Origin: Schmidtea nova
Taxonomy: Eukaryota
Direction of reading: 5' to 3'
Assembly: GCA_044892505.1 (NCBI GenBank)
Contig: CM097883.1
Coordinates: forward strand, 311,488,001 to 311,552,000
Length of the DNA stretch: 64,000 bases
This document shows, piece by piece, positions 1 through 64,000 of the stretch. Each line of letters begins with the position of its first letter. The stretch's first letter is position 1. A program made the position numbers and the translations under genes. The notes under the pieces are model-generated. The model was given only the letters and a program-made list of their open reading frames with translations, was not told where the DNA came from and searched no databases.

Positions 1-13100: not shown

Positions 13101-16100
13101 AAAATTAAATTAAAAAAGACGATAAAAATATAAAGAGTAGTGCCAAAAATTTGTGTTAAATAGGAGAAAAAATAGTTTTTTTCATTTCTTGTCTCAAAAA
13201 CAAAATAAAATGAAATTGAAAAAAGATCAAAGATGAAAAGATTATAATGATTATAAATTATAAGATTATTGATTAAAAATAGTAATATATTATATTTTAT
13301 ATTTTTTAGCTTTTTCACCTTTGATCAAAATTGTTTTTTTCTAGCATACAATAAAACATGAAAATTTATTATTATAAAATTTATATAACGTTTAATATTA
13401 TGCTTTTATAGGTGTATTGCAATAGAAAATAAATTTGTGATCATAAAGTCATTTTATCTATTTTATCATTGCAATAGAAAATAAATAGAAATAAATAGCG
13501 TTCAATTATATTTATTGTTTTAATGCTCATTATAAAATAATAATTGCCTCAAATTTGAAATAAAATTAGGAGTTAAAACTGTTATTCAGAGGAAAAAATT
13601 TAAAAGAATTTGCATAGAAATTTAACCATAGTGAAAGATTTTAAAGAATTTTTGATTATCTAAATGTTCATTTTTTATTTATTATTTATAACTAATAGGT
13701 TAATTGCCATTCGGTTATTGCCATTAAAATATAATTGATAGATTTAAATTAGTGATTAATTAAAATTATTTATAAAAATCGCTAAAATTGAAAAATNNNN
13801 NNNNNNNNNNNNNNNNNNNNNNNNNNNNNNNNNNNNNNNNNNNNNNNNNNNNNNNNNNNNNNNNNNNNNNNNNNNNNNNNNNNNNNNNNNNNNNNNNNNN
13901 NNNNNNNNNNNNNNNNNNNNNNNNNNNNNNNNNNNNNNNNNNNNNNNNNNNNNNNNNNNNNNNNNNNNNNNNNNNNNNNNNNNNNNNNNNNNNNNNNNNN
14001 NNNNNNNNNNNNNNNNNNNNNNNNNCTCCTTTCAATCGCATCATTGTTATTATTTTCTCCATTTTCGGTAAATTTATATTTGTTGCTCTTATATAATTTT
14101 TTCTGATTATTTCACTTTTTATTTGTTTGAAATAATTTTCATGAGCTTTATCAAGGACTGATTGGAGTTTATTCAAATAATTATCACTCTCGGTTAGATT
14201 TTCTAACGTTTCCTGAATTTGGTTCCTTGTTTTTTCGGTTATTGCAATTGTGTTCTCATTTATGATTTTTTGAACATTTTTAAACACCTCATAAGGTTTG
14301 ACCTTGACAACCCGATCATTATTATCCCAAACGTCAACCCGATCATCAATCACAACAACCATGTTGTCACATTGATCAAATTTTTTTCTTAAAGTCTTCA
14401 ATTTATTTTGCTTTTCTATGACTTCCCTAGTATTTATTCTTTTGTTGAAGAATTTATTATCGGGATCTATTAATTCCATAACGGATCCGATATACGACTT
14501 CTCTCCTAAACTCATCGCATGCAATTCATATTTTTCCGACATTTTTGTTAGAAATTCATTGAGATGAGGTCTTAATTTGATGTAAAAGCCTTCATGCGAG
14601 GATTCCTTGGATAATTTCTTGTAATGAATATCATTCAACTTGTCATGCTTCACTGAATGATACACAAATAGAGAATGGACTAAGGTTTCATCGATGTCAC
14701 AGACAAGTATTAATTTTTGTGATTTTAACAGATTTTGACAGTAATAATTTGAATATATCATAATTGTTTGTTTTATCTATTAAATAATACAAGTTAAAAT
14801 AGTATCATTTTACAAATTTTAAAAAATTTCTTAAAATTTAATTGGTAGAAAATAATTTAAATTAATTTTTTCTATAGATAACATAACAAACATGAAACTG
14901 AAATATTTAAAAAGAAACGCCAATTTAAAATTATATTCTATACAATATATTACAAGAACCTTCTTCTCATAATCAGGTGTTTTTCAGTCAACCATTCCAA
15001 TATGAATAAAATAAATCGATTTTAAACAATTTAATCATTTTTTTAAAAAAACTTAATATAAAATTTTATAAAATAATCACAACTTTTAAAACGATAAAAT
15101 TATTTTAGAGTTTATATAAAGTAATCTTAAAATTCCTTAAGGTTATTGTCCTCATGTAAAGGTCCTGTGCCACGTTTATTTGACGATTGTTATCCGAGGT
15201 CACAACTAATTTATCATTTTACTTTTTTTACCAGAAGCAGGGGTTTTCAACCTTTTATAAAATCTAAAATCTCTCCACGTTTCATGTTTTAGGTTTTCTC
15301 TCTGAGAAACCCACAAGAATAAGCAAACTATTATTCTAGAAGGGTTTTAAAACAAAGTAGTAAATGAAAGAGAAAAAAATATAAACGATTTATTTTTATA
15401 CTTTACTTATACTATAATAATGCATGATTAAATTCCGTAGAGCCTATTATTAAATGAAACTAAAAAAGCCATTCAAAAACGTCCATCTACTGCAAGTGTC
15501 GTGAGCCGTGTTGATTCTGGTCTCAGTAATAAAAAGAAAGCCAGGTAAATATTATCATTTACTATATTTGTGTAGATAATAGAAATTTCAGAGTTGGAAG
15601 AGATCAAGTATTGATAAATAGCCCTTATATACAGATTCCGAATAGAAATATACATGATAAGCGAGTATCTCCTAGAATTGTCAAACAAGATCCTAATCCA
15701 CTTGTAGTCCGACAACAGGAATTGAATAATAAATTCANNNNNNNNNNNNNNNNNNNNNNNNNNNNNNNNNNNNNNNNNNNNNNNNNNNNNNNNNNNNNNN
15801 NNNNNNNNNNNNNNNNNNNNNNNNNNNNNNNNNNNNNNNNNNNNNNNNNNNNNNNNNNNNNNNNNNNNNNNNNNNNNNNNNNNNNNNNNNNNNNNNNNNN
15901 NNNNNNNNNNNNNNNNNNNNNNNNNNNNNNNNNNNNNNNNNNNNNNNNNNNNNNNNNNNNNNNNNNNNNNNNNNNNNNNNNNNNNNNNNNNNNNNNNNNN
16001 NNNNNNNNNNNNNNNNNNNNNNNNNNNNNNNNNNNNNNNNNNNNNNNNNNNNNNNNNNNNNNNNNNNNNNNNNNNNNNNNNNNNNNNNNNNNNNNNNNNN

Positions 16101-19100
16101 NNNNNNNNNNNNNNNNNNNNNNNNNNNNNNNNNNNNNNNNNNNNNNNNNNNNNNNNNNNNNNNNNNNNNNNNNNNNNNNNNNNNNNNNNNNNNNNNNNNN
16201 NNNNNNNNNNNNNNNNNNNNNNNNNNNNNNNNNNNNNNNNNNNNNNNNNNNNNNNNNNNNNNNNNNNNNNNNNNNNNNNNNNNNNNNNNNNNNNNNNNNN
16301 NNNNNNNNNNNNNNNNNNNNNNNNNNNNNNNNNNNNNNNNNNNNNNNNNNNNNNNNNNNNNNNNNNNNNNNNNNNNNNNNNNNNNNNNNNNNNNNNNNNN
16401 NNNNNNNNNNNNNNNNNNNNNNNNNNNNNNNNNNNNNNNNNNNNNNNNNNNNNNNNNNTTTTATTTATGATTTTGTTTACTTGCATTCTTTCAGACTATA
16501 ATAAATATATGGATAAATATATACGCTGAAAGAAAGTTACAGTTTTGATTTGTTCTTCTTTCTCAAACAACAAGCTTCCGATAGTAAACCGATAAAAATA
16601 ATTCAACTGGAAATAAAAATCATCTTAATATTGTAATATAAGGTATACTAGCGGTGCATGGAGTATGGGAATTTTAAATGTCTCTCAATTTCTTCAATGA
16701 AAATAGAGACAGTATGTGAAACAGCATATACATCATTATTATATATTTTTGACATTAATTATTAAATTATATTTCTACTTGTTTAACCTGCACCCGGGTA
16801 GCCTTATTATTGTTAATATTTGCTGAAAGTAATTTGAGTACATGAACTTATAAATTAATTATATAATTCAGTTTAATTTTAAATTAAATAAAAATTCAGT
16901 TTATTTTTATATATTTACCTTTTTTCCAATTTTACCTGATTAATATTGTCAATGGTATTTATAACATGGCTCGTGATTGTGATTATATTCTCAATTCAAT
17001 ATGACAAAAATATCATTTTATATTATCATTTTATTATGTGATGTCTTTTATAAATTTCTACAGTAGATATCCTTAAAAACAAATTTGACCTTTGCAAATA
17101 TTGTCAAATTAATGAATTAATGAAGATTTTCAGTTAATTTANNNNNNNNNNNNNNNNNNNNNNNNNNNNNNNNNNNNNNNNNNNNNNNNNNNNNNNNNNN
17201 NNNNNNNNNNNNNNNNNNNNNNNNNNNNNNNNNNNNNNNNNNNNNNNNNNNNNNNNNNNNNNNNNNNNNNNNNNNNNNNNNNNNNNNNNNNNNNNNNNNN
17301 NNNNNNNNNNNNNNNNNNNNNNNNNAATTCTAAATGTTAATGTATTCTATCAAGTGTACTAATTAAAATCTAATTAATATTATTTGCCATCTACTAGAAC
17401 TTTATTTTTAATAGACACAATACAATGCATTGTATTCTTTTTCACCTACTTTCTTACTAAAAGGCTAATTTAATAATTATAATTAATTTTAAATACAAAC
17501 TGATAATTATTTAAGCTTGTATTATAATTAAATCAGTATTAGTTAAACCATAGTGAATCATAAAATTATAAAATTTAATTATAATTGTTTGGAATTTATG
17601 TTAGCTTAATATTAATATTATTTTAGTCTGATATGATCAATTTGGATAGAGAAAACGGTTGGAAGAACGTTCTTTCTTCTGACGATTCCANNNNNNNNNN
17701 NNNNNNNNNNNNNNNNNNNNNNNNNNNNNNNNNNNNNNNNNNNNNNNNNNNNNNNNNNNNNNNNNNNNNNNNNNNNNNNNNNNNNNNNNNNNNNNNNNNN
17801 NNNNNNNNNNNNNNNNNNNNNNNNNNNNNNNNNNNNNNNNNNNNNNNNNNNNNNNNNNNNNNNNNNNNNNNNNNNNNNNNNNNNNNNNNNNNNNNNNNNN
17901 NNNNNNNNNNNNNNNNNNNNNNNNNNNNNNNNNNNNNNNNNNNNNNNNNNNNNNNNNNNNNNNNNNNNNNNNNNNNNNNGGGTTCACGGGCTTGAGCCCC
18001 CCCAAGACCTTAAAAAATCATTAAATTTATTGTGACGTTTGCCAAATTTAAAAGTTATTTCTGTTCCAACAAGTACAAATGAAACATCATTTTCAACTTT
18101 GCAAAGGCTACAAAATTATTTGCGCTCCACAATAGATGAAAACCGATTAAATGGTTTGGCTTTGTTTAAGAAGTTAACTTAAATGTAGAGGATAATCTAA
18201 ATGAATTGGAAAACAAAAGCATAAAATGTAAATGAATCTCAATTTTATTATTTGTATTCTTTATCGCATATTGAAATTAATCAAAATAATCAAAATACTT
18301 CCAAATATGTGTATGAATTTAGCCCACTTCCTATCCGAAATGAATATAAAAATACCTAATATTTTATTTTAATTATGTATTATATATTTAAAATATTTAA
18401 AATAAACTCTACCCTTAAAACCAAAATTTCTGAAGTTGAGTCCCCCTAGCGAAAACACTGGGTGCGTACCTGATTGCCATCATTGCTATTATTACTATTA
18501 TTGGATATTTTAGTCAAAATTGAATGCTAAGCTTAATGCATATGGAGTGACTCCTCCTGCTGCAATCAAACAAAAAGTTAACTCACCAGCATATGACCGT
18601 TATTATGCCGAACTTGATCGAATCAAAGAACAACAAGTTTTAAGAGAAAATGAAGGAAGAGCTTTAATGCAACAAATGATGAAACAAAATGGTTTGTTTT
18701 AATTATTGTATTATTTATTTTTTGTATTTCTTCGTAAAACTGTCATTGCTTAAATCACTGGCTCAATTTTACTATGAATCTATAGTTATCTTTATTAACA
18801 ATATGCTTTTGCGCAGCAGCTTTATGACTACGAATTTTATTTCCTAACCATTAAAGATAGCTGCAAATCCTGCAAACATCAGTGATTTCCCCTTGGGTGT
18901 CATAAATGTATTCGTAAACATTTCAACAAATGGGATCCAATAAAAGAGTGAATCTATGTGATAGTCCTTAAAACATCCATTCCTGCCTAATTTAACATCG
19001 AATTCCGTCATTGATAGGAATCATGTTTTTATATTTGACAAAACTTGTTTGTTTTATTGCACATATTTTGTTGTTGCCGTTGTGGAAAATTATCATGAGA

Positions 19101-22100
19101 AATAGTCTACTATAAGATCTTGAAATCGGTGTATCCTATTAGAGTTTTTCAGTGTTTAGTTATGAGCATTCATTCATGGCGGAGGATTAGCGTTACAGGT
19201 ATAATAGAGGCGGAGGTATGAAAATTTGAAATTTTCGTGTACGTAATACTTACATAGATGGTTTCTTATTAAAAAAAAGTCTGATAGAAATAGGTTGTCA
19301 CTCTTAGATTAGTTCAACTAATAATTATATCATCACTAAAATCACATACGAGTTAACTTGAATTTCATTTAGTGCTAAAACAACACTATAACACATTGTG
19401 TTATGCGTTACATTGCTTATCTTACTTTAGTTATAACAAATACTTAAAGTTTTCAATATATATTTTTGGGTTTTGTGGACTTTTTTAAACTCTTTTTTAA
19501 CATTTAAACATGGAGAGTTAAAATCACACTTTTTCGCAGAGAATGTTACTTTTTATCTTTTTTCCGATTTAATTATTTTCCAGTTTTTTCAGACAATAGA
19601 TCAAAAAAATTGTTTTCTATTCACCACACAAAATTTTGCCACTGCCTTGTCACAGTACCAAAATGTCATGTTGAATAGGAGAGAAAACAATTTTGATCTA
19701 TTGTCCAAAAAATAAAAATAAATGTAATTACTTTTTGATTTCTCATGATAGTTCAGTCAGACTGGTGAAAATCATTTTTTGAAAGTGAAGATCAAAATGT
19801 AAAAATAAGAGAGCTTTATAAAAGATTTTTTCTAAATTACAAATATAGGGAGAGAGGATTTTTTCACAACCTAATGCCGAATGGATAGAAATAACTATTG
19901 ATGTCATTTTTATTTTATTTCAAGATAATAAGCCTTCTGACGGTAAAGTAATGAAAATTGGTGGAGATGGATTATATCGAAAAGTTGATGCGTCAAAACC
20001 ATACGAGGAACGAAACAGGATGAATGAATTAGCTAAAATTCATGGAAAGATTGGAGCTAATGCGGCAGATCAAGCGGTTATTCAAGAATTTATTGAACGC
20101 AAAAGACAAGCGAAAAATATCAAAAACCGTAACGGTTCTGGAATGGCTTTTTTGATGGGAGGACCACAGTTTTATGGTAAATTTTATTTACATGTTTAAT
20201 ATGAATACATGAGATATTTTTTGACCGTGACTGGTGAAGGTCTTTTTGTTCAATTTGGTCTTTTCATTTTGGCATTCCTTTTCTAAAAGTCTAATTCAGT
20301 GTTTTTCTTAGTGGCTTAACTTATCTTCACTATAATTTCTCCAATTAATATGTAAATAGGCATCTTATAACTGCTTAAACTATGTAAATAATGCAACAAC
20401 ACTTTATCAATATGTAATTACACATGTTTTCGTACATTAAAAGTTTCTATAATATAAATAATAAATTACCAATAGCAAATGAAAACTTACCTTGATGTTA
20501 AATTTTGATTTTCCGTAGTTTAAAAGATTTATTATATGACAGACAATCTGTAAAAAAAATAAATTATACATACAAACATAACACAAAATGAAAATTGCAT
20601 GCAAACTTTTAAGAGTATATTTTATTACGCGATTAAAAGGCCTATAATAAATTTATTTATTTTTAAAATATGCTTTTGGCTTAATATTTGAAATATTTCC
20701 TAATGGAGTTGTCGAGAAAATGAATAAATTACATCGTAAGTTTAATTTATTTAATTTTAATATAAAATTTCATATATTTCCGAAAATTATTTTGCAAAAT
20801 ATTTCCGTTTTTAGTAGCCAAAATAATAACCCCGTCTAATTATTTTTAAATTATAGACAATTTAACATATTTACACTGCAATTTAGATCATTTTGAAGTC
20901 TTAAATAAAAATTAAATTCTTGAAATTAAAATTAAACTTAATTAAATTATTTCTCGGAATGTCCAAAAAATATTTCAGAAATAAATAGAAAATTTTTATT
21001 CAATAACTATTATAATAAATCTTAGTTAAAAATGATTTTTCAACTTACGTTTAATGTAATTAATTCCAAATACATATTTAAAAAATTCATGATTTCCTAG
21101 AAAGTATTTAAAAATTAAATAATAAAATTGTAGAACAAAGATAATAGAAATATTCGGAGACTGATTTATCTCATTAATAAACTATTTTTGAAAAATATTT
21201 TTTACTTAGGGGTCATTGCATAATTACGTCACGCCAAAAATGACCATTTTGAACGACCCACCCACTCTGTCACTCTTGGTCACATTTCCTTAGACCCACC
21301 CATCCCCAATCATGACGTCATTTTATTGTTCACGAAATGGGGGTAGCCTAGTGGTACCATAAGCCATTCAAAATTGAAATTTACGGACAGCTGAAACAGG
21401 TTAAACAAATTTAATGATTCAAACAACAAGTAAAACGAACTTATGGATCTTAAAATTATTTCGAGCACTTCATTTAAAATACTTAAGCAAGATCAGTTTT
21501 AAAATGTTTAAAAATCGTAGCAGTGGATCAAGTAATATTAATTTAATTAACTGGTTTTTCGAGTTCAGTAATCCATGGAGAATTACCACGTTGTTCCGAA
21601 GGTAAAACTAGAAAAGATCCAAATAGTTCAAACAGAAGTTTCTGGTTTATACAATCGGGTGAACAGACATGTTTCACCTGCAGCTGCGCATAATTTTTTG
21701 TATTTTTCTTTTTTTTTCAAACAAGATTTTTGTGCTCGAGAACGGTTAAGTCGAAGAGTTTGAATAGCTTGTTGAATTTTCTTTTTGCTAGTCTCCAAGT
21801 TCTTCAATTCCTTTCCTAGAGCTTCTGAATCACCTAAACCTTTCTGTTGCTTTAATACAAGGAATGATATGTTGGCATTTACTTCATCCAAACGTTTTTG
21901 TTCTCGGATTTCTGCTAGTGTATGACGTTGTATGTCTTCCGACAAATTCCGTTTTTCAGCCTCATTTATACTCGATTCACTGGTGGTGATTTTCGATTCG
22001 TTGACAACTGAAGTATGGCTGATTGTTTCGTCCATAACTGTCGGCGACAACAGTCTGCCATCAGATGATTCAACAGACACAGATGGAATCTCCTGCAATA

Positions 22101-25100
22101 ATGTTTTCTTTGCTGGAATGTTTACCCAATAACTCAGATTCTTTACTTTTCTTTTTGCTACAACCATTCTTAATTCGTTCAATTTCGTTTGACATGTAGA
22201 TAGATCTGATTTTAATTCGTTCCATAAAGCCTGCGCCTGTGTCAGCTGATCGTGCTTCGATTTGTCAGGATGTGCAAGAGCATACGTATTCACTAGATCT
22301 TGGTACAGATATGGCATATTATTAACTTTACTTTTCTTGAACATGTCTATGGTCATCCAAATATTAAAAAGTTTTATTTAATATTCTTATTAATCTAAAA
22401 TTACCTCTGTCAGACACAAATGTAAAATAATGTTGAATTTTAAAATTTTGCTGAGTATAAAATGAAACAAAAGACATTTTTTAAAATTATATTTGTAATT
22501 TCAATAAATCCATTTAAAATGGATTTATTGAAATTACAAATATAATTTTAAAAAATGTCTTTTGTTTCATTTTATACACAGCAAAATTTTAAAATTCAAC
22601 ATTATTTTACATTTGTGTCTGACAGAGGTAATTTTAGATTTCTATCACAACATGTACAAAGAATAAAACCTATCTATGCATAGGAGATATAATTGAAGGG
22701 CTTGGAATAATTTAACTGGTGTCCCATGGAGTTTGCTACAGTTTTAATAGATTGCTACACAGTATTAAATTTTGTGGGTAGCAGTTATCAGTGATCGCGA
22801 TTCACTCTTAGACACTTTTCACATGAAAATATTTTGTGTATGCATTGAATTTTAAGTTTTTGACATTTTGAATAGTAATTTATGGATTATCTTCCTGCAT
22901 CAAATAAAATATTGTGTTTATTGTTTGTTGGATAGCCTTTAATAGACAAATAGAACTAAAATGTAAAAACAGATGTTTCTTGTAAGACTATTGCAGCCTC
23001 AGCTGCTGCTATGCTATTTATGCGCTGGATGCATTTATACACTGTATGCATGCATTCCTGCTGGAATATGATACATTGTATTAATCTGTTCTCTAGCCTG
23101 CCATGCAGGGAGCTTGCTGTAGCAGCTTTGTTAGTCATAGTTGTCCAGTCAAAATATCAGCATCACTGTAGCAGAGGAAGATTGTTGCAATTAGAACTCT
23201 TTTGGTCTAACCGGTCCATTATAAAATACAACTAGAAGTTACGTCACGTTCAGCTCAACTCACCCACCCACCCACGTCACGTTTCGTCACATTTCAGAGA
23301 TAAATATAAAATTTTTATTTAATAATAATTCTTATAATAAATCTTAGTTCAAAATCAATTTTTAAATTACTTTTAATGTAAATAAAAAGATAAAATAAAA
23401 ATAAAATAGTAGAACAAAGGTAATCTTTCAAAGTTTGTATAATGATCTCATATCATTATGACATAAAAATAAAAGCTTTAAAAGACATTTTTATAGAAAT
23501 ATTTACCTGATAGCCATTTTAAAAAATGATTAAATAATCTTTAACAAAATATAATTATGAGTCACACATAGGTGTACACACCTACTAGTATTATAGTTAC
23601 TCTTAAACTATGAAAACATGTGTATAAATAAAGTGAACAGCATTTTCAATTATTTAGGAGTTGTGTTATTTCAATAATATAATAATCACAATGACGATGA
23701 GTTGTATATACATATATAGGTCGTTTATTTTTAAAATGGGGCAAGTCCATTTTTTATTATAACGATATATTAAAAAGTTTTTATTCATATTAATTTAAAA
23801 ATAATGATAAGCTTTAGCAGCCAACTTTTTTATATTTTGTAGTTATCGATAATGTAAATTTATCCAGTAATGTTTATTAAAGATATCTGAAGAAAGTAAA
23901 AATTCGGATATACCTAAATGAACTTTTTCCACTTTAAAATAGACGGCTCAATCAATGTTAGGGTAATCACAGCTAGTCGAGATATATTTTGGGTTCATCG
24001 TGTGTCAGATCATTAAACAAGAATCATTTGAGATAAATAACATTTAGGTGTGACATTTTTTCATAAAAAAATCTTAATTTAAAAAAAATATAAATGAAAA
24101 AATGCTTTTATAAATAATAAAAACAGCAAATTTTTGTTGAAATTTACATATTAAAATTTATTTCAAATCTTTAGGTGAACAATCTCCTGTTCCAAGACAA
24201 ACTCCTCGAAGTATTGAAGAAGAGGTATGATATGGAATTGTTTTATTATAGAATATTATGTCGGGTCAGGCTTTTAAGTATTGTGACACTAAAATATTTT
24301 AGGGTGTCTAGTTTTTAAATACACTAAAACATTTGTTTGTGTACCACGATTGATCTAAAATTTTCATACTTTCATTTTTTTCTGACAAATTTTTATGGAA
24401 TTTTTCAATTCCAATGTTTAGTGAGTCGCGAGAAAATATTTAAAATATTTTGCAACCAGAAATGTACAGAATAAAATTATATATTCAAAGAATATTATTA
24501 TTGCTATTTAGTTGCTTTGTATTGATTTTCAAAAAAATGTTATTCTATTAAGGAATACACACTTGATAAAGGCTGTGCCGAAATATCTTGTACCTAACAA
24601 TAAAAAAAACTTGATCTACATGCTTGCAATTATTAATATGAAAATTATTAATTTAAATAAAAAGATATCAAGGGTGAAACCAAAAGATAATTATGAAAGC
24701 ATATTTTTATTTAATAGATGATAAAATATCTAAATTCACTATGAATGAATGAACTTTAGAAGTATATGGAGTTGAATAAGTTGGTAGTTATTTATGTTTT
24801 GAATACAATAAATGCCGGGAAAATGTTTATTAGATATTTAAACAGGGTTGGCCAACCCGCGGCACATTGCAAGAAAATTTGCGGCTCACGAAACAGTTTA
24901 TAAATATTTTTTTAAAAAATCAACAAACAATTAAAGAAAGATATATATGACTGAACATAATTTTTAGTGTAAATTAAAATGTTATTTTATTTTCCCTTCA
25001 TTTAACTTATCCAAAAAAAATATCAGTACTCTTTTTTAGTAACTTCGATCAAATATTAACAAATGATACAGGTTCATAAAAATTAAAAATTTATTGTAAT

Positions 25101-28100
25101 GTATTATAATAAAGAAATTATTTAAATTTTATTTAAAAAACTGTTTTGTGGATTTTTTCAGGCTCATGAAATTTTCGATGTTTTAATTTTGACTCTTCAT
25201 TTGATTTAGGTTGTCCAGGCCTGCTTTTAAACATTAAATAGCAATTAGTTATTTGTTGATTGTTAATACGAATTATTATAAAAACAAGTGTCATAAATTT
25301 ATTTCACAAAAATATATAATAAGAATTCCACTGGGCGAGGAGTATCTAAAATAATATTATTATGAGCAATGTAAACGCCATACAATATACATATAGTTTG
25401 AAATAATTTTATATTTAGGTCACATTATTATTTATTATTTAATAAACTAGACATTATTGTCGTATAATTGACATAATAATATCTCATACGAATAAAATGT
25501 ACGTTTTCTATTAATTTGAAATTTATGTGACTAAGAAATAAATTCTTGTATGTTACGTTATTTTGTAAATAAATGCTTCATTTAAATTATGCAGCTAGAT
25601 TTATATTTCTTAAATAAATGTATTAAATTAAAAAATGTTATTTATAAAGCAATATTTTTATTCAGCTTCTTTCCACCTATTTATTATTGAGCTGGGTGGC
25701 GAAAATAGCAATTTTTAAAAGTGGACCTCGATCAAATTATTTTTGGGAACTGCTGCTCAAATTTATGACCGAAATTAACTTCTTAATTTAACATTTATGG
25801 TAATCTTTTACTTTACCGGTCCCGTATACGTAGTCTATGGGAACACACCTATTTTACTTTACCGGTCCCACATAAAAATATATTATCTTAATAATTTCTA
25901 TGCTAATTTATATTTTAACNNNNNNNNNNNNNNNNNNNNNNNNNNNNNNNNNNNNNNNNNNNNNNNNNNNNNNNNNNNNNNNNNNNNNNNNNNNNNNNNN
26001 NNNNNNNNNNNNNNNNNNNNNNNNNNNNNNNNNNNNNNNNNNNNNNNNNNNNNNNNNNNNNNNNNNNNNNNNNNNNNNNNNNNNNNNNNNNNNNNNNNNN
26101 NNNNNNNNNNNNNNNNNNNNNNNNNNNNNNNNNNNNNNNNNNNNNNNNNNNNNNNNNNNNNNNNNNNNNNNNNNNNNNNNNNNNNNNNNNNNNNNNNNNN
26201 NNNNNNNNNNNNNNNNNNNNNNNNNNNNNNNNNNNNNNNNNNNNNNNNNNNNNNNNNNNNNNNNNNNNNNNNNNNNNNNNNNNNNNNNNNNNNTGTATTT
26301 GACAATCTTTTGACTGATGTTGTTAATTGGTATGTTGTTTGAATCATTCAAAATTATATTGGATTACTTTGAATTTCGGCACCTGTAAAGTAAAAGATTA
26401 CCAACATTTATTTTAATTCAAATTGATTATTCTAATATTTTTGAACATCTTCAAAGCCCTATTACCTTTTCCTCTAAATTTATAAATAAACATAAATTTC
26501 TAGTATATAATTATGTCTTCATTTTACCTAAACATCTACATTGTAGACTGCTGAAAGACTGAACAAAATCAGACAAAAAAACTTTGAAATAAGACAAGGC
26601 ATGGGGTTTGAAGATTTTGTAAAAAAATCTGATATTGAAGGCAATGGAAACTTTGAGGTAGTGTTTTAATATATGAAATCTCTAATGTATTTCTATAGAA
26701 TTACAATCAAATTGAAGCTCGTAAAGCTTTGGAAGAACTGAAAGTAAGAACAGAATTTTTTTACAAATCTAAATTTTTATTAGATTAGTTCAGTTATTTA
26801 CATCTTTTTTTCATCTTTGATCTTTTGTTTTTTATTTTAGGAAATCTTTTTATTCTTTTAACAGACTATAGATCAAATTTTTTTAAAAACACACAAATTT
26901 TCGGCACTGCCTTTTTCAATTGTGTCGCGCAGTTATTAATATTTTTTGAGAAATAAATTGTTTCTTTTTTAAACTAAATTAAACTTTTAAACTAAAAACA
27001 AATCTGACAATGAAGAACTTTTTTAAATAAATTTATTGTTTTTGTGTTAGGCAAGTGATTATTATAAAAATTAAAATGTACTAAAATTCGAGAGCAAATC
27101 AATTCAAAATTTAAAAAGAAATATTTTCTTGGGTAGGGGAGGTATGAGCAATTTTAAATATGAAAATAATAATTTTAAAACGATGAAGGGGGAGAGGAGT
27201 TCACAGAAAATGTACGTGGTGCGCCCAATGAGTCGTGAGACTAAAATAGAAAGACTTTAGATATCAACACAAAACTTTGTATTTAGAACAAGCATGGTAA
27301 ATAGGCATCATTTCTCAAAATAATTTCCTTCTGCACTGACACAATTTTCCCAGCGAATAACGAGGTTTTCGAAGGTGTTTTTGAAGAATTCTGGAGGCTT
27401 TTCTCCCAGAAAACTCTCCACGGCTGCTCTCATATCTTGTTTGTTGGCAAACACCTGGCCGCGCAGATGCTTCTTAAGATGGTTAAACAGGAAAAAATCG
27501 GAGAGAGCTAAATCGGGGCTTTATGGTGGATGGGGAAGCAAATTGAGCCCGTAACGCTCAATTTTGGCCATGGAAACGCTGCTGGTGTGGATGGGAGCAT
27601 TATCGTGAAAAAAATAGAGATCACACACTCTGCTCTTGCGTCGTGCCTTCCTTGCTTGCTGCACGATGTTGGAGTAGTAAGAACTATTGATCTTCACGCC
27701 GGATTCAGCAAAGTCAGTCAGAATAATGCCATTGGCGTCCCAAAACACCGTCAACAAGAGAGCCTTTCGGTGGCAAGTTGAGGGCCGCATTTTCAGTGAG
27801 CTGCTTTCTCCTGGCAGTTTCCATTCTTGAGACTCTCTTTTAGATTCGGGGACACAAAGGAACAACGGTTTCTCGTCCACAGTGATGATATTATCAATGA
27901 AACGGTCTCCAACATTGGTCCTGATCTGCAGATTCTCCAAGCAGCATTCTAAGCGTCGTTGTCGCATTTCCACCGTTAAGAAGCGTGGCACAAAACGGGA
28001 ACATAGTTTTCGAATACCACTTTCAGTGAGGAGAGTATGCATAGTGCCTTTGCTCACATTTAGACGGGTTGTGAGCTCTCACGTCGTTATTTTTCTCTCG

Positions 28101-51192: not shown

Positions 51193-53592
51193 TTTTCCAT
51201 ATTTTAATCATTGATTTTTCTTTAATCAATTTTAGGCAACCAGAATTACCACTTTAGATTAAATGCTCATGGTAGATTGTTGTCACAATAATTATTGTCA
51301 TCGATTTACTGTTAGTAGTATGATGTGTCACATCTAGCTCACTTACACTACCTCCCCTAATATTTACGATCGAATGATTATAGTGTGCGTAAACTTGATT
51401 TAGCGGTAATTCGATGTGAGTAAACCAACTTTGGCGGGAATAAAGTGTGTGTACACCAAGTTCGGCGGGAATTAAGTGTGTGTACGTGGACTTTTGCGGA
51501 ATATAGTGGGGAATTAGGAATATCTTAATTCCTAATTAGGAATATCTAAATTTACGATACAAATCAAGAATTTCGATAAATAGTTTTGATAAATAAAATA
51601 TATTTAACCCAAATCGAATAAAGTAAACTCGTTTCTATAAATTACTATTACGCTTTAGGTTCATAACGAGAAAAATTATCATCCTAATTTTAATTAAATA
51701 AGTGGTGTCGATTTGAGTACGGTGTTCGTGCTATGATCAAAGTTATTTCGTAATTCCGTTTGTAATATTGTGAAAGAGATTTCTTTGTGAACGATAGTTA
51801 TTTGCGATGTGAACGCATATTTTCGATAGCTGTTATTCTGAGTAGAAGCTTTTATGTAGTTGTGATAATCAATTAGCTTTATATAGATATGAATAACTAC
51901 TGTAGTATAATACAAATAATTTTAATTTGAACAACCTTGCGCTTGGTCAAGCCACTACTTCTCATATAGTCAGGTATTAGATGAAGCAAGCTTGGGTGTT
52001 TGATCTCACTTAAATGAAAAAATGGATCAGAAAGCTGAACAACCCCCAGCTAATCTGATGATTCACATAAGTAACTAATGACGGTACAACTTATCGCTGG
52101 ACCATCATCAGACGTATAGAAGAATAAAGAATTTATTTAGGCAATTATATCGATAAATAACATAATATGCATATTTTAGTGGTTATTTATTTGCATGTGT
52201 TGGTGTGTTGTGTTTAAAAATTCAACCTCTGAATCAGCTTTCTTCACTTTCTCTTTCTAAATCGTTCTTCCTCGCTCTCTAGAGTCCAACACACACATAA
52301 AAACTTAACTGTTCATACACCCGTGAATTACCCTAATCATTCACGTTGGAATTGTGTATAACAGCCGATCGCAAGCCAGCAGGTGAGCTCCTTTTCCATA
52401 TTTTAATCATTGATTTTTCTTTAATCAATTTTAGGCAACCAGAATTACCACTTTAGATTAAATGCTCAAGGTAGATTGTTGTCACAATAATTATTGTCAT
52501 CGATTTACTGTTAGTAGTATGATGTGTCACATCTAGCTCACTTACACTACCTCCCCTAATATTTACGATCGAATGATTATAGTGTGCGTAAACTTGATTT
52601 AGCGGTAATTCGATGTGAGTAAACCAACTTTGGCGGGAATAAAGTGTGTGTACACCAAGTTCGGCGGGAATTAAGTGTGTGTACGTGGACTTTTGCGGAA
52701 TATAGTGGGGAATTAGGAATATCTTAATTCCTAATTAGGAATATCTAAATTTACGATACAAATCAAGAATTTCGATAAATAGTTTTGATAAATAAAATAT
52801 ATTTAACCCAAATCGAATAAAGTAAACTCGTTTCTATAAATTACTATTACGCTTTAGGTTCATAACGAGAAAAATTATCATCCTAATTTTAATTAAATAA
52901 GTGGTGTCGATTTGAGTACGGTGTTCGTGCTATGATCAAAGTTATTTCGTAATTCCGTTTGTAATATTGTGAAAGAGATTTCTTTGTGAACGATAGTTAT
53001 TTGCGATGTGAACGCATATTTTCGATAGCTGTTATTCTGAGTAGAAGCTTTTATGTAGTTGTGATAATCAATTAGCTTTATATAGATATGAATAACTACT
53101 GTAGTATAATACAAATAATTTTAATTTGAACAACCTTGCGCTTGGTCAAGCCACTACTTCTCATATAGTCAGGTATTAGATGAAGCAAGCTTGGGTGTTT
53201 GATCTCACTTAAATGAAAAAATGGATCAGAAAGCTGAACAACCCCCAGCTAATCTGATGATTCACATAAGTAACTAATGACGGTACAACTTATCGCTGGA
53301 CCATCATCAGACGTATAGAAGAATAAAGAATTTATTTAGGCAATTATATCGATAAATAACATAATATGCATATTTTAGTGGTTATTTATTTGCATGTGTT
53401 GGTGTGTTGTGTTTAAAAATTCAACCTCTGAATTAGCTTTCTTCACTTTCTCTTTCTAAATCGTTCTTCCTCGCTCTCTAGGGTCCAACACACACATAAA
53501 AACTTAACTGTTCATACACCCGTGAATTACCCTAATCATTCACGTTGGAATTGTGTATAACAGCCGATCGCAAGCCAGCAGGTGAGCTCCTT
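51193..53592. repeat. Tandem direct duplication, period 1199 bp
   Basis: Copies 51193-52393 and 52392-53592. Only three differences were seen by eye (ctcatgg/ctcaagg, gaatcagc/gaattagc, ctagagtcc/ctagggtcc). Confidence 0.97.
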
Positions 53593-53652
53593 CACAAGAA
53601 CTACTCCTGACCTGTCGCATCGTTCGGGTTCTAGCTTGACCGATAGAAGGTC
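53470..53652 (-). ncRNA. Candidate structured RNA, copy A (unknown family)
   Basis: Homologous to 58622-58797 with compensatory changes in three helices and a conserved GNRA loop (see findings). Confidence 0.6.
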
Positions 53653-53896
53653 TCGTTGTAACTCTCCTCACCCTGTGTTTAGGTCTCTCATTTTGGGTGT
53701 TCACTTCCTATTGCATATATTACCATTCAGCCTATTAATTTATTGTTCCTATTAGTTACTTTGTTGTTTACGGTTTCATGAGTCGATGAAAACTGGAGTT
53801 CATTTGTCGTTATTACTTTATTTAATTCAATTCTCGTCTAACAAATAACAACACATTTTTTTTTAAATACATATATTTATTCTCATAACATTACAA

Positions 53897-54331
53897 TCAC
53901 TGTTTGCGTTTCACGCCTGTTGTTCCAATACTGTTCACCTCGATGACCATTTTGTTGGTGTCGACCTCCATCCTCAGTTTCAACTGTTGTCGGCGTTGTG
54001 CGTGTGATTTCCTTCGTTTTCGCTTTGTGGTTTGCGGTATTGGTATCTCGATTTCGGTATTTGTTGATAGGTCTGGTGTGGGAAACCATCTTTCTAACGT
54101 TATCGGGCGAATTAAGTTTTTAAGGTTGTCCGTTATGAATTTCTCTGTAATGAACGATCTACAGTTCTTTAACTCAATTTTTAAGGCATCTATCTCTTGT
54201 TTCTGATCCTGTATAACTTGCGTCGCTCTGATCAATTGCTCCTTCACCTTCTTCATTTCCGTCGGTGAGAAATAACTGTTTTCTAGGTCGATAAGCCTCC
54301 TCTTCAACTGTCCGATAGTCTTCTCGTCCAT
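53897..54331 (-). CDS. Cassette A ORF2: coiled-coil protein with basic C-terminus, unknown function
   Basis: 144 aa; 50/78 identical to the cassette B paralog over LKRR...LERWFPTP; contains KRKRRK. Confidence 0.7.
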   Translation of the reverse strand: MDEKTIGQLKRRLIDLENSYFSPTEMKKVKEQLIRATQVIQDQKQEIDALKIELKNCRSFITEKFITDNLKNLIRPITLERWFPTPDLSTNTEIEIPIPQTTKRKRRKSHAQRRQQLKLRMEVDTNKMVIEVNSIGTTGVKRKQ

Positions 54332-54782
54332 GGCTCTTTTCTTTACTGGAAGATAGAAGCATATTTGTGATTATTGAGTTAGTTTTTCATCGCAAAACGA
54401 GGGATTTATACTCGGCCCTTACTTGGTTACGACTCGGTTTTCTCCACCTCTTCGCTTCCTCGGTTGGTGGCTGACCTTCGTTGACTAAACGCTATATATT
54501 TGTATACAAGTGCAGTGCATTTAACCTAACAGATTTCTATTCCTGTGCTTTTTGCCTAATTTCCTAAAAACTTTTTAGTTTTGTATTACGCTACTGGATT
54601 TACTATCTCTTTTAGTTTATTGCATGTGAATTAGAGTGTTTACTGTCGGTGGAGTTTTTACGCGATGACCTTTTATTTACATTTACTTTACCAATTTTTA
54701 TTACTAAACAAGTGAATAGAGGAAAAACAACTACACAAAGAAACGTATAATTGATGGTTAATACAGGTACAGTGGATCACAT

Positions 54783-55307
54783 TCAATAATATTCGGCGAT
54801 GATCTCGACCTCGCTGTCGTCGTCCTCGTCATCACTAAGCGTTGAAGGGCTGTATGGTGAATCCGTCGGACTTGGAGATGGAGCCGGGGCGAACACGAAT
54901 CGTCCCGTACTCAGGAACTCTTCTTGCGGAATCTCGCCTTGATAATAAACTTGGTATCTCCCGGGAATTTCGGTGGGAGTCTCCACAAAGTATTTCGCCT
55001 GGTTTGGCCAGCAAGGGCGATCCACGTTGATCGGCCATTCTCTGCTGCCATGCCAGATGATATCTGATGGACTGTCTCGGAATAAACTGAACGGCGGGGC
55101 AATTCCCGTCCTTTCGAATTCCTCCTTGTGCTCGTGTAGGATCTCATTGGCCAACTCAGTTGGGATCGGCTTGAGCGACATGAGCATCATTAGGTGCGTA
55201 TCGTACATCCGCGTCTCGTCCATGAAATCTTTCTCTCTCCGAGTCTCTCCTTGAGGTCCTGTAACTTGAATTCCGGTATAATACATCGTTCGTGAATGTC
55301 TAAGCAT
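54783..55307 (-). CDS. Cassette A ORF1: 174-aa unknown protein with Pro/Ser/acidic tail
   Basis: Intact ORF preceded by a GC box and TATATAAAA (~55330-55350, minus strand); 38/56 identical to cassette B ORF1 over M.LK.IPTELA...VDRP. Confidence 0.7.
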   Translation of the reverse strand: MLRHSRTMYYTGIQVTGPQGETRREKDFMDETRMYDTHLMMLMSLKPIPTELANEILHEHKEEFERTGIAPPFSLFRDSPSDIIWHGSREWPINVDRPCWPNQAKYFVETPTEIPGRYQVYYQGEIPQEEFLSTGRFVFAPAPSPSPTDSPYSPSTLSDDEDDDSEVEIIAEYY

Positions 55308-57504
55308 ACAAGAATTGGGTAATTCACAATTTATATACCGCGCCCCCCATCATGTGTCCTCGTTCTCGCCTCGTTCACTCGCTTAGTAATATTTGGGGAA
55401 TTAATTATTTATTATATGTTTCATGATTTGCGAACAGTATCAATGACGCTGATGTAGGGTAAGGTTCCCGAAATTTCCCCATTTTATCAATTATCATTCT
55501 CCACTAGATTTCCTATTTCGTGTTGATTTTTGCTCGATGGAGATTATTTTAATTGACCAATTTTGTGATGTTCAGCATTTAATTATGATCATTATTCTTA
55601 CAATCGGTAATTGTTACTTTCTCGGAGCCAGCAATTTCAGGCCAATTATTAGATTTCTGCGAGCTCTAGTAAGAACTACGAAGGCATCGCTAATTGCCTT
55701 TCCGGTAATTATTTCCTGATCTCAACGAAATTGCTGTCGGTTAAGGACTCGTGTATTTGATGAATCTCTAATCTATCTCGTATCTGTAATTACCGCATTC
55801 CTCGACGGGATCTACTGGGTTTTCTATAATTCGCTCGGGCATCTGATTTGATTGTGAATCATTAGAGAGGTTATTAGGCATAATTATGTAATCGCATGAA
55901 TTATTATGTGCAGGCAGTTTTTATACGATTTGGTGGGAATGGGTAAACGATTAGAGCTGGAATTTTATCGATTTTATGTTTCAATCTTTCCATACACAAA
56001 ACGCATTTCACCTACTATAGGAATTGGTTTACAACGGTTAGATGGAAACTCACGATTTCGCTTGGATTTACTGTGATATTTTCTAGAGATTTATCAAAAA
56101 TTTCAACGAACGCAGCCGCTTTGGGTTTTTCCAAAAATTAGTAGGTTTATCGATCAACGTTTTCGCTTTCTACGGATTATATTTAGTTTCGATATTTCTA
56201 TGCTGCAACGGCCTCCGGACATTCACTCATTCCCTGTTCCTCATAAAAAGGTCTTTACGGAGTAACCCATCTTCGCCCCGTGCCGAGACACGAAACAAAG
56301 ATGGATCTCCCCGGAGAGCTGACAATCAACGGGATCGCCGAACTCTCGCATTATCTATATACAATTAATGAAAACGAAATATGATTTATGGTAAAAATTT
56401 ATATTTGGCATAACAAGTTACTTACAATTTCCTTCTGATTTAGACACAATATTTCAGCGATTCTTCCTCGAGCGTTGTTGAATTCTTCTTGAACTGATAA
56501 TGGCGTACTTGACTGTGAATACTTGTGCGAGTAATAGTGTCGAGTGATTTCGTGTTAGTATAAATGACATTAAATTGACTGACCTGAGCGCTTCCTTATA
56601 TATTAAAATCGACGCTCAGGCAGCCAATCAGAATCGAGTAACCTTTTTATTGGTTAAACGCTCGATTTTCTTATTCATTTATTTTATTTTGTATTATTCG
56701 TTATTATTTTATTATTTTTCGTTGTTATTTTATTATTTTCATTATTATTCTTTTATTTTCTGCCTTTTACTCATATTTCACATATTTTGTCATTTTTCTC
56801 GCATTTCATTTCTTATTTTTGTTTTAATTGTGCTTTTATTGTTAATTGTCATTTTTTATTTGTTTTATTATTATTTTTACATTCTTCATTTTATCTTTAT
56901 TCTCTCATGATTAATTGTTTACTTTTCGCCATTATCCGTTCCTTCATCAACCCAACACATGGGAAAATGTCCACAGAATGTATCAATAATTTAAAATGTG
57001 AATATGTGTCTAAAATAAAATCATAATTTAGAAATTAAGTGGATAACAGAAAGAATTAAACTCAAATGAAACAAAATAAATTATAATTATTCATATAAAT
57101 TCTACATAAGTGTATATGGCAGATTTTTGTGGTAATAATAAAATATTTAAATTTAAATGATAACAAAACAATAACAATTTACCGGCATGGGATAATCGGG
57201 GCATGATCCGCATTATCCCATGTCCATCGATGAAATAAATTTTACATTTTTCTCGGATTTTTCCTTTCGGTAAAAATTGGTCAAAGATTAGGATGTTAGA
57301 TAATATCGTCGGTACGATTCGGCTTCCAACGACGAAATTGTGAATGGTTTCTATGATCTTAGAGAGTCGGCCGGTTCTCCGCGGATGTGATTCTCCATCG
57401 AAATTTACGATGCAGGTAAATCAAAATTCAATTTGACAGGGGTTCGCCTGTATAAGTTTTACCCGGTTGGTAGTGCAAAATTCTGATTCTACAGAAATTT
57501 ATGG

Positions 57505-57506
<2 letters not shown>

Positions 57507-57558
<52 letters not shown>
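57507..57558. repeat. (TA)n microsatellite; others at ~1497-1550 and ~10105-10181
   Basis: Uninterrupted TA runs. Confidence 0.98.
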
Positions 57559-57560
<2 letters not shown>

Positions 57561-58621
57561 ATTTCTGATTCTTATTTCCGTTAATGCATTTAAACAAATT
57601 GTTCTAGAAGGAATTTTCGATTCTTCCAAAATTAAATTTAACAATTTTAAGCAAAATTAAATTATTATTTTTGTAAAAACTTTAAATAATTTATTTTTAA
57701 CCTAAAATTTTATTTTTCAATTAAAGTTTTTTATAATTTAATTCAATTTACTAAATTTTTATCTAAAGCAATTTTCTTTTATATTTTTTGAGTTTTTAAA
57801 GTAAAAATCGAAATTTTCCTTCAGAAAATATGTTAATTTTTTTTAATTTGTAATTTTATTCTATAATTGATGTTTTTATGTTATATTTGTGTTTTTAACG
57901 TGTATATTTGATGCGATTTTGTTCAGTTTAATTTTTAAACGTGTTTTAATTAATTATTTATGTGTTTTACTGTTATTTTGTTTTACTTGGTGTTTTAGCT
58001 GAAAGAAATTTTAAATTTACTTCTTACGCGCTCTCTACATGCTGTATTACCACTTTATTTAAACAAATTTCAGTTTTTGCCCAACACAAAACCCTCGGGG
58101 GCTCGCAAAAATTGCGACCCACAATTTGTCAGAGGGTTTAAGAATCAAGAATAAACAAAAGGGCAAAAGGCTGTACAATATACACGACCTACTTGGTCGT
58201 GATCATGCCTTCGCGTGCAATAAGAATAAAAAGCGATAAAAAGTTCTTACATATACATCAATATGAATCTACATTGACTCGCAAATAAAATGAAATGAAA
58301 TGAAATACGTGCCTACAGCGGCATAACCAAAGTTCGATATGAGTTTAATGAGACTTTGATCAAAGTTTATAAATTTTTATAAGGTTTTTATTGATTGACT
58401 TTTTGGTTGAGTTTTTGGGTCTTCGATTTTGGTGATTCGGTTATTTCATTGTTTGAATCTGTTAATGCTGTATAATTTATTATTATGCTTGTTATTATCT
58501 AGGTAACATTTTTGGGCGTCATTGTGGATACAGGATGACCCCCCTTTTTTATTATTATTTTTGTTGCGACGTGTTGTTAAAAATATCTCCTATTCTCTAT
58601 TGCTTTCCTCAGTTACCTCTC

Positions 58622-58797
58622 GCACTAGGGTCACAACATGCACATAAAAATCCTTACTACCCATGCACCCGTAAATACCCTACTTATTTACGTTGGTGCT
58701 GTGCATGACAGCCGACTGTTAATCGACAGGCAGCTCCGTTACCAGAACTACTCTCGATTGGTCACTCGTTCGGGTTCTATAGGGTCGATAGAAGGTC
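58622..58797 (-). ncRNA. Candidate structured RNA, copy B (unknown family)
   Basis: Homologous to 53470-53652 with covarying helices. Confidence 0.6.
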
Positions 58798-59004
58798 ATC
58801 TTATCCTTTACCCTTCACTTTTTAGCTGGTCACGAATTTAGGGTGTCCTTTATCAATTCGCTATTTAGACCTCATTTTTATTCATCGGGAAAATACTTTC
58901 AATTATTAATTTAATATAACGCCAAATTTCTACTAATAATACAAAACAACAGGGTAATTACACAATGCATGTATTTAAATACTACAACACATTTGCGACA
59001 CGAG

Positions 59005-59430
59005 TTATTTAATTATTCTTTTATTTTCAAACAGTTTCTGAACGTGAGTCTGTCGATGCTCTCTTTTGATTCTTTTCCAGTCTCTTTTTCGCTTGACGAC
59101 GTCGTTGTGCTGGGTCTTTCTTTGCTTCCTCGCTGTCGGATTGGATCCTTCGGTTAATCTACTGACCTCCTTCCAAGTATGATTTGGGGTTGGAAACCAT
59201 CTTTCCAAAGTCATTGATCTGATTAACTCTCGCAGGTTCTCGGATATGAACTTTTGGGTGATTGACTTCCTACAGTTGTTTAATTCGATTCTGATTGCCT
59301 CGATCTCGATTCGCTGATCTTCTATGACTCGAACTGCACGTGACAGTTTCTCTCTCACCTTCTTCATCTCAACCGGCGCGAAATAGTTACCTTCCAGTTC
59401 TAGAATCCTCCGTTTTAATTTGCCCTCTAA
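59005..59430 (-). CDS. Cassette B ORF2 (paralog of 53897-54331); start unclear, possibly spliced
   Basis: Open frame upstream of the annotated Met reads EGKLKRRILELEGNYFAPVEMKKVREK, matching A's GQLKRRLIDLENSYFSPTEMKKVKEQ. Confidence 0.65.
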   Translation of the reverse strand, partial: LEGKLKRRILELEGNYFAPVEMKKVREKLSRAVRVIEDQRIEIEAIRIELNNCRKSITQKFISENLRELIRSMTLERWFPTPNHTWKEVSRLTEGSNPTARKQRKTQHNDVVKRKRDWKRIKREHRQTHVQKLFENKRIIK

Positions 59431-59753
59431 CTCCTTTTCCGCTTCGATTGAGTAATTTGCAGATTACTGAATCGTTAGTTGTATTTAATGCAATGCTTAT
59501 CAATACTACAAAACTGTTAAAATCTCCATCATTTTCATCTAGTAACCTGACACGTATTTCTATTTCTCGTCTTTCCACTCATTTTTATTATATATCATAT
59601 CATTATCTCAATAAGAACTGTCACTATTCTCGATTCTAAATTAATAAAAGTTTTTTTGGTTTAATACATACAATGAACAAACTAGAATACATAATATTTT
59701 AAAATCACGTAAACAACCCATTTAGATTTTTGTCATTACAACACTCCTTCCCG

Positions 59754-60240
59754 TCATTGATTCCACTCTTCTACATCTGAATTATCGGCGCTAGATTCCG
59801 AAGGGCTAAAATAAGAGTCGGTGGCTATTTTCGTGGGAGCAGGGCTAAATACTAATTGCCCTATGCTCAGAAATTCCTCATGTGGGATCGAGCCCTGGTA
59901 AAATATCCGATATGGCCCTGGAACCACGTGGACGTTTCCACAAAATATTTTGGTAGGTCTCTGACTAAGGTCGATCCACATCGATCGGCCACTTTTGGCT
60001 CCGGTGCCAAATCACTTCGTCGGGGCTGTCCCGGAACAGGCTAAATGGTAGGGTGGCCCCGGTTTTTCTAAACGTCTCATAGTGCTCTTTTAAAATCTCC
60101 TGAGCTAATTCGGTTGGGATAGTTTTGAGTGGCATTGCCACGATTATATGGTTTTCGTATACTTTCTCACTGTTTCTTCTTAAATTGGGTACATTCGACT
60201 CTAACTTGGCTCCCTGGATTCGGTAGCATGTATTGTGCAT
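59754..60240 (-). pseudogene. Cassette B ORF1, disrupted paralog of 54783-55307
   Basis: TAG after VDRP, then KYFVET in a second frame and PGPYRIFYQGSIPHEEFLS..VFSPAP in a third. Confidence 0.8.
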
Positions 60241-60279
60241 AATCGTCTAAAGCATATGAGTAGGTAGATGTGTGTAGTT

Positions 60280-60760
60280 GGGAACAAAGACATGCGTGAG
60301 CGTGAAACAAAGAACAAAGACACCCCTTCCCCCCTCCCGGGGGGGTAAATTTATTTTTTTTGATGACTCATCGATGAGTCATAAATGACTCTTTTTTTTC
60401 GAAAAATATTCTCTTTTTTTCAAACTTTTTTTTCAAAAATTTGTTTATGACGCATCGATGAGTCATTGATGACTCATACTTTTTTCGAAAAAATATTCTG
60501 TTTTTTTAAGAAAATTTTTTTTTTTAACTTTCTAGTCATCGATGACTCATACTTTTTTCGAAAAAAATTCTGTTTTTTTTTTAAATTTTTATTTGACTAA
60601 TCTATTACTGATGGATGACTCATCCAAAATTTTTATGACTCATCGAAGACATTTCAACAAAGACATTTCAATGCCAAATTCCTTAACAAAGGCAATTCAT
60701 TGCCAAATTCCTTAACAAAGACAAAAGCCTTACCAAAGACATTATTAGGGAGATAATGGT
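60280..60760. promoter_or_regulatory. Cluster of AP-1/TRE (TGACTCA/TGAGTCA) and AACAAAG (SOX/TCF-type) motifs
   Basis: Perfect TRE motifs at ~60364, 60375, 60459, 60470, 60543, 60616 and 60635, several as TGACTCATCGATGAGTCA-type palindromes; repeated AACAAAG at ~60284-60320 and ~60655-60720. Confidence 0.6.
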
Positions 60761-60859
60761 CCCTTGGCGCAATTCAAGTTCTACCCACCCCCCTAAAAAG
60801 ATGTTCTTTGCGTTTACGGGCCACTATGTTTTTCTGGCCATTTTTGTATTGGAAAATTT

Positions 60860-61240
60860 TTGTCGGTCTTTTGTATAGGGATTTTAAGCTCCGAGATTTT
60901 TTCGGGCAAAAAGTGACTCTGGTATTTTTGTACATAGAATTTTGGTCTGGATTTTATTTTGTATAGGGATTTTGGGCTCCGAGATTTTTCTCGGACATAA
61001 AGGGACTCTGGTATTTTGTACATGGAATTTTGGTCGGGGTTTTTTGTACATCATTTTCTACTCCCAGAATTTTCTAGGGCAAAAAGGGACTCTGGTATTT
61101 TTGAATTAAATTATAAATTTTAATGGTAAATAAAAACACGGGTAAATGTTTTAAACAAGTAAAATACATTGAAATTATTTTGAAAAGGATTTTCAATTCC
61201 CATAATTTCTCGGGCAAAAAGGGACTCTAGTAATTTTTAT
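60860..61240. repeat. Degenerate ~88-bp tandem repeat (two full and two partial copies)
   Basis: Core CTCCGAGATTTTT.CGG.CA.AAAGGGACTCTGGTATTTT recurs at ~60890, ~60978, ~61062 and ~61198. Confidence 0.8.
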
Positions 61241-61829
61241 ACAGAAATTTTCAAGAGATTTTTATGGTAAATAAAAACACGTGTAAATTTATCAAAATGT
61301 TAAATAGATTTAAATAGTTTTTATTTCTATGGTAAAATACAAAGACAAAAGAGTGACATAATATTTAAAATTTAATAAAAAAAGGTTAAAATTAATTTTT
61401 TGGAGAAATCTGAGTTGGTAAATTTTTAAATATAAAATTAAATTCTTTTTCACAAAATGAAATTCTTTTATTTCACAAAATTATTTTTAAACCAAGAAAA
61501 GTCTTAACTAATAAAATTTTTTACCAAATAAAAATTAAACAATACAAAACTAATTTCAAATACAAAAATTTCACAATACAAAAACTAAATTTAAATACAA
61601 AATTTTATTCAGGGAAGGTTTTGTCGTAATATATTCTTCTTAATTCTGCCAAAAGTATATGGATAATTTCTTTTTCTTATATTCTTGGCAACAACTAATT
61701 AAAATAAAGATTTTTATCTAATAAAAAGAAATATTTTTAACTAACAAAAAGAAACATTTTTAACTAATAAAAATTCAAATAAGTGCAAATTTTATTAAAA
61801 TAAATCTTCGTCATCGTCTTCTTCTGTAA

Positions 61830-64000
61830 CTTGATTGAATTATCTGTCATTAATGTCTTTATAATGCCCACCCAAACCCTTTTATCATCTTTATTACTTA
61901 GTGCAATTTTTGAATTTTTAAAGCTATATAACTGATGATTTTTTGTACCTATTCTAAATTGTGGTACACTAATCTTTGAGTTATTTAAATAACATTTAAC
62001 ATATGAATCGTGGTCTATTTTAGTATCCTTTAATGTTGCTCCCTTAACTTTTGTAGTATTATTTTTACCCAACAAGCTGTAACATTTCGGTCTAAGGAAA
62101 ATCCACTCATCATATCCTTCACCCTTACTTTAATCTTTGAATTTCCCAATAACAGAATCCAATTTCTTGCTGTATAGTGGGTGATCAGTTTGATAATTTG
62201 ATTTATCTAACAAGTTATCATTTTTCATTTCATTTAATAATATTTCTAATTTTTAATTTTTAATTTCTAGAAAAAACGAATCTGTATCGCCTGCTACGAT
62301 ATTTATCTGACAACTATATTTGTCGCGATATTTTTGAAAATCTTTGTATTGCAATTCGTACATTCGAAATTTTGATAAATCAAGCACCGAGTGTCCAATA
62401 TAACTCGGTCTATCTAAACAAATCGAATCTGGATTTAATAAAGCAGCAACTAAATTATCGTCGATTTTAATAGATTTTTTGAAAGAAGGTTTTGATGTAT
62501 ATTTAACTAGTTTTTTCTCCGTTGAACATAATCTTAAATTCATTCTCCTTTTAAGATTTTCCACTGTTTTGACATACAGACTATTATTGAGTAATTTGAA
62601 AAAGTTTTTATCTAAAGTATTAGTACTTTTCGTCAGCAATTCAGTTTTGGTGTCTATATATTTTTTGAAAATTGGAGATTGCTTAAATTTAACTGATCTA
62701 TTTATCTTTGTGACTTTAACACCAAGTTCTAAATATAATTGAAGTAATCGTCAATGAATTATATAATTATTTTTAGGGTAATGAGTCAATAGTAATTTTT
62801 CTACTTTTGAACCTCGTGGTTTCATTTTTCTGCAGCTACCGGGAAATCATCCAAGAAATCATGAATTTCAGCAGGTATTTCCAAATCTACCTCTAAAGTG
62901 TAACCGTAAGATATAGATTCAAGATTTAGATTAATACAGTCATGCAAAATATTATCTAAATTATCAGTCACCCAACTAAATTCTCCACAAGGTAAAGGTT
63001 CACTTAAAGCCCATCCGTAAAGATTATTTAAATCGATATACAATAATTCTGTATTTTCATCGGTTTTAACGAAGTGTTTATTTACAAAAGTCAAACCTCC
63101 TCGAATTCCCCCTTCATAAAAGCTAAACATTTCATTATCTGTTATTAATTCTATTGGTTCATCTAAAGTCATTAAAGAAGATGACCAAGACATGCCAGGA
63201 ATACCGAAGTAATTCAATAGCTCTAATCTATTGTGAGCTATAGATTTGTTTCGAAATTGCTGAAAGAAATGAGCCAAAAGAAAGCAATCAAGTTTCAAGT
63301 AAGTCATCATATAATCTAAAAGAGTAACACAGTTTGTTTCTGTCCAAATCAGTTGTGCCTTTTCATATTCTTCTTTTGAAACACCTTTCCAGATTGGTGG
63401 TAACTCATAAGTATTTTCAAGTACTTCTAAACTTGTAGCAAAGCTATACGGAAAAATACCCTTTTCAGAAACTATAGTTCCATTAAAAACCGAATTTGTC
63501 AAAGGTAAAGATTTCAATGTTTTCACTGCCTTTGCCAAAGAATCATTCACAAACTGGTATGAGTCTATAAATCTTAAGCTAATCTTGTCAACATGAGCTA
63601 TCAATGAAATAAATTTTTCAGTTGTAATAGGTATACAACCCAATGACCAATTCTTGAACTTATTTAATCCGTGTTTAAGAATATGGTGCATATCGTATCC
63701 TTTCAAGTTATGAAAAACTATTGGTAAAGACTTATTGATTTTTCTATTAATGTTACACGTTTGACATGCTGCACCTAAATATTTCCCAGTGAAATGGTCG
63801 TGGTCTCTTACAGGATCTACGATATTTTTCATACAAAGGTAACAAGTGGTACCATTTTTAAATTGTTTCTCTTCAATTTCAGTCAATCTATTCATTGGTT
63901 TGTTTCCATTTTTATTGTAATATGGAAGAACTTTTAATAAAGCAATATCTTCAACCGCTTTTAAAAAATCTTCTACACAATTTAGTAAGATTTTGTCCCA
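61830..64000 (-). pseudogene. Maverick/Polinton (adintovirus-type) protein-primed DNA polymerase B with endonuclease VII-like zinc domain; 5'-partial and disrupted
   Basis: CYLC..VRDHDHFTGKYLGAACQTCN, FHNLKGYD, FIDSYQF, KGIFPY, GIRGG, YIDLNNLYGWAL, KLLNNSLY(V)KT, AGDTDS, IGKFKD*, LRPKCYS, KIALSNKDDKR. Frameshift at ~62825, in-frame stops at ~62753 and ~62130, and a further frameshift at ~62250. Confidence 0.93.

Follow-up and report, generated by a model that had tools for sequence, protein, structure and literature searches.

The question and the setting

The question raised by this locus is what a conserved, structured RNA is doing next to the open reading frames of two related cassettes. 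The window (the whole stretch analysed, 64,000 nt of Schmidtea nova DNA; GenBank assembly GCA_044892505.1, contig CM097883.1, positions 311,488,001 to 311,552,000) was described in an initial annotation as containing two copies of a covarying, pseudoknotted non-coding RNA behind ORF2. All of the words quoted there were found in place on the minus strand of both copies, here called A and B. However, a covariance-model search recovered five copies in the window, not two. The main features are as follows.

53397..56957, minus strand: solo LTR of a Burro-type giant Gypsy element (family A), ends TGTTGG...CCAACA
56420..56660, minus strand: likely LTR promoter with CCAAT boxes, predicted from sequence
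54783..55307, minus strand: ORF1, 174 aa, without a Pfam match
53897..54331, minus strand: ORF2, 144 aa, predicted coiled coil and arginine-rich helix
53876..53881, minus strand: AAUAAA, likely poly(A) signal, directly past the ORF2 stop and followed by a GU-rich tract
53397..53652, minus strand: structured RNA (likely U5) copy A, domains I-IV, inside the family A solo LTR
58562..60259, minus strand: older LTR fragment (family B), homologues of ORF1 and ORF2 broken
58562..58797, minus strand: structured RNA (likely U5) copy B, 146.7 bits
52277..52398, minus strand: 3' half of the RNA, product of a 1.2-kb tandem duplication (51193-52392) whose break falls within domain II
49483..49709, minus strand: copy of a third family (G-type) at an LTR end, 103.8 bits, kissing loop missing
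48855..49038, minus strand: distant, truncated copy, 47.5 bits

The host elements

Each of the two cassettes is an LTR from a Burro-type giant Gypsy element, and the RNA lies inside it. The initial annotation was right that the RNA covaries (see below), but it is part of an LTR end and not free-standing. The family A solo LTR is flanked by a 4 bp target duplication, CATG (53393-53396 and 56958-56961), and its empty site is joined by one contig. Repeats of 3.57 kb (99.6-99.9% identical) are spaced about 21.5 kb apart; direct repeats, TG...CA ends, a target duplication and gag-env-pol Pfam domains between the repeats identify these as Gypsy LTRs. Copies A and B are 74.9% identical over the RNA (53478-53652 and 58625-58797), compared with 67% in the ORF2 core and 50.6% in both flanks (shuffled baseline 51.4%).

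A genome-wide pattern search gave at least 12,397 matches, and the RNA, which occupies the final 220-270 nt of the LTR, was found across about a dozen diverged LTR families. It is retained in one element without a detectable RT match and in family F LTRs, which have neither ORF1 nor ORF2, so ORF2 is not its anchor. The LTRs of a related env-bearing Gypsy element with a different primer-binding site (PBS; n=1) contained no copy, a viral contig collection gave 0 matches, and a metagenome collection gave a single chance match inside a bacterial gene. Rfam 15 contains no matching family: positions 50000-64000 gave only three chance microRNA matches, none at the structured RNA, and nine family loci gave 0 matches at E up to 1.

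The promoter region includes TATATAA (56596-56602), TCAGTC (about 56580) and a GTAAGT donor (56420-56425), and the family D LTR has a similar layout. The R/U5 borders can be placed from sequence words: the position of AAUAAA would put the structured RNA in U5 and give an R region of 2.7 kb. No splice joints were seen in four aligned contig sets, which look like DNA; loose contig ends bound the shared block at 53486 and 53653. As the RNA lies 175-235 nt downstream of AAUAAA in six families and adjoins the PBS, the suggestion that it serves 3'-end processing or stability of ORF2 mRNA is unlikely. It had also been considered as a splice donor or U1 mimic, and this was dropped, as donors are missing in families E and G.

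An arginine-rich helix and a predicted coiled coil are present in all seven aligned ORF2 copies, and some copies also have a leucine-rich tail resembling an export signal. The RNA could accordingly be a Rev/Rex-type response element, bound by the ORF2 protein for export of unspliced genomic RNA. The gag frame begins 3.3 kb beyond the PBS, behind a splice acceptor, which would confine the RNA to unspliced transcripts, and long-range tertiary pairs are common in export elements of retroelements, according to the accessible part of PMC4588558. However, ORF2 copies are only 21-49% identical to the window copy and the RNA core is far better conserved, family F keeps the RNA without ORF2, and export would not explain why domain IV closes exactly at the PBS. 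A search for ORF2 homologues found none that would tie it to Rev-like proteins; the sole profile match, to a repetitive bacterial surface protein, was dismissed. We consider this reading unlikely.

Covariation and fold

Across the families, 21 of 28 RNAalifold pairs show two-sided changes, which bears out in more genomic copies the covariation proposed from two. The covariation score is 0.521, compared with 0.239 for shuffled and at most 0.133 for slid alignments, and under a tree-aware null the seven highest-ranking of 13,861 column pairs all belong to the model. The sense (minus) strand is favoured, as had been proposed, both by the 58 G-U cells against 23 A-C cells and by folding z-scores, which are lower for this strand in 11 of 12 copies. 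The window's two copies alone are unexceptional (z of -1.3 and -1.8). About 35 bases are near-invariant, many of them unpaired. The domains in copy A are listed here.

53625..53652, minus strand: domain I, near-invariant CCUUCUAWCGG loop
53573..53612, minus strand: domain II, long hairpin with invariant internal loop GAGU/CACCUG and GNRA cap (53592-53595)
53508..53563, minus strand: domain III, outer helix, inner helix, 8-nt bulge and apical loop
53485..53500, minus strand: domain IV 5' strand (UUUAUGU...GUUGG), pairing with the LTR end at 53397-53415
53478..53484, minus strand: ACCCUAG, domain IV loop, kissing the domain III loop and complementary to the tRNA-Pro D-arm

In domain I, CC/GG and UUC/GRA may form a mini-pseudoknot, which we infer from complementarity because no two-sided change is seen. 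The AGU...GCU hairpin of domain II holds in the larger alignments and sits on an additional covarying helix, although its GNRA cap is missing in one family (0/33 copies). CACCTG was considered as a DNA E-box and dropped, as family G has CACTG. Both the outer and the inner helix of domain III are likewise supported; the bulge (53545-53552) ends in CCAA and faces a single G, and the apical loop carries UAGGGU (53529-53534). Mimicry of a tRNA anticodon by this loop was discarded, as its length ranges from about 6 to 14 nt and family G has none. The proposed multiloop closure by CCGA/UCGG was not confirmed as a general feature: it occurs in 14/14 copies of family A, with 3/17 in family B and none in families C-H and K.

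The predicted pairing of UAGGGU with a downstream ACCCUA was borne out: the core is loop AGGG with tail CCCU, and the flanking pairs covary between families (UAGGGU/ACCCUA, UAGGGA/UCCCUA, GUUAGGG/CCCUAAC, AUUAGGG/CCCUAAU and GGGG/CCCC). In the tree-aware test the GGGG families were misaligned at the pseudoknot columns, so the pairing was tested sequence by sequence; swapping between families gave P 0.02-0.03, with one representative left out (no tail match) and family K kept though mis-parsed. Family G does not have this pairing. The RNA is pseudoknotted, but the nested double pseudoknot of the initial annotation is better read as a kiss of two hairpin loops, because the partners of the GU-rich tail are the LTR end and the spacer that follows.

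A new class of self-cleaving ribozyme might be suspected from so many near-invariant unpaired bases, and domain I echoes the P3/L3/P1.1 layout of HDV-like ribozymes. HDV-like and pistol ribozymes share with this RNA small pseudoknots and a hairpin loop whose partner is a CCCU further downstream. In the accessible part of PMC8495972, P1 of the former begins at G+1 and spans at least 6 bp, and the latter have three conserved A after P1 and G40 between the pseudoknot and a conserved P3. Here, families A and C-H have a P1-like stem of 2-4 bp whose first base varies, and in family B this stem is weak (6/17 reach 3 bp). The HDV catalytic C opens J4/2, ahead of the 3' strand of P2; no conserved C precedes the tail in the family alignments. 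The strand that could serve as P2 is free to vary in families E and G, and its partner is the LTR end. For pistol, the inner helix is followed by G-G-(U/C), and the sequence past CCCUA is unconserved. These findings agree with the earlier remark that the catalytic consensus is absent. Furthermore, most of the invariant words have other partners (the LTR end and tRNA arms), no Rfam family matches, and a cut in U5 would separate the genome from its R region, making a ribozyme the least probable of the readings weighed here.

In the dicistrovirus intergenic IRES, the open reading frame begins directly after the last pseudoknot. This layout was not found here: in families A, B and D a stop comes after at most about 15 codons (read by eye), and there is no Rfam match.

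Probable closure of domain IV at the primer-binding site

The GU-rich tail pairs with the 3' end of its own LTR in a family-specific manner. Duplex energies are -14.6 kcal/mol with the own LTR end (n=18) versus -10.4 kcal/mol across families (n=290), and 0 of 200,000 family permutations matched this, though the own end is the best partner in just 5 of 18 copies; one domain IV folding comparison left out family F. As the same tail is engaged with the LTR end, neither the internal CAAC/GUUG pseudoknot nor the second partner of the outer-helix strand, and with it bistability, was confirmed. A helix between the 5' edge of the RNA and UUUAUGU was rejected, as it varies freely in families E, G and A. 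In 5' LTRs, the domain IV 5' strand would also pair with the UAAA spacer preceding the PBS; copy A, being in a solo LTR, does not have the spacer and PBS that would close domain IV.

A base that requires a spacer present only after 5' LTRs could distinguish the two LTRs and control read-through of the poly(A) site. A 2.7-kb R would oblige transcription to bypass the 5' poly(A) site, and the distance of the RNA from AAUAAA suits such a role. However, donor-like words at the 5' edge of the RNA are missing in families E and G, and the distance to the LTR end differs between families while the pairing at the PBS junction is maintained, leaving poly(A) control very unlikely.

Complementarity to the primer tRNA

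The PBS is exactly complementary to the 3'-terminal 18 nt of the tRNA-Pro(UGG) encoded by the genome itself and begins 6 nt past the LTR in family A. The RNA is always located directly before it: among the first 41 PBS sites listed on one contig, 41 have the RNA directly upstream (21 by exact RNA pattern and 20 by covariance model, the latter including one cut by the end of the stretch and one weak at 27.5 bits), and the RNA starts 224-267 nt from the PBS. Coupling of RNA and PBS is also expected from common descent. Compensatory change with the primer would be invisible here, as all PBS-linked copies examined use one and the same PBS.

53625..53631, minus strand: GAACCCG, candidate primer activation signal (PAS), complementary to tRNA-Pro bases 49-55 (T-arm)

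This word lies in the likely U5 upstream of the PBS and is complementary to the primer T-arm, the arrangement that characterizes a PAS. It is invariant, and a T-arm duplex of 6-8 bp (-11 to -16 kcal/mol) can be drawn in all 10 families compared. The GAAC part would fit any tRNA T-loop, and GRA and CCC may be fixed instead by internal pairing, with the UUC of domain I and the invariant GGG of domain III. CCAA and CCCUAG match the anticodon and D arms of tRNA-Pro in antiparallel order; the CCAA match is just 4 bp, and the D-arm match drops to 5 bp in families E and K and to 3-4 bp in the abundant family G. The colinear chain reaches 21 with the real primer. None of 60 phage tRNAs scores above 20, which leaves a margin of 1 point over the best control tRNA, and antisense words score 8; the shuffle P of 0.002-0.004 (about 0.003) is post hoc, as word borders were chosen after the match was seen.

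The fold is supported by covariation across families, its location is directly before the PBS, and the primer is tRNA-Pro. As the best explanation we propose that the four-domain RNA at the LTR end (likely U5) is a platform that docks and activates the tRNA-Pro primer for reverse transcription, a proposal to which we give an even chance. From the promoter, splice and poly(A) words, the RNA would be carried by no transcript other than unspliced genomic RNA extending past the 5' poly(A) site. Domain IV would be completed only in the 5' LTR, by UUUAUG, the LTR-final CA and the UAAA spacer, and the hairpins would draw a site about 240 nt distant close to the PBS. After annealing of the tRNA 3' 18 nt to the PBS, the freed T-arm strand is predicted to pair with GAACCCG, a step that can be likened to retroviral PAS/anti-PAS pairing, and the bulge CCAA and the loop CCCUAG may contact the anticodon and D arms. 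Until the primer and a Gag chaperone are present, the tRNA boxes would be hidden by the two small pseudoknots. The domain I invariant loop and the GAGU/CACCUG loop stay without explanation under primer docking.

A stronger version, which we regard as rather doubtful, is that the U5 RNA is a clamp reading tRNA-Pro over its full length through antiparallel T-arm, anticodon and D-arm boxes, with the pseudoknots as catches released by the tRNA and the proline codon CCA shown in the bulge, as in T-box RNAs. If true, an animal retroelement would be selecting its primer with a device made of RNA only.

Among the options in the initial annotation, a packaging or replication signal is best favoured by the evidence. 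The RNA could mainly be a packaging or dimerisation signal bound by Gag, with the kiss perhaps forming between two genomes, since it is kept in every family examined, including coding-poor ones, and probably occurs in unspliced RNA only; in the accessible parts of PMC3681743 and PMC3592414, one Ty1 5' region, which includes a pseudoknot, serves both packaging and priming. Against this, the kissing loop is absent from family G, a signal wholly within the LTR would also mark read-through RNA of thousands of solo LTRs, and the T-arm match is left unexplained. Packaging as the main role thus seems quite improbable. The two readings are not exclusive, and primer docking would be compatible with an additional packaging role.

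Comparison with known systems

Much is known about primer-activation and U5 structures from retroviruses and yeast Ty elements, and no such structure was found in the open-access literature for Burro or other animal Gypsy elements. About a dozen diverged families provide natural covariation for a 260-nt fold absent from Rfam, the RNA is compact with tRNA contacts testable in a tube, and it is a marker for finding LTRs of this clade even when gene-less. If the tRNA boxes are real, the retroviral PAS idea reaches env-bearing Gypsy elements.

Burro and GYPSM1 are giant Gypsy-like planarian elements, and as far as the accessible part of PMC6431247 describes them, they resemble the present elements in size (about 25 kb), in Gag, PR-RT-RH-IN, ankyrin and MATH/TRAF domains, in tandem repeats in the leader and in a mononegavirus-like fusion protein between gag and pol. 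That part of the description includes no LTR RNA structure, primer or LTR-encoded ORF. Rev/Rex elements and the MusD transport element share long irregular hairpins, tertiary pairs, occurrence in unspliced RNA and an adjacent basic helical protein (PMC4588558, accessible part), but here the RNA sits at the PBS and is kept without ORF2.

The retroviral PBS segment, compared by layout and not by sequence similarity, is closer. Accessible parts of PMC11181671 and PMC1865047 describe PAS/T-arm and A-loop/anticodon pairing, and the likeness extends to a word in U5, ahead of the PBS, that is complementary to the T-arm and may be masked by pairing, to a conserved bulge matching the anticodon, and to a stem closing beside the PBS. 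Here, however, about 240 nt separate the box from the PBS downstream of it, the surrounding fold has four domains and a loop-loop kiss, and there is a D-arm match in addition. Ty1 and Ty3 make extended tRNA contacts (PMC3592414 and PMC5371799, in part), with RNA that pairs with the primer T and D arms, as predicted here, and a pseudoknot adjoining the PBS (also PMC3681743, in part). Their PBS for tRNA-iMet is short and split or extended (10 nt in Ty1), whereas the elements described here have a full 18 nt PBS for tRNA-Pro and all candidate boxes upstream in the likely U5.

Host element and LTR families

The window (G000:C2:311488001-311552000) lies in an AT-rich animal genome. The features considered here are:

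53397-56957 (-): solo LTR of family A, the first of two cassettes noted initially
53397-53652 (-): copy A of the structured RNA
53897-54331: ORF2 of the solo LTR
58562-60259: second cassette, an older, fragmentary LTR from a sister family (family B)
58562-58797 (-): copy B of the structured RNA
51193-53592: 1.2-kb tandem duplication, 99.75 % identical, which takes in the final 196 nt of the solo LTR together with flanking DNA and has its break within domain II of the RNA
27208-28323 and 41358-42469: two mariner-type transposase copies, inverted, 97 % identical and about 13 kb apart
61867-64000 (-): genes, including one for a type-B DNA polymerase, that resemble a Polinton/Maverick-like element and adjoin many of these LTRs (also at loci L039, L046, L126, L192 and L195)

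The first cassette matches both ends of elements with 3.57-kb repeats that are 99.6-99.9 % identical and approximately 21.5 kb apart. Because, in addition, its termini are TGTTGG...CCAACA, the target duplication is CATG and a single public contig runs across the empty site, it was classified as a solo LTR. The internal region of the elements codes for Gag, a mononegavirus-like fusion protein, protease, RT, RNase H, integrase, ankyrin repeats and TRAF/MATH, which is the coding layout of planarian Burro elements (PMC6431247).

About a dozen LTR families were recovered by own-genome searches and profile scans. Family F LTRs (locus L167:286-1750) are only about 1.45 kb long, lack ORF1 and ORF2, occur for the most part as solo LTRs and in great numbers (4,149 candidates), and have a GC-rich, hairpin-like stretch some 200-300 nt upstream of the RNA. 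One family G element (loci L190-L193; G000:C1:515.43-515.46 Mb, on contig C1 of this genome) has identical 4.2-kb LTRs and keeps the RNA and the tRNA-Pro primer-binding site (PBS), with no RT match.

Copies of the RNA

The LTRs carry a real, four-domain RNA, probably in U5, that is undescribed within the literature searched; no description of a Burro LTR RNA was found there, and the original Burro paper and its supplements may bear on this. Copies A and B are 74.9 % identical, while either flank is 50.6 % identical (51.4 % when shuffled) and ORF2 67 %. The covariance model placed five copies in the window, and 111 distinct parsed copies formed 12 clusters at roughly 40-70 % identity. Genome-wide, an exact two-word pattern gave 12,397 matches (6,184 + 6,213) and the reversed control none; there were 0 matches in viral contigs and one in metagenomes, judged to be chance. 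The words quoted in the initial annotation were all found in the sequence, and the Rfam comparison returned no match.

Secondary structure

The annotation's proposal of covariation was borne out. In all, 8 families contributed 28 copies to a plain MAFFT alignment, from which RNAalifold predicted 28 pairs, 21 of them with two-sided changes. Of the cells in a 40-pair structure, 91.5 % pair; this structure scored 0.521 for covariation, against 0.239 for the shuffled and at most 0.133 for the slid control. With 19 representatives and a tree-aware null of 12 replicates, the 7 highest-ranking of 13,861 column pairs all belong to the model and fall in four helices. G-U pairs favour the minus (sense) strand, as claimed (58 G-U cells versus 23 A-C cells), and in 11 of 12 copies it also gives the better fold; taken alone, the two window copies have folding z values of only -1.3 and -1.8.

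Domain I is a near-invariant CCUUCUAWCGG...GRACCC block; none of its possible pairs has changed on both sides. In domain II, a long hairpin encloses an invariant internal loop and bears a GNRA cap that is missing in family G. In domain III, an outer helix leads past an 8-nt bulge ending in CCAA into an inner helix topped by a G-rich loop; family G lacks this loop. The G-rich loop pairs with a downstream CCCUA over 4-8 bp and the flanking pairs co-change; swapping loops and tails among nine families gave P 0.02-0.03 (one copy was omitted, and family K was parsed incorrectly).

Extending the fold as far as the PBS revealed domain IV, a duplex between a GU-rich tail and the 3' end of the same LTR. 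The partners of UUUAUG are the final CA of the LTR and a UAAA spacer, which follows 5' LTRs only. Own tail/end duplexes averaged -14.6 kcal/mol (n=18) versus -10.4 kcal/mol across families (n=290), and 0 of 200,000 family permutations equalled them, yet only 5 of 18 copies had their own end as the best of all partners. As a consequence of this pairing, GUUG, initially placed in an internal pairing, and the supposed second partner of the outer helix are both assigned to the LTR end, and CCCUAG lies in the domain IV loop. The pseudoknot therefore stands as a pairing, but as a loop-loop kiss rather than in its nested form. The multiloop closed by CCGA/UCGG was abandoned as a general feature; this pairing is present in 14/14 family A copies, 3/17 of family B and none of families C-H or K.

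The initial annotation was correct that the catalytic consensus of HDV-like and pistol ribozymes is absent. Neither the HDV-like P1 and catalytic C nor the pistol adenines, G40 and P3, features required according to PMC8495972, are found, and both classes were rejected. That the RNA is a ribozyme of unknown class is very improbable.

Probable position in the transcript

At about 360-380 nt from its start, the LTR has CCAAT, TATA and initiator-like words, and then a GTAAGT donor. Representatives of six families, though not every copy, have an AAUAAA after the ORF2 stop, 175-235 nt ahead of the RNA, and the gag frame starts 3.3 kb downstream of the PBS, after an acceptor. In two families (L032:3694-4175, L031:1570-2190), this frame is open for 140-185 codons before the first Met, behind the splice acceptor. 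The positions of these words make it likely that the RNA belongs to U5 and is present only in unspliced transcripts that read through. Should the promoter and poly(A) words function, 53876-56602 would be an R region of about 2.7 kb holding ORF1 and ORF2; any solo LTR could then express both mRNAs, and the 5' poly(A) site would have to be bypassed.

This position is compatible with control of poly(A) read-through, which we regard as improbable, and with a packaging or dimerisation signal (compare PMC3681743), which is quite unlikely. The ORF2 product combines a predicted coiled coil with an arginine-rich helix, and the RNA could therefore be a Rev-type response element bound by this product (compare PMC4588558); however, no homologue of ORF2 was found, and this is rather unlikely. 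Across families (also L130, L150 and L174), ORF2 keeps the coiled coil and arginine-rich motif (21-49 % identity), and some copies have leucine-rich tails, a Rev/Rec-like layout.

The RNA precedes the PBS in 41/41 of the first PBS sites listed on contig C1. It is kept in family F LTRs without ORF1/ORF2 and in an element without an RT match. A related Gypsy whose PBS differs has no copy of it in the LTRs (n=1).

Relationship to the tRNA-Pro primer

The PBS is exactly complementary to the 18 nt at the 3' end of tRNA-Pro(UGG) from this genome. Genes for this tRNA are in tandem arrays with a 308-bp period (1,106 pattern matches; L270, G000:C1:459.6 Mb), one unit having its anticodon changed to TAT. 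GAACCCG complements tRNA bases 49-55, with duplex energies of -11 to -16 kcal/mol in 10/10 families, although GAAC fits any T-loop. CCAA matches the anticodon loop and CCCUAG the D-arm, the latter weakly in families E, K and G. The three boxes are in antiparallel order relative to the tRNA, and internal pairings could fix the same bases. The chain score was 21 for the real primer and at most 20 among 60 phage tRNAs (shuffle P 0.002-0.004), with word borders set post hoc. The primer does not change among copies, leaving no covariation with the tRNA to observe.

We consider the chances evenly balanced that the RNA is a reverse-transcription initiation platform for tRNA-Pro. Annealing to the PBS would free the T-arm strand (bases 49-55), making it available to GAACCCG. 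The retroviral primer activation signal, reported to be in all retroviral genomes and masked by pairing (PMC11181671, PMC1865047), has the same relation of a U5 word to the primer T-arm. The CCAA match resembles that of the HIV A-rich loop to the anticodon loop (PMC11181671), and similar extended primer tRNA contacts are described for Ty1 and Ty3 in PMC3592414 and PMC5371799.
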